61,618 bases of DNA, filler included, from 6 parts of 6 records of this genome joined end to end with filler, not necessarily neighbours in it; one strand, 5' to 3'; shown: positions 1-61,618, counted from the whole stretch's first letter. Numbers and translations are program-made. The notes: generated by a model not told the origin, from the sequence alone.

Positions 1-25
1 GATGGGGAAAGATGCGTTTCAGCAT
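1..25 (-). CDS. phaE: Mrp/Pha antiporter subunit E, 5' fragment (runs off window edge)
   Basis: ATG at 25 reads MLKRIFPH, a typical PhaE N-terminus; starts 3 nt after the phaD stop in the expected operon order. Confidence 0.6.
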
Positions 26-28
26 GGC

Positions 29-1624
29 CTAGTGCTCCTCTTCCGCGAGGGGGTCTGGTGTGTCGATCTTGTCCGGATCCAGTTCCTCGGGCTTTTCGAC
101 CGGGGCCAGCACCGCATCGATATACCCCTCTGGCTCAAACAACTGGTTCCCGGCGGCGCGCATGTAGTTAGTGGCCGGTCCGGCCAGCACCGCAAGCGCG
201 GCCAGTAGCGCCAGCAGAGCCACGGTCGGCGCGACCTCAGCCGTGGTGGCGGGCGCGGGGCGCGGTTCGGCGTCGATGGGTTCGGCACCCTCGGGCACAA
301 TAACTGCGGTCGATTTCCAAAACAGCATGCTGCCCGCGCGGGCAAAGCCCACAAGGGTGACAAGCGACCCGACCAGAATACCGCTCCACGCCCAAGGCAT
401 CAGGTGTGGATCGCGCAGGGCGTCTAGGATCAAGAGTTTGCCAAGGAAGCCAGACAGCGGTGGCATCCCGGCCATGGCAATGGCCCCACCAAAGAATAGC
501 GCGGCAAACAGCCCGTTTTGCAGCACCGGAGGCCGCACGGAGAGTGTATCCGTTCCCCGACGCGAGACCACCAGATCAGCCAGCAGGAACAGGGCGGCGG
601 CGGAAAGAGTCGAATGCACAAGGTAGTAAAGCGCGGTTTCGGTCGCGTAGGGGCTTTGCGGCGCGACGGCCAGCATCAGCGTGCCCATCGACCCGATGAC
701 GGAAAAGGACAGCAGCGGCATCAACCGTTTCGCCGCCAGCACGCCAATCGCGCCCAAGGCCACGGTGACCAAGGCTGCGGGGAACAGCCATTCCTCGACC
801 AGCCCGGCAGTAGGTGAGGATTGCGGCCCATAGGCCAGTGTGTGCAGCCGGATGATCGCATAGGCGCCGACCTTGGTCATGATCGCGAACAGCGCCGCCA
901 CGGGCGCAGGCGCGTTAGCATAGGTGCCGGGTAGCCAGAACTGTACCGGAAACAGCGCCGCCTTGATCATGAAGACGATCAGCAGCAACACAGCCGCCAC
1001 CCGCACCATTGCGCCCTCCTCGGCGGGGATCAGCGGCACCTTGACTGCCAGATCCGCCATGTTGAGCGTGCCGGTCGTCGCGTACATCGTCCCTAGGGCA
1101 AACAGGAACAGCGTCGAACCAGCAAGGTTCATCACTAGGTATTGCAGGCCTGCTTGTAGTCGCACCTTGCCGCCACTGTGGACCATCAGACCATAAGAGG
1201 CGATGAGAAGTACCTCGAAAAAGACGAACAGGTTAAACGCATCCCCGGTGAGGAACGCGCCACAGATACCCATCAATTGGAACTGATAGAGCGCATGAAA
1301 ATGCCGCCCCTTGGCGTCCCATCCGGTGGCGATGGCGTGCCAGAGCACGACCAACGCCAGCGTGGCGGTCAGCAGCACCATCATGGCGGACAGGCGGTCT
1401 AATACCAGTACAATCCCAAACGGCGCGGGCCAATCGCCAAGGCGATAAACATGTGTTCCGCCGTCCGCCGCCCAAAAGGCCAGCCCCAGCGCGATGAAAA
1501 AGAGCGCCACGGTGCCCGCTGCAGAGGCCACGCGCGCCAGCACGATGTCGTGCCGCATGACATAACCAAGCAGCGGCGCCAGCAGCGCTGGCAGCACGAC
1601 AGGGGCGATGATCCAGTGATTCAT
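29..1624 (-). CDS. phaD: Monovalent cation/H+ antiporter subunit D
   Basis: 531 aa, hydrophobic NuoN/MrpD fold (GDAFNLFVFFEV, FWLPGTYANAPAPV); overlaps the phaC stop (ATGA). Confidence 0.95.
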   Translation of the reverse strand: MNHWIIAPVVLPALLAPLLGYVMRHDIVLARVASAAGTVALFFIALGLAFWAADGGTHVYRLGDWPAPFGIVLVLDRLSAMMVLLTATLALVVLWHAIATGWDAKGRHFHALYQFQLMGICGAFLTGDAFNLFVFFEVLLIASYGLMVHSGGKVRLQAGLQYLVMNLAGSTLFLFALGTMYATTGTLNMADLAVKVPLIPAEEGAMVRVAAVLLLIVFMIKAALFPVQFWLPGTYANAPAPVAALFAIMTKVGAYAIIRLHTLAYGPQSSPTAGLVEEWLFPAALVTVALGAIGVLAAKRLMPLLSFSVIGSMGTLMLAVAPQSPYATETALYYLVHSTLSAAALFLLADLVVSRRGTDTLSVRPPVLQNGLFAALFFGGAIAMAGMPPLSGFLGKLLILDALRDPHLMPWAWSGILVGSLVTLVGFARAGSMLFWKSTAVIVPEGAEPIDAEPRPAPATTAEVAPTVALLALLAALAVLAGPATNYMRAAGNQLFEPEGYIDAVLAPVEKPEELDPDKIDTPDPLAEEEH

Positions 1625-1971
1625 ACCGCGTCGTCCTCCGTCCCGGCGTCTTTCATGTCGATGGTGTCATTCCCGGCCTCCAGATAGGCGCCCAGCGAAA
1701 ACATCACCAAGACCGCTGTCATCCCAAATGAGATCACGATGGCGGTCAGCACCAGTGCCTGTGGCAGCGGGTCTGTATAGGTGGCGTCACCATATTTCTG
1801 CAGGATTGGCGGTGCATTGATCGCCAGCCGCCCGGTCGAGAACAGAAAAACGTTAACGGCATAGGACAGCAGAGACAGCCCCAAGATCACTGGAAAGGCG
1901 CGCAGCCGCAGGATCAGGTAGACCCCGCCGGTTGTTAGAACCCCAATTGCGCTTGCGACAAGGATTTCCAT
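1621..1971 (-). CDS. phaC: Monovalent cation/H+ antiporter subunit C
   Basis: Start MEILVAS at 1971; DPLPQALVLTAIVISFG motif is diagnostic of MrpC. Confidence 0.95.
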   Translation of the reverse strand: MEILVASAIGVLTTGGVYLILRLRAFPVILGLSLLSYAVNVFLFSTGRLAINAPPILQKYGDATYTDPLPQALVLTAIVISFGMTAVLVMFSLGAYLEAGNDTIDMKDAGTEDDAV

Positions 1972-1972
1972 C

Positions 1973-4837
1973 TCAGGCCTTTCCCTTCTCGACCATCTTC
2001 GCAGGGCGCGACGGGTCATAGTCCAGCGGTTCTAGGTTGACCGTCTCACCGGCATGGCGGGCCATGCGCGACAGGCTGTACAGCATCAGCATCACCGCCC
2101 CCAACACGCAGAGGAAGACGCCCAAATCGAACAGCGCCGCAGTGGCCAGTTCGAACTCTTCAATCGGCGGGATGTGGACATAGCCATAGGCTGAGGTCAG
2201 AAACGGCGTCCCCGACAGCCATGCGCCGGCCCCGGTCAACCCGGCGATCACAACACCCCAGCCAATCATGGCGTGATATTCGAACTGTTGCCGCCGCATG
2301 GTCCAGGCAAAGCCCGACGCCATGTACTGCATCAACAGCGCAATCGAGAACACCAGCCCGGCGACAAAGCCACCGCCCGGCTGATTGTGACCGCGCAGGA
2401 AGATGTAGATGCCCACCATCAGCGCGATGGGCATCATCACGCGGGTTGAGACCACCATCATCAGCGGATGCCGGTCATGCGAGCGGTCAAAGTTGTAGCC
2501 CGAATTGCGTAGCCGTGCGCCCGCAGGGCCGCTCAGCAAGGCCTCCATCAGGGCAAAGATCACCAGACCGGCGATGCCCAGAACGATGATCTCGCCGTAT
2601 GTGTCATAGCCTCGGAAATCGACAAGGATCACGTTGACCACGTTAGTGCCGCCGCCCTCTTTGTAGGAATTGGCGAGGTGATAGAAGGAAATGCTGTCCA
2701 GATCACGGGTCATAAAGGCATAGGCCAGCGATGCCACGCCCACACCCGCCGCCAGAGCCACGGCCCCGTCCAGCAGGCGACGCGGCGTGTCTTTTTCCAC
2801 CGGGGTTGTCTTGGGCAAAAAGTGCAGCGCCAGCAACAGCAGCATGATTGTTACCGTCTCGACCGAGATTTGCGTCAGCGCAAGGTCCGGCGCGGAGAGG
2901 AACACAAAGCCCGCAGAGACCATCAGGCCGATGACGCCAAGCACCACCAGCGCGCGATAGCGCATGTGGTGTTGAAAGACGACGACACCGGTCGCGCAGA
3001 CCAGCAACACCCAGCCCACGGCAAAGACCGGCGCAATCGGCAACAACTCTCTGGTGGGGGGGGCAATGCCGCCGCCCAGATACGCCATGTATCCGGCGGT
3101 GACGGTCGCGGCGGTGAAGATTGCCAGATAGCGGCTGATCGCCCCATTGTGCAGCGTTTCCGAGATGACACGGCTAAGCGCAACGCAGCCGGCGATCACG
3201 GCATCAAAGGCGGATTTGGCGTAGAACGGTCCGGCCTTGATCCATGCGGCATCCAATGGACGGTGCAGCAGCAGCAGAACAGCACCCCCGACAATGGCAA
3301 TCCCCGACATGTACAGCGCTGGTGTGACACCATGCCAGATCTTGAGATGCGCGTGGGTGGTGTGGCCGGTGACCGCACTAGCGGCCATGTTGACCACCGG
3401 TTCTGCAAGGAAAGGCGCTATGCCGATCAGAACGACAAAAATGCAAAGGAATGCGGGCGACAACCACATACCCATCGGCGGATCATGCGGTTTGTGCGGA
3501 TAGTCGTCGCGGACCGGCCCGCCAAAGACGTGAAAGATGAACCGCAGGGAATAGGCGACAGAGAACAGCGCGCCAAAAGTGGCCAGCGCAGGCACGATCC
3601 AAGGGTTTTCCCACCAATAGGTGTGCGAGGCTTCTTCCAGCATCATCTCCTTGGAGAGGAACCCGTTGAACAAAGGGATTCCGGCCATAGACAGCGCCGC
3701 AATCACGCCGATCACAGCAGTAATGGGCATCAGAGTTGCCAACCCTCCCAGCCGCTTGATGTCGCGGGTGTGCGCCTCATGGTCGATAATCCCGGCGGTC
3801 ATGAACAGCGCCGCCTTGAACGTCAGGTGGTTGAGGATGTGGAACACCGCCGCGATGGCCGCTGCCTCTGTCCCAAAACCCAGAAGCATGGTCAAAAGAC
3901 CAAGGTGCGAGACCGTCGAAAAGGCCAACAGTCCCTTCAGGTCATCTTTGAACAGCGCGATCACGGCAGCGATCACCATGGTTACCAATCCGGTGGTTGC
4001 GACAAGATAGAACCATAGCTCGGTCCCCGACAGCGCCGGCCACATGCGGGCCATCAGGAAGACGCCCGCCTTTACCATGGTGGCCGAGTGCAGATAGGCC
4101 GACACTGGCGTTGGCGCGGCCATGGCGTGCGGCAACCAGAAATGAAACGGGAACTGCGCCGACTTGGTGAACGCGCCCAGCAGGATCAGGATCACCGCAG
4201 GCGTGTACCATTCGGATGCCTTGATCAGATCGCCCGCCGCCAGAATGTCGGTCAGGTTATAGCTGCCTGCGATATTGCCCAAGATCAGCATCCCGCCAAT
4301 CATTGCAAGACCGCCCGCGCCGGTCACGGTCAACGCCATGCGCGCACCCTGACGGCCCTCTGGCAGGTGTTTCCAGTAGCCGATCAGCAGGAAGGAGGAC
4401 AGCGAGGTAAGCTCCCAAAAGATTAGCAAAAGCAATATGTTGTCAGAGATCACGATGCCCAGCATCGCGCCCTGAAACAGCAGCAGATAGGTGTAGAACT
4501 GCCCCACCGGATCCTCACCCGACAGGTAGTAGCGGGCATAGAGCGTGATCAGCAGACCGACGCCAAGGATCATGCAGGCGAACATCAACCCCAAACCATC
4601 GAGGAAGAACGCGGCCTCCAGCCCCAGTTGGGGCAGCCACGGGATGCTGAAGGTGTAGACTGTGCCGTTCATCACGCCGGGCGCAAGAACGCCCAGCATC
4701 ACAAGGGCCAGCACGGTGGGAACGGCGGTGAAGGTGGCGGTGGCGGTCCGCCCCGCCCGGATCATGACACCGGGAACCAGCGCGCCAAGAAAGGGCAATA
4801 GCGCGATGATGGGCAGAAAACTGCTCTCAGAGGTCAT
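1973..4837 (-). CDS. phaA: Monovalent cation/H+ antiporter subunit A (fused MrpA+MrpB)
   Basis: 954 aa; TKSAQFPFHFWLPHAMAAPTPVSAYLHSATMVKAG plus C-terminal MrpB motif RGHNQPGGGF. Confidence 0.95.
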   Translation of the reverse strand: MTSESSFLPIIALLPFLGALVPGVMIRAGRTATATFTAVPTVLALVMLGVLAPGVMNGTVYTFSIPWLPQLGLEAAFFLDGLGLMFACMILGVGLLITLYARYYLSGEDPVGQFYTYLLLFQGAMLGIVISDNILLLLIFWELTSLSSFLLIGYWKHLPEGRQGARMALTVTGAGGLAMIGGMLILGNIAGSYNLTDILAAGDLIKASEWYTPAVILILLGAFTKSAQFPFHFWLPHAMAAPTPVSAYLHSATMVKAGVFLMARMWPALSGTELWFYLVATTGLVTMVIAAVIALFKDDLKGLLAFSTVSHLGLLTMLLGFGTEAAAIAAVFHILNHLTFKAALFMTAGIIDHEAHTRDIKRLGGLATLMPITAVIGVIAALSMAGIPLFNGFLSKEMMLEEASHTYWWENPWIVPALATFGALFSVAYSLRFIFHVFGGPVRDDYPHKPHDPPMGMWLSPAFLCIFVVLIGIAPFLAEPVVNMAASAVTGHTTHAHLKIWHGVTPALYMSGIAIVGGAVLLLLHRPLDAAWIKAGPFYAKSAFDAVIAGCVALSRVISETLHNGAISRYLAIFTAATVTAGYMAYLGGGIAPPTRELLPIAPVFAVGWVLLVCATGVVVFQHHMRYRALVVLGVIGLMVSAGFVFLSAPDLALTQISVETVTIMLLLLALHFLPKTTPVEKDTPRRLLDGAVALAAGVGVASLAYAFMTRDLDSISFYHLANSYKEGGGTNVVNVILVDFRGYDTYGEIIVLGIAGLVIFALMEALLSGPAGARLRNSGYNFDRSHDRHPLMMVVSTRVMMPIALMVGIYIFLRGHNQPGGGFVAGLVFSIALLMQYMASGFAWTMRRQQFEYHAMIGWGVVIAGLTGAGAWLSGTPFLTSAYGYVHIPPIEEFELATAALFDLGVFLCVLGAVMLMLYSLSRMARHAGETVNLEPLDYDPSRPAKMVEKGKA

Positions 4838-5237
4838 TCACGTCTCCGCAAGGTCAGAAAATTGAGGTTTCTTGCGAAAAGCGCGGGCAAAATGCAACGC
4901 TGTTTCCGCAAAAGGTGGGGCAATGCCGCAGGCGTAAATCAAGCGGACGCGGCTCATAGAGCCGAAGCAGAGCACCACGGATCGCGCAACCCGCACGGAC
5001 AGAAGCGGAACAGCCGCGTTGTGCCCCACGACAGGCCGGGGGTCGATATGATCCTCTGGTCCGTCAAAATTGCGGTGTTCCCCTCTTTGCGCCGAACGGG
5101 CGCGGTTTTGCGAGTATTGTGGGACTACAGGGCATCACTGCAAGGCCAAAGGCACTTTTTTTGATCGGCTTTGGCCAGCAAGCCCTCACAATGTTTTTAT
5201 TACAAAGGGGATTTGCTTGTCGCAGCCCCTCCAAGGC

Positions 5238-5338
5238 TCATTCCATTTGTGGGTCGCAACTGTTGCGCGGGTAGTAAGCGCGGTACCATTCGACGAACCG
5301 TGCAACGCCTTCGTGGACCGGCGTTGCGGGTGTGTAGC
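5238..5338 (-). CDS. NAD-dependent epimerase (UDP-glucuronate 4-epimerase-like), C-terminal fragment
   Basis: Not in the ORF track; minus strand reads YTPATPVHEGVARFVEWYRAYYPRNSCDPQME*, matching the extended-SDR epimerase C-terminus (EGVxxFVxWY). Confidence 0.75.
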
Positions 5339-5438
5339 NNNNNNNNNNNNNNNNNNNNNNNNNNNNNNNNNNNNNNNNNNNNTTAATTAATTAANNNNNN
5401 NNNNNNNNNNNNNNNNNNNNNNNNNNNNNNNNNNNNNN
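5339..5438. other. Artificial contig linker
   Basis: 100 nt of N with central TTAATTAATTAA (stops in all six frames). Confidence 0.99.
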
Positions 5439-5456
5439 GGGCGGTTCTTCGATCAT
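5439..5456 (-). CDS. 5' fragment of next gene, possibly RraA/HMG-aldolase family
   Basis: GGAGG RBS, then MIEEPP coupled (ATGA) to the upstream stop; family guess rests on 6 residues only. Confidence 0.35.
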
Positions 5457-5971
5457 GGTTGGTTGTCCTCCGGGGGGATCGGGTCGGGGTCGGGCAGCCG
5501 CCAAAGCAGACGGATATAGGCCAGTCCCGACGCGGTGGCGGTGCAGCGGCTTTTCTGGGTGCGGATCTCTTCGGCGGGGATGTCGCGCAAGATGGCCAGT
5601 TCCTCCATCCGGTCGCATTGCACCAGAGAGGACAGTAGATCGTACTTCAATTCGATCCCGGCCAGTGCGGTAATACGGTCTGGTGCGGCGTTGCTCAGGT
5701 GGTCCATGCGCGCGGCGATAGCAGCGGACCATTGAGCGCGGGCGTCCTCAAAGCAAAGGGTCGCCACCGCCGGAGTTTCTGTCGTGCCTTGCATACAGGC
5801 GGCATGAGCGCCATCGACGCAGCCGGTTGGTTTCGTGCCCAAGTCGATGGCTGTAGAAATGCAGGCGCGTACCGCATCGAGGTCCAGCGGGTCTTCGGCT
5901 TTGGCGGGTGTTGTGCAGGTCAAGACCAGCGCCAGTGACGCCGCGCCGCGTGCGGCGGGGGTCCATACCAT
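5453..5971 (-). CDS. Secreted Cys-rich hypothetical protein
   Basis: GGAGG RBS before MVWTP; signal peptide ending AKA; six Cys in the helical mature part. Confidence 0.7.
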   Translation of the reverse strand: MVWTPAARGAASLALVLTCTTPAKAEDPLDLDAVRACISTAIDLGTKPTGCVDGAHAACMQGTTETPAVATLCFEDARAQWSAAIAARMDHLSNAAPDRITALAGIELKYDLLSSLVQCDRMEELAILRDIPAEEIRTQKSRCTATASGLAYIRLLWRLPDPDPIPPEDNQP

Positions 5972-6043
5972 GATGTTTCCTCCCGGGGCAGGGCGTTCTA
6001 TGTCCTTGCCGTCTTTTGCGCTCTCGTGTGAGGTTGCTTGCAA

Positions 6044-6055
6044 TTGGTATACCAA
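6044..6055. promoter_or_regulatory. Palindromic operator, GntR/FadR type
   Basis: Perfect 12-bp palindrome TTGGTATACCAA in the AT-rich gap between divergent sugar-acid genes. Confidence 0.65.
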
Positions 6056-6121
6056 ATTGAAATGCTCGCACAAGAGTTGAGACCCGTCAGAATCGGTGGG
6101 TGCCAGAGGGGGAGAATGGTC

Positions 6122-7903
6122 ATGTCCGATACCCGCGCCAACAAGCGCTTTCGCTCACAAGAGTGGTTCGACAACCCGAATAACCCGGGGATGACCGCGC
6201 TTTACGTCGAACGGTATCAGAACAGCACGTTCACCCGCGAGGAATTGCAGGGTGAACGGCCCATCATCGGCATCGCCAACACCGGAAGTGATCTGGCCCC
6301 CTGCAACAAGATCCATGTCTTTCTGATGGACCGGATCAAGGCGGGCATCCGTGAGGCGGGTGGCGTGCCGATGGAATTTCCCGTGCATCCGATTCAGGAA
6401 ACCGGCAAGCGGCCGACCGCAGCGCTGGACCGTAACCTTGCCTATCTGTCGCTGGTCGAAGTGCTGCATGGCTATCCGATCGACGGGGTGGTGCTGACGA
6501 CGGGATGTGACAAGACTACGCCTGCCATGCTGATGGGGGCGGCCACGGTGGACCTGCCCGCCATTGCGCTGAACGGTGGTCCGATGCTGGACGGCTGGTG
6601 GCAGGGTAAACGCGCCGGGTCCGGCACCATCGTCTGGGAAAGCCGCCGCCTGCTGGCTGAGGGCAAGATCGACTACGAGGAATTCATGGCGCGGGTCTGT
6701 TCATCGGCTCCGTCTCTGGGCCATTGCAACACCATGGGCACCGCCAGCACAATGAACGCCATGGCGGAGGCGCTGGGCATGTCCCTGACCGGCAACAGCG
6801 CGATCCCCGCGCCCTTCCGAGAGCGGATGGCCATGGCCTATGAGACCGGCCAACGGATTGTCGAGATGGTTCACGAGGATCTGAAACCCTCGGATATTCT
6901 GACCCGCGAGGCGTTCGAGAACGCCATCGTGGTGAACACCGCAATCGGCGGCTCGACCAATGCGCCTCCCCATCTGCAGGCGGTGGCCCGTCATGCCGGG
7001 GTTGATCTGCACGTCAAGGACTGGGAGACGGTTGGCTTTGACGTGCCGCTGCTGGTCAACATGCAGCCAGCGGGCGAATATCTGGGCGAAAGCTTTTTCC
7101 GCGCGGGCGGGGTGCCTGCGGTCATGGGCGAATTGATGAGTGCGGGGCGTCTGCACGGTAAGGCGATGACGGCCACGGGCAACACTATGGGCGCCAACCT
7201 TGCCGGGGTCGACAGTCTGGATACGGATGTGATCCGCCGCTACGACGCGCCGATGCGCGAAAAGGCGGGGTTCAAGGTGCTGTCCGGCAATCTGTTTGAC
7301 AGCGCGTTGATGAAAACCAGTGTGATCTCACCGGATTTCCGAGCGCGTTTCCTGTCGACGCCGGGTCAGGAGGGGATCTTCGAGGCCAAAGCCGTGGTGT
7401 TTGAGGGACCGGAAGATTACCACGACCGGATCAACGATGCGTCGCTGGATATCGATGAAAAGACCATCCTGTTCATTCGTGGCGTGGGGTGCGTGGGCTA
7501 TCCCGGCTCTGCCGAGGTGGTGAACATGCAGCCGCCGGACGCGCTGATCCGCGCCGGGATCAATCACCTTCCGACTGTGGGAGACGGACGGCAATCGGGC
7601 ACGTCGGAGTCGCCGTCGATCCTGAACGCCTCCCCGGAGTCGGTGGTGGGCGGCGGACTGGCGCATCTGCAGACCGGCGACCGGGTGCGGCTGGACCTGA
7701 CTGCGGGACGTCTGGACGCCCAGGTGGACGATGACGTATGGCAGGCCCGTATTGACGCTTGGGAAGCACCGGAAATCGTTCATCAGACGCCGTGGGAAGA
7801 GATCTATCGCACGCATGTGGGGCAGTTGGCCGAGGGCGGCTGTCTGGAGCTGGCCACCGCCTATCAGCGGATTGCCAAGGATCTGCCGCGCGACAATCAC
7901 TGA
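6122..7903 (+). CDS. IlvD/Edd-family sugar-acid dehydratase (xylonate/arabinonate dehydratase-like)
   Basis: RFRSQEWFDNP..MTALY.ER, GCDKTTPA, GHCNTMGTASTMN and GDGRQSGTS motifs. Confidence 0.9.
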   Translation: MSDTRANKRFRSQEWFDNPNNPGMTALYVERYQNSTFTREELQGERPIIGIANTGSDLAPCNKIHVFLMDRIKAGIREAGGVPMEFPVHPIQETGKRPTAALDRNLAYLSLVEVLHGYPIDGVVLTTGCDKTTPAMLMGAATVDLPAIALNGGPMLDGWWQGKRAGSGTIVWESRRLLAEGKIDYEEFMARVCSSAPSLGHCNTMGTASTMNAMAEALGMSLTGNSAIPAPFRERMAMAYETGQRIVEMVHEDLKPSDILTREAFENAIVVNTAIGGSTNAPPHLQAVARHAGVDLHVKDWETVGFDVPLLVNMQPAGEYLGESFFRAGGVPAVMGELMSAGRLHGKAMTATGNTMGANLAGVDSLDTDVIRRYDAPMREKAGFKVLSGNLFDSALMKTSVISPDFRARFLSTPGQEGIFEAKAVVFEGPEDYHDRINDASLDIDEKTILFIRGVGCVGYPGSAEVVNMQPPDALIRAGINHLPTVGDGRQSGTSESPSILNASPESVVGGGLAHLQTGDRVRLDLTAGRLDAQVDDDVWQARIDAWEAPEIVHQTPWEEIYRTHVGQLAEGGCLELATAYQRIAKDLPRDNH

Positions 7904-7923
7904 GGGATGCGGGAGGTGAGGTT

Positions 7924-7982
7924 GGAGGGGGGCGCTGCCCCCCGCCTTCGGCACCCCCCGGGATATTTTCGGACAGAAGAAA
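7924..7982. repeat. Rhodobacteraceae-type intergenic REP-like element
   Basis: GGGGGGCGCTGCCCCCCG..CACCCCCCGGGATATTTTCGGACAGAAGAAA resembles a dispersed repeat I recall from roseobacter genomes; only one copy here. Confidence 0.45.
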
Positions 7983-7996
7983 ATCAAGGAGGGCAG

Positions 7997-8655
7997 ATGT
8001 CCAAAACGATAATCATTACCGGGGGCGCGCGCGGGATCGGCAAGGCTTGTGCGGAGGTTTTTCTGGATGCGGGTTGGCGCGTCGGGATTGTGGGCCGGAC
8101 AGCGGACACTGTGCAGGATATGGCCGACCGTCATGAGAACGCGCTCGCGCTGCCCTGTGATGTTGTAGATGAGGCGGGGGTGGATGCCGCCTTTGACAAG
8201 GCTGTGGCCGAGTGGGGGCGAATCGATGCGCTGTTCAATAATGCCGGTGTATCGGTATTGGGGGGAACGATTGACGAGACCTCTGTCGCGGATTTCCGGC
8301 GGGCGATCGACATCAACTTGACCGGCTCTTTCATTTGCGCACGGGCGGCGTTTGCCCGGATGCGGGCGCAGGACCCACAGGGGGGCCGGATCATCAACAA
8401 TGGGTCGGTGTCGGCCCATGTACCGCGCTGGGGGTCGACCCCTTATACGTCGTCGAAACACGCGATCACCGGGTTGACGCGGTCGATTTCTCTGGACGGG
8501 CGGCCTTATGGGATTGCTTGCGGACAGATCGACATCGGTAACACGCTGACCGACATGGCCGAAAGGATGACCAAGGGTGTGCCGCAGGCGGATGGCTCCA
8601 TCGCGGTGGAGCCGGTGATGGATGTGTCGAATGTCGCGTCCAGCGTGTTGCACAT
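7997..8655 (+). CDS. Short-chain dehydrogenase/reductase (3' truncated)
   Basis: TGGARGIG, NNAG and YTSSKHA motifs; AGGAGG RBS. Confidence 0.92.
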
Positions 8656-8755
8656 NNNNNNNNNNNNNNNNNNNNNNNNNNNNNNNNNNNNNNNNNNNNT
8701 TAATTAATTAANNNNNNNNNNNNNNNNNNNNNNNNNNNNNNNNNNNNNNNNNNNN
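8656..8755. other. Artificial contig linker
   Basis: Same N/TTAATTAATTAA/N block. Confidence 0.99.
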
Positions 8756-9237
8756 TTGTGCCGGAACCCGAACCCGAGCCACAACCCGAACCTGAGCCGA
8801 CACCGCAACCCGAAGTAACAGAGCCTGAGCCCCAGGTTGATGCGACTGAAAGCGACACGAGCACGGAGCAAGTGTCCGAAAACACTGCTGAAACTGCTGA
8901 AGAAGAAAGCCTCAGCCAGCAGGTTGAACTCACTGCCGGACAGTCCTCCGATGTGGACCGCTACCTCACGGAACTGAGCCGGCATCTGGGGCGCTACTAC
9001 GAATACCCACGTCGTGCCCGTCGTCTTGGCCAGGAAGGCGCTCCGGTGGTGGTTTTCGAGTTCAGCCGTGATGGCACTCTGGTAGACCACTCTTTGCACG
9101 CCTCCTCAAGCCATGCATTGCTCGATGATGCTGCGCTGGACATGCTCAAGGACGCCGAACCACTGCCGGAAGTACCCGACTCCATGAAAGGCCAGACCTT
9201 CACCTATACCCTGCCGATTAATTTCAACCTACGTTGA
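8756..9237 (+). CDS. tonB: Energy transducer TonB, C-terminal part (5' truncated)
   Basis: (EP)n linker then YPRRARRLGQEG...SS.HALLDDAAL TonB_C domain. Confidence 0.88.
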
Positions 9238-9366
9238 GCAATGTTGAGCAATTTTTCGCTCGACCAGCAAGATCTCGCCCTAAAGCCAGCAACTGATTGC
9301 CTGGCCCAGCCGTAGACTATCAACCTGGAAACCGTTACTTATTGTTATTAAAGACATTTATGTTTC

Positions 9367-9382
9367 TGGCACGGCCTTTGTT
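9367..9382 (+). promoter_or_regulatory. sigma54 (-24/-12) promoter of hcp
   Basis: TGGCACGGCCTTTGTT versus consensus TGGCAC-N5-TTGC, with one mismatch at -12; about 65 nt before the ATG. Confidence 0.65.
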
Positions 9383-9445
9383 ATGTGTTAAGTGTCCAGG
9401 GAGATCCCGAGGACACTTACTCATTCACACGTCATGGAGCAGACT

Positions 9446-9964
9446 ATGCCAACTCCTTGTTATATCAGCATCGAAGGCCAAACTCAGGGCAACATCACCG
9501 CCGGCGCATTCACCTCCGACTCCGTAGGCAACATCTACGTTGAAGGTCACGAAGACGAAGTGCTGGTTCAGGAATTTAGCCACGTTGTCACCGTTCCGAC
9601 CGATCCCCAGTCCGGTCAGCCTTCCGGTCAGCGCGTTCACAAGCCGTTCAAGTTCACCTCTGCGCTGAACAAAGCAACCCCGCTTATGTACAACGCCCTG
9701 GCTTCTGGCGAAATGCTGCCGAAGGTTGAGCTGAAGTGGTACCGCACCTCTGTTGAAGGCAAGCAGGAGCACTTCTTCTCCACCATCCTGGAAGATGCCA
9801 CCATCATCGACATCCAGTGCAACATGCCGCACTGCCAGGATGCCGCCAGCGCTGACTTCACCCAGCTGGTAACCGCGTCTCTGTCCTACCGCAAGGTAAC
9901 CTGGGAGCACGCTGTTGCCGGTACTTCCGGTGCGGACGACTGGCGTTCGCCGATCGAAGGCTAA
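9446..9964 (+). CDS. hcp: Type VI secretion tube protein Hcp/TssD
   Basis: MPTPCYISIEGQTQGNITAGAFT.DSVGN...GQPSGQRVHKPF...DDWR, characteristic of Vibrio/Aeromonas-type Hcp. Confidence 0.97.
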   Translation: MPTPCYISIEGQTQGNITAGAFTSDSVGNIYVEGHEDEVLVQEFSHVVTVPTDPQSGQPSGQRVHKPFKFTSALNKATPLMYNALASGEMLPKVELKWYRTSVEGKQEHFFSTILEDATIIDIQCNMPHCQDAASADFTQLVTASLSYRKVTWEHAVAGTSGADDWRSPIEG

Positions 9965-9983
9965 GCCTCCGGTCCACGAAGTC

Positions 9984-10018
9984 ACAACGGCCAGCCTTTG
10001 CTGGCCGTTGTTGTTTTT
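9984..10018 (+). terminator. Rho-independent terminator after hcp
   Basis: ACAACGGCCAGC-CTTT-GCTGGCCGTTGT hairpin followed by a T-tract. Confidence 0.85.
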
Positions 10019-10087
10019 ACGGCAAGACCAACACCCGGTATCATCAGGGCATGAGTGTTTCCCGCCACCTCCACATGCGCCTGATCG

Positions 10088-10789
10088 ATGACTATTGAAG
10101 CACCCATGGCTCGCAGTATTGGCCAACTAATGTGCGATACAACGCACGCCATACTATGGACGCCCGCCCGACAATGGGTTCGCGATCAACTCCCCGCCAC
10201 TACCCTGCTATGCCGTGTCGGCTCGGGCCAGGCCACTTACCATCGTTTTGACCCACGCCTGAAACAGCACCAGATCACCTACGGCAAGCGCATGATTATG
10301 GACAAACACCAGCCTGATGCCGTTGGCGGCTGGCTATCCGGGCGGGAGATTCGCCAGAGAGAGTATTTCGGGGGTACGGTCACCACATTGAACCTGCTGG
10401 CGCACACCTGTTGCCACGAATTTGCGCACCTACTCCAGCATGTGTCAGGCCAGCGCTACCGGGGCTCCGTCCATAATCAGCATTTCTACCGGATACTGGA
10501 CGAGCTCCACGCCAGCGGCGGTGCTGAGGCAGCCAGGCGTCATCTCGCCATCCAGGCCGAAAAGGCAGGGCTTTCCGTGCCCGACGATCCCATTGAGGCG
10601 CCAGATACACGCCAACTCATAGCGAACTGGACGATCGGGGATGCGGTGAGCTTTGGCGCCGGCAAACGTGAGCTGGAAGGTCGGATCATTCGGGTGAACC
10701 GGAAAACCTGCACCGTGGAGGGCACCGGGCGCAGCCGTGGCTTGCGATACCGGGTCCCCCTGGTTCTGTTACGCGCTCTCGCGGACTGA
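10088..10789 (+). CDS. Hypothetical SprT-like Zn metalloprotease with C-terminal SH3/KOW-like domain
   Basis: HEFAH (HExxH) plus downstream H...F; C-terminal IGDAVSF..GRIIRVNRKTCTV..YRVP. Confidence 0.65.
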   Translation: MTIEAPMARSIGQLMCDTTHAILWTPARQWVRDQLPATTLLCRVGSGQATYHRFDPRLKQHQITYGKRMIMDKHQPDAVGGWLSGREIRQREYFGGTVTTLNLLAHTCCHEFAHLLQHVSGQRYRGSVHNQHFYRILDELHASGGAEAARRHLAIQAEKAGLSVPDDPIEAPDTRQLIANWTIGDAVSFGAGKRELEGRIIRVNRKTCTVEGTGRSRGLRYRVPLVLLRALAD

Positions 10790-12440
10790 TAGCGCAAGCA
10801 GGTCGCGCAACTCCGGAATGCAGGACCCGCAATTGGTGCCGCACTTCAGGCTATTACCCAGGGCTTCTATCGACTGCGCCCCTTCAGCAATGGCACCGGC
10901 TATCTGGTTTTCCCCAACCTGAAAACAGCTACAGATCATGGCGCCCGGATCTTCCACGTCGACGTCCCGTGCAGCCAACAGCGCCCGGCGGCTGGAGTCG
11001 CAAAGTTCTGTTTCGGCAAAACAGCGATCCAGCCAACTGGTCTCCGGTATCAACGCCGGATCGCTGTCGACCATCAACACCGCTTCCAGTTGCCCGTTGA
11101 CCAGCCGGGCGGCGCGAAACCGCCCCTGCGCCACATCGGCCATTACCAGATGCGCTTTTCCGCCCAGCCACTCGGTCATCGCCGTGGGCCAGTCAATGGG
11201 TTGGCGCCCGGCCAGCCACCAACTGTCGCAGTAATGCAGTGGCACCTGGCACCAGTAGTCGGCCTGCCAGCGCCGCGGCCGATTGCGCCTGACCAGCAAT
11301 CGTGCATGCCAACGGGCGCGGAATGGCGTAATGTCGGCTCGACCGTGTTTGGCCTCCGGCTGGCCCGAAACAGGGTCTGTCACTGACTCGGTCAGCAGTG
11401 TTGCAACCCCACTGGACGCAAACTGTCGATTCCAGTGGATGGGTATAAATACCTCGCCACGACGCTGTTCGGGGCTCTTTCGGACTCGCCCCACGTAACC
11501 GCCGTCACCGAGGCTCAACCGCGCCAGATGCCCCTCCTTCAGCTGGTGCGCAACCATGTCGTCGGGATGCACGTCGACATAGGGCTCTGAGCGGTGGGTC
11601 AGTAATCGTGGGGTGTTGGCGGTTCGGGTCATGGTGTGCCACTGGTCCCGTATACGGCCAGTATTGACCACCATGGGGTAGTCGTCACTGGTTTGTTGGG
11701 CGGGCAATCGGGTGTTGATGGCGACAAAGCGGGCACGCTGGTTGTCGGTGACAAAACGGCCATCGGAAAACAGTCGTGTCGAGCCTTCAGTCTCCACTCC
11801 AGCGCCCTCCATAACTGGCCATTGCACCGGGATCAGCGCTTCATAGCCGGCATCCGAAAGGTTAGCCAGCCCGGCAAGGTTAAACAGGCGCTCACCATTG
11901 TTCTCATGGGCAGACAGGGCCGCGTGTTCACGAAAGATATCCGCGGGCCGCTTATAGTTAAATGCCTCGCCGAACCCCAGTTTTCCGGCCACGGAACTCA
12001 TGATCCACCAGTCCGGTTTTACTTCCGCGGGCAGGGGTAGGAAGCAACGCTGCCGCGAAATACGGCGTTCCGAATTGGTGACGGTGCCATCCTTTTCCCC
12101 CCAGCCAGCGGCGGGTAGGAGGATGTCCGCGAGGTCCGTGGTATCGGTGTGGGCGACGCAGTCTGAAACAATCACGGTGGGACAACGCGCCAAGGCCTCC
12201 CGAACCCGGGCCGAATCCGGCAGACTGACCGCCGGGTTGGTTCCCATGATCCAGATCACCCGGATATCACCACGGTGAACCGCCTCAAACATGTCCACCG
12301 CCTTCAGGCCCGGACCATCGGCCACCGCACCGGTACCCCAGAAATCCGCCACTCGTGATCGGGCTCCCGGGCTGTCGTAATCCATGTGAGCGGCCAGGGT
12401 ATTGGCCAGCCCGCCCACTTCCCGTCCACCCATGGCATTG
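10769..12440 (-). CDS. nasA: Assimilatory nitrate reductase catalytic subunit, C-terminal part
   Basis: Molybdopterin motifs (GEKDGTVTNSERRISRQR, NTGRIRDQWHTMTRT) and C-terminal BFD-like CSCF..CGTNCGSC. Confidence 0.92.
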
Positions 12441-12540
12441 NNNNNNNNNNNNNNNNNNNNNNNNNNNNNNNNNNNNNNNNNNNNTTAATTAATTAANNNN
12501 NNNNNNNNNNNNNNNNNNNNNNNNNNNNNNNNNNNNNNNN
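12441..12540. other. Artificial contig linker
   Basis: Same N/TTAATTAATTAA/N block. Confidence 0.99.
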
Positions 12541-13098
12541 ATAGACCTGATTGGCAACATAGCGCGGCCAGCCGTTCCGGTCGGCGGCGGCAAGCGACTT
12601 CATCACCTGCCAACCGGCGAAATTCGACACCCCGACATACCGCAGCTTCCCGGCCCGGACCAATTGATCGAGGCTCGCCAGCACCTCCTCGACCGGCGTG
12701 AAAGCGTCGAAGGCATGCAGCTGGAGCAGATCGATATGATCAACACCCAGACGGCGCAACGCAGCCTCAACGCCACCGATCAATCTGGCGCGGGAAGAGC
12801 CCGCATCGTTCGGACCCTCCCCCATCGGCAGCCCCATCTTGGTGGAAAGCAGGATATCGTTGCGGCGGCCCTTGATCGCCTGCCCGAGCACTTCTTCCGA
12901 GGCGCCGTCCGAATAGACATCCGCCGTGTCGAACAGATTCACGCCTGCCTCGAGGCAGATATCCACCAGACGCCGCGCCTCCTCGGCACCGGACGTACCC
13001 CAGTGACTGAACAAAGGTCCGCTGCCGCCGAACGTCCCGGCTCCGAAACTGAGGGCCGGGACCCTGAGCCCGGATGCGCCAAGCTGACGATATTCCAT
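12541..13098 (-). CDS. Aldo/keto reductase (3' truncated)
   Basis: MEYRQLGASGL, FDTADVYS.G.SEE, GKLRYVGVSN. Confidence 0.93.
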
Positions 13099-13130
13099 GA
13101 TGTTTCTCCTATACGTGATTGATGGGCTTG

Positions 13131-14306
13131 TTATTCAGCGGCCTGACGCACCGCAGCCGTCTGCCCGTCCGCTCTCATGGCGATGACGGCGATGACGATG
13201 GCCGCCACCGGAAAGACCGCCGAGGCCAGCGGCAGATAGGGCAATCCCGGGCCATGCTCGATGACAAGGCCGCCAGCCCAGGCTCCGAGCGCGTTGCCGA
13301 GATTGAAGGCGGCGATGTTGAGGCTTGAAGCGAGGCTTTCTCCGGCTCCCTGCGCCTTTGAGAGAACCCACGACTGGAGCGGAGCCACCGTGGCGAAACC
13401 GGCGATGCCGAGCAGTCCGACCAGCCCCACCGCCGCAACCGGATTGTGGATACCCGCCGTCATCGCCAACAGCACGAAGGCCAGCGATGCCATGGTGCCG
13501 AGCACGGCGAGCTTCAGCCGGTGGTCCGCCAACCGGCCGCCCATCAGATTGCCGATGACCAGACCGCCACCGAAGATCAGCAGGATCGCGGAGACCGCAC
13601 TGTCGTCAAAGCCGCCGATCTGCGTCAGCAAGGGGGCGATGTAGGTAAAGAAGGCGAAGACACCGGCAAAGCCGAGCACCGTCGTCAGGAATCCCATTAG
13701 CACGGGGCCGCGCGACACGGCCCGAAGGTCCGCCCGCCAGCCAGCGCCAGCCGGAGCGGCACTATTTCCGGGCAGAAGCGTGGAGAGCACAATCAGCGCG
13801 ACCGCTCCCACGGCAGCGACGGCCCAGAAGGTCGAGCGCCAGCCGAACTGCTGCCCAAGCCATGTGCCCGCAGGCACGCCAAACACTGTCGCCAGGGTCA
13901 GTCCCGTAAACATGATTGCGATGGCCGACGCCTGCCGTTCCTTTGGAACGAGACTTGCGGCGAGAACCGACCCGACGCCGAAATAGGTGCCATGGGCAAG
14001 TGCTGTCAGCACCCGCGCGGCCATCAGGAACCCGTAGGAGGGCGCCAGGGCACAGGCGATATTTCCCAGCGTGAAGATCAGCATCAGGCCGATCAGCACC
14101 AGTTTCCGGTTCCACCTGTCCGTCAGGACGGTCAGGACCGGCGCACCGATCACAACACCCAGTGCATAGCCGGAAATAAGCAATCCGGCGGAGGCGATAC
14201 TCACCCCAAGGTCACGGCTGACTTCAAGAAGCAGCCCCATGATAACAAATTCGGTGACGCCGATGCCGAAGGCACCGGCCGTCAATGCATATAGCGCCAA
14301 CGGCAT
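13131..14306 (-). CDS. MFS transporter (DHA1/AraJ-like)
   Basis: GIGVTEFVIMGLL motif; about 12 TM segments; start at MPLALY. Confidence 0.92.
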   Translation of the reverse strand: MPLALYALTAGAFGIGVTEFVIMGLLLEVSRDLGVSIASAGLLISGYALGVVIGAPVLTVLTDRWNRKLVLIGLMLIFTLGNIACALAPSYGFLMAARVLTALAHGTYFGVGSVLAASLVPKERQASAIAIMFTGLTLATVFGVPAGTWLGQQFGWRSTFWAVAAVGAVALIVLSTLLPGNSAAPAGAGWRADLRAVSRGPVLMGFLTTVLGFAGVFAFFTYIAPLLTQIGGFDDSAVSAILLIFGGGLVIGNLMGGRLADHRLKLAVLGTMASLAFVLLAMTAGIHNPVAAVGLVGLLGIAGFATVAPLQSWVLSKAQGAGESLASSLNIAAFNLGNALGAWAGGLVIEHGPGLPYLPLASAVFPVAAIVIAVIAMRADGQTAAVRQAAE

Positions 14307-14404
14307 GATTGATCCTGTCCACACAACTTCGATTGCCGGAACATGGACCCGATCTGTGTTATGATTTAGAGAGCCGTTGGGATAATCACTTGTGAACTGA
14401 ATTC

Positions 14405-15310
14405 ATGCATCGCGTTAACATCAACCGCACAGGCGAGATGGAAGTCTTCGTCCAGGTCATCGAGCTCGGCGGTTTCTCCCATGCCGCCCGCAGCCTGGGA
14501 ATGACGCCATCGGCTGTCAGCAAATTGATCACCAGACTGGAAACCCGTCTCGGCACACGGCTGCTGAACCGGTCCACCCGCCGGCTGGAATTGACACCGG
14601 AAGGCCGCGCTTTCTTCGAGCGTTCGGCAGCGATACTCGCGAATATCGAGGAAGCCGAGCGTCAGGCCGGGCATGGGGAGCAGCCCGCCGGGCCGATCCG
14701 GCTGAATACCAGCGCTTCCTATGCGACCCATATCCTCGCCCCGCTTCTGCCCGATTTTTTCGCCGCATATCCGGAGATCACACTGGATCTGGTGCAGACG
14801 GATATCGTCATCGACCTCTTGGCCGAGCGCACGGATGTCGCTGTCCGGGCCGGGCCACTGAAAAGCTCGAGCCTGATTGCCCGCAAACTCGGGGCCTCAC
14901 CGATGGTGATCGTGGCCGCGCCGGAATATCTTGAACGGGCCGGGGAGCCGAAGACGATTGCCGATCTGGAAGAACACACGCGTATCGGCTTCGGCTATGT
15001 CCGGCGCGTGACCGGCTGGCCGCTCCGCGACGGCGCGCAAATTGTGGAATGCCCGACCGGCAACATCATTCGGGCGAGTGACGGAGAAGCCGTGCGCCAG
15101 CTCGCGCTCAACGGGGTTGGGCTTGCCCGGCTGGCCGCCTTTACCGTCAGGGACGACATCGCCTCCGGCCGTCTGGTCCCGGTCCTCGACGCGTTTGACC
15201 CGGGCGAAAAAGAAAGCTTCCACGCCGTCTATGTCGGGCAAGGCGGGCCTGTCCCGGCGCGCGTCAGGGTCTTGCTGGATTTCCTGGCGCAGCGGGGAAA
15301 GGTCGCCTGA
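14405..15310 (+). CDS. LysR-family regulator (CrgA-like)
   Basis: N-terminal HTH (FSHAARSLGMTPSAVSK...LLNRSTR); divergent from the MFS gene. Confidence 0.95.
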   Translation: MHRVNINRTGEMEVFVQVIELGGFSHAARSLGMTPSAVSKLITRLETRLGTRLLNRSTRRLELTPEGRAFFERSAAILANIEEAERQAGHGEQPAGPIRLNTSASYATHILAPLLPDFFAAYPEITLDLVQTDIVIDLLAERTDVAVRAGPLKSSSLIARKLGASPMVIVAAPEYLERAGEPKTIADLEEHTRIGFGYVRRVTGWPLRDGAQIVECPTGNIIRASDGEAVRQLALNGVGLARLAAFTVRDDIASGRLVPVLDAFDPGEKESFHAVYVGQGGPVPARVRVLLDFLAQRGKVA

Positions 15311-15342
15311 AACCAGTCTCCACCGCGACCAGAACGCGTGGA

Positions 15343-16038
15343 TCAGGCGTAAGCAACCCAGCCGCGCCAGGTGAAAGCGGCATAGAACGGCGTCACCTCA
15401 CCGAACCCGGCGGCGCGCAGAACCGCCTCGTCCTCTTCCGGGGTGAGCAGACTGAGACTCCGGCTAACCGCGTCCCGCATGTTACGGACCTGATCCGGGT
15501 CAGCACCGGAGCCAAGTGCAAAGGCCACGTAGCGGGAAAGCCACCGGTCACGCTCCTCATCGCCTTGCGGAAAGCTCGCATGGACCGCGACAAAGGGCGC
15601 GCCCGGTTTCAGGCGGCGGTGTATCTCCGCCAGAGTGCGCCTGCGCTCCTCCTGCTTCAGGAAATGCAGGGTCAGCAGGCAGGCACCCGCGTCGAACGGC
15701 CCTTCCGGCGCGTCATCGATATAGCCCTCATGCAACTGCACCCGGCCGGCGAAAGGCGCGACTGTTTGCCTTGCAAGGTTCAGCATCTCGGATGCCGGAT
15801 CGACACCGTCAAACCGCCAGCCCGCATTCATCCCGGCAAAGGCCTTCAGCTCCAGCCCGCCGCCCGCGCCCAGTACCAGAACCCGGGCACCTTCCGGTGC
15901 ACGCTCGGCCAGCAGGATCGACGCCATCTTGTGTATGTCCGCAAAACCGGGAACGAAGCGCGGCGGACCCTCGGCATATCGGGCAACCGCATCCGGATCG
16001 GAAAAATGCCGGAGCAGTTCATCATCATCACGGGGCAT
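15343..16038 (-). CDS. Class I SAM-dependent methyltransferase (CmoA-like)
   Basis: VLVLGAGGGLE motif I; GVDPASEML. Confidence 0.9.
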   Translation of the reverse strand: MPRDDDELLRHFSDPDAVARYAEGPPRFVPGFADIHKMASILLAERAPEGARVLVLGAGGGLELKAFAGMNAGWRFDGVDPASEMLNLARQTVAPFAGRVQLHEGYIDDAPEGPFDAGACLLTLHFLKQEERRRTLAEIHRRLKPGAPFVAVHASFPQGDEERDRWLSRYVAFALGSGADPDQVRNMRDAVSRSLSLLTPEEDEAVLRAAGFGEVTPFYAAFTWRGWVAYA

Positions 16039-16492
16039 GGATCGTCTCCGGGTCCTGCGCGCCGCCGCGTGCGATCAGCCTGTCATGGAAATCCGCACTG
16101 AGATCAGCCAGCGAGACCTCACCGAGACGCGCCAGCAGAAGCGCCTCCGCCTCCCGGCAAGCCTGGTTCAGCGCCGCATTGACCGCCTGCTCAACCAGAC
16201 AGCCCGGCGCCTCGTTCCGGTTGCCCATCGCCAGCAGAACCGGCTCGCCAAGAGCGGCGTAGATATCCCGCAGCGTCACTTGCGTGAGATCGGCAGCAAG
16301 ACGCCAGCCACCGCCGCGCCCCTTTTCGGAGCTGACATAACCGCGCTCCCGCAACCCCGCCATGACCCGCCGGATCACCACCGGGTTGGTGGACATCGCC
16401 CGCGCCAGCACCTCGGACGTCACCGGTCCATCTTGCTCGGCCATGTGCAGCAGGACATGCAGTACACCGGAAAGTCGACTGTCTCTTTTCAT
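16028..16492 (-). CDS. Rrf2-family transcriptional regulator
   Basis: TNPVVIRRVMAGL..G.V.SEKGRGGGW; lacks the three-Cys Fe-S motif. Confidence 0.92.
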   Translation of the reverse strand: MKRDSRLSGVLHVLLHMAEQDGPVTSEVLARAMSTNPVVIRRVMAGLRERGYVSSEKGRGGGWRLAADLTQVTLRDIYAALGEPVLLAMGNRNEAPGCLVEQAVNAALNQACREAEALLLARLGEVSLADLSADFHDRLIARGGAQDPETIHAP

Positions 16493-16511
16493 GTAATTTT
16501 GATAGTTACGT
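16491..16511. promoter_or_regulatory. Probable Rrf2 autoregulatory operator
   Basis: Imperfect palindrome ATGTAAT-N7-GTTACGT overlapping the Rrf2 start codon. Confidence 0.5.
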
Positions 16512-16545
16512 TATTGCAGAGAGTCAACTCCCGAACATCCTGTCC

Positions 16546-17433
16546 CTAGAAGTAGCCCGCCGCATTCATGTCCTCGATGAGCCCCGGACCGATCGGTTCC
16601 CAGCCGAGCCGAGCCCGGGTCCGCGCGCTCTCGGCTGCCCCCTCCATGCCAACGAAACGGGCAAACCAGGTGAAATGCGCTTCCGCCTCCCCGGGGGCGA
16701 GGGACACTGCTGGCACGCCCAGGTGGCGGCCGATCTCTTCGGCGATCTGCCGAACCGGTAAGCCTTCTTCGGCAACCAGATGATACGGCCCGTCCGCAGC
16801 TCCCCGCTCGATGGCAAGGCGGAACCCGCGGGCCGCATCGGACCGGGAGACGGCGGCCCACCGGTTCTGCCCATCGCCGATATAGGCCGAGACGCCCTTC
16901 TCGCGCGCGAACTGGATCAGGAACGGCACGAAACCGTGGTCGCCTTTACCGTGGACCGATGCGGGCAGACGCACCGCCGCTGCCCTGATGTCGCGCTCGG
17001 CAAGGGTGGCGGCAGCGGCTTCCGAGGCTCGCGGATAGGCTTCGGTCACCAGATGCGGCGGGTCCTCTTCGGTGGCGGCGCGGCCAACTGCCAGAAACGC
17101 CGCCCCGGCCGCGACAAGAAGCGGACGGTCAGAGCCTTCAAGCACCGCACCGAGAGTCACGATGGCGCGGCGATCAATGGCGCAGCATTCCTGGAATCGC
17201 GCGAAATCATGGACAAAGGCGGTGTGAATCACGCCGTCAGCCCCGGTCGCGCCACGACGGAGACTGTCGAGATCTTCAAGGTCGCCACGCAGCACCTCGG
17301 CGCCCGTGGCGGCGAGGGTTTCAGCGCTGGCATCCGAGCGGGCAAGGCCGAGGACCTGATGTCCGGCTGAAAGCAGCTCCCGGACGACGGCGGAGCCGAC
17401 GAAGCCAGTGGCACCGGTGACAAAGACACGCAT
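16546..17433 (-). CDS. Atypical SDR / NAD-dependent epimerase
   Basis: [24 protein letters not shown]. Confidence 0.92.
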
Positions 17434-17528
17434 GGGGAAATCTCCCGTTGTTTGTTGACGGGAGCAGATATGACACCCTTAATATCCTATTAAAGTAGTG
17501 ATCTTATCCCATTATAAGAACTAACAAG

Positions 17529-18365
17529 ATGAGCCAGTCGTCACCCGCCGGAAGCAACCCACTTGGTGCGTTCCTGAAAGACCGCCGGGCGAAACTTGAT
17601 CCGGCCGGTTTCGGTTTTCCGGTGACGCGGCGGCGCACCCCGGGCCTGCGCCGGGAGGAGGTGGCCCAGCGCGCCAATATCAGCGCGACCTGGTACACCT
17701 GGCTTGAGCAGGGGCGCGGCGGTGCACCCTCCGCCGAGGTTCTCGGCCGTATCGCTGGCGCCCTGATGCTGACGGAGGTGGAGCGCGAGCATCTGTTTCT
17801 CGTCGGGCTCGGGCGCCCCCCGGAAGTGCGGTATCAGGAGACGGAAGCTGTGACGCCCCGGCTGCAACGGGTGCTCGATGCCCTGGAGCTTTGCCCTGCC
17901 CTGGTCAAAACCGCGACCTGGGACGTGGTTGCCTGGAACCGGGCGGCAACCAAGGTCCTCACCGACTACAGCGCACTTGCCCCGGAACAGCGCAACATCC
18001 TGCGCATCATCTTTCTCGACCCTCGCGTCCGGGCCGCACAGTTCGACTGGGAAAGCGTCGCCCGTTTCGTCATCGCCGCCTTCCGGGTAGATGCCGCGCG
18101 GGCCGGCGCCACCGGCAAAGTCGAAAGCCTGGTCGAGGAGCTCAGCCGTCTGAGCCCGGACTTCGCCCGGATGTGGGGCGAAAACGATGTGCGCAGCCAT
18201 GGTGACGGCCTGAAACGGATCCGCCATCCCATCGTCGGGCCGGTCGGTTTCGAATACTCAGCCTTCGCCGTCGACGGCCGGTCCGATCTCGGCATGGTGG
18301 TCTATAACCCGGCCACACCCGAAGACGCCGAAAAGGTAAGAACACTGCTCAGCGCTCCGTCCTGA
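17529..18365 (+). CDS. XRE-HTH/MmyB-family transcriptional regulator
   Basis: RRTPGLRREEVA..A.ISATWYTWLEQGR plus MmyB ligand-binding domain. Confidence 0.93.
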   Translation: MSQSSPAGSNPLGAFLKDRRAKLDPAGFGFPVTRRRTPGLRREEVAQRANISATWYTWLEQGRGGAPSAEVLGRIAGALMLTEVEREHLFLVGLGRPPEVRYQETEAVTPRLQRVLDALELCPALVKTATWDVVAWNRAATKVLTDYSALAPEQRNILRIIFLDPRVRAAQFDWESVARFVIAAFRVDAARAGATGKVESLVEELSRLSPDFARMWGENDVRSHGDGLKRIRHPIVGPVGFEYSAFAVDGRSDLGMVVYNPATPEDAEKVRTLLSAPS

Positions 18366-18383
18366 ACACCTGACCAAACAAAG

Positions 18384-18417
18384 AAAAAGGGAGCCGCGTT
18401 TCTGCCAGCTCCCCCTT
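18384..18417. terminator. Probable terminator between convergent genes
   Basis: AAAAAGGGAGC...GCTCCCCCTT inverted repeat with an A-tract. Confidence 0.5.
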
Positions 18418-18442
18418 CCCTGTTCGATATGTCAACGTCGGA

Positions 18443-19297
18443 TCAGATACCGGCGGCCTTGCTGCTCTCGATATAGACCTGACGCAGGCGCTGGGCGATC
18501 GGGCCGGGTTTGCCGGTGCCGATGGTGGAGCCATCGATCTCGATCACCGGGTTCACGAAGCTGGTGGCCGAGGTGGAGAAGGCTTCTGTCGCCGCCTTGG
18601 CTTCCGCCACGGTGAACGGGCGTTCCTCGACCTTCAGCTGCAGCTCGGCCGCGCATTGCAGGACCGACTTGCGGGTGATGCCGTGCAGGATGTCGGTGGA
18701 AAGGTCGCGGGTGACGATGGTGCCGTCCTCGGTGACGATATAGGCGTTGTTGGAGGAGCCTTCGGTGATCTCGCCATCCAGCACCATCCAGGCATCGTCC
18801 GCACCGGCGTCATGCGCCTGGTTCTTGACGATGGAGGCATAGAGCAGCTGCACGGTCTTGATGTCGCAACGGCGCCAGCGCAGGTCGTCGACCAGGATGA
18901 TCTTCTGGCCGCGCTCGGCCAGCGCGCTGTTGATCAGGGATTTTTTCTGCGGGAACATCAGCAGGGTCGGCTTCACGTCCGCGCCCGGGAACAGGAAATC
19001 ACGGTCGGCGGCACCACGGGAGATCTGCAGATAGATCAGCCCCTCGGTCAGGTCGTTCCGCTTCACCAGCTCGCGGTGGATTTCGAGCAGTTCCTCGTCG
19101 GTGGCAGGGGACGGCAGCTTCAGCTCCGCCAGGGACCGGCGCAGGCGCGTCATGTGGCCTTCATATTCGACCAGCTTACCGTCGAGAACCGATGTCACCT
19201 CATAGACGGCATCGCCGAACAGGGAACCGCGATCGAAGATCGAGATCTGGGCCTCGTTCTCCGGGACATAGCTGCCGTTAACAAAGACAGTACGCAT
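18443..19297 (-). CDS. dat: D-amino-acid transaminase (PLP class IV)
   Basis: Start MRTVFVNG (GAGG RBS); FDRG..FGDAVYEV, RCDIKTVQLL, EGSSNN, ILHGITR. Confidence 0.93.
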   Translation of the reverse strand: MRTVFVNGSYVPENEAQISIFDRGSLFGDAVYEVTSVLDGKLVEYEGHMTRLRRSLAELKLPSPATDEELLEIHRELVKRNDLTEGLIYLQISRGAADRDFLFPGADVKPTLLMFPQKKSLINSALAERGQKIILVDDLRWRRCDIKTVQLLYASIVKNQAHDAGADDAWMVLDGEITEGSSNNAYIVTEDGTIVTRDLSTDILHGITRKSVLQCAAELQLKVEERPFTVAEAKAATEAFSTSATSFVNPVIEIDGSTIGTGKPGPIAQRLRQVYIESSKAAGI

Positions 19298-19807
19298 TCT
19301 GTAAACCTCAAGAACCGGGTGGCGGATCGGGGGCCGATCCTTGGATATGAAACGGGCTGGGGATCTGCGCTTGTGCGCGGCCATCATGCCTTTCGGCGAG
19401 GCCCCGGCCCACGGGGACGTCCCGGAGGCCCCGAAAGGCCAGCGAGACTTCGACCATACACCGCAGCCGGGCTGCAAAACCAGCCCTGTTTGCACTGCAA
19501 AACGAAGACGGCACGAGCTGTTCGGAGCCAACCTTTTTCGACAAAAAACCGTAGCCGTCCGGCGGCACGCCCCCTAAGCTTGGAATGTCCGTTTCCGACG
19601 GCATCCGCTGCCAGCCCACCTGCCAGCCGGCGATGCCTGTTTTAATGTCGATGACGGTCTCAACCGAACGATCAGAAATTTTCCGGCGCGGGCGCGACGG
19701 AAAATCAGAGCCCGGACGTTAGAGCTTTATGTCCCAATTGTTTTGCCTGCGGTCCATGCCTGTTCAGCCACCCGCCGGCAAATATCAATGTTCAGCCGAT
19801 TGGTAGA

Positions 19808-21286
19808 GTGATCCCCTTGAATCGCAATGGAAAAACAACAGCAACACGACGCGTCGCGCTTGTTGCCCTGACAGGTCTGCTCGCGGCCTGCACGGTCGGT
19901 CCGGACTATTCGGTGCCCGCTCTGCCTGTTCCGGCGAGCTGGAGCGGAAAGGATAATGCTGCGGCGACGGCCGACGTAAAAGCCGCCAAAGCTCCCGCCC
20001 TGTCCCGCTGGTGGCTGGCGCTCGACGACGCGACGCTGAACCGGCTGATCGAGATGGCACGCGGGCAAAATCTTGACCTGGCGGCCGCGCAAGCAAAGAT
20101 CCGCGAGGCCCGGGCGACCTACCGGCAAGTCGGCGGCACATTGTCGCCGACGCTCGACGGCACCGGGGCGGCCAACCGCAACCGGAGCAACGGGTCGACC
20201 GGCACGAATTTCCAGGCCGGTTTCGATGCGAGCTGGGAGCTTGATCTGTTCGGCGGCAAGCAGCGCCGGGTCGAGGCGGCGGCCTACAGCCTCGACGCGG
20301 CGCAGGAAGATCTGCGCGACACCATGCTGACCCTGATCGGCGATATCGCGTCGAACTATGTTTCCGCCCGCGGCTTCCGGGCCCGGATCGCGCTCGCCCG
20401 GCGCACCGCCGGCTCCCTGCGCGAGACCGAGGAGCTGACCCGCACCATGTTCCAGGCCGGCTCGACCTCCGGCGCGGACATGGCCAACGCCGCCGGTCAG
20501 GCAAGCAGCACCGAAGCCAATATCCCGACGCTGGAGGTGTCCTACGCCCAGGCGGTCCACCGGTTGAGCGTGCTGACCGGCCAGCCCCCGGCGGCGCTGA
20601 CCGGCATGATCGAAAACGACGCGCCGATCCCGACACCCGTGAAACCGGTTCCGGCAGGCGTCCCTGCTGATATCCTGCTGACCCGGCCCGACGTGCGCTC
20701 GGCGGAACGCCAGCTTGCCCAATACACAGCCCTAATCGGCGAGGCCGAGGCGGCCCGCTATCCGAGCATCAGCCTGACCGGCAGCATCTCCACTTCCGGC
20801 TCCAACATCGGCGATCTGGCGAAAGGCTCTTCCATCGGCTGGCTCATCGGCCCGTCCGTCAGTGTGCCGATCTTCAATGGCGGGCAGCTCGCGGCGGCCG
20901 TCGACATTGCCGTCGCCCAGCGCGACCAGTTCGAAGCCGCTTTCCGCTCGGCGGTATTGACAGCGCTGGAGGATGTCGAGAATGCCACCGTCGCGCTGGC
21001 ACAGGAACGCATCCGCTACCGCTCCCTGACCGAGGCCGCGAATGCCTACCGGGACGCGACGCAATTGGCGCGGACACTCTACCAGGCCGGCTCAAGCAGC
21101 TTCCTCGACGTCCTCGATGCGGAACGCTCGCTCTATTCGGCGGAGGATTCCCTTCTTCAGAGCCAGGTGGCCATCGCCGCCGGCTACGTAACGCTCAACA
21201 AAGCGCTCGGCGGTGGCTGGGACGGTGTGGACGAGATCGCAAATCCCGCGACCACCCCCGCCTCGCTCACAGCACCCCGCGACTGA
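19808..21286 (+). CDS. Outer-membrane efflux lipoprotein (NodT/OprM family)
   Basis: Lipobox LAAC-TVGPDY; SWELDLFG, RPDVRSAE, KALGGGW. Confidence 0.95.
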   Translation: MIPLNRNGKTTATRRVALVALTGLLAACTVGPDYSVPALPVPASWSGKDNAAATADVKAAKAPALSRWWLALDDATLNRLIEMARGQNLDLAAAQAKIREARATYRQVGGTLSPTLDGTGAANRNRSNGSTGTNFQAGFDASWELDLFGGKQRRVEAAAYSLDAAQEDLRDTMLTLIGDIASNYVSARGFRARIALARRTAGSLRETEELTRTMFQAGSTSGADMANAAGQASSTEANIPTLEVSYAQAVHRLSVLTGQPPAALTGMIENDAPIPTPVKPVPAGVPADILLTRPDVRSAERQLAQYTALIGEAEAARYPSISLTGSISTSGSNIGDLAKGSSIGWLIGPSVSVPIFNGGQLAAAVDIAVAQRDQFEAAFRSAVLTALEDVENATVALAQERIRYRSLTEAANAYRDATQLARTLYQAGSSSFLDVLDAERSLYSAEDSLLQSQVAIAAGYVTLNKALGGGWDGVDEIANPATTPASLTAPRD

Positions 21287-21320
21287 TGCGCACCAGAGAT
21301 ATGCAGGTCACTAACCGATC

Positions 21321-22538
21321 ATGACACAGAAACCCTCCCGCAGGCGCGGACGCCTCCTCCTCGCCCTCATCGTGCTGATCCTGATTGCAGGCGGCGGTTA
21401 TTACGGCTGGACACGCCTCTCCCCGTCCAAGGAAGTCTCCTATGTGACGCGGCCGACGACGATCGGCAGCATCGAGGAGACCGTGCTCGCCAACGGCATC
21501 CTGAAGCCATCCACCCTGGTGGCGGTCGGTGCCCAGGCCTCCGGTCAGATCACGGCCCTGCATGTCGCCCTCGGCGATGAAGTCCGGGAGGGCGATCTGA
21601 TCGCGGAGATCGACTCCGTAACCCAGACGAACGCGCTCCGGACATCCGAGGCCGCGCTTGCCAATGTGAAGGCGCAACTGGCCGAGAAGCAGGCGACCCT
21701 GACCCGGAACAATCTGACCCTGAAGCGGCAAAAATCCATGGTGGCGCAGCGCGCCGTATCCCAGGCCGATTTCGAGACGGCGGAAGCGGACGTGCGCACC
21801 ACCGAGGCGCAGATCGAGGCACTCAGGGCCGAGATCGTGGAAGCCGAAGTCGCGGTCGAAACCGCCGACGCAAATCTCGGATACACCAAGATCATCGCAC
21901 CGACGGACGGCACCGTGCTGGCCGTGGTCAGCCAGGAAGGGCAGACCGTCAACGCCGCGCAGTCAACGCCGACCATCATCGTCCTTGGCCAGCTCGACAC
22001 CATGACGGTCCGGGCCGAAATCTCGGAAGCCGATGTCGTCCGGGTGGAGCCGGGACAGCCGGTCTATTTCACCATCCTCGGCGATCCGGAACGGCGCTAC
22101 GACGCGGTCCTGCAGGCCATAGAGCCGGCTCCTGAATCCATCACGTCGGACAGCGCCATCACCACCTCATCCAGCAGCACCTCTTCGACGACGAGTTCCT
22201 CGGCGATCTACTATATCGGCACCTTCGACATTCCGAACGGGGAGCGCCGGTTGCGCACCTACATGACGGCGGAAGTGCATATCGTGCTGAACCAGGCGCT
22301 GGATGTGCTGACCATTCCGTCGGCCGCACTCGGCCAGCGCACCCGGGACGGGGGATACAATGTCCGGGTGCTCGACGAAAAAGGCCAGATCGAGGACCGC
22401 CGGATTAAAACAGGCCTGAATGACAAGGTGACCGTTGAGGTGATCTCCGGCCTCGCCGAGGGGGAACGCGTGGTCGTCGGCCAATCCGGCGGCGGGGCAT
22501 CCGGCGAAAGCAGACGCGGCTTCCGGATGCGGTTCTAG
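21321..22538 (+). CDS. macA: MacA-type periplasmic adaptor
   Basis: VGAQASGQI, NLGYTKIIAP.DGTV, EGQTVNAAQSTP. Confidence 0.9.
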   Translation: MTQKPSRRRGRLLLALIVLILIAGGGYYGWTRLSPSKEVSYVTRPTTIGSIEETVLANGILKPSTLVAVGAQASGQITALHVALGDEVREGDLIAEIDSVTQTNALRTSEAALANVKAQLAEKQATLTRNNLTLKRQKSMVAQRAVSQADFETAEADVRTTEAQIEALRAEIVEAEVAVETADANLGYTKIIAPTDGTVLAVVSQEGQTVNAAQSTPTIIVLGQLDTMTVRAEISEADVVRVEPGQPVYFTILGDPERRYDAVLQAIEPAPESITSDSAITTSSSSTSSTTSSSAIYYIGTFDIPNGERRLRTYMTAEVHIVLNQALDVLTIPSAALGQRTRDGGYNVRVLDEKGQIEDRRIKTGLNDKVTVEVISGLAEGERVVVGQSGGGASGESRRGFRMRF

Positions 22539-22542
22539 AGAC

Positions 22543-24498
22543 ATGGCAGATCCCCTGATCCTGATCGAGAACCTGCGGCGCGCCTTTCCGTCCGGCGATG
22601 GCTATGTCGAGGCCCTGAAGGGCATCGACCTGACCATCAATTCCGGCGAGATGGTCGCGATTATCGGCGCATCCGGCTCCGGCAAGTCGACGCTGATGAA
22701 CATTCTCGGCTGCCTCGACAGGCCGACATCCGGCACCTACCGGGTCTCCGGCAAACCCACCGACGCGCTCGGCCCGGACGAGTTGGCGGCGCTCCGGCGC
22801 GAGCATTTCGGCTTCATCTTCCAGCGTTACAACCTGCTGGCTGAGCTGACGGCGGCGGGCAATGTCGAAATCCCGGCCATCTATGCCGGCCAGCGCAGTT
22901 CCGACCGGCTGGAGAAGGCGCACCAGCTGCTCGCCCGCCTCGGCATGGACGATCGCGCGGACCACCGGCCGGGTCAGCTTTCCGGCGGCCAGCAACAGCG
23001 GGTCTCGATCGCCCGCGCCCTGATGAACGATGCGGACGTAATCCTGGCGGACGAGCCGACCGGCGCACTGGACAAGAAAAGCAGCGAGGAAGTGCTGCGT
23101 ATCCTGCACGAGCTGCACGAGGACGGGCGCACAATCATCATCGTCACCCACGACCCGGACGTCGCCGCCCAGGCCGAGCGCATCATCGAGATCAGCGACG
23201 GCGAGATCATCTCGGACAGGCAGACCCGTCCGGCAAAACAGATCACACCTGCAGAACATGCTCCAAGCGGCCCGCCCGCATCCGCCTGGAAAGCAGCCAT
23301 GGACCGGTTCTCCGAAGCCTTCCAGATGGCGCTTCTCGCCATGCGGGCGCACAAGCTGCGGACCTCCCTGACCATGCTCGGCATCGTCATCGGCATCGCA
23401 TCGGTGGTCTGCGTGCTTGCCCTTGGCGAGGGATCGCAACAGCAGGTACTCGAAAACATCCGGCGGCTCGGCACGAATACGCTGGAGATCTTCCCCGGCA
23501 AGGATTTCGGGGACATGCGCTCCGGCCGGATCAAGACACTGGTAGTGAGCGACGCCGCCGAGCTGGAGAAGCAGTATTTTGCCGCGGCAGTCACGCCGAC
23601 AGTCTCCACCTCCGGCACCACGCGGTTCGGATCGGTCGAAGCCAATGCCCAGATCAGCGGCGTGGGCGAACAATATTTCGCGGCGAAGGCAACAGAGCTG
23701 GTCGAGGGCAGATTGCTGGACACGGACAGCATCCTCTTCCGTACCCAGGAAGCCGTGATCGACGAGAACACCCGGAACACGCTGTTTCCCAACGCCCCGG
23801 AGACAGCCATCGGCAGCGTCATTTTCGTCGATGCCGTGCCGTGCCGGGTGATCGGCATCGTCTCTTCCAGCCAGAGCAGCTTCGGCGGACGGCAGAACCT
23901 CTCCGTCTACCTGCCATACACCACCGTGCAGAGCCGTTTCCTCGGCAGCACGTCCCTGCGCAGCATCATCCTGCGCGTGGATGAGAGCACGGATATGAGC
24001 GTCGCCGAGCAGGCCGTCACGGACACGTTGACCCAGCGGCACGGTACGAAGGACTTCTTCATCGTCAACACGGACGAAATCCGCCAGAGCATCACCAGCA
24101 CCACGCAGACCATGGCCCTGCTGATCTCGGCCATTGCGCTGATTTCGCTCGCCGTCGGCGGCATCGGGGTGATGAACATCATGCTGGTCTCGGTTTCCGA
24201 GCGGATCACCGAGATTGGCGTTCGCATGGCGGTCGGTGCCCGCCAGGGGGATATCCTGCAGCAATTCCTGATCGAGGCCGTGCTGGTCTGCCTGATCAGC
24301 GGCGTGCTCGGCATTCTTGCCGCGCTCGGCTTCGGCGCCGCCTTCAGCATGCTCGGGTCGAGCTTCACGCTGGTCTATTCAAACACCGCCATCATCTCCG
24401 CGGTCATCTGCGCTACACTGATCGGGGTCGTCTTCGGTTATCTGCCCGCGCGCAATGCCTCCCGGCTCGATCCATCGGAGGTTCTGTCCGGCAGCTGA
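22543..24498 (+). CDS. macB: MacB-type ABC exporter (ATPase + permease)
   Basis: GASGSGKS, LSGGQQQRV, ADEPTG; GGIGVMNIMLVSV.ER..EIGVRMAVGA. Confidence 0.95.
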   Translation: MADPLILIENLRRAFPSGDGYVEALKGIDLTINSGEMVAIIGASGSGKSTLMNILGCLDRPTSGTYRVSGKPTDALGPDELAALRREHFGFIFQRYNLLAELTAAGNVEIPAIYAGQRSSDRLEKAHQLLARLGMDDRADHRPGQLSGGQQQRVSIARALMNDADVILADEPTGALDKKSSEEVLRILHELHEDGRTIIIVTHDPDVAAQAERIIEISDGEIISDRQTRPAKQITPAEHAPSGPPASAWKAAMDRFSEAFQMALLAMRAHKLRTSLTMLGIVIGIASVVCVLALGEGSQQQVLENIRRLGTNTLEIFPGKDFGDMRSGRIKTLVVSDAAELEKQYFAAAVTPTVSTSGTTRFGSVEANAQISGVGEQYFAAKATELVEGRLLDTDSILFRTQEAVIDENTRNTLFPNAPETAIGSVIFVDAVPCRVIGIVSSSQSSFGGRQNLSVYLPYTTVQSRFLGSTSLRSIILRVDESTDMSVAEQAVTDTLTQRHGTKDFFIVNTDEIRQSITSTTQTMALLISAIALISLAVGGIGVMNIMLVSVSERITEIGVRMAVGARQGDILQQFLIEAVLVCLISGVLGILAALGFGAAFSMLGSSFTLVYSNTAIISAVICATLIGVVFGYLPARNASRLDPSEVLSGS

Positions 24499-24676
24499 CA
24501 GGCCCCACCTCTTGACCCTTCAACCTGCAAATGCAATGAAAACCCTCAATGGGATATCCTGCCTGCAAACATATCTGAACGTGCGTTTCTTTACGGCTTT
24601 TTAACCAAAAGTTCCTCTCATCATGTAAAGTTCTCATGAAGAGGCGCATCATTGTCGCCTGTACGGTTTCCGAAGA

Positions 24677-27298
24677 ATGACGAAACCGTCACGCGGGAGC
24701 GAATGGATGACGAATAATACTCTTGTGAAGAAACACTCGGGAATCGCCACCGTCGTCATACTCGCGGCCGCCAGCATCGCAGCCTTGTTGTTTCTCGGCA
24801 TACAGGCCGCAAACCAGTTCAGCGCGACGGAAGAATCCTGGCATCGCTACAATGACCAGACACGGGATGTCTCCGGCAGCCTGAACGCTCTTCAGCGTCA
24901 TCTCGGCTATGGCGGATTCATTCACAACTTCAAGAACTTCATCCTGCGGCGTGAGCCGATTTATCTTGAGCATATTGAAAAGAGCGCGGCGGACGCCTTC
25001 GCCGAGATCGCCACACTGCAAGCCGTCCTCCCGTCAACCGAAGAGCAAAATCTCCTGCAGGCGGTCCGACTGACGATCAATGATTATCTGGCGAAAAAAG
25101 ACGAGGCGCTCAGCCAGCTCGACACACTGAGCGCCAGAGATCTGGATGCCCTGGTGCGCGTGGACGACAGCGCCGCGCTTGCTGCCCTGCAAAGACTCCA
25201 GAAACTCAACGAAGATCGCAGCTTTCAGCAGGAAATTGATGCCCAGGCGACTTTCGACAGTGCGATGAGCACCCTGAAACAGGGATCCTTCATCGTGATC
25301 TTCATTTTGGCCGGCGCCTCCGGGATCATCATCCTGCTGATCAGAGCGGCACGGATCAATGCACGTCTGAACGCATCCCTTGCCTATATCGAACAGCTGT
25401 ACAACGAATCTCCGAACGCACTGGTTAGCGTCGACAGCACCGGACGTATTTTCCAGATCAACCGGCAAACGGAACGACTGCTTGGCTATTCAACCAAAGA
25501 GCTGGCCGGGCGCAGCGTACAATCGTTGATCCCTGAGCAATTTCCCGAAGGTCGCCGCACCCTCGGAGAAAAGCTCACACTCGATGCGCAGGATGTTTCG
25601 CCCGAAGACAGCGGCATGCAACTGGTTGCCCGGCGCAATGATGGCCAGGAAATCCAGATTCACCTGCGGATACGGGTGGCCGCTGGCGCCAATGAGGCCT
25701 TTTTTCTGCTGGCCCTGATCGACATCACGGAAATCGCCAACCTTCACAAGGAACTGCATATCGCCCGCCAGAACGCGGAAGCCGCCAGTGAAGCCAAGTC
25801 ACGGTTTCTCACGTCCATGTCGCATGAAATCCGGACACCACTGAACGGTATCCTCGGCCTGCTGCAACTTATAGACAAGAATGACGTCACTGCGGAGATC
25901 GCCCAGAAATTGGCCATCGCCAAGGAATCCGGACTGTTTCTGCTGACCCTGATCAACCAGGTGCTGGATTTCGCCCGGATCGAAGCCGGGCAGATCACCC
26001 TCTCCAAGGAACGCTTCTCCCTGCCGGCCATGATGGACGCGATGGAGTCGATGTTTCGTATCCGGGCGGAAATGAAGGGGCTCAGCTTCCATAGCGACGT
26101 GATGGGCGAGAGCGAGACCTTTCTCTACGGGGATTTCGATCATATCCGGCAGATCCTGTTCAATCTGATCGGTAATGCGGTCAAGTTCACGGAAACCGGG
26201 GGGATCAGCCTGCTTGCCCGCTGCCAGATTCTCGAAGACAGAAAGACCTGCCGTATTTCATTCGAAGTGTCCGACACTGGTCCGGGGATTGCCGAAGAGG
26301 ATATCGACAGCATCTTCGAGGAATTCAAACAGACCGATGTCGGAATCCGCCACGGCGGCGGCACGGGGCTTGGCCTGAACATTTCCAAGCGGATTGCAGA
26401 TGTCATCGGGGCCGACTTCGGAGTCGAAAGCACAGTCGGCACGGGCACGACGTTCCTGCTGTCCGTTGATGCGGAAATCGCCGAAAACCAGCATGTTATC
26501 GACGAAGATGTTGAAATTTCAACCACCCCTCCCCTGCGAATCCTCGTCGCCGAAGACAATGACATCAATCAAATGATCACCCAGGCTATGCTGGAACGGG
26601 ACGGGCATACCGTCACGGTTGCACGCGACGGGGAAATCGCGCTGAATTTAGTCCGCAAGGATCCGGAAGCCTACGATCTTATCCTGATGGATGTGCAGAT
26701 GCCGAACATGGACGGCGTGCAAGCCACGGTCTCCATCCGGCAATTCGCCCGCGACACGGAGAAATTGCCCATCGTCGGACTGACCGCGAACGCCTTTCAG
26801 GATCAAAAGGACGAGTACATGAATGCCGGCATGCAGTATGTGCTGACAAAGCCGCTCGACATTACGGATCTCCGGTTCGCGCTCGGCAAATATGCGGCGA
26901 AACAAGCGCGCGAGCAGACTGAAGGATCGACAGGGCAAATTCAGACCGCCCGCTCACATCCCATCGAAGAATATTTCGACCAGGAATTCCTGAAAACACT
27001 CAAGCTCTCGATGCCGCCTGAAAGGCTTCAGGCCCACACCGACGATGCCAGAAAACGATCAAGGACCCTCATCACGTCCCTCAAGAATGCGGGGGACGAC
27101 ATCGAAAAAACCCACCAGATTGCTCATGAATTAACGGGCATGCTTGGGCATTTCGGTTTCAAGCTGGCCCGCACCGAAGCAGAAAACTTCAAGCAGGCGG
27201 TCAGCGCCGGTGCCATAAGACCCGAAAGGATCGGCACACTGGAGCACCTGCTGGAAACCAGCTGGCGTCTTCTGGAAGAAGAGATAAAAGAGCCTTAA
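24677..27298 (+). CDS. Hybrid sensor kinase (2 TM, PAS, HisKA, HATPase, REC, Hpt)
   Basis: MSHEIRTPLNG, NAVKFT, GGTGLGL, LMDVQMP, AHELTG; true start may be 24707. Confidence 0.93.
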   Translation: MTKPSRGSEWMTNNTLVKKHSGIATVVILAAASIAALLFLGIQAANQFSATEESWHRYNDQTRDVSGSLNALQRHLGYGGFIHNFKNFILRREPIYLEHIEKSAADAFAEIATLQAVLPSTEEQNLLQAVRLTINDYLAKKDEALSQLDTLSARDLDALVRVDDSAALAALQRLQKLNEDRSFQQEIDAQATFDSAMSTLKQGSFIVIFILAGASGIIILLIRAARINARLNASLAYIEQLYNESPNALVSVDSTGRIFQINRQTERLLGYSTKELAGRSVQSLIPEQFPEGRRTLGEKLTLDAQDVSPEDSGMQLVARRNDGQEIQIHLRIRVAAGANEAFFLLALIDITEIANLHKELHIARQNAEAASEAKSRFLTSMSHEIRTPLNGILGLLQLIDKNDVTAEIAQKLAIAKESGLFLLTLINQVLDFARIEAGQITLSKERFSLPAMMDAMESMFRIRAEMKGLSFHSDVMGESETFLYGDFDHIRQILFNLIGNAVKFTETGGISLLARCQILEDRKTCRISFEVSDTGPGIAEEDIDSIFEEFKQTDVGIRHGGGTGLGLNISKRIADVIGADFGVESTVGTGTTFLLSVDAEIAENQHVIDEDVEISTTPPLRILVAEDNDINQMITQAMLERDGHTVTVARDGEIALNLVRKDPEAYDLILMDVQMPNMDGVQATVSIRQFARDTEKLPIVGLTANAFQDQKDEYMNAGMQYVLTKPLDITDLRFALGKYAAKQAREQTEGSTGQIQTARSHPIEEYFDQEFLKTLKLSMPPERLQAHTDDARKRSRTLITSLKNAGDDIEKTHQIAHELTGMLGHFGFKLARTEAENFKQAVSAGAIRPERIGTLEHLLETSWRLLEEEIKEP

Positions 27299-27307
27299 AA
27301 GTCAGGC

Positions 27308-27688
27308 TCACGACTGCCGGACTGTTTCCATCGCTTCAAGCGCCGTGCGTATTTTTTCCAATGTTACCGGCTTGTCGAAAGCTTTCAGCGCTCCCAGCCC
27401 CTCCGCCATTGACGGAAAATCCATATCGAACCGCGCCTTTGCTTCGGTGAACACCACCGTCGGCAGGATAGCGTTATTCTTGACCATCCAGTTCAAGACC
27501 TCAAACCCGTCGCCTTCCGGCATCAGAATATCAAGAAAGATGCCTTTGAAGGATCGCGACTGAATCAATTTGATCGCCGCATGACCATTTTCCGCTTCCT
27601 CATAGCTTTGCCCGAGAGTTTCCAGGAACTCCCCGATCAATGCCCGCGTCGGCTGATTATCATCAACGACCAAAAAGAGGTCAGTCAT
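27308..27688 (-). CDS. Single-domain response regulator
   Basis: LVVDD, FLDILMP.GDG, DKPV; convergent with the kinase. Confidence 0.88.
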   Translation of the reverse strand: MTDLFLVVDDNQPTRALIGEFLETLGQSYEEAENGHAAIKLIQSRSFKGIFLDILMPEGDGFEVLNWMVKNNAILPTVVFTEAKARFDMDFPSMAEGLGALKAFDKPVTLEKIRTALEAMETVRQS

Positions 27689-27855
27689 CACGCACCTTTT
27701 AGAAAGTTCTATTTTTAAAATATCTTTATATTCAACATAGTACACTAAAATCATAGGCATGGGCGAGCCGTAAAAGCACCCCGCCAATGAAAAGCCGTCC
27801 TGTATCCCACACGAGAAAAAGCATCACGCGACGGACATCCGACGCTCTCGCCCCC

Positions 27856-27888
27856 AATAAAAAAACGCGCCGCTTCATCAGCGGCGCG
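27856..27888 (-). terminator. Rho-independent terminator
   Basis: CGCGCCGCT-N5-AGCGGCGCG hairpin followed on the minus strand by a T-run. Confidence 0.75.
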
Positions 27889-27932
27889 CCCTTCCCCACC
27901 GTGGCTATAAAGTCCCGGTATCAGGTATCTTC

Positions 27933-28355
27933 TTAGCTACCCTCGCCAAGATTATCCCAGCTCCGCTCCAGGGTACGCATGGCGGAATTGAAGCGTTTCT
28001 TGGCCTTGTCATAGCCCTCGGCCGAGGCATGCTCCACGCCCGACCAGGCAGTCTTCACATTCGCCCAGGCGATCTGCAGATTTTCGGCGGCGACGTCAGC
28101 AGTCTTATCCGCCACATCGCTTGCCTTATCGGCCTTGCGCTCGGTCCAGTCGGCAATTTGATGCCCCCATTTCTCGACGGTTTTCGCCATCTCGGCGCGC
28201 TGCGCGTCCAATTCGTCAAGGGTCATGGTCGGCTCGGATTGCGTGCTGGAACCCGACTGGCTGCCGGCTCCCGCCAGAGCCATCGGAGCGGCAAGCGCCA
28301 AGGCAGCACCAAGGCTCGTCGTGGTTAAGAACTTTCGGAAAGTCATGCGTTTCAT
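27933..28355 (-). CDS. Secreted coiled-coil hypothetical protein, EcfG-regulated
   Basis: GGAGG RBS; signal peptide (..APMALA); LEA-like A/D/K-rich helices. Confidence 0.75.
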   Translation of the reverse strand: MKRMTFRKFLTTTSLGAALALAAPMALAGAGSQSGSSTQSEPTMTLDELDAQRAEMAKTVEKWGHQIADWTERKADKASDVADKTADVAAENLQIAWANVKTAWSGVEHASAEGYDKAKKRFNSAMRTLERSWDNLGEGS

Positions 28356-28418
28356 AGTGTCCTCCATTTGGCCGGTCATCCGTCACACCCGGTAGCGGAT
28401 CGCCCCGTCTGAATGGAA

Positions 28419-28443
28419 AACGTCTTCTCCCCGAAATGGTTCC
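28419..28443 (-). promoter_or_regulatory. EcfG (ECF15) promoter
   Basis: Plus strand AACG-N16-GTTCC = GGAAC-N16-CGTT on minus. Confidence 0.8.
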
Positions 28444-28562
28444 CCGCATCTCTCTCCAGGTCCCTGGCCTCAAGTTCCCGACATCAAATCCCGGGCACCT
28501 CTCTTAAAGGCGCCCCAGCCCCAAGATGCGGAGCTCCTGAAACACGCCGGGAAGAAATGCAT

Positions 28563-28587
28563 GGAACGAATTCGGTCCCGCGCCGTT
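28563..28587 (+). promoter_or_regulatory. EcfG (ECF15) promoter
   Basis: GGAAC-gaattcggtcccgcgc-CGTT, N16. Confidence 0.8.
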
Positions 28588-28681
28588 CATCAATGGCACA
28601 TCGCAACAACGCCGATCCGAAACGGACACGGCATGCAGATGCCCTCACACGGCACCATTACCGACCGCAAAGGAGAATACG

Positions 28682-28876
28682 ATGTCTGACCTTAACCGCA
28701 AAACCACGGCTCGCACCGCCCGCCCGCGTATCGCCGCCCTGCTGGCTCTCGCCATGCTTGGCGCCACGGGTCTCGCCGCATGCGATTCAGAAGGACCGGC
28801 CGAACAACTGGGTGAGAACATCGATAATGCCGTCGAAGAAACCGGCGACAAAATCGAAGACGCAACAGACAAATAA
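28682..28876 (+). CDS. Small stress lipoprotein
   Basis: AGGAG RBS; lipobox LAAC; GPAEQLGENIDNAVEE amphipathic helix. Confidence 0.8.
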   Translation: MSDLNRKTTARTARPRIAALLALAMLGATGLAACDSEGPAEQLGENIDNAVEETGDKIEDATDK

Positions 28877-28895
28877 AATATCTTCAGAAAAAAAT

Positions 28896-28920
28896 GGAAC
28901 CATCCCCGGAGCGCCACGTT
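28896..28920 (+). promoter_or_regulatory. EcfG (ECF15) promoter
   Basis: GGAAC-catccccggagcgcca-CGTT, N16. Confidence 0.8.
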
Positions 28921-29031
28921 GTTAAGGCAAGACATCCGGGGGTGATCACTGAACTTCTGAGCACCGCCACCAAACAAAATGGTTTTCAAAAGCTCTTTTT
29001 ACTAAGAGCCGCCCAACGAACAGAGGACGTC

Positions 29032-29982
29032 ATGAAAAAATACCTGCTGAGCACTATCCCCGTCGCCTTTCTTGCTGTTGTTCCGGCCAAAGTCGACGCC
29101 GCGATTTTCTTCGACAATGTAGAGCAGATCCGGACCATGGCGCCGACCGGCACCGACTTCAATTCCGGCCTGGTGCGTGAGTACAAGCAGCTCACCATCT
29201 TCGAAGCCGACGAGATGTATGACTGGATCGACGCCGAGAACCACGCCACCAAGGGCGTCATGGCAGCCAACGGGCAGACCCCGATGCCGTCCGACCCGGC
29301 TGAATGGGCGATCGAGGATCCGGCCAAGCTGCAGGAACTGGAACTCGGCCGGTCCAGCATGATGGCCCTGTTCAACAAGGGCGCCCGTACTGCTGCACCG
29401 CTCGAAGCGGCGCATGCTCAGGCCAAGTATGATTGCTGGGTCGAGCAGCAGGAAGAAGGCCATCAGCCGATGCATATCGCTGCCTGCAAGGGCGAGTTCG
29501 AAAGCGCGCTGGCCGGTCTTCGCACCGCGATGGAGCCGAAAAAGGTTGAGGCCACGCCGAAGGAAACCGAGATGGACGTCGTGTCCGTCGTTGAGGAAGT
29601 TGCCCGGGAGACCGTTTACTTCCCCTTCGATCAGGCCGTCATCGAGCCGACCGAACAGGCCAAACTCGACAAGTTCGTCGCTGAAATGAAGAAGATTCAG
29701 CCGGTTGTGACGCTCTATATCGAAGGCCATGCGGATACGTCCGGTCCGGCCGACTACAACCTCGCGCTGTCTGCCAGCCGTGCGGACTCGGTTCGTACCG
29801 AACTGATGCGCCAGGGCATGACCATCGGCGACTATGAGCAGCTTCAGGTCGAGCCGGAAGGCGAACGTAACCCGGCCGTTGCTACCGGTGACGGTGTCCG
29901 CGAGCGTCTGAACCGCCGTGTGATCGTCGTGGCCCGTGGCCAGGTGACCAAATCCAAGAAGGTTTCCGTCACCACCCAGTAA
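29032..29982 (+). CDS. OmpA-family peptidoglycan-binding protein
   Basis: Signal peptide; helical N-domain with DCWVEQQEE..IAAC; OmpA_C motifs VYFPFD, GHADTSG..YN..LS..RA, NRRV. Confidence 0.9.
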   Translation: MKKYLLSTIPVAFLAVVPAKVDAAIFFDNVEQIRTMAPTGTDFNSGLVREYKQLTIFEADEMYDWIDAENHATKGVMAANGQTPMPSDPAEWAIEDPAKLQELELGRSSMMALFNKGARTAAPLEAAHAQAKYDCWVEQQEEGHQPMHIAACKGEFESALAGLRTAMEPKKVEATPKETEMDVVSVVEEVARETVYFPFDQAVIEPTEQAKLDKFVAEMKKIQPVVTLYIEGHADTSGPADYNLALSASRADSVRTELMRQGMTIGDYEQLQVEPEGERNPAVATGDGVRERLNRRVIVVARGQVTKSKKVSVTTQ

Positions 29983-30016
29983 AGCCTACGAAAAACAATA
30001 ATAGCCGACACACCTC

Positions 30017-30053
30017 ACCGCCTCCGGTCTCTCGACCGGGGGCGGTTTTCTTT
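30017..30053 (+). terminator. Rho-independent terminator
   Basis: ACCGCCTCCGGTC-TCTC-GACCGGGGGCGGT followed by TTTCTTT. Confidence 0.8.
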
Positions 30054-30259
30054 GTGCCCTGCTGGAGCCCGCGCCCGGATGTTTGTTCGGAGATCCGTCG
30101 GGATCGAGCGCCCCTTCATTCATCACTTCCCCCGCATCACCACCGGGCCTCACCACCCCGGTCAAACGCAACAAGCCGGCATCGCTGCCGGCTTGTATCG
30201 ATCAGGGAAAGGGGAGCATCCTCTTGCGATGCTCCCTCTGGTACTGAGGATGGGGTGTT

Positions 30260-31153
30260 TTACGGTTTAAGCACCTTGAGAGCGCCCGGATGGATCTGCA
30301 GCTCGACGGTTTCCTTCAGGGAAATCAGCTCACCATCGATCGTGGCGTGCGCTCCGCGCTTCAGGCGGGGAAAGTGCAAAACGACAGACCGTGCCGGATG
30401 CATGTCGAAATCCTCATTCCGGCGCCATTCTCCAACCGCCAGATCGGCAATCAGTTTCAGATTGGCTCCGGGGGAGAGGACCGGCGCGCGGCCGACGCCA
30501 AGCACGCCGCCCTCCACCGTGTCCGGATAGGGCATGTGACTTTCGCCATAAAGATTGTTGGCCACCACGACGAGGCTGTAGCGACCTTCTTCTTCATCAC
30601 CTTCAGTGACGATACGCGCGTGAAAGGAAGGGGGACGCCGGAACATCGCCATAATGGCGCGCAGGCTCGCCAGCATCTTGCCCGCGCGCGAATAATAGTC
30701 CACCGCGTTCCGGTCCCGGACAACGCGCGGCTGCATGCCGACGGAAAACTGATGCACAAAAACCTCGCCATTTGCGGTGGCGAGGTCACTACGGCTGATC
30801 GGGGCCTTGGCCAACGCCGTGGCCGCCATATCGAGATCAAGGGGAACGCCCAGCGTCCGGGCAAAGAGGTTCATCGTACCGGCGGGCAGGACCCCGAGGG
30901 TCTTGTCTGCTTGCCAGGCGATGCGGGCAGCGGCCGAAATGGTGCCGTCTCCGCCGCCAGCGACGATGAGTTCCACCGCGCTGTCCGCGGCGGCGTCTTC
31001 CAGAGCTTCAATGAGGTTCTTGCCGGCAACCTGGCGGCATTCGAGAGACCGGCCGGCCTCTTCGAATGCCGCTGACAGCGTTTCCGCATAAGCGTCGAGA
31101 TCAGTGGTTTTAAGTGTGCCGCCATCGCGGTTCAGAACAGCAACAGCACGCAT
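30260..31153 (-). CDS. Diacylglycerol/lipid kinase family (YegS-like)
   Basis: AGGGDGTIS, LPAGTMNLFA, IDGE. Confidence 0.92.
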   Translation of the reverse strand: MRAVAVLNRDGGTLKTTDLDAYAETLSAAFEEAGRSLECRQVAGKNLIEALEDAAADSAVELIVAGGGDGTISAAARIAWQADKTLGVLPAGTMNLFARTLGVPLDLDMAATALAKAPISRSDLATANGEVFVHQFSVGMQPRVVRDRNAVDYYSRAGKMLASLRAIMAMFRRPPSFHARIVTEGDEEEGRYSLVVVANNLYGESHMPYPDTVEGGVLGVGRAPVLSPGANLKLIADLAVGEWRRNEDFDMHPARSVVLHFPRLKRGAHATIDGELISLKETVELQIHPGALKVLKP

Positions 31154-31191
31154 GGACGGTCACCCCGAGCCGTTTGGAAGTCTGCCCGGTA

Positions 31192-31785
31192 TCAGGCGAC
31201 AAAAGCCGTACCCGACACCTGGCCCACTTCAGGATCCGGACCGTAATCCTCGGCGCCGGATACCGAAAGTATTTCCTGCAGGCGCTGGCGCGCCCGGTTT
31301 ACCCGGCTCTTGATCGTCCCGGTCTTGCAGCCGCAGATCGCCGCCGCTTCTTCATACGCAAAACCGGAAGCACCGACCAGAATCAACGCCTCGCGCTGAT
31401 CGTCCGGCAGCGTCTCCAGCGCCCTGCGAAAATCGCGCATGTCGAGGGATCCGTACTGAGCCGGGTGCACGGAGAGGCGTTCGGCGAAGAAGCCGTCGCT
31501 ATCCTGGACCTCCCGGCCCTTCTTGCGCATCTGGCTGTAAAATTCGTTCCGCAGGATGGTGAAGAGCCAGGCCTTCATGTTGGTGCCGGGCGTAAAGCTT
31601 TCCTGCTTCGCCCAGGCTTTCATGATGGCGTCCTGCACCAGATCGTCCGCCCGGTCGGGACTGCCGATCAGGGAAACGGCGAACGCACGCAGGTTCGGCA
31701 AATTCGAGACCATCTCGCGCTTGAAAGGAATTCCTTCTGCGGGGCCGCCTTCAACAGTACCGCCCCCTCCCGGTGCGACACTCAT
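31192..31785 (-). CDS. ecfG: General stress response ECF sigma factor
   Basis: ADDLVQD, PGTNMKAWLFTILRN, REALILVGASG..YEEAA, GTIKSRVNRAR; coupled to nepR. Confidence 0.93.
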   Translation of the reverse strand: MSVAPGGGGTVEGGPAEGIPFKREMVSNLPNLRAFAVSLIGSPDRADDLVQDAIMKAWAKQESFTPGTNMKAWLFTILRNEFYSQMRKKGREVQDSDGFFAERLSVHPAQYGSLDMRDFRRALETLPDDQREALILVGASGFAYEEAAAICGCKTGTIKSRVNRARQRLQEILSVSGAEDYGPDPEVGQVSGTAFVA

Positions 31786-31985
31786 TCGGACGCTGCCTGG
31801 CCGGAGGCCTTTTCCGCCGCGTCGAGCTTTTCGAGCAGATCAAGAAAGCGATCGGGGATCTCCTCCTCGCGCACCGACTCATAAAGCTGGTGCAGCTTGC
31901 TTGATATCCGCGCGTTCACGTCGTCCGCCTTTTGGGCGGGCGGGCGCCCCGACCCGGCGGTTTTCTGTGGTGGATTCAATGACAT
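31782..31985 (-). CDS. nepR: Anti-sigma factor NepR
   Basis: ISSKLHQLYESVREEEIPDRFLDLLEKL signature; lies between ecfG and phyR. Confidence 0.92.
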   Translation of the reverse strand: MSLNPPQKTAGSGRPPAQKADDVNARISSKLHQLYESVREEEIPDRFLDLLEKLDAAEKASGQAASE

Positions 31986-32019
31986 GTGGCACACTCTCGG
32001 GTTAGAGTTTTCATTCAGT

Positions 32020-32044
32020 AACGGCTGGCGGTAAAAAAAGTTCC
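32020..32044 (-). promoter_or_regulatory. EcfG promoter of nepR-ecfG
   Basis: AACG-N16-GTTCC on the plus strand. Confidence 0.85.
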
Positions 32045-32052
32045 ATCACCGG

Positions 32053-32077
32053 GGAACTTTTTTTTTCGACACGCGTT
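32053..32077 (+). promoter_or_regulatory. EcfG promoter of phyR
   Basis: GGAAC-N16-CGTT. Confidence 0.85.
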
Positions 32078-32124
32078 TAGCCTTCATCTTACGCCTGCTT
32101 TAGGCAACCTTGGAGTTTCAAGCT

Positions 32125-32577
32125 ATGTCTCTGTCAAATCGTGTCGCATCCCACCTTCCGCCCCTGCGCCGCTATGGCCGGGCAGTGACCGGCTCCCAAA
32201 CATCCGGTGACGCCTATGTTGCCGCAACACTCGAAGCACTGATAGCTGATGTATCCTGTTTTCCAGAGACATCCAGTGATCGTGTCTCCCTGTTTAAACT
32301 CTTCGCAACCTTATTCGGTTCCACGACTATTCCCGTAGAGTCCAACAATTCCCCCTATGCGTGGGAGGAACGTGCGGCGGCCAACCTCTCAGCGGTCCCG
32401 CCTACCGCGCGGCAGGCATTCCTTCTGCTCGTGGTCGAGGGATTCACGGAATCCGAGATCGCGGAAATTTTGTCGGTTGATAAATCTGAAGTTGGCGGGC
32501 TGCTGGAACAGGCCTCCATCGAGATTTCCCGTCAGGTCGCGACAGACATCATGATCATCGAGGACGAGCCGCTGATC
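32125..32577 (+). CDS. phyR: Anti-anti-sigma response regulator PhyR (3' truncated)
   Basis: LRRYGRAVTGSQTSGDAYVAATLE sigma-like domain, then IIEDEPLI receiver start. Confidence 0.95.
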
Positions 32578-32677
32578 NNNNNNNNNNNNNNNNNNNNNNN
32601 NNNNNNNNNNNNNNNNNNNNNTTAATTAATTAANNNNNNNNNNNNNNNNNNNNNNNNNNNNNNNNNNNNNNNNNNNN
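32578..32677. other. Artificial contig linker
   Basis: Same N/TTAATTAATTAA/N block. Confidence 0.99.
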
Positions 32678-33613
32678 CGGGGCCATGTTGGCGATGGTGG
32701 CGCGGTCGGCCAGGGTCAGGTCGGCCAGACCGTCGCCAAAAAATTCCACGAATTTACCCACCACACCCCGGCGGCGCAGCATCTCGGTAACGGTCAGCAC
32801 CAGGTCGGTGGCGGTGATGCCTTCACGCAGTTTGCCGGTGATCTTGAAGCCAATCACTTCGGGAATCAGCATGGCGATGGGTTGGCCAAGCATGGCGGCT
32901 TCCGCTTCGATGCCGCCCACGCCCCAGCCCAGTACCCCCAGGCCGTTGATCATGGTGGTGTGGGAATCCGTGCCCACCAGGGTGTCCGGGTAGGCGTAGG
33001 TGTTGCCGTCGTCAGCATCTGACGACCACACGCCCTTGGCCAGGTATTCCAGGTTTACCTGGTGGCAGATACCGGTGCCTGGTGGCACCACGCGGAAGTT
33101 GTCGAAGGCTTTTTGCCCCCAACGCAGGAATTGATAGCGCTCCCGGTTGCGTTGGTATTCGATTTCCACATTTTCTGCGAAAGCCTGGGGATTGCCAAAC
33201 TTGTCCACCATCACCGAGTGGTCAATGACAAGGTCCACGGGGGTTAGTGGGTTAATGCGGCCCGGATCGCCGCCGGCTTTCTTGATGGCATCGCGCATGG
33301 CAGCCAGGTCTACGACGCCGGGTACCCCGGTAAAATCCTGCATCAGTACCCGGGCCGGGCGGTAGTTGATTTCCTTGTCGGAGCGTTTCTGTTCCAGCCA
33401 GCGCATCACGGCTTCGATGTCGGCACTGGTAACGCTGTCACCGTCTTCAAAGCGGAGCAGGTTTTCGAGAAGGACTTTGAGGGAAAAGGGGAGCTTGCTG
33501 AGATCACCCCAGCCTTTGTCGGCGACCGTATTGATATCGAAATAATGATAGATCTTGCCGTTGGCTTGCAGCGTTTTTTTGCTGTTAAGGGTGTCCTGGC
33601 CAATCCGTGTCAC
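32678..33613 (-). CDS. acnA: Aconitate hydratase A (3' truncated)
   Basis: [38 protein letters not shown] start after AGGAGG. Confidence 0.96.
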
Positions 33614-33894
33614 TACACACCTCCTGGGCTCTGATTGGAGTCCCGCGCTGGCGGATAGAACGGCCGCCAGCGGGAACACTGGCGCAGGATCAGTACAGTA
33701 TTGCCACAAACCGAGGCACTGATGACCCTGCGTTATGACGTTAAGTCATTTCATACTACGCCCTTATGGCGAGGACATGAAACGGGCAGGCATGCTCTTT
33801 GGCTATATATGTGATCGTGAATGTAAATGCTTGTTGAATAAAGAGGTTTTGAGCGTTGCAGGGCTGCTGGTCGGGCCGGGTAATGGGCGGGTTC

Positions 33895-34392
33895 TCAGCA
33901 GCTTGAGGTGTCTTGCCAGAGCAGCCAGAGGCGGGTATCGAGCTCAAGCTGGTGGTAGTCCGGGGCCATGTGCGAGCAGAGTTGATAAAAGGCCTTGTTG
34001 TGGTCAGCTTCTTTGAAGTGGGCGAGCTCGTGGACCACGATCATGCGCAGAAAGGCTTCAGGCGCCGCCTTGAACTGGCTGGCGATGCGCAGGCTGTTAT
34101 GGCTGCGTAGTTTGCTGCCATGAATGCGGGTTTGCCGGGTATGCATGCCCAATGCCTGGCTGAGTGTCTTCAGTTTGGCGTCGTAGTGAGCCTTGCCCAG
34201 TGGCGGCGCCTTGCGCAGGTATTGTTGTTTCAGGGTGTTGGCGTACTGGAACAGGGCCTTGTCACCTTGAATCTCATGCTTGTCGGGATAGCGCTGTAGC
34301 AGATAGTCGCCCAGTCGCCCCTGATCCAGCAGGGCTTGGGCCTGCTGCTGGATTTGTGTGGGGTAGCCAGTCAGGTATTGCAGAGGGTGCAT
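33895..34392 (-). CDS. YgjP-like Zn-dependent hydrolase (DUF45)
   Basis: FLRMIVVHELAHFKEADHNKAFYQLC..M.PDYHQLE. Confidence 0.88.
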   Translation of the reverse strand: MHPLQYLTGYPTQIQQQAQALLDQGRLGDYLLQRYPDKHEIQGDKALFQYANTLKQQYLRKAPPLGKAHYDAKLKTLSQALGMHTRQTRIHGSKLRSHNSLRIASQFKAAPEAFLRMIVVHELAHFKEADHNKAFYQLCSHMAPDYHQLELDTRLWLLWQDTSSC

Positions 34393-34492
34393 GGGGCCGA
34401 TTATCGCTTGGTGTATACGTTGGGCGTTAGTGCCAATGTGATCGTGGGGCTGCGTGCGTATGATCGCCGCTCTCTTTGCAATGGACAATCCC

Positions 34493-35116
34493 ATGTCGTC
34501 ACCCCAGGACTTTGATTATCCCCGTCGCGGTAATGCTTTCTCCCGGTCGCTTGCCAGTGGCTTTTTGCGCCTGGCTGGCTGGCGGGTGACCAACCCCATG
34601 CCGGCGGTACCCAAGGCGGTGATTATTGGTGGGCCACACACGTCTAACTGGGATGGTATCTATACCCTGGCGGCGATGATGCAGCTGGGGCTGGATGCTC
34701 ACGTGATGATCAAGGACAGCGCCTTCAAAGGGCTGTTTGGCTCTATGCTCCGCTGGATGGGCGCTCTGCCCATTGCGCGTGATAAAGCTGGCGGCGTGGT
34801 CGAGCAGACCGTGGAGCAGTTCAACTCCCGCGACAAGCTGGTGATGGTGGTGGCGCCAGAAGGCACCCGCGGCGGGGCAACGCAGTGGAAAACCGGTTTT
34901 TATCGTATCGCCCAGCAGGCGGGCGTGCCGATTGTGGTGGCGACTGCGGATTACGGTAAAAAGGAGATTACCTTTGCCCGGGTGATCGAGCCGTGCGGCG
35001 ATGTAGAGAAGGATCTGGCAGAAATTTTTGAATGCTATGCCGCCATTCATCCGCGTCATCCGGACAAATTATCCGCGCCGTTAAAAGCCATTCGCGAAAG
35101 AGACGGAAATATTTGA
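34493..35116 (+). CDS. Lysophospholipid acyltransferase (PlsC-like)
   Basis: PHTSNWD, PEGTR, WKTGFY. Confidence 0.92.
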   Translation: MSSPQDFDYPRRGNAFSRSLASGFLRLAGWRVTNPMPAVPKAVIIGGPHTSNWDGIYTLAAMMQLGLDAHVMIKDSAFKGLFGSMLRWMGALPIARDKAGGVVEQTVEQFNSRDKLVMVVAPEGTRGGATQWKTGFYRIAQQAGVPIVVATADYGKKEITFARVIEPCGDVEKDLAEIFECYAAIHPRHPDKLSAPLKAIRERDGNI

Positions 35117-35182
35117 GGCAGGGTGCCCGTTGCGCGTTGCATGCTGCGTGAAGCACATGGCGGCCGCAGAGCGGCATAAGAA

Positions 35183-35238
35183 CCCTCCCTTTGCAGGGAG
35201 GGGGTGTTGCACTCCTCTCCGATGGTGCTGGAGAGGAG
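35183..35238. terminator. Two hairpins between convergent genes
   Basis: CCCTCCCT-TTGC-AGGGAGGG and CTCCTCTCC-N9-GGAGAGGAG. Confidence 0.55.
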
Positions 35239-35251
35239 GGAGGGGGGTCGA

Positions 35252-38200
35252 TCAGTTACAGGCGCCAGCGTTCGTATAGCTGCTATCCACCACATTATTG
35301 ATCCACTGATCCATCAGCGCGGTGGCTTCGCCATGAGCAACGCTGCGGGCAATCGGTGGCATCATTTTCTGCGGATCATCTTCTGCAGCGACGCGACAGG
35401 AGACGATGGAGCTGCCCGCACTACCGGGTACCAGCACATGCTGGCGCCCACAGGAGCCGCCACCGGTGGCCGTGGGCTTCTTGCACACCCCGTAGCTGGC
35501 GTTCACATCACGGAAGTGATCCAGGTAATAACCGGTGTTGGATGCCGCGCCCTTGTCGTTGTGACAGTGCTGGCAGTTCACTTCCAGGTAAGCACGCACA
35601 CGGCTTTCGATATCCGCCGCTGAGTTGGCGGTTTCTCCGCTGTCACCGGGCACATTCCAGCGTGGCAGATGCTCAATGTTGGTGGCCACCCCATTGCTGA
35701 TGGTCAACTCCGGCACGCCGGTCAGGATACCCAAATCCTTCCATTGCTTGATTTGGTTTACTGCCGGGAAGCCGGCCTGGCCGCTGGTGCCCATAAAGGC
35801 AGATTCCGCTTTGTAGGCACGGTTCAGGTTACGCGGCTTGGGCCCAATGGGGGCACTGCCTGCCGGCTGGTCATCATTGGCGTGACAGGTCACGCACTGG
35901 TTGCCGTTAGGAATGGTGTAACCATCGGTGCTGCCGGTGAGCAGGGTGTTGGAATCGGCATCACGGTAATGCCAGGCCACCGACGCGGTGCCACCGTTCA
36001 TGGCCAGGCGCGCAACCCTCTTGCCGTCTTCTTCTTCCCAGATGTAGGGCAGGCCTACCCAGACGGCGCTGTCCTGGCTGTTCCTGCGTTTGATCAGCAA
36101 GCGGGTTTCTACCGGTACTTCGGTGCCTTGGCTTTCATCGGTGAATGCAAAGGTTTTGGCAATCACGGTGCCTTCCGGGAACACGATGCTGCCGTTGACG
36201 TTATTGCCGCCCTGGCCGTCGCTGTACACCGCTTGCTCGCCGGGTGGCACAAACACGACCCGATACTTGGTTGAGTAATCAGAGAACAGCTTGGTGTTCA
36301 GCACAAAGGGCTGGCCGCTTTCGTTTGGTGTGCTGCGAGGATCTTCAGCATCGGCAAACAGGTTGTACTGATCCAGCGTCGGGCAGTTGTAGTTCAGTGC
36401 TTCGCGGTTGATTTCGCCGTCTGCAACTTCAGCGCTACAGTAGAAATCGACAACTTCATCCGAAGGTGCTGGGTCGAACTCACCGCTTGGCTCGAAGGGC
36501 GGGATTTCTACCCGTGGCAGTGATGCCAGGGTGGTACCGAAACGGGCCTGGCAATCATGCTCGGACATGTCGGTGTCGGAGGCGATATTCAGTAACCCCT
36601 CAATGGCACCTCTGATGCCGGCGGGATCCAGAATAGAGAAATCCTGTTCAGCAATGGCCAGTACCAGTTCCAGCCCATCGGTGCCGTGGAAGTTCAGGTA
36701 GGGCGCGCTGTCGCTGTCCAGTTCGTTATCATGAATACAGGTGCCCCACTCCGGCAGGATGCGGTCGCCATTTTCGTTGAACTTGTAGGCGTTGTAGTGG
36801 CAGCTGGGATTCGGGTGCTCGTTGGTATGAATGGGTTTGCCGCTGTCCCACATGGGTACCGGATCACCATTGTTGTCTACCGGATAGGGGCAGTCTTCAT
36901 CCAGGTCGTCGCGCAGACCATCCCAGACGATGTGAGCACCTTTACCCAGATTCAGGAGGTTCGGCAGGCTGGCCAGCACTTCGAGAAGGTTGGGGGAAAG
37001 CTCAGGCAGGTTTTTCAGGCCGATCAGGGTCGGCAGCACACTTTCTACTTCGCCATTGGCAAGCTTTTCCAGATCCGGGGGCGGCAGATCATAACCGGAG
37101 TTCTTCATCACGTTGTTATGGATGTGAAGCCCTTCGGTATAGGGGTCGATTTTTTTGTCGGCAGTGTTGTTTTTGCCATCAATCAACTCATAGCTAACGT
37201 GGATTACTGCCGCGGTGCTGTGGTCTTCGAAGGTGTTGTTGAGTACTTCGATGTTGTCGTAGCCCAGGGTAATAAAGCCCGTGCCACGGGGAACAACAGA
37301 GACCAGGCCGCTATGGGCAAAGTTGTAGGTGTTGTTGTTGCGAGCGGTGTTGTTGATCATCACCGAGGTATCACCGTAACGGGTGATGTTTTCAAGGTCG
37401 TAGATCAGGAAGGCGCCGGTATTACACTCGGCGATGTTGTTGTCGTACTCGCCGCCTTGCACGTTTTCGATTTCAAAACCCATTACGTTATAAGCGGCAC
37501 GGCTGTTACGAATGATGGCGGTGTTGGTCTGGCCAACATAGATGCCTGCATCGCTGGCGCCGATGGATTCACTGTCTTCTACCAGAATGTTCTCTGACTC
37601 TACCGGGTAGATGCCGTAGCGGCCGCTGGCGGAACTGGGGGTGTAATCCGGGCTGGAGTCTCCCTCGTTGTAAGGGGGCGCGGTACAGGACACATGGATC
37701 TTTTCCGCGTAGTTATCTGCGGTGATCGGTTCGCCACCGCCGGACCACATGGCACGTACGCCACGCAGGGTGCCCCACTTTACGCTCTTCAATTTGAAGG
37801 CGTCGCCGGGGGAATCGAGGATGGTCAGATCTTCCACGGTAATGCCGCGAATGTTCAGCGCTTCCAGACCGGTCACGTTGACACTGTCTTTGAACGACAG
37901 AATGGTTTCATCTTTGCCGCAACCTTTAATCAGTACATCTTCGGTGGCCTGGATCAAGATACCCTGGTCCAGTTCGAAGTAACCGCATTCGAATTGCAGG
38001 GTGTCTTTTGGACGCAGCTGGACCATGGCATTGACCATGTCTTCGGTGGCGTCTTCACCGGGGCTGATGAGGAACGTTCGGCCAACGGTATCGGGGGGCG
38101 TAGTGTCGCCTCCGTCACCGCCATCCCCTCCATCATTGCCGCCATCACCACCGTCATCCCCTCCATCACCACCGTCGCCGCCATTGTCGGGATTGTTGGG

Positions 38201-38308
38201 TGTGGCGGGATTAGTGGTCGGTGATGAGCCGCCGCCGTCACCGCCGCAGGCGGTGAGTACCAGAGTGACCGCCAGTGCGATGGCCGGCCAGAATCGGTTC
38301 ATGTTCAT
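35252..38308 (-). CDS. Lipoprotein: parallel beta-helix domain fused to SO2930-like di-haem cytochrome c domain
   Basis: Lipobox LTAC; G/D-rich linker; YGIYPV..GASDAGIYVGQ..GFEIEN beta-helix; LFSDYSTKYR, FPEGTVIAKTF, VETRLL, two CxxCH (CVTCH, CQHCH), MPPIARS. Confidence 0.85.
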   Translation of the reverse strand: MNMNRFWPAIALAVTLVLTACGGDGGGSSPTTNPATPNNPDNGGDGGDGGDDGGDGGNDGGDGGDGGDTTPPDTVGRTFLISPGEDATEDMVNAMVQLRPKDTLQFECGYFELDQGILIQATEDVLIKGCGKDETILSFKDSVNVTGLEALNIRGITVEDLTILDSPGDAFKLKSVKWGTLRGVRAMWSGGGEPITADNYAEKIHVSCTAPPYNEGDSSPDYTPSSASGRYGIYPVESENILVEDSESIGASDAGIYVGQTNTAIIRNSRAAYNVMGFEIENVQGGEYDNNIAECNTGAFLIYDLENITRYGDTSVMINNTARNNNTYNFAHSGLVSVVPRGTGFITLGYDNIEVLNNTFEDHSTAAVIHVSYELIDGKNNTADKKIDPYTEGLHIHNNVMKNSGYDLPPPDLEKLANGEVESVLPTLIGLKNLPELSPNLLEVLASLPNLLNLGKGAHIVWDGLRDDLDEDCPYPVDNNGDPVPMWDSGKPIHTNEHPNPSCHYNAYKFNENGDRILPEWGTCIHDNELDSDSAPYLNFHGTDGLELVLAIAEQDFSILDPAGIRGAIEGLLNIASDTDMSEHDCQARFGTTLASLPRVEIPPFEPSGEFDPAPSDEVVDFYCSAEVADGEINREALNYNCPTLDQYNLFADAEDPRSTPNESGQPFVLNTKLFSDYSTKYRVVFVPPGEQAVYSDGQGGNNVNGSIVFPEGTVIAKTFAFTDESQGTEVPVETRLLIKRRNSQDSAVWVGLPYIWEEEDGKRVARLAMNGGTASVAWHYRDADSNTLLTGSTDGYTIPNGNQCVTCHANDDQPAGSAPIGPKPRNLNRAYKAESAFMGTSGQAGFPAVNQIKQWKDLGILTGVPELTISNGVATNIEHLPRWNVPGDSGETANSAADIESRVRAYLEVNCQHCHNDKGAASNTGYYLDHFRDVNASYGVCKKPTATGGGSCGRQHVLVPGSAGSSIVSCRVAAEDDPQKMMPPIARSVAHGEATALMDQWINNVVDSSYTNAGACN

Positions 38309-38380
38309 GATCGGTTCCCCGTTGTCGTTTATTGTTGCTGCTGCCTGAAAGGTTGCATGTTTTATGTGGAGGTATGGCCG

Positions 38381-40867
38381 CTATTGCGCGGCTTGCTCCA
38401 GTCGTTCCCACATCCGTATGTACGCTTCTGCCGAGGTGAACAGTTGGTTCACCGCGTCATCAATGTCTTCCTGCGGACGATCACTGTTGAGCATCATGTC
38501 GGCGATCTGGTCCGCATAGAGTCCGTAGTGCGCCACGCCACGGCCTTCATAGAGACTGAAGGCGTGGTCACCGGTAATTTGTTTGTTGAATTGCACCTGG
38601 CCATCCACCGAGGTGAAGGGGTAAAGCTCGGCTTCCTGATCAGGTGTGCCGGGGTTGCCGGCAAGATTGGCAATGCCGTTCACGTCGGACGCAAACGGGG
38701 CGCCACCGAAGGGGCCAACCTTGAAGGCCGGGTCGCGGGGGCGATTGCCGTCGCGGGTCAGCTGGTCTACCCAGTTGCCGCGCACGCTGCCGAACGACGC
38801 CGTAACGCCGCCCTGGCTGGCGATCTGATCGCGCAGGGCTTCGGTGCCGGTCCAGTTGCCATGGCTGTTGATAATCGGGTAGTCGCGTGCACCGGTAACA
38901 TCGAGAATCTGGGTGGCGGCTTTGCGGCTGATATGGTCAATCTCGATCATCATGCCGCGGCGGGTCAGTTCTTCGATAAGGAAGAAACCCAGGTCGGTGA
39001 GGCCGCGGGTGTTGCACAGGTGGTCGGTGCCACGGCGTGGATCGTAGGCTGCGAACTCTTCCGGCGTCGCCGGGAAACGGTCGCCGACGTAGTCGATCTG
39101 GAACAGCAGCTGGTCAAAAATGCCCAGCGGTTGAAGCGGGTTTTCCAGAGCAATCGCGTCACCCTCATGGTCATGATCCGGGCAGTCCTCGAATTCCACC
39201 AGATGACCGGTTTCCAGCAGGTTGCCGCCATACAGGACGGCACCGATACCCACGCCTTCGGACAGATCGGGCAGGTGGCCGCCGAAGGCATTATCAAATT
39301 TGTGCACCGGGAACAGGCTGCGCACATTCATGGCGTAGAGCCGGTCCAGCCGTTCCACGATTTCTTCGCGGGTACATTCCGGGGCATTGAGAAACTCGCC
39401 ACAGTTGAGAGCCTTGGATGCCTCCACGCCGAGGATGACCGCCATTTTCCCGTCGCCGATGACCTGCCGGGCCTGGGCCGGATCGGTGACGATGCGGAAC
39501 CAGCCCTTGCCGGGGCCGCCGTTCTGGGCGTCGATGTAATCCTGCATGCGATGCATCTGTGTGGCCTGCATTTCAATGGCGGCCATGGTGTCGCAGTCAT
39601 TCTGTTTCTGTGGATTGAGCTGGCAGAGAATTTCGTTATGCACCAGGTGGTTGACGAGAATTTTCATGCCCGCCAGGTGCGCCCGTTCAATCCATTTGTA
39701 GTAACTCTGATGGTGTTGCAATGAGTTGCTGCGGGGCCAGAACGTGTAGTCCGGCCAGCCCCGGGTTTCGTGGGGACCAGGGTTGCTGGTGACTTGTTCG
39801 ATTAGCCCGGTGAGCCCCTGGGGGCCATGGTTGACGGCACAGTCGTGCAGGGCATGGTCGACCCCGAATTTGTGGAAGGGGTCGCCGTAGTTCACCCGCC
39901 CGCCGATAAATTCATAGGCGGAAATATGGCTGTGGGCATCCACGAAGCCGAAGATGTCATCGTCGTCCAGGCCGTCCACATTCTGGAAGCGGGGAACCTC
40001 GGTCAGGTAATTGGCTGGGCCGTTATCAGCGACGACGGCGTTGAGTTCGGCTTCCGGATACGCCTTGCATCCGTCGCTGGGTGCCAGGGTGAAACGGTTG
40101 TTGTTCGCTTCCAGTTGCGGGGAAGTGAGAGTCAGGCCGTCGTCGTCGGCGGTGAGCAGCAGGCCAGTCACGTTGGAGGCCAGGGTAAAGGTGTCGCCGT
40201 CGCTGCGGTTCAGGTTCCAGACCGCCAGATCGTTGGCGTCATCGACCATGGCCAGGCTGGGCTGGATGTTGGTGTCACCCAGCCCGGTACCGATACCCCC
40301 CAGACTTTCGCCCAGTTCACGCAGCAGGCCACCGAGGGGGGCAACCGGGTCCAGCACCAGATTGAGGGTATCGCCCAGCCCGGATACCAGATAGCTCAGC
40401 TCTCCGACAAAGTTGCCGCTCTGGTCAAGAAACTCTCCGGCTGGATCGCTGATGCCGAGCAATTGTTTGTTGCCGGCGCTGCCGGGATCACGTTGATAAT
40501 CCGACAGCAGCAAGTAGCGTCCCAGATCAGTGGGCTTCATATAGAAGGGGGTAGCGTTGCTGGCATCGTTGCTCAGCCCATAGCTGCCGTCATTGCTGAC
40601 CAGAAACTGTTGCTGGCTTTGCAGGGTGTAGCAGCCATTGGCGAATTGGTAGCGGTTCAGGGGGTCGGGTTCCGGCTCAGGCTCCGGGGTCGGGTCCGGT
40701 GTTTCCGGCTCACGGGGTGTTTCCGGGGTAGCCGGGGAATTACTGGCAACGGTGGAGGCGTTGCTGTTGCCTCCACCACCGCAGGCGGCGAGCAGGTTGG
40801 CACTGAGAAGTAATGCCAGCGTAAGCCGGTGAGAGATAAAAGCGGGAGCCTGGCTGAGTGGATACAT
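38381..40867 (-). CDS. Lipoprotein, membrane-dipeptidase (M19)-like amidohydrolase with N-terminal beta-trefoil-like domain
   Basis: Lipobox LAAC; PE linker; DAHSH, AVILGVE, HKFDN, GLTDLG, IDH, INSH, ASD metal-site motifs. Confidence 0.75.
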   Translation of the reverse strand: MYPLSQAPAFISHRLTLALLLSANLLAACGGGGNSNASTVASNSPATPETPREPETPDPTPEPEPEPDPLNRYQFANGCYTLQSQQQFLVSNDGSYGLSNDASNATPFYMKPTDLGRYLLLSDYQRDPGSAGNKQLLGISDPAGEFLDQSGNFVGELSYLVSGLGDTLNLVLDPVAPLGGLLRELGESLGGIGTGLGDTNIQPSLAMVDDANDLAVWNLNRSDGDTFTLASNVTGLLLTADDDGLTLTSPQLEANNNRFTLAPSDGCKAYPEAELNAVVADNGPANYLTEVPRFQNVDGLDDDDIFGFVDAHSHISAYEFIGGRVNYGDPFHKFGVDHALHDCAVNHGPQGLTGLIEQVTSNPGPHETRGWPDYTFWPRSNSLQHHQSYYKWIERAHLAGMKILVNHLVHNEILCQLNPQKQNDCDTMAAIEMQATQMHRMQDYIDAQNGGPGKGWFRIVTDPAQARQVIGDGKMAVILGVEASKALNCGEFLNAPECTREEIVERLDRLYAMNVRSLFPVHKFDNAFGGHLPDLSEGVGIGAVLYGGNLLETGHLVEFEDCPDHDHEGDAIALENPLQPLGIFDQLLFQIDYVGDRFPATPEEFAAYDPRRGTDHLCNTRGLTDLGFFLIEELTRRGMMIEIDHISRKAATQILDVTGARDYPIINSHGNWTGTEALRDQIASQGGVTASFGSVRGNWVDQLTRDGNRPRDPAFKVGPFGGAPFASDVNGIANLAGNPGTPDQEAELYPFTSVDGQVQFNKQITGDHAFSLYEGRGVAHYGLYADQIADMMLNSDRPQEDIDDAVNQLFTSAEAYIRMWERLEQAAQ

Positions 40868-41114
40868 TGCTAACCCCTTGGCGGTGCCTGTGGTGGGCAC
40901 TGTTCTTGTTTGTGCAATGCGCAAGGTGTCGTGCGAATGGGTGGCACGATCGTACACATTGATTGGTACAAGTGTGCACATTAATCAGGGGGCGGTGCTG
41001 TAGCGTTATTGTCAGTATTGGTGACAGTTTCTTTTCATAGGGATACAAAACGGCAAAGCCGGATGGGCCGGACATTGCCGTTTTCAGGGATCAGGGGAGG
41101 GATTGTGCAGGGTG

Positions 41115-42746
41115 TCAGGCCGCCTGGCTGGGGGTGTGAGCGGTGGTGGGGCCGTCCAGCGGGCGGGTCAGATAGCCGAGTATCAGGGTGGCTACGTCCA
41201 CATTGGGTTGGTAGTGGAGAAACAGCCCGCCCAGGGTGCCGAAGACCCGGGCCAGCATGATGAAATCGCCGGGCAGGCTCTGTACCGGGTCATGTTCCAG
41301 CTGGCCGAGCAGTCCGCTGACCTGCTGCATCATGGCTTCTGGGCTGGGCCAGCCGGCCTGCTGATCGGGATTGATAATGGCATCGCGGACCTGGTCGAGC
41401 ACGGCAGACACGAATGCCAGCAGGGTGGCCGGATCGCCGCTGCGGGTGACAAAGCCCAGGGCGGTGAGGGTGTCGGCGATGACGGTTTCATCACCCACGA
41501 TGCAAGCCTGCAGAACCCGGAAGTAACCCCGGCGAGCGTTGTCGGTAAGTGCTTGCGCGCAGCCGAAATCCAGCAGCACCAGTGTGTTGTCCGGGGTGAT
41601 CATGATATTGCCGGGGTGCGGGTCTGCATGAAACAGGCCGCCGTGCAGTACCTGGCTGAACCAGGCATCCAGCAGCGTACTGAGCAGGGCGCTGACCCGG
41701 TCTGGATCCGTGTCTTTCAGCCGGTCCAGGGTCAGGGTGAGCTTCTCGCCCTGAATGAATTCGGTGGTGAGCACATGGCGGCTGCTGCGCTCGGCCACAA
41801 GTGCCGGCACCTGAATCCCGGGGATGGCCGCGAGCTGTCGGCCAATATCTGTCATGACCCGGGCTTCACGCTGATAGTCCAGTTCTTCGCGAACGGTGCG
41901 TTGGATTTCGTTGACGATGGTGTCGATATCCATGGGCGGCAGGGCGGATTTAACCGCATCCATAAAGACCTTGAGCAGGGTCATGTCCAGTTCGACTACA
42001 TCATCCAGCCCCGGGCGCTGCACTTTGACCGCCACTTCGCGGCCGTCGTGCAAGCGGGCGCGGTGCACCTGGCCGATACTGGCAGCGGCCAGGGGCTGGG
42101 GGTCCACATGGGCAAACAGCGTCTCCAGTGGCTGGTTGAACTCCTGCTCCAGTACTGCCGCAATGTCGGCAAAGGCCACCGGGCTGGCCTGGTCCTGCAA
42201 TACGGCCAGTTCATCCACCCAGGCTTGGGGCAGCAGATCCGGACGGCTGGAGAGCAGCTGGCCGATTTTCAGGAAGGCACCGCCTTGCTCCAGGGAAGTG
42301 TCACGAAAACGTTTGGCGTTGCGCTTATGCAGGTTCGCCAGCGCGGCGTCGCGCATGCTGCCGGGCAGGAACGCGGCCCTGGTGCCCCACAGGCGGTAGC
42401 TGGCGACGACCTTGGTGAGCATCCAGCCGGTTTTGGTCAGGCGCTTGAGACGTGCGGGCCAGCGTCGGGCTTCGTCGGCGAGCAGCTGCATTTCTTCGTT
42501 CATCGCGCTGGCACCACGGGTGACTGCCTTACAGGCAGTCATGGCCTGGTCGGCGATCTCCCGGCCTTGCCAGGCGGTTTTCTCGATGGCCTTGATGCAA
42601 CCCTCGACCACGGCAATCCAGGCTTTCAGTCCGCTGTCTTGCTGTTTGCGTTCGGCAAAGTCGTTGAGCGGTTGCCAGTTCGGTACCTGGTCCGGCTGCG
42701 GCTGAGCAGGCTGGATAGTGGTGTTTTGCGCTGATGTGGCTCGCAT
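41115..42746 (-). CDS. ABC1/AarF/UbiB-family atypical kinase
   Basis: LKIGQLLSSRPD, AAASIGQVH, VAVKVQRPG, FHADPHPGN, LLDFG. Confidence 0.95.
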   Translation of the reverse strand: MRATSAQNTTIQPAQPQPDQVPNWQPLNDFAERKQQDSGLKAWIAVVEGCIKAIEKTAWQGREIADQAMTACKAVTRGASAMNEEMQLLADEARRWPARLKRLTKTGWMLTKVVASYRLWGTRAAFLPGSMRDAALANLHKRNAKRFRDTSLEQGGAFLKIGQLLSSRPDLLPQAWVDELAVLQDQASPVAFADIAAVLEQEFNQPLETLFAHVDPQPLAAASIGQVHRARLHDGREVAVKVQRPGLDDVVELDMTLLKVFMDAVKSALPPMDIDTIVNEIQRTVREELDYQREARVMTDIGRQLAAIPGIQVPALVAERSSRHVLTTEFIQGEKLTLTLDRLKDTDPDRVSALLSTLLDAWFSQVLHGGLFHADPHPGNIMITPDNTLVLLDFGCAQALTDNARRGYFRVLQACIVGDETVIADTLTALGFVTRSGDPATLLAFVSAVLDQVRDAIINPDQQAGWPSPEAMMQQVSGLLGQLEHDPVQSLPGDFIMLARVFGTLGGLFLHYQPNVDVATLILGYLTRPLDGPTTAHTPSQAA

Positions 42747-42876
42747 CGGGACGGGCCCTCCACAGATTTTGTGTATAAGTGTTCACAAAATACTGTGAAG
42801 ATGCAAAGGGGGCAAGCCAAATGTCAGCATGGGGGATTTATTGTTTGACAATGCGCCGCGATGCCGGGGTTAGGCC

Positions 42877-44064
42877 CTATGAAAGGGCCCTGACCAGCAT
42901 GGCGACCAGCTCTGTCTGTTTGCGGTAGCCATTTTTGGCCAACAGATTTTTGATGTGTTGGCGAGCTGTGTGAACAGATATGCCGTTTTTGTCGGCGATT
43001 TCGGTGGCGTTTAAGCCGTGAATCAGTTCGGTGGCGATGCCCGCTTCTGCCGGCGTGCACTGAAACAGCGACTGCAGCTTGCCCAGATCCGGTTCCATCG
43101 TGCTGTCGTAGCGAAACAGTTCGGCAAGCACGCCGTTATGCTCTTTTTTCTCGGCGATCAGAGGAGTCAGGCAGATGGCGATGCGCTCGTGGCGGTTATC
43201 CACGAACAGGGTTTGGGTGGCGGGGGTGCCCTTCTGGGAATGAATGAGGCAAGTGGTGATGGCGTCGCTGAGTTTGCGATTCAGGCGGGAGTCCTTGCAC
43301 TGCAGTCGCTGGTTGTCTGAAATGCTCAGGGTGTCACTGTGGGCGAGCAAATCCAGGGCGTTATTGTTGGCCTGGGCAATGGTGGCCAGGGCGTTGAATA
43401 CCACCATGGGTTTGTTCACATGGTTGAGGGCCAGGGCCAGACTTTCGTTATTGCTGCGTGACTGGTAGAGCTTGAAGTGGAGGCTGACGGCGTTTTCCAC
43501 GTGGGCAGCCAGCAGGTTCATTTGCAGGATTTCATGGTCTGTGTAGGGGCCAAAATCCCGGTGCCGGTTGGCAAGGAAGACCACATTGTTGTCATCCTGG
43601 CGACTGACGAGCATGCCGGCGCTGTCGCCCATGCCCACGGCTTCTGCCCAGGCACGGCTTTCTGCGCTCAGCATGTCGAGGATGGTGTTGCCGGTATCGC
43701 CGCGCAGGAATGAATCGAACTGACGTGGTGGCAGGGCTTCGTAACGAGCGAGGGCTTCATCCCGCTCGGGCAGATCACTGTTGATGTACCACTCTTCAAA
43801 GCCCTCGGGATAGCCGAAAGTCCAGCCATAGATCATGCGGCGGGGGTTGCTGCTCAAGCCGAGGATGCCCCCCTGGAGGGCGTTGAAGTGGGCCTGAAAG
43901 GCATCGAAAAACGGTTGGAACCCTTGGCTGGAATGCAGGCAGCCATAGAGGGTGGAAACTAACTGGTTGAAGCGGTACAGCTCATCGTGGCTAAGCGTCG
44001 GCGCCAGCGGGTCCGAAACCTGCTGCTCCTGGGGTTTGATCAATGTGATGGTGTTGGAAGGCAT
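42877..44064 (-). CDS. GAF/PAS + LuxR-HTH transcriptional regulator
   Basis: C-terminal TPAEA..GL...EIA...GIS.HTARQHIKNLLAK...KQTELV. Confidence 0.85.
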   Translation of the reverse strand: MPSNTITLIKPQEQQVSDPLAPTLSHDELYRFNQLVSTLYGCLHSSQGFQPFFDAFQAHFNALQGGILGLSSNPRRMIYGWTFGYPEGFEEWYINSDLPERDEALARYEALPPRQFDSFLRGDTGNTILDMLSAESRAWAEAVGMGDSAGMLVSRQDDNNVVFLANRHRDFGPYTDHEILQMNLLAAHVENAVSLHFKLYQSRSNNESLALALNHVNKPMVVFNALATIAQANNNALDLLAHSDTLSISDNQRLQCKDSRLNRKLSDAITTCLIHSQKGTPATQTLFVDNRHERIAICLTPLIAEKKEHNGVLAELFRYDSTMEPDLGKLQSLFQCTPAEAGIATELIHGLNATEIADKNGISVHTARQHIKNLLAKNGYRKQTELVAMLVRALS

Positions 44065-44252
44065 GGGCTTTTCCCCCCGGAAAAAAGCCGACACTGGCTC
44101 GCGCCAGGATGACAGGCGGCTTCGCCATTATCCTTGTCTATCGGTTTGGTTGTATAGATCGAATATGTGTTCGTTAGCGTGTTATATCGTAGACAAGGGC
44201 GCAAGCACATTGACCGGTTAAAGGATGCCGTTAGTCTTTTGGACACTTGCGG

Positions 44253-46205
44253 TTAGCCTCCCAGCAAGCGCACTTCAGCGGCTTCCACGGCCTCCAGCGG
44301 GCCGTAGAGAATCACGGTATCTCCCTGTTCCAGTATCAGGTCTTCGTCCGGGCTTTCGCGGGTTTGCTCGGCGCGCTTTACGGCGCGAATTTCCACGTCA
44401 CGCAGGGCGCATTCACGGATACTCCGGCCGATGCTGCGGGCTTTTTCGCTGAGGGTCACGGCGTGCAGTAGCCGGTACGGGTTGCCAGCGCTGTCGGTGG
44501 TTGGAAAGGAGTCGCCGTGGTAGTAGCCCTGCAGCATGCGATAGCGATCGCGGCGGGTCTTGCGCAGCATGGCCAGTACCCGTTCAAAGGGGACGTCCAG
44601 CATCATCAGGGCATGGGCCACCAGCATCAGGGAGGCTTCCAGCACCTCGGGTACGACCTCGGCGGCACCGGCTGCCGTGAGCGCATCCAGGTGGGTGTCG
44701 TCTCGGGTGCGTACCAGCACCCGGACGTCGCTGTTGAGATCCCGACAGGTGTGGATGATCCGTTCTGCCAGGCGCGCGTCGTCGAATGTCACCACCAGCA
44801 AGCGGGCGCGGTGAATGCCCGCCCGTTCGAGAATATCCTTGCGGCTGGCATCGCCAAACAGGATGTGTTCGCCGGCGGCACTGGCTTCTTGCAGGCGGAC
44901 CAGGTCCATATCCACCGCCACCGCATGGTGATGGAAACGGTTCAGGTAGCGCATCAGGTTCTGGCCCACCCGGCCATAGCCGCACAGGATGACATGGCCG
45001 GTGATGTCATCGGATACCGTGCTGTCCTTGGGGACTTCCATCCAGGGACGCAGCAGGCGACGGCTGAGTTTGCCGCTGTGTTGCAGCAGGGCGGGGGTCA
45101 CCGCCATGGTGAGGACGGTGATGGACACCAGCAGGCCGGCTTTGCCCGGCGACATGACCTGGTGAGACACCGCCAGGGCGACCAGTACAAACCCGAACTC
45201 GCCACACTGTGAGAGGATAAGGCCACTGCGCGTGGCGGTGTCGGCAGGCTCCCCCAACAGGCGTAACAGGACAAAGATCAGCACCGCCTTGAACAGCATC
45301 AGCGAGACGGCAGCGAGGATGATCCAGTGCCACTGTTCGGCAAACAGGTTTGGGTCTACCAGCATGCCGACACTGATAAAGAACAGGCCGAGTAGCAGGT
45401 CGCGGAAGGGGCGCAGGTCCGCTTCGATTTGATGGCGGAAGTGGCTTTCGCCCAGCATCATGCCTGCCAGAAAGGCCCCCAGCGCCATGGAGAGCCCCAG
45501 CCAGTGCGTGACCCAGGCGGCGACCAGCGCCAGCAACAGGGCGGTCATCACAAACACTTCGTCGGAGCGGGCGCGGCCGGTTTCTTCCAGCAGCCGTGGC
45601 AGTATCCATTTCCCCACCACGTAAATGCCGGCGAACAGCAACAGGGATTTTCCCAGGGTGATGCCGGCCATGGTCCACAGGGCGTCGTCGTTGCTGTTAC
45701 TGATTACCGGCAACATCACCAGCATGATCACCGCCGCCAGATCCTGAAACAGCAAGATGCCGGTGGAGGCGCGACCGTAACCGGTATTGACTGCGCCGCG
45801 CCCGATCAGATCACGAATGACGATGGCGGTGGAGGACAGCGCCAGCGCCCCGGCGGTGATGCCGGCGGTCATGGGTTGAAAGCCCAGCAAACGCATGACT
45901 GCGAATACAGCCGCGCCGGTAAGAATGACCTGCAGTGGGCCGGCGCCGAACACAATGCGGCGCAAGGTCAGCAGACGGGGAATGGAAAACTCCAGCCCCA
46001 GGGTGAACAGCAAGAAAACGATGCCGAATTCCGCCAGATGCTGGATCCCTTCCACGTCGCTGATCCAGCCGAATCCGAAGGGGCCGGCGGCGAGACCGGA
46101 AAGCAGGTAGGCAAGAATCGGGGGCATGCCCAGACGACGAAACAGCACCACGGCGGCGACTGCGCTGCCGAGCAAAACCACAATAAGGGTCAGGGTGTCA
46201 TGCAT
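44253..46205 (-). CDS. CPA2/Kef-type cation:proton antiporter with RCK domains
   Basis: LAEFGIVFLLFTLGLEFS, LLFQD, GYGRVG, C-terminal TrkA-C domain. Confidence 0.93.
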   Translation of the reverse strand: MHDTLTLIVVLLGSAVAAVVLFRRLGMPPILAYLLSGLAAGPFGFGWISDVEGIQHLAEFGIVFLLFTLGLEFSIPRLLTLRRIVFGAGPLQVILTGAAVFAVMRLLGFQPMTAGITAGALALSSTAIVIRDLIGRGAVNTGYGRASTGILLFQDLAAVIMLVMLPVISNSNDDALWTMAGITLGKSLLLFAGIYVVGKWILPRLLEETGRARSDEVFVMTALLLALVAAWVTHWLGLSMALGAFLAGMMLGESHFRHQIEADLRPFRDLLLGLFFISVGMLVDPNLFAEQWHWIILAAVSLMLFKAVLIFVLLRLLGEPADTATRSGLILSQCGEFGFVLVALAVSHQVMSPGKAGLLVSITVLTMAVTPALLQHSGKLSRRLLRPWMEVPKDSTVSDDITGHVILCGYGRVGQNLMRYLNRFHHHAVAVDMDLVRLQEASAAGEHILFGDASRKDILERAGIHRARLLVVTFDDARLAERIIHTCRDLNSDVRVLVRTRDDTHLDALTAAGAAEVVPEVLEASLMLVAHALMMLDVPFERVLAMLRKTRRDRYRMLQGYYHGDSFPTTDSAGNPYRLLHAVTLSEKARSIGRSIRECALRDVEIRAVKRAEQTRESPDEDLILEQGDTVILYGPLEAVEAAEVRLLGG

Positions 46206-46298
46206 AACACTGCATTCCGAATGGTCGAAAGGGCAGTGTAGCAGCCCCCGATGTCGGGGGCAGTCTCGGTGTTTACCTGGCGAGTCCTGGAGAAAGCG

Positions 46299-47093
46299 TT
46301 AGTTGCAGCTAAAGCGGTAGCTGTCGTCCAGTGCCACCGGCAGTGTCAGCGAGCGAAAGCTCAGGCTGTTCATGTGCTGGCAGTGGATGTTGTGACCTTG
46401 CGGGTCCGATCCGTACAGGTAATCAATGTGCAGCACGGGTTTGCCGGCTTCAATAAATGGGGTCAGTAGGTGGCATTCCTGCCACTGGTGGCAGGATTCA
46501 TTCACCGCGAAGTCAGCGTATTCGACCAAGTCTTCAATCTGACCCAAATCGTTTTTCAGTGATACAGCCAGGCCGTGGTCGTGAGCGGTGTCGAACAGGA
46601 AGCGGTTGTAGTCCAGCTGGCTGTTATAGCTCAGCGGGAAACCGGTGCGGTTGCTGTAGCCATCCACATTGTCGGGGTCCACCCCGTCACAGCCTTTGCT
46701 GGCGGCCAGGGCAATGCGATCAGACATGATCGCGCGGACATTGATCGAGCGGGTATCGAGCCAGCGCTCCCCGGGCCAGTTACCCAGGCGACGCCCCTTG
46801 TCGGCAGCGGTAAAGCGGCCCTTGTCCTCGCGCCAGTTCTCGAAGGTGCCGGCGGAGAAATAACAGATTACCTTGCGGCCGCTGGCGTGTAAGTCGTCGA
46901 TGACATTCTGGGGCGTGTCGAACAGGTCAAGGATATACAGGTCGGCGGCGTAGCCGGTATTCGGGGAGCCTTGTAGCTGGATTTGCCAGTTGACGGTAGG
47001 TTCGGGCTGATACCACGGCTCTTGTGGCGTGATGTCGGCACTGGGAAACAGTCCAGAAAGCAGGGCGGAGACCAAGGGGAGTGACGCAGCCAT
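46299..47093 (-). CDS. GH114 endo-alpha-1,4-polygalactosaminidase
   Basis: WQIQL, VICYFSAG, WPGERWLD, KGCDGVDPDNVD, LKND, FAVNE.C. Confidence 0.88.
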   Translation of the reverse strand: MAASLPLVSALLSGLFPSADITPQEPWYQPEPTVNWQIQLQGSPNTGYAADLYILDLFDTPQNVIDDLHASGRKVICYFSAGTFENWREDKGRFTAADKGRRLGNWPGERWLDTRSINVRAIMSDRIALAASKGCDGVDPDNVDGYSNRTGFPLSYNSQLDYNRFLFDTAHDHGLAVSLKNDLGQIEDLVEYADFAVNESCHQWQECHLLTPFIEAGKPVLHIDYLYGSDPQGHNIHCQHMNSLSFRSLTLPVALDDSYRFSCN

Positions 47094-47229
47094 AGCAGTC
47101 GATCCTCATTATTTCTCTGCGATGGTAGGCGCTTTTTTACTACGAGGATGTGAGGATGTTCGGGTATTTTTGTAAGAAATAACGCCGGGATTGTAAGTCC
47201 CGGCTTACGAAGAAGTGTTGAGGCGTCTT

Positions 47230-48660
47230 TTACTGGGGGGTACGAATCACCAGCAGCCGTTCTTCGGTCATGTCGTTGATGGCCCAGCGGATGCCTTCGC
47301 GGCCCAGGCCGGAGTCCTTCACGCCGCCGTAGGGCATGTTATCTACCCGCCAGCTGGGTACATCGCCGATCACCACGCCGCCTACTTCCAGTTCGTCCCA
47401 GGCCTTGTGGGCCTTGTACAGGTCACGGGTGAAGATCCCGGCCTGCAAGCCAAACTTGGATTCGTTGACGGTGTTCAGGGCGTCGTCAAAATCACTGAAG
47501 CGACTGATCACGGCCACCGGGCCGAAGGCTTCTTCTTCCACGATGTTGGTGCCCTTGGGGGCATTTTCCAGCAGGGTGGCTTCGAGCATGGCGCCTTCGC
47601 GTTTGCCGCCCACCAGCAGGGTGGCCCCGGCGTCCACGGCTTCATTGACCCAGTTTTCCAGTCGGGTCGCTTCGCCTTCCGAGATCACCGGGCCGATAAA
47701 GGTGTCTTCGTCTTTCGGGTCACCCATTCTTAGGCCGGCAGTTTTTTCCACCAGGCGGGTTTTCAGTTCGTCGTAGATGGCATCGTGGATCAGGATGCGT
47801 TGTACGCCGATGCAACTTTGGCCGGACTGATAGAAAGCGCCGAAAGTGATGCGTTCCACGGCGTCGTCCAGGTCGGCATCTTCATCCACGATGACCGCCG
47901 CGTTGCCGCCCAGCTCCAGAATCACCGGTTTTTTGCCGGCACGGGCTTTCAGGTCCCAGCCCACGTCCGGGCTGCCGGTGAAGCTGAGCAGCTTGAAACG
48001 CTCATCAGTGGTGAACAGGTCGGCCCCTTCACGGTGGCAGGGCAGGATGGAAAACGCGCCCTTGGGCAGGTCGGTTTCTGCCAGCACTTCACCAATGATG
48101 ATGGCGCCGATGGGGGTGCGACTGGCCGGTTTGAGTACAAACGGGCAGCCGGCGGCGATGGCGGGCGCCACTTTGTGGGCGGCCAGGTTCAATGGGAAAT
48201 TGAACGGAGAAATAAACGAGCATGGGCCGATCGGTACACGCTTGACCATGCCACGGTAGCCTTTGGCACGGGCGGAAATTTCCAGGTTGGGCATTTCGCC
48301 GTCGATGCGCACGGCTTCTTCGGCGGCCACGCGGAAGGTGTCGATCAGGCGGCCCACTTCGCCACGGGCATCCTTGATCGGTTTGCCCGCTTCAATGCAC
48401 AGGGCCAGTGCCAGTTCTTCGTAACGCTCTTCAAAACGTTTCACGCAGTGGTACAAAATTGCCTGGCGCTCGTAGGGGGCCAGCTGAGCCATGGGTTTGG
48501 CGGCCTTGTCGGCGGCGTCGATGGCTTTATCAATGGTGGCGGCATCGGCCATGGCCACGCGGGTGGCCACTTCACCGCTGTATTTGTCGGTGACATCCAG
48601 ATCCTGGTTGGCGAAAACGGCTTCGTTGGCCAGGTAGTAAGGGTAGGCGTCTTTTAGCAT
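47230..48660 (-). CDS. Aldehyde dehydrogenase
   Basis: PFNFP, FTGS, LELGGN, GQSCI, EEAFGP. Confidence 0.95.
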   Translation of the reverse strand: MLKDAYPYYLANEAVFANQDLDVTDKYSGEVATRVAMADAATIDKAIDAADKAAKPMAQLAPYERQAILYHCVKRFEERYEELALALCIEAGKPIKDARGEVGRLIDTFRVAAEEAVRIDGEMPNLEISARAKGYRGMVKRVPIGPCSFISPFNFPLNLAAHKVAPAIAAGCPFVLKPASRTPIGAIIIGEVLAETDLPKGAFSILPCHREGADLFTTDERFKLLSFTGSPDVGWDLKARAGKKPVILELGGNAAVIVDEDADLDDAVERITFGAFYQSGQSCIGVQRILIHDAIYDELKTRLVEKTAGLRMGDPKDEDTFIGPVISEGEATRLENWVNEAVDAGATLLVGGKREGAMLEATLLENAPKGTNIVEEEAFGPVAVISRFSDFDDALNTVNESKFGLQAGIFTRDLYKAHKAWDELEVGGVVIGDVPSWRVDNMPYGGVKDSGLGREGIRWAINDMTEERLLVIRTPQ

Positions 48661-48715
48661 CTTGGTTCCTTAATGGCGTTTAGTGGGCCATGAGGCTGGG
48701 AGTGATCAATCGCCA

Positions 48716-48784
48716 GCTAGCACGCTCCACGCAACACGCTGGCATGCAACAAAGCATGGTGCGTGTCGCGTGCGGCGTGCCAGC
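48716..48784. repeat. Intergenic inverted heptamer repeat (REP-like)
   Basis: Arms 48716-48739 and 48761-48784 match 20/24 as inverted repeats and consist of CACGC-NN units. Confidence 0.6.
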
Positions 48785-48785
48785 G

Positions 48786-50426
<1,641 letters not shown>

Positions 50427-50783
50427 GACTCTTTGTCTCCAGTTGATCCCGTTGCCGGCTTGTGGCCGTGCGGGTTCCACGATGCGTGGTTAAAAATAAT
50501 CATCGCGGTTAATGCAAGGATGGTGCCGCTTTTTCCTTGTTCTGGTGCACAAAAGGCGCACTCAAAAGGTGCGACACCTCCATGTCGGGCTTCACTATAG
50601 CGCGCTCGGGGGGCAGGCCGGTATGGGGTTAACGAATCTGTTTCATTTAAAAATGTGATGATAAACCGCCGTGGGGATGGAAAGCCGGGGACAATCCCTC
50701 TTGTTCTCCCCGGAGCGGAAGGGCAGAGTCTGCGCAATAACAAACAATGGCGAAAATGCCGGGCCAGCAGTGAGAGAGAAGCT

Positions 50784-52493
50784 ATGAAGAAAACCGGATT
50801 GTGGGTATTGGTGGTCATCGTTGCCCTGATCGTGCTGGCCGTGGCAGGCGTGCATCGCTGGTTTAACCCGCCGGCGCCAGCGGCCCAGCTCTTTTTTAAT
50901 GGCACGGTACTGACCATGGACCCGCAACAGCCGGTGGTGGATGCCATGCTGGTGAAGCGGGGCGAGATTGTGGCGCTGGGCGAGGTAGAGGTGTTGCGCC
51001 AGCAGGCCAGTCGGGACGTTTCCGTGATCGACCTGGATGGCGGCACGGTAATGCCGGGGTTTATTGAAGCCCATGGGCATTTCCCCGGTGAAGGATTGTC
51101 TGCGGTGGCGGTGGATGCCAACAGTCCGCCGATTGGCGACTTGTACAGCATCGACACGCTGCTGGAGCGGTTACGTCTGCTGGCCCAGCGCCGCCCGGAT
51201 GGCATGCTGCTCGCTTATGGCTTTGATGACACCACCATCGGAGAGCAGCGCTACCCGACCCGGGCAGAACTGGATTCGGTGAGCAAGACGCGGCCGATCA
51301 TGGTGATGCATATTTCCGGGCATCTGGGCGTGGTTAATTCCGCTGCGCTGAGCAGCATGGGGATAAAGGAAGACGTTGAGGACCCGCCGGGGGGGTTCTA
51401 TGGCCGCGATGAAACCGGACGACTCAATGGTTTGCTGGCGGAAACCGCGTTTAACCCGGTGCGCAGCCAGGCGTTGGAACTGGCACCCATGGACGGTTTG
51501 CGGGTGTTGTCCCGGGCGTCGCATATCTATTTGTCGCGGGGGATTACCTTTGCCCAGAACGGTCTGGCAGACCCGGCGGCGGTTCGGGCGTTGAAGCCCG
51601 CGCTGCAGTTCGGCCTGATTCCGCTGCGCCTGAGTGTCTGGCCCAACGCCGATGCCGAGCAGCAGCGCCTGGCGGGGGATCTGACCCTTGTGCAAGGCGA
51701 CCGCGTTCATCTGGGCCCGGTCAAGCTGGTCAGTGATGGCTCCCTGCAGGGCTATACCGGGTTCCTGAGCGAGCCGTATTACACCTTGCCGGCGGATTAC
51801 CCGCCGGACTATCTGGGGTTCCCGACACTGTCCCAGGAGGCGCTCAGTGGCCAGGTAAAGCAGTTTCATTGCCGGGGACGCCAAGTGGCGGTGCATGCCA
51901 ACGGCGATGCGGCCATTGATCTGAGTCTGAATGCGATAGCCGGCGCGCGGGCAGCATGCCCGCAGGTGCAGGTGCAGCCGGTCTTGATTCATGCGCAGAT
52001 GGCGACCCCGGCACAATTGCAGCGGATGGTGGCGCTGGATGTGATCCCATCGTTCTTCAATACCCATGTGTATTACTGGGGCGATCGCCACCGGGATGTT
52101 TTTCTCGGGCCGGAACGGGCTCGCCGGATCAGCCCGCTGGCGCAAGCGGAGCAGGTCGGGTTGCGTTTTACCCTGCATGCGGATTCGCCGGTGGTGCCTT
52201 TTGAGCCGCTACAGCTGGTGTGGAATGCGGTGGAACGCAAGACGGCCTCCGGGGCCTTGCTGGGCCCGGATCAGGCCGTGGACGTGGAGCGGGCGCTGCA
52301 GGCGGTGACTGTGGATGCGGCCAGGCAGCTTGGGGTGGCCGATCAGGTGGGGCAATTGCGTACGGGGATGCGGGCGGACCTGGTCTGGCTGGATCGGGAC
52401 CCGCGGGAAGCGATTGGCGACTGGGCATCGATCCAGGTGTTGGGCACCTGGGTTGGCGGGGTTCGCCGTTACCCGGATGGGCAAGCGGACTAA
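50784..52493 (+). CDS. YtcJ-like amidohydrolase (Amidohydro_3), membrane-anchored or secreted
   Basis: PGFIEAHGH, KLVSDGS, HANGDAA, IHAQ, HADSPV; N-terminal TM segment. Confidence 0.9.
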   Translation: MKKTGLWVLVVIVALIVLAVAGVHRWFNPPAPAAQLFFNGTVLTMDPQQPVVDAMLVKRGEIVALGEVEVLRQQASRDVSVIDLDGGTVMPGFIEAHGHFPGEGLSAVAVDANSPPIGDLYSIDTLLERLRLLAQRRPDGMLLAYGFDDTTIGEQRYPTRAELDSVSKTRPIMVMHISGHLGVVNSAALSSMGIKEDVEDPPGGFYGRDETGRLNGLLAETAFNPVRSQALELAPMDGLRVLSRASHIYLSRGITFAQNGLADPAAVRALKPALQFGLIPLRLSVWPNADAEQQRLAGDLTLVQGDRVHLGPVKLVSDGSLQGYTGFLSEPYYTLPADYPPDYLGFPTLSQEALSGQVKQFHCRGRQVAVHANGDAAIDLSLNAIAGARAACPQVQVQPVLIHAQMATPAQLQRMVALDVIPSFFNTHVYYWGDRHRDVFLGPERARRISPLAQAEQVGLRFTLHADSPVVPFEPLQLVWNAVERKTASGALLGPDQAVDVERALQAVTVDAARQLGVADQVGQLRTGMRADLVWLDRDPREAIGDWASIQVLGTWVGGVRRYPDGQAD

Positions 52494-52569
52494 CGAGGGC
52501 AAGCGATGTGGCCCTCTGTGCGCAGAGCCCTTGCTCAGGTGCTCTGCGAAAGCGGTCTGCGCAGCGCTG

Positions 52570-52782
52570 CTAGTGCCAGGTCCCTTCCAGGTTCTCGCAC
52601 TGATCAAGGAATTCCTCGGCGCTCATTTCCACCGTATTCGGATCCAGATGTGACGCCACTTGCTCTTTCAGCTGCCCGACCACCTTGGACATGACCGTCA
52701 GGGTTTCTTCCACCTGCTCGATAGTTTCCAACAGGTCTTCGGCTTCTTGCTGGTAATCATCTCTGTCGTCGTAATCGCTCAT
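52570..52782 (-). CDS. Small acidic coiled-coil hypothetical protein (70 aa)
   Basis: AGGAGG RBS before MSDYDDRDD. Confidence 0.7.
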   Translation of the reverse strand: MSDYDDRDDYQQEAEDLLETIEQVEETLTVMSKVVGQLKEQVASHLDPNTVEMSAEEFLDQCENLEGTWH

Positions 52783-52969
52783 GCGAAGCCTCCTGCAGTT
52801 GGGATGAGCCCTGATACAGGCTCGTTCCCATGTTGCCAATGATGATGGCGTAAAACAAACGGCAATTCCCCGAAATTGATGAAAGTTTGAGCGTTGATGA
52901 TGAAAGGTCACAGGCCTTTCGCAAGCGGCATCCGGTGATGTTGTACGCGCCAGCGGCTGGGGGGCAGCA

Positions 52970-54001
52970 TCAGAGAGATTGCCTGAATGTTTCTGGTGTA
53001 ACGGAAAACCACCGCTTGAACGCGCGCCGGAAGTTGGAGCTGTCGTGGTAGTTCAAAAGCGCGGCGATGGCGTCGACGGTAAGCTTGCTGTCGCGCAGAT
53101 AGTTCGCCGCCTGTTGGGACAGAATGTCCTTCTGGATTTGGCGAAATCCGGTATTTTCGTTTTTCAGTTTACGCGCCAGGGTGCGCTTGCTCATGAATAG
53201 TGCTGCAGCGGCTTCTTCTTCAGCCAGTGTGCCTGGAGGAAAAGAGAGCATCATTTTTTCTACCCGATAGCGAAAACTTTGCGTATTGGTGCGCAGTTCG
53301 GACAGCATGGTTTCGCACTGCTGAAGCGCTAGCTGGTAATTCTCATGGTTGGCGGCAATGTTGGGATAAAAGCCCAGGGCTTTGGGAATCCTGGCGACAA
53401 AGTGTTCTGTCGAAAAGGTGTAAGGGCCGGGCAGGTATTCGTTGTAGCAGGCTGCATAGGGCGGAGCCGGGTAATCTATCAAGGTCTCCACTTCATGGGC
53501 CGGTCGGCCCAGAATCGATTCGGCTGTCTCGAAAAACATCATGATAAAGGCTTCGGTCAAACAGCGGCGCATTGGGTCCGTTAACGTCATATCGAAGTGC
53601 CCGTAACACTCAAGCCAATCCCCACGATCAAAAAGCTCAATACGCACAAAGTTCATCCGTGTGGGGGCGAAAAGGTGAATGGCTTGCAGAGCCTCAAACA
53701 GGTTTGCACTGCTGAGAGCCATAAAGCCCACGGCACCGTGGGTAGCAGGCGTGAGCCGTCGGCCCAGACGAAAACCAAAGGCAGGGTCATCACTTATCGA
53801 GAGCGCATTGTTGAGTAACTGAATCTGCTGCTGCCCGGTGAGCAGGCTGTCTTCGTCAAGTAGCTGTTCAACCCTGAGCCCTGTGTTGGGCAGCAGCCGA
53901 CCAAGATCGGGGGCCTGCAGGCCGAGTTCGCGGGCAATCAAGCGAGCATAATGCGACGGGTTGGACGCCTGGCTGTCGGTTGGGTTCGGGGGTGTTGTCA
54001 T
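52970..54001 (-). CDS. AraC/XylS-family regulator, probable CYP153 activator
   Basis: MSKRTLARKL...LNYHDSSNFRRAFKRW; divergent from fdx-cyp. Confidence 0.92.
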   Translation of the reverse strand: MTTPPNPTDSQASNPSHYARLIARELGLQAPDLGRLLPNTGLRVEQLLDEDSLLTGQQQIQLLNNALSISDDPAFGFRLGRRLTPATHGAVGFMALSSANLFEALQAIHLFAPTRMNFVRIELFDRGDWLECYGHFDMTLTDPMRRCLTEAFIMMFFETAESILGRPAHEVETLIDYPAPPYAACYNEYLPGPYTFSTEHFVARIPKALGFYPNIAANHENYQLALQQCETMLSELRTNTQSFRYRVEKMMLSFPPGTLAEEEAAAALFMSKRTLARKLKNENTGFRQIQKDILSQQAANYLRDSKLTVDAIAALLNYHDSSNFRRAFKRWFSVTPETFRQSL

Positions 54002-54029
54002 GGGAGGCTCTGTGCGGTGGCAAGTTTGA

Positions 54030-54067
54030 TTGTCTTTAAATGACCTCCTGTTGTCAAAAAATGACCT
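54030..54067. promoter_or_regulatory. Tandem AraC-type operator
   Basis: TTGTCTTTAAATGACCT and TTGTCAAAAAATGACCT with a 21-bp period. Confidence 0.7.
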
Positions 54068-54128
54068 GCTGATGCGCGATGGCTTGGCGCACTGTTGGAA
54101 TAACACAACAACAAAGTGAGGCAGAGCG

Positions 54129-54449
54129 ATGGCCAGTGTGACCATTATTGAGTTTGGTGGAACAGAGCATGAGGTCGAGATCGAGGCGGGTAAGTCCCTG
54201 ATGCAGATCGCCGTGGATAACAGCATTCCCGGCATTGATGCGGACTGTGGTGGGGCCTGTGCCTGTGGCACCTGCCATGTGATTGTCTCCAGCGAGTGGT
54301 TTGCCAAAACCGGCAGCACCAGTGATGAGGAAGATATGATGCTGGGGATGACCCCCGAGCGTGCTGATACCTCGCGCCTGGCCTGCCAGATTGAAGCCAG
54401 CGAGGCGCTGGACGGCCTGGTGGTTCAGTTACCTGAATTCCAGATGTAA
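54129..54449 (+). CDS. Putidaredoxin-type [2Fe-2S] ferredoxin
   Basis: ADCGGACACGTCHV...SRLACQ. Confidence 0.96.
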   Translation: MASVTIIEFGGTEHEVEIEAGKSLMQIAVDNSIPGIDADCGGACACGTCHVIVSSEWFAKTGSTSDEEDMMLGMTPERADTSRLACQIEASEALDGLVVQLPEFQM

Positions 54450-54485
54450 CACCTTTGCTGTTCCGTCACTCACAGGGAGAGAATC

Positions 54486-55868
54486 ATGTCACTGAAATCC
54501 ACCGCGATGAATATCACTGCCCCGGTGATACCCGCTCATTGGCAGATCCGTGCCGTACACCGTTTTTTGAAGATCAAGAACACCCTGTTCAAAGGGCCCT
54601 ATGTGCCCACTTTTATTGAGAGCCCACTCCCGGAAGTGGATACGCTGGCCATTGAAGATATCGACGTCAGTAGCCCGTTTCTGTTTCGGCAAAAAAAATG
54701 GCAGTCCTACTTCAAGCGTTTGCGCGATGAGTGCCCGGTGCATTACCAGAAAAACAGTCCCTTTGGTCCGTTCTGGTCGATTACCCGTTATGACGACATC
54801 GTCTTCGTGGACAAGCACCATGACCTGTTTTCTGCCGAGCCGATCATTACCTTGGGGCGTACCCCTGAAGGCCTGGAAATTGAAACCTTCATCGCCATGG
54901 ACCCGCCCAAGCACGATGAGCAGCGTAAAGCGGTACAGAATGTGGTGGCCCCGAAAAACCTGAAAGAGATGGAAGGGCTGATCCGCCAGCGTACCCGGGA
55001 AGTGCTGGATGAGTTACCGATTGGTCAGCCGTTTGACTGGGTAAAAACGGTGTCTATTGAACTGACAGCACGGATGCTGGCGACGCTGCTGGATTTCCCC
55101 TACGAACTGCGGCACAAGCTGGTGTACTGGTCCGATGTGTCCACCGCCAGCCCGGAAACCACCGGGGGGCGGGTTGATTCAGATGAAATTTTTGCTGCCG
55201 CCGCGGATGCCGGCAAACATTTCGTCAAGCTCTGGCACGACAAAGCCGCGCAGAAAGCGGCGGGGCAGGAAGCCGGGTTTGATTTGATTAGCCTGATGCA
55301 GGCGAACGAAGTAACCAAAGACATGGTCAAGCGGCCCATGGAATTCATGGGCAACCTGACCCTGTTAATCGTTGGTGGCAACGATACCACCCGCAACTCC
55401 ATGACCGGCGGTGTGTTGGCGCTGAACCAATTTCCCGACGAATTTACCAAGCTTAAGGAAAACCCGGCCCTGATTCCCAACATGGTTTCCGAAATTATCC
55501 GCTGGCAAACGCCACTGGCCTACATGCGCCGCATTGCCAAACAGGATGTGGAGCTAAACGGGCAGACTATTCGCAAGGGCGACAAGGTGGTGATGTGGTA
55601 TGCCTCGGGTAATCGCGATGAGCGCAATATTGATCAGCCGGATACCTTCATGATCGACCGTAAGGGTGCACGTAACCATCTGTCTTTTGGGTTCGGTGTA
55701 CACCGTTGCATGGGGAATCGATTGGCGGAATTGCAGCTGCGTATCCTGTGGGAAGAACTGCTTGAGCGCTTTGATGACATCAAGGTTCTGGAGGAACCCG
55801 AGTGCGTGCAATCCAACTTTGTGCGAGGTTACAGCAAGATGATGGTTCGGCTTTCAGCGAAAAAGTAG
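54486..55868 (+). CDS. Cytochrome P450 CYP153-family alkane omega-hydroxylase
   Basis: FIAMDPPKHD, LLIVGGNDTTRNS, EIIRWQTPLAYMRR, FGFGVHRCMG haem motif. Confidence 0.93.
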   Translation: MSLKSTAMNITAPVIPAHWQIRAVHRFLKIKNTLFKGPYVPTFIESPLPEVDTLAIEDIDVSSPFLFRQKKWQSYFKRLRDECPVHYQKNSPFGPFWSITRYDDIVFVDKHHDLFSAEPIITLGRTPEGLEIETFIAMDPPKHDEQRKAVQNVVAPKNLKEMEGLIRQRTREVLDELPIGQPFDWVKTVSIELTARMLATLLDFPYELRHKLVYWSDVSTASPETTGGRVDSDEIFAAAADAGKHFVKLWHDKAAQKAAGQEAGFDLISLMQANEVTKDMVKRPMEFMGNLTLLIVGGNDTTRNSMTGGVLALNQFPDEFTKLKENPALIPNMVSEIIRWQTPLAYMRRIAKQDVELNGQTIRKGDKVVMWYASGNRDERNIDQPDTFMIDRKGARNHLSFGFGVHRCMGNRLAELQLRILWEELLERFDDIKVLEEPECVQSNFVRGYSKMMVRLSAKK

Positions 55869-56090
55869 GAGGCCGTACCCGGTTTTTAGGTTTAGCGCAC
55901 GCTAGAGGAAAGAATACGAACGGGAGGCTTTCTTCTGGGATCTGCATTAAAAATCGGGTGCCTGTTGCTTAAAGAGAAAACGAGCAAAGTCTGAATGGCT
56001 TAAGTTCCTGTATCAGCATTCTTGGCTCTTCGCGCGCTTGAAATCCTGAGGTCAATCAGTGCGACGATGTTTTCTATTGCCCTGGTTGTA

Positions 56091-56522
56091 TTATGTCTTG
56101 CGCAGATTATCCAGCATCTTGTGTGCCATGCTTACGAAGGTGCTGACTTCTTGTTTGCTCATGCCTTTCAATAACCGCTTTTCCACGTCTTTTTCCGCCG
56201 CGACGGTGCGGGCCATTAGTTCACTGCCCTGCTCACTGAGCCTGATTATTTGACTACGCTTATCGCTTGGATGGGGGATGCGTGTAATCAACGCCATGGC
56301 CTCAAGCTCTTTGATCGTTCGAGTGATTTGAGCCTTGTCGCGCCCGGTGATTGTGGCCAAACGGTTTGCGGTGCAGTCCGCTTGGCTGCGTATCAGGTGT
56401 AAAGCTCTTACATGCATGCCGTTGAGCGGCAAACCGTAATCGCGAATAGCGTGTTTGGTGCTGACCTTGAATTGAAAAGCCAGCTGCCACAGGGCATGGC
56501 GGATATCGGAATCAGAATTCAT
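56091..56522 (-). CDS. MarR-family regulator
   Basis: RDKAQITRTIKELE...DKRSQIIRLS. Confidence 0.9.
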   Translation of the reverse strand: MNSDSDIRHALWQLAFQFKVSTKHAIRDYGLPLNGMHVRALHLIRSQADCTANRLATITGRDKAQITRTIKELEAMALITRIPHPSDKRSQIIRLSEQGSELMARTVAAEKDVEKRLLKGMSKQEVSTFVSMAHKMLDNLRKT

Positions 56523-56525
56523 TTG

Positions 56526-56569
56526 GTTGACTTTGTCAATTACATGGATGTATGGTTGACATTGTCTAC
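56526..56569. promoter_or_regulatory. Two MarR-type palindromic operators
   Basis: GTTGAC-TTT-GTCAAT and GTTGAC-ATT-GTCTAC in the marR/SIP gap. Confidence 0.7.
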
Positions 56570-56621
56570 TAAATATCAGGAGCCCACAAGGGTTCTCATT
56601 CATGATTCTGTGAGGTATACC

Positions 56622-57413
56622 ATGGCAAGACCTGCCCCCCGAATTCTGGAAGTGTTACGCACCGAACACCTAACCCCAAACATGAAGCGGGTAGTGCTCG
56701 GTGGCGACACTCTGGGTGACTTTCCTGAAGGGTACGAAAGCGCCAACTTCAAATTGCTGATTCCCCGTTCTGGTCAGGTCATCAACGACCGCCGATCATT
56801 TATGGATTTACCAGACGATGAACGCCCGGTGGTGCGTACTTATACGCTGCGACATTTCGACCGGCAGCGGGGCGAAGTGGTGGTGGATTTTATGATGCAT
56901 AGTGATCATGGCCCCGCCTCTCTCTGGGCTGATTCCGCCCGCCGAGGTGATAAGATCGGTTTCGCTGGTCCAGGAAAGCCCAAGTTGGTTGATTTCGATG
57001 CGGATTGGTTTTTGTTCGCTGGCGATATGTCGGCGTTGCCTGCCATTGCTGCCAACATCGAGCGGCTTCCTGTGAACGCCAAAGGGTATGCCGTATTGGA
57101 AATCATGGATGCACAAGATAAACAAAACCTACCTTTTCCGGATGGCATTCAGGTGCACTGGATGCTCAATCCTACACCGTCTCAATCGTCCGCCAAGTTG
57201 GTGGACGCGGTAATTGATCTCCCTTGGCTGGCGGGGTCTCCCTCGGTATGGGTGGCAGGGGAGAGCAGTGCTGTGCGCGCGATTCGTCGGTATTTGGTTA
57301 GTGAAAGGGTGATTGATCGGCGGCGCCTGTATTCCAGTGGTTATTGGCAAATCGGTATGACTGAAGATGTACATCAAGTGGCGAAAAATAAAGATCGGTC
57401 TCGTCGTAGTTAA
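56622..57413 (+). CDS. Siderophore-interacting protein (ViuB/YqjH family)
   Basis: TPNMKRV, RTYTLR, HGPASLWA, AGD.SALPAI, AGE, SGYW. Confidence 0.93.
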   Translation: MARPAPRILEVLRTEHLTPNMKRVVLGGDTLGDFPEGYESANFKLLIPRSGQVINDRRSFMDLPDDERPVVRTYTLRHFDRQRGEVVVDFMMHSDHGPASLWADSARRGDKIGFAGPGKPKLVDFDADWFLFAGDMSALPAIAANIERLPVNAKGYAVLEIMDAQDKQNLPFPDGIQVHWMLNPTPSQSSAKLVDAVIDLPWLAGSPSVWVAGESSAVRAIRRYLVSERVIDRRRLYSSGYWQIGMTEDVHQVAKNKDRSRRS

Positions 57414-57636
57414 TCGCAAGCGCGGGAACTAAGGAGAGCGCCGTAGATACAAGTCGGCCAGGTTCAACGCTGAGGGGTCAGGATTACTAGAGGTGTTGTC
57501 AGTTTGCGTTAATGCTATGGGGAAGAGAGCTTGTTTATGCTGCTAATGCGCACGGTGTTTATGCTTAAATGTAAGAAGGCACGCTCTCTTTACGGATGAG
57601 CGTGCCCTCAGATTACTACTTACATTTTGTGAGCTG

Positions 57637-57991
57637 TTATTCCCAAGACAGGGCTCCACCTACCTGGTACTCGGTAACGCGGGTTTCAAAAAAATTCTTC
57701 TCTTTGCGCAAATCCATGATTTCGCTCATCCACGGGAACGGGTTGTTCACGCCCTTGAACTGTTCCGGCAGGCCCAGCTGGGCCAGGCGACGGTTGGCGA
57801 TGAACTGCAGGTACTCTTCCATCATCGCGGCATTCATGCCCAGTACGCCGCGCGGCATGGTGTCGCGGGCGTATTGAATTTCCAGCTCGGCGCCTTCCAG
57901 GATCATCTGGGTGGCCTTGTCGCGCATCTGGGCATCCCACAGGTGCGGGTTTTCCAGCTTTATCTGGTTGATCACGTCGATGCCGAAGTTC
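57637..57991 (-). CDS. nrdB: Ribonucleotide reductase beta subunit, C-terminal part
   Basis: [29 protein letters not shown]. Confidence 0.95.
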
Positions 57992-58091
57992 NNNNNNNNN
58001 NNNNNNNNNNNNNNNNNNNNNNNNNNNNNNNNNNNTTAATTAATTAANNNNNNNNNNNNNNNNNNNNNNNNNNNNNNNNNNNNNNNNNNNN
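57992..58091. other. Artificial contig linker
   Basis: Same N/TTAATTAATTAA/N block. Confidence 0.99.
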
Positions 58092-58108
58092 CCGAATTCG
58101 GAGTCGAG

Positions 58109-58270
58109 ATGCGGCGCATCACCTGGGAGCAGTTCTGGGCATTGCGCCCTGACCTGCGGCCCGTGGCGAATGATAACGCCGTCGACTTCAGCCATAGTGG
58201 GCGGGCGGCTTCGGTCGACGGCGATCAGGTGGAACACATTACTCATCCACGCGGTCAACTTGCGGCCTGA
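58109..58270 (+). CDS. 53-aa small protein with ANDN motif and LAA C-terminus
   Basis: Below the ORF-track size cutoff; GGAG at 58100-58103; MRRITWEQFWALRPDLRPVANDNAVDFSHSGRAASVDGDQVEHITHPRGQLAA*; the frame is also open to the contig edge. Confidence 0.65.
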   Translation: MRRITWEQFWALRPDLRPVANDNAVDFSHSGRAASVDGDQVEHITHPRGQLAA

Positions 58271-58305
58271 TGGTTAATACTTCGTTTCGACTCCACTCGC
58301 ATGAT

Positions 58306-58380
58306 GGGGGGCGGGGAAACAAGTCTCCGCCCCTCCGCCGCGGACCAGCGTCCCCCGGAAGGGAAAAGCGCGTGCAAAAT
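58306..58380 (+). other. cos-like packaging site A
   Basis: GGGGGG..AAGTCT-N15-GGACCAGCGT; matches site B. Confidence 0.4.
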
Positions 58381-58507
58381 GGAAAAGAAAAAGTCGGGGG
58401 CCTGCTCGAAGTCCAGAAGCGCCCCGCTGCGGTACCGGCCGCACAGCAAAACACGAAAGCCCGCAAGTTTTCAGAATTTTATCCAAGCGCCCGCAGAGGC
58501 GCAACCA

Positions 58508-59341
58508 ATGGACCTTGCCAAAATGAAAGCATCAGATTTCAAAACGCTAGCCGAACGCCGCGAATGGCTGGAAAAGCAGGCTGCAAACGACAACCCGCGC
58601 CGCGCCAAAACCACCAAGCCGCGGCACGCGGAAATCGCAACGCAGTGCCGGCCCCTGCTGGTTTGGCGCGAACTTACGTCGCCAGCGGATTGGACTGCGA
58701 TACCGGCCAATGACAACAAAGACGACAAACCGTCCTACGACGCAATTCTGGAACAACGTCCGCGCATCAGCGAGATGCTGCGCGCGCTGAAGGACGTGAA
58801 GTTCAGAACCGTGCGGCACGCCAAACTTGGCGGCGGAGGTGCCGACCACGTTGTCCCGGCTAGCGGAGATATCGAGTACGGCACCGGCCAACGCGGCAAG
58901 CCGCCTTGCATGGTGCGCCTTGGCGATTTGCGGTTTTCAAATGGCCGGAACGTTGAACGTGGTTTGGTCATAAAGGATGGCGTCCTCCAGCGCGGCGACA
59001 TCCGGATTCCACTAGGCGGCTTGGTAAGTTGCAAGGGTTATAAGGCGCGCGAGCGATACGGCGAACCAAAGGGCGAACCGGGCGAGCCAGCCGTGCCGCG
59101 GCGACCAACGAACCCAGGCGCAATGACTTTCGCAGATCCGCTGGAGGCGGCTGAAACGGCGGAGCGCGTTCGCGAGATGGTGAAACCAGAAACCGCGGCA
59201 GTTTTAGACTGCGCCTTGCGTGCAGCGAACTTTGCCGACATTGGGCGGCTGCAAGGGTATCGCGGCAAAAACGCCGAACGCCGCGGAAAGCAAGCGCTGC
59301 TCGCCGCGTGCGCTGAATTGAAGGCAGCGCTTGCGGCGTAA
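58508..59341 (+). CDS. Phage hypothetical protein, possible late-gene regulator (C-terminal sigma4-like HTH)
   Basis: AGAGG RBS; C-terminal VLDCALRAANFADIGRLQGY..AERRGKQAL; two ANDN motifs; ends AALAA. Confidence 0.6.
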   Translation: MDLAKMKASDFKTLAERREWLEKQAANDNPRRAKTTKPRHAEIATQCRPLLVWRELTSPADWTAIPANDNKDDKPSYDAILEQRPRISEMLRALKDVKFRTVRHAKLGGGGADHVVPASGDIEYGTGQRGKPPCMVRLGDLRFSNGRNVERGLVIKDGVLQRGDIRIPLGGLVSCKGYKARERYGEPKGEPGEPAVPRRPTNPGAMTFADPLEAAETAERVREMVKPETAAVLDCALRAANFADIGRLQGYRGKNAERRGKQALLAACAELKAALAA

Positions 59342-59414
59342 CAATTTCTGCCTCCAGTCCCTTTTTCGCACCTTGAACGGTAAATAGCGGCAAGAGTCCA
59401 ATGGTTAGATTTTG

Positions 59415-59442
59415 AGCCCGTGTTTCGGCGCGGGCTTTTTTT
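59415..59442 (+). terminator. Intrinsic terminator upstream of the capsid operon
   Basis: AGCCCGTGT-TTCG-GCGCGGGCT followed by TTTTTT. Confidence 0.75.
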
Positions 59443-59476
59443 CATCCTTTTCATTCCCGCATAACTGGAAATTCCA

Positions 59477-59965
59477 ATGAACAAGACCGCTTACGTGGCG
59501 ATGTTGTCGCGGCGTTTGGGCATTCCGGTGTCCCGGATTGACGGGTTGCTTGAACGCCTACACGCCGCTGGCGCGGTACCGCCGACGCGTGCGAAACGCC
59601 ATCCTCCACCGATTGACGAACATGACGCCGTGGCAATTCTTCTGGCCGTGCTGGCGGACCGCGGTCTGGAAACAGCCGCCGACAATGCCTGGACGCTGGG
59701 CGCTGCGCACTGCGACGGACAGCGCTTCGATGCGTTTCTTGCGGAGCTGTTGTACGGCGCGCCGCGTCATGTTGGTCACCTGATTATCCATCCCGCAGGC
59801 GCGTCCATCGTGGTGGATGCGGTGCACACCGAATTTGGCGAGCGCAGCGACACGCCAGCGCGGTACGTCCCAGGCGGCGTGTTGATGGCCATTGCTGCCG
59901 AACTGCAAGGCGCGACGCCGCGGGACGCAGACGCGCTGGCAACTATAACCAAGGTTTTTCAATGA
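59477..59965 (+). CDS. Hypothetical protein, possible N-terminal HTH
   Basis: 162 aa; LSRRLGIPVSRIDGLLERLHAAG; ATGA-coupled to the next gene. Confidence 0.65.
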   Translation: MNKTAYVAMLSRRLGIPVSRIDGLLERLHAAGAVPPTRAKRHPPPIDEHDAVAILLAVLADRGLETAADNAWTLGAAHCDGQRFDAFLAELLYGAPRHVGHLIIHPAGASIVVDAVHTEFGERSDTPARYVPGGVLMAIAAELQGATPRDADALATITKVFQ

Positions 59966-60258
59966 CATCCGCAATCGACGAACTTGCGCGGCTCGCCGTC
60001 GAGAATGACGAGCCAGTTGCGCTCAACCCTGCGCAGATGGTGGCGAAGCTCACCAAAGCCGGCGAGCCAGAAATTGCCGCGAAAATCGCGCTGGCTTTCC
60101 GTGACCGCCACTTTGAACTGTCGCCGCAAGTGGAAGCCGCTGCGCGCCGCATCAAAGCAGAACGCGCCGCGGAAACCTTCACGCGCATCAACGAAGCAAA
60201 CGCCACAAATCATCCGCTCCCGCAATGGGTGCGAAACGAATTGGAGAACATTCAATGA
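59962..60258 (+). CDS. Hypothetical helical protein (98 aa)
   Basis: ATGA overlaps at both ends couple it to the capsid gene. Confidence 0.7.
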   Translation: MTSAIDELARLAVENDEPVALNPAQMVAKLTKAGEPEIAAKIALAFRDRHFELSPQVEAAARRIKAERAAETFTRINEANATNHPLPQWVRNELENIQ

Positions 60259-61358
60259 CGAACCACGTAGCAGCAGCCATCGAAAAAGTTGGCAAGGAAT
60301 TTAAGGAAACCGCCGGCGACCTTTCGGCCCGTCTTTCGGAGCTAGAACGCCGCGCGGCGCGCTCTTCGGACGATCACGATTACGTGGCGAACGACAACCA
60401 CGAGTCCCTTGGCCATATCGTCGCTAACGATGACGCTGTGCGCAACTTGTCCAGCGATTTCCGCGGCAAGGCCGTCGTCAAGCTGCGCGGTGAGAGCGCA
60501 GCCATCACATCTTATCCAGCAACCGTTGGCAGCAATACCTCTGCTGGTACGTCGCTTGTGCCGGCGCATCGCGTACCAGGTATTGTGACGCCATATCAGC
60601 GGCGCATGACGATCCGCGACCTTCTGCGTACGGCGCGCACCACTTCGAATAACATCGAGTGGCCTCGAGAGACGAATTACATCAACAACGCGAATGTTGT
60701 GTCCGAAGGCGAGTCAAAGCCGTATTCGGAACTCGAGTTCGAGCTCGAGAACGCGCCGGTTCGCACCATCGCGCATATGTTCAAAGCCAGCCGTCAGATC
60801 CTTGACGACGCCGATGCGCTCGCGAGCTACATCGATCGCCGCGGCCGCTACGGCCTCCAGTTCAAGGAGGAGCTACAGCTTCTCAAGGGAGACGGCACCG
60901 GTCAGAACATTGAAGGCATCATCCCGCAGGCCCGAGCCTATGAGACGGCTCGAAACTCGACGGGAGACACGCCGCTCGACGTTCTAAACCACGCTATTAG
61001 CCAGGCCGAAGAAAGCGACATTCCGATCACGGGTATCGTTCTTTCCAAGAAGATGTGGCGCGACATGTTGGGAATCAAGGATGGCGACGAGCGTTATCTC
61101 AGCGGCGGCCCGTTCGGCACCACAGCGGCACAGATCTGGGATCTACCCGCGATCGGCAGCAACGCCATGGCTGACGGCGAATTCCTCGTCGGAGCTTTCG
61201 AGGATGGTGCGACAATCTTCGACCGTCTGGAAGCGGAGGTTCTGGTATCGAGCGAGAATGACGACGACTTTGAGCGTAATTTGTTCTCGATCCGCGCGGA
61301 GCAGAGACTGGCACTTGCCGTTTTCAGGCCGGATTCATTTGTCACCGGCCAATTCTAA
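60255..61358 (+). CDS. HK97-family major capsid protein
   Basis: GGAG RBS; short coiled-coil delta domain; TIRDLL, V.EG..KP.S, VRTIAH..KASRQILDDA, EE.QLL.GDGTG, D.F.RN..IRAE.RLALAV.RP. Confidence 0.93.
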   Translation: MTNHVAAAIEKVGKEFKETAGDLSARLSELERRAARSSDDHDYVANDNHESLGHIVANDDAVRNLSSDFRGKAVVKLRGESAAITSYPATVGSNTSAGTSLVPAHRVPGIVTPYQRRMTIRDLLRTARTTSNNIEWPRETNYINNANVVSEGESKPYSELEFELENAPVRTIAHMFKASRQILDDADALASYIDRRGRYGLQFKEELQLLKGDGTGQNIEGIIPQARAYETARNSTGDTPLDVLNHAISQAEESDIPITGIVLSKKMWRDMLGIKDGDERYLSGGPFGTTAAQIWDLPAIGSNAMADGEFLVGAFEDGATIFDRLEAEVLVSSENDDDFERNLFSIRAEQRLALAVFRPDSFVTGQF

Positions 61359-61449
61359 TCCGGCGGCGTGAATGTCGGGTCAGCTTCGATCCGGAAGACG
61401 TGATGCGTGCCGCCAAAACCTCCTATTGGCGCATCAAGTCATGAGCAGT

Positions 61450-61480
61450 GGCCGTCCGCTAAACCCTTGAGCGGGCGGCC
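61450..61480. terminator. Hairpin after the capsid gene
   Basis: GGCCGTCCGCT-N9-AGCGGGCGGCC; no T-tract. Confidence 0.45.
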
Positions 61481-61486
61481 CCTCTA

Positions 61487-61545
61487 GGGGCTATGGATAA
61501 AAGTCTAGAGACCTCTCCGCGCGGGACCGGCGTGGGGCCTTTCTG
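61487..61545 (+). other. cos-like packaging site B
   Basis: GGGG..AAAAGTCT-N17-GGACCGGCGT directly upstream of a terS-like start, the usual cos position in HK97-like phages. Confidence 0.5.
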
Positions 61546-61588
61546 CGCATTTTCAGTGCCCCGGTTCAAATAAAAATTTGGAGTTCAT

Positions 61589-61618
61589 ATGAGACCGCCG
61601 AAACATTTGCGGCCGGCT
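61589..61618 (+). CDS. Probable terminase small subunit (P27-like), 5' fragment
   Basis: GGAG RBS; MRPPKHLRPA resembles the PP.HL start of P27-family TerS; only 10 codons visible. Confidence 0.5.
   Translation, partial: MRPPKHLRPA

Follow-up and report, generated by a model that had tools for sequence, protein, structure and literature searches.

In E. coli, the N-terminal fragment of RseA is a substrate that SspB delivers without any ssrA tag, and engineered tags such as DAS+4 are likewise SspB-dependent; in both, an SspB-binding stretch is paired with a C-terminal ClpX signal that is separate or weakened. In these cases the substrates are one host protein or engineered constructs, and not a family of phage proteins such as orfB of the present locus, whose split layout, like the weak ends found in its relatives (-TNA, -TKA, and -EAS), would work likewise. 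Among capsid-bearing phage satellites, such as the cfPICI-like elements, a second likeness is found, since our locus also appears to belong to a compact integrative element that bears a capsid gene (a Neorhizobium relative measures 16.9 kb), but here no helper is known, and the relatives also carry tape-measure and tail-fibre-like genes.

The E. coli adaptor SspB recognises the N-terminal seven residues of the AANDENYALAA tag and is itself anchored to the N domain of ClpX (PMC9963277). The locus described here shares with the tmRNA/SspB/ClpXP system an ANDN start, usually after A, besides an (L)AA end, the presence of SspB, and a predicted docking in the SspB groove. In contrast with the tmRNA tag, these stretches are encoded in ordinary genes and not added by trans-translation, they are often internal or N-terminal, with several per protein and with different flanks, and within the DNA studied here between 34 and more than 200 residues separate ANDN from the AA end. 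In mycobacteriophage BPs and its relatives, the repressor and the integrase carry ssrA-like C-terminal tags that take part in an integration-dependent immunity; the tag destabilises the protein and sets the lysis-lysogeny outcome, and integration removes it (PMC4557955, passages drawn on here). Judging from those passages, a hard-wired ssrA-like C-terminal degron in phage genes is common to both systems, but in BPs they describe the protease signal alone, on two regulators and with no adaptor-binding part, whereas in the present proteins it is the adaptor-binding part that is conserved, and it is present in about 15–18% of the crudely called ORFs of two phages. No description of ANDN tag mimicry in a phage was found in the main texts of the literature searched: the matches listed for phage tag mimics cover actinophage tags and synthetic biology alone, and nothing on point was among those listed for rhizobiophages with ClpX, SspB, tmRNA, or ssrA. 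The “SspB” of a gene-transfer-agent preprint is an unrelated acronym. Hard-wired protease signals are known on a few phage regulators, and a host adaptor-docking motif spread across many unrelated phage proteins would be a new viral use of bacterial proteolysis.

An element with repeated ANDN motifs

The window, that is, the whole stretch of 61,618 nucleotides analysed, consists of six contigs with N spacers between them. A six-frame scan located ANDN four times and ANDD once, all on the + strand of the last contig (Table 1), while the other five contigs (58 kb) had no ANDN in any of the six frames. The earlier note on this DNA had listed these same four copies, had considered them to be written in four different codon strings, had noticed no ANDN in the real CDSs of the other contigs, and had read QLAA and AALAA at the C-termini of the 53-aa and 277-aa ORFs, and all of this was reproduced. 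In the five ORFs of the last contig, which add up to 957 residues, the 4 ANDN observed compare with 0.0145 expected; three or more ANDN were obtained in 0 of 20,000 within-protein shuffles, and any tetrapeptide at all reached four copies or more in 130 of 20,000. Of the 11 remaining permutations of these four residues, NDNA alone is present in the ORFs, once.

Table 1. Coordinates of the last contig, its ORFs, and their motifs.
Feature	Coordinates	Strand	Length	ANDN or ANDD	C-terminal LAA	Other observations
Last contig	58092..61618
Small ORF	58092..58270	+	53 aa from ATG 58109	ANDN 58166-58177	58259-58267	Frame open back to contig start
orfB	58508..59341	+	277 aa	AANDN 58580-58594 (residues 25-29; ANDN 58583-58594); ANDN 58706-58717 (residues 67-70)	59330-59338
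162-aa ORF	59477..59965	+	162 aa	No ANDN		Takes the place of ORFs of 164-203 aa in relatives; syntenic in L033 and L002
98-aa ORF	59962..60258	+	98 aa	No ANDN		Synteny with L033 and L002
HK97-family major capsid protein	60255..61358	+	367 aa	ANDN 60387-60398 (residues 45-48); ANDD 60423-60434	No AA end	PF05065 1.1e-50 (residues 98-367); phrog_10 3.9e-64

The last contig probably comes from a Nitratireductor-like organism and not from the genome that supplied the other contigs. Its DNA has no match in the nearest genome (G001), and an exact look-up of five window proteins in the protein collection found none of them; the genus closest to the other contigs has the tmRNA tag ANDDSYALAA. Neither att sites nor an integrase are visible in these 3.5 kb, PF00589 is present in a relative from IMG/VR (L035), and many of the contigs with capsid homologues measure about 11 kb. 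It is plausible that the element is a phage satellite.

The small ORF is probably real, given that a relative with 49% orfB identity has RRISWAEFYAQRPDLRAANDN at the same place, and it may be longer than 53 residues because its frame stays open as far as the contig start. Its core, RRI(T/S)W..F...RPDLR..ANDN, is conserved in the Neorhizobium locus L002 (8439-8597), where the homologue, the one seen, ends in GGTKE and not in LAA. The ANDN of the small ORF lies 34 residues from the C-terminus, unlike in a real tag, and the product matches no Pfam and no PHROG family. That this ANDN...LAA ORF might be a tmRNA-like gene is ruled out, since ARAGORN finds neither tRNA nor tmRNA in the window. The sole Pfam or PHROG match of the 162-aa ORF is a TrmB HTH below threshold.

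We found 42 homologues of orfB, and every named one is from Hyphomicrobiales. ANDN is present at least once in 39 of them and twice in 17, and 29 of the 42 end in LAA; in alignment A1, made of 30 sequences, N68, D69, and N70 are almost invariant and the LAA end is kept in 29. In this alignment the family has ANDN at three separate variable linkers, besides extra N-terminal copies, so that the motif persists or reappears where the surrounding sequence varies, and this retention, together with the varied codons, bears out the view in the earlier note that conservation is at the peptide level and is not that of a DNA repeat. The AF2 model of orfB has pLDDT below 50 at residues 28-35, 63-77, and 193-205, which are the three ANDN sites of the family, and it thus predicts an accessible, disordered context for them. 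The two copies in orfB are 211 and 252 residues away from the C-terminus and not at a tag-like spacing of about 12–13; moreover, the C-terminus is the end of a confidently predicted helix in the same model, which may limit the access of ClpX. No Pfam family matches orfB, phrog_36072 matches its C-terminal part (1.2e-10), and a fold search with the model against the PDB gave 0 matches at E<=0.001 among the 179 listed. A C-terminal helix-turn-helix is a guess, because LuxR-type HTH and sigma-factor folds came up in that search only at a probability of 0.12 or below.

In the capsid protein, ANDN is located in the N-terminal region, ahead of the Pfam domain, and an ANDN at residues 34-52 is shared by 40 of 120 homologues. 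More generally, xND[NDE] is found in the first 90 residues of 81 of the 120 homologues vs. 13 of the 120 in the rest of the protein. The ANDD noticed earlier is indeed at its position, but it aligns with ANDE, ASDE, ANSD, or ASAE in homologues, and, judging from the alignment, it is probably part of a conserved helix and not a copy of the motif.

Related loci and temperate phages of Hyphomicrobiales

A genome scan with the orfB sequence alone found no relatives, and the scan with alignment A1 led to 6 related loci, in which ANDN is on the coding strand of the element in 21 of 21 cases. On the Neorhizobium chromosome, the pattern GCNAAYGAYAAY has 20 sites vs. 1 for the reversed control; one of the 20 is the tmRNA gene, and 5 are inside the single 16.9-kb element, where an even spread would give about 0.07 by our arithmetic. 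The boundaries of this element are 51-nt direct repeats at tRNA-Phe, which are spaced by 16,916 bp. Of the 54 pattern sites in Rhizobium sp. 16-449-1b, 23 fall within 62 kb of prophage.

The motif is not peculiar to satellites, the setting in which the earlier note had placed it, given that full temperate phages have it at an equal or higher density: per ~50 kb there are 16 ANDN in the Rhizobium phage NV1.1.1 and 15 in 16-3, vs. 0 in each of lambda, Pseudomonas phage D3, and Caulobacter phage Cd1. ANDN is carried by 12 of 67 crudely called ORFs in NV1.1.1 and by 11 of 74 in 16-3. Copies of ANDE and ANDD, which we take to be the starts of the host tags of lambda and D3, number 0 and 1 in the respective phage. 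Mimicry of host tags as a general habit of phages was not seen in lambda, D3, or the lytic Cd1 (one phage each), and the ANDN motif, if it mimics an SspB site, would be restricted to a lineage. The frequency of C-terminal AA is weak as separate evidence: with the same crude ORF calls, AA ends 16 of 67 ORFs in NV1.1.1, 8 of 74 in 16-3, 7 of 71 in lambda, 2 of 65 in D3, and 0 of 45 in Cd1. The carriers of ANDN include a C5 methyltransferase, PrimPol, helicases, HNH endonucleases, a dNMP kinase, a sigma factor, and an excisionase-like HTH protein, and the portal proteins of relatives have ANDN tails.

We pooled 86 ANDN instances from 18 loci, a sample that leans to one phage group because most loci were picked through orfB homology. 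The preceding residue is A in 48 of the 86, P in 21, and V in 6, and in Neorhizobium host proteins it is A in 0 of 9. Whereas position +2 is P in 28 of the 86 phage motifs, it is A in all four host tags, and position +1 is rarely aromatic in the phages and is Y or F in three of the four host tags. The last tenth of the reading frame holds 26 of the 86 instances, and 18 are at most 16 residues from the C-terminus (8 of them exactly 11 away); in this C-terminal class of 18, alanine is the last residue in 16 and AA the last pair in 11 (one case is AANDNQPVRAAA before the stop codon), and whole contiguous copies of the tag occur at C-termini in relatives. Taken together, these observations support that ANDN is under selection at the peptide level.

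Host tags and the SspB adaptor

In four host genomes of the related elements, ARAGORN gave the tmRNA tags ANDNNAKEYALAA, ANDNYAEARLAA (in two genomes), and ANDNFAPVAQAA, all of which start with ANDN and end in AA. All five of the host genomes of related loci that were searched encode SspB (PF04386, above cut-off), and the sspB gene adjoins ssrA in the host; the Neorhizobium SspB matches 2nys (7.7e-89), 2qas (2.7e-36), and 2qaz (1.7e-35) in the PDB. The earlier note had cited the Caulobacter tag, but the relevant host is in Hyphomicrobiales, and the lytic Caulobacter phage has no ANDN.

Co-folding with SspB, which the earlier note had advised, was carried out with two copies of SspB residues 1-128 plus orfB residues 14-84, and the model scored 0.68 vs. 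0.01 for the best of 3 controls, on a mark that 51 of the 78 solved complexes in the calibration set passed, as did 2 of its 108 mismatched pairs; that set is unlike this dimer with a disordered peptide. This pass, obtained without use of our alignment, may be memory, because a like complex, the Caulobacter SspB with the ssrA peptide (2qaz), is already solved. The runs share at least 64% of contacts, with a partner pLDDT of at least 49, and the confident contacts are at orfB 24-31 (QAANDNPR) and 64-73 (AIPANDNKDD), one for each SspB copy, both of them meeting SspB residues 40, 56, 59-60, 64-67, 69-72, 86-90, and 106. As modelled, then, both ANDN motifs of orfB would fit an SspB dimer, one in each of its peptide grooves.

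The reading we favour, to which we give a probability of about 0.58, is that ANDN, or [A/P]-A-N-D-N when the residues before it are included, is a short linear motif imitating the first part of the tmRNA tag, to which the adaptor binds, and that it is read by SspB-ClpXP; the link to this host pathway is probable because ANDN is the start of the hosts' own tmRNA tag and often comes with an AA end. The element and related temperate phages of Hyphomicrobiales would place the motif in disordered linkers or tails, where the substrate-binding domain of the host SspB, in its alphaproteobacterial form, would bind it, with two orfB motifs occupying both grooves of one dimer, and the C-terminal tail of SspB would tether the bound protein to ClpX. 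Proteins ending in (L)AA, such as orfB and the small ORF, would then be degraded by ClpXP, their level being set by free SspB and ClpXP capacity, and in relatives both halves are often fused as a complete C-terminal tag copy of 11–15 residues. Degradation would presumably serve as a timer or a dosage control. The split tag first proposed for this element, an SspB site plus a ClpX site, is consistent with the identity to the host tag, the presence of SspB, and the orfB LAA end, but it leaves the motif unexplained in the capsid, which has no AA end, and in the portal tails of relatives. Moreover, no benefit of destroying structural proteins is obvious, and the LAA of the small ORF is not kept in the one homologue seen.

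If the favoured reading is true, the alphaproteobacterial SspB gains a large number of natural clients besides the products of tmRNA, and rhizobia and Agrobacterium gain natural adaptor-dependent degrons of graded strength, with phage 16-3 in Sinorhizobium meliloti as a tractable test system. A wider and doubtful extension of it would put a large share of the phage proteome, that is, replication, modification, regulatory, and even virion proteins, under SspB-ClpXP by means of a single portable motif of four residues taken from the tmRNA tag, as a saturable, proteome-wide timer or stress sensor that ties development to the trans-translation and ClpXP load; the brake could then be released by late proteins made in abundance, among them the capsid, as they soak up SspB. 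Whatever its reader, ANDN density is a cheap annotation marker of phage-derived DNA in these genomes.

Other readings of the motif

We consider it unlikely that SspB is bound for competition instead of self-destruction, with abundant ANDN carriers saturating SspB/ClpXP so that other tagged phage or host proteins are stabilised late, or the clearance of tmRNA-tagged products is blunted. This would account for ANDN in presumably highly expressed structural proteins lacking an AA end, such as the capsid of the window and a third of its homologues, for the two or three motifs of orfB (two of them on the grooves of one dimer in the model), and for the 68 of 86 instances that are not near the C-terminus, and that queued substrates can saturate ClpXP is already an accepted notion (PMC12013620). 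Nevertheless, a single abundant decoy would be enough, yet 12 ORFs of NV1.1.1 and 11 of 16-3 carry ANDN, and the strong class ending in C-terminal AA seems made for degradation.

An equally small chance remains for a reader other than SspB, either phage-encoded or another host protein, in which case the likeness to the tag would be coincidental or partial. The phage consensus [A/P]ANDNxP is indeed unlike the tags outside the four core residues, it is also seen at the very N-terminus of proteins and in components of the virion, and a shared phage-encoded reader is conceivable because most ANDN-rich loci share an orfB-like gene, although they do so by sampling. Against it, the core four residues are the same as in the four host tags, the A before them corresponds to the alanine added by tmRNA, the C-terminal versions have a tag-like length and AA ends, and the complex model passes with its controls at 0.01 or below; furthermore, no such reader is visible in the small element, where orfB carries the motif in its linkers, as a client would.

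Much less probable is that ANDN is a cleavage site for the prohead protease, or another phage protease, in head assembly. In HK97-type phages the prohead protease removes the capsid N-terminal region, which is where the motif lies in the capsid, besides the portal C-termini, and genes for an S78 prohead protease and for a trypsin-like peptidase are found in related prophages. However, the carriers are mostly non-virion proteins, sites a few residues from a terminus are poor for processing, and the small element type has no protease among its scanned genes; in the subset of ORFs scanned in L002 and L033, neither portal nor terminase nor protease was found.

Finally, chance, composition, or a DNA-level repeat has practically no probability as an explanation, since, even though three sites of the Neorhizobium element share 84–100% of a 19-nt stretch (family D3), no shuffle reached three copies, ANDN turns up in protein families that have no relation to one another and is missing from the three control phages, and a repeat is ruled out by the codon diversity (23 of the 32 possible synonymous strings are used) together with the position of all sites in frame on the coding strand.

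Copies of ANDN on the last contig and their conservation

The window comprises six contigs with N spacers between them, and the ANDN finding is confined to the last one, which carries five ORFs, all on the + strand. Each of the four ANDN places claimed by the earlier note was found again, with codon strings that differ as it had said, and the remaining 58 kb contain no ANDN in any of the six frames. The C-termini it had read, AALAA for the 277-aa ORF (orfB) and QLAA for the 53-aa small ORF, are likewise correct. The ANDD that it placed at 60423-60434 in the capsid gene does lie there, but we do not count it as a copy of the motif because it aligns with ANDE, ASDE, ANSD and ASAE in homologues. 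The five ORFs total 957 residues, for which 0.0145 copies are expected and four are observed, and none of 20,000 shuffles brought ANDN to 3, while in a post-hoc control any tetrapeptide reached 4 in 130 of 20,000 shuffles.

Features of the last contig (window positions)
Feature	Position	Strand	Description
Last contig	58092-61618		3,527 bases, 59.5% GC
Small ORF	from ATG 58109	+	53 aa; frame open to contig edge
orfB	58508-59341	+	277 aa
Two ORFs between orfB and capsid gene		+	162 and 98 aa
HK97-family major capsid protein	60255-61358	+	PF05065 1.1e-50 (residues 98-367); phrog_10 3.9e-64

Downstream of the capsid gene, the first 29 bases of a further ORF, from its ATG on, lie within the contig (61590-61618), a place occupied in relatives by a cold-shock-domain protein. 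No Pfam family matched orfB, and phrog_36072, a PHROG of unknown function, matches its C-terminal part only (1.2e-10).

At E<=0.001 there are 42 orfB homologues, and every named one belongs to Hyphomicrobiales (Nitratireductor at 84% identity, Mesorhizobium, Neorhizobium, Tianweitania, and Shinella); at least one ANDN is present in 39 of the 42, two in 17, and an LAA end in 29. In an alignment of 30 family members, N68, D69, and N70 of orfB are nearly invariant, the first orfB site reads ANDN in roughly half of the members, a third site absent from the window's orfB follows 'PKGA' in many, and two proteins have an additional N-terminal AANDN. AF2 modelling of orfB gave a mean pLDDT of 74.9, with three segments below 50, residues 28-35, 63-77, and 193-205, that are exactly the three motif sites of the family; therefore, the motif appears to lie in variable, probably disordered linkers, as expected of a short linear motif. 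The persistence of ANDN in such linkers of homologues, which the earlier note had proposed as a check, is thus found at three sites by alignment and AF2 model. Among the capsid matches listed, ANDN lies at residues 34-52, after 'ELEKRAAR', in 40 of 120, and xND[NDE] occurs in the first 90 residues in 81 of 120 vs. 13 of 120 for the rest of the protein. The core of the small ORF is retained in the Neorhizobium relative ('RRISWAEFYAQRPDLRAANDN'), with no LAA end on that copy.

Spread of the motif over mobile elements and phages

ANDN characterizes an entire group of mobile elements. Six-frame translation of six related genomic loci, retrieved with the 30-sequence orfB alignment, shows 21 ANDN, every one of them on the coding strand of the element. 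In the complete 4.9-Mb chromosome of Neorhizobium sp. CSC1952, the ANDN DNA pattern has 20 matches vs. 1 for a reversed control, of which 1 lies in the tmRNA gene, 5 in a single 16.9-kb element, and 9 in long host ORFs. Similarly, 23 of the 54 sites in Rhizobium sp. 16-449-1b fall within 62 kb of 16-3-like prophage, and the first 50 kb of Sinorhizobium phage NV1.1.1 and Rhizobium phage 16-3 hold 16 and 15, respectively.

The carriers belong to mutually unrelated families, including C5 DNA methyltransferase, PrimPol-DUF3987, ResIII helicases, HNH endonucleases, dNMP kinase, a sigma-70 protein, DUF669, AAA_25 replication proteins, an HTH_17 excisionase-like protein, portal proteins, and capsids. 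We pooled 86 distinct instances from 18 loci (366 kb), a sample biased towards phages having an orfB-like gene; of the 32 codon strings possible for the motif, these use 23. The preceding residue is A in 48 of them, P in 21 others, and V in another 6, and it is A in none of the nine Neorhizobium host proteins.

Among the carriers, helicase-like proteins of NV1.1.1 (16923-18677 of its locus), 16-3 (a 580-aa frame), and a Rhizobium prophage (1297-3198 of locus L030) end in tandem ANDN and then an acidic tail, which reads DDEVPF in the two phages and ADDIPF in the prophage. We take this tail to resemble the C-terminal tail of SSB, and it might be another docking motif that has been copied. The early genes of 16-3-like prophages also include a trypsin-like serine peptidase (PF13365 7.2e-25; 13953-14513 of prophage locus L028, and p036 of 16-3).

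The host tmRNA tag and SspB

In the genomes of four hosts of related elements, ARAGORN identifies tmRNA genes of the two-piece kind, with the tags ANDNNAKEYALAA, ANDNYAEARLAA (two genomes), and ANDNFAPVAQAA, these being hosts of related elements and not of this contig. SspB (PF04386) is present in all five hosts of related elements, and in 4 of 4 genomes (G002-G005, with loci L043, L042, L044, and L041), sspB is on the same strand as ssrA, the two-piece tmRNA gene, 130-160 bases downstream. The Neorhizobium protein has matches in the solved SspB structures from Agrobacterium and Caulobacter.

Of the 86 instances, 26 lie in the last tenth of the reading frame, and 18 lie at most 16 residues from the C-terminus, 8 of them at exactly 11. 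Within this C-terminal class of 18, the last residue is A in 16 proteins and the last two are AA in 11, and, judged by sequence, it is the strongest comparative evidence for a link to the tmRNA tag. Examples are the ends AAANDNQPVRAAA, AANDNLMRAIEAYAA (an orfB homologue), PANDNHRRSEENNLAA (a methyltransferase), and AANDNAPATAAA (a portal protein), which are apparent full look-alikes of the tag, of tag-like length and encoded by ordinary genes. Several observations count against a tag mimic: the flanks are unlike those of real tags, with P at +2 in 28 of 86 phage motifs and few aromatic residues at +1; ANDN is present in structural proteins; and, taking one phage each, lambda, Pseudomonas D3, and Caulobacter Cd1 have no ANDN, with neither lambda nor D3 copying its host's tag.

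We modelled two copies of Neorhizobium SspB (residues 1-128) with orfB residues 14-84, without the supplied alignment, and obtained 0.68, 0.67, and 0.68 in three runs vs. 0.01 for the best of 3 controls, for a type of complex already solved. In a calibration set unlike this job, 51 of 78 solved complexes attain the mark used, as do 2 of 108 mismatched pairs, and the pass may reflect memory since a like complex has been solved. Contact agreement between the runs was at least 64% and partner pLDDT at least 49, and the confident contacts are orfB 24-31 (QAANDNPR) and 64-73 (AIPANDNKDD), each of which meets an identical set of residues in one copy of SspB, so that both motifs fill the two grooves of the modelled dimer.

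Alphaproteobacterial SspB behaves like the E. coli form. The latter, as described in PMC9963277, binds the tag's first seven residues, while its tail binds the ClpX N domain. In the mechanism proposed here, SspB would bind ANDN and tether the carrier to ClpX, and carriers with an (L)AA end would then be degraded. In orfB and the small ORF, the ANDN and LAA halves are split by 34 to 252 residues, an arrangement closer to that of adaptor-delivered substrates than to a real tag. The capsid has no AA end, and any binding to SspB could possibly clear unassembled subunits or soak up SspB. As for orfB, which lies immediately upstream of capsid or packaging genes in all relatives, its C-terminus looks helix-turn-helix-like, and it may be an unstable late-gene regulator, a reading for which a fold search with orfB gave no significant support.

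The closest precedent we found for a phage-encoded tag is the ssrA-like C-terminal tag of the repressor and integrase of mycobacteriophage BPs, as described in PMC4557955; a literature search, with most subscription journals outside its scope, returned nothing that describes a tag fragment of the adaptor-binding kind distributed across many proteins of phages.

Origin and nature of the element

The last contig (58092-61618) probably comes from a different organism than the other five (1-57991), and the proteins it encodes share 84-90% identity with those of Nitratireductor type. Most likely, its source is a Nitratireductor-like organism in the same sample, given that a search of 41 genomes related to the other five contigs, 37 being of good quality, found no member of the orfB family and that, in two complete genomes of the genus nearest to those contigs, the tmRNA is of the one-piece kind and its tag is ANDDSYALAA.

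In the IMG/VR relative L033, as in the Neorhizobium element, the gene order is orfB, two small ORFs, and capsid, and both also encode cold-shock-domain, HNH, tape-measure, and tail-fibre-like proteins; no portal, terminase, or protease is among the scanned ORFs of relatives. Perfect 51-nt direct repeats, 16,916 bp apart (1758-1808 and 18674-18724 of the Neorhizobium sp. CSC1952 locus L046), bound the Neorhizobium element with its orfB and capsid homologues, the right one being the 3' part of tRNA-Phe. Many contigs with close capsid homologues measure 10.8-12.1 kb, and the closest orfB homologue is on an 11,550-bp contig, which points tentatively to a discrete element some 11 kb long; a capsid-bearing satellite is a plausible identity for it. 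The Neorhizobium element has, at its left end, a 409-aa gene with four copies of a 23-nt repeat inside it (2652-2770 of L046; 74-100% identity to the reference copy, 24-39 nt spacing), and these look like iterons, which would suggest a replication origin within a replication-protein gene.
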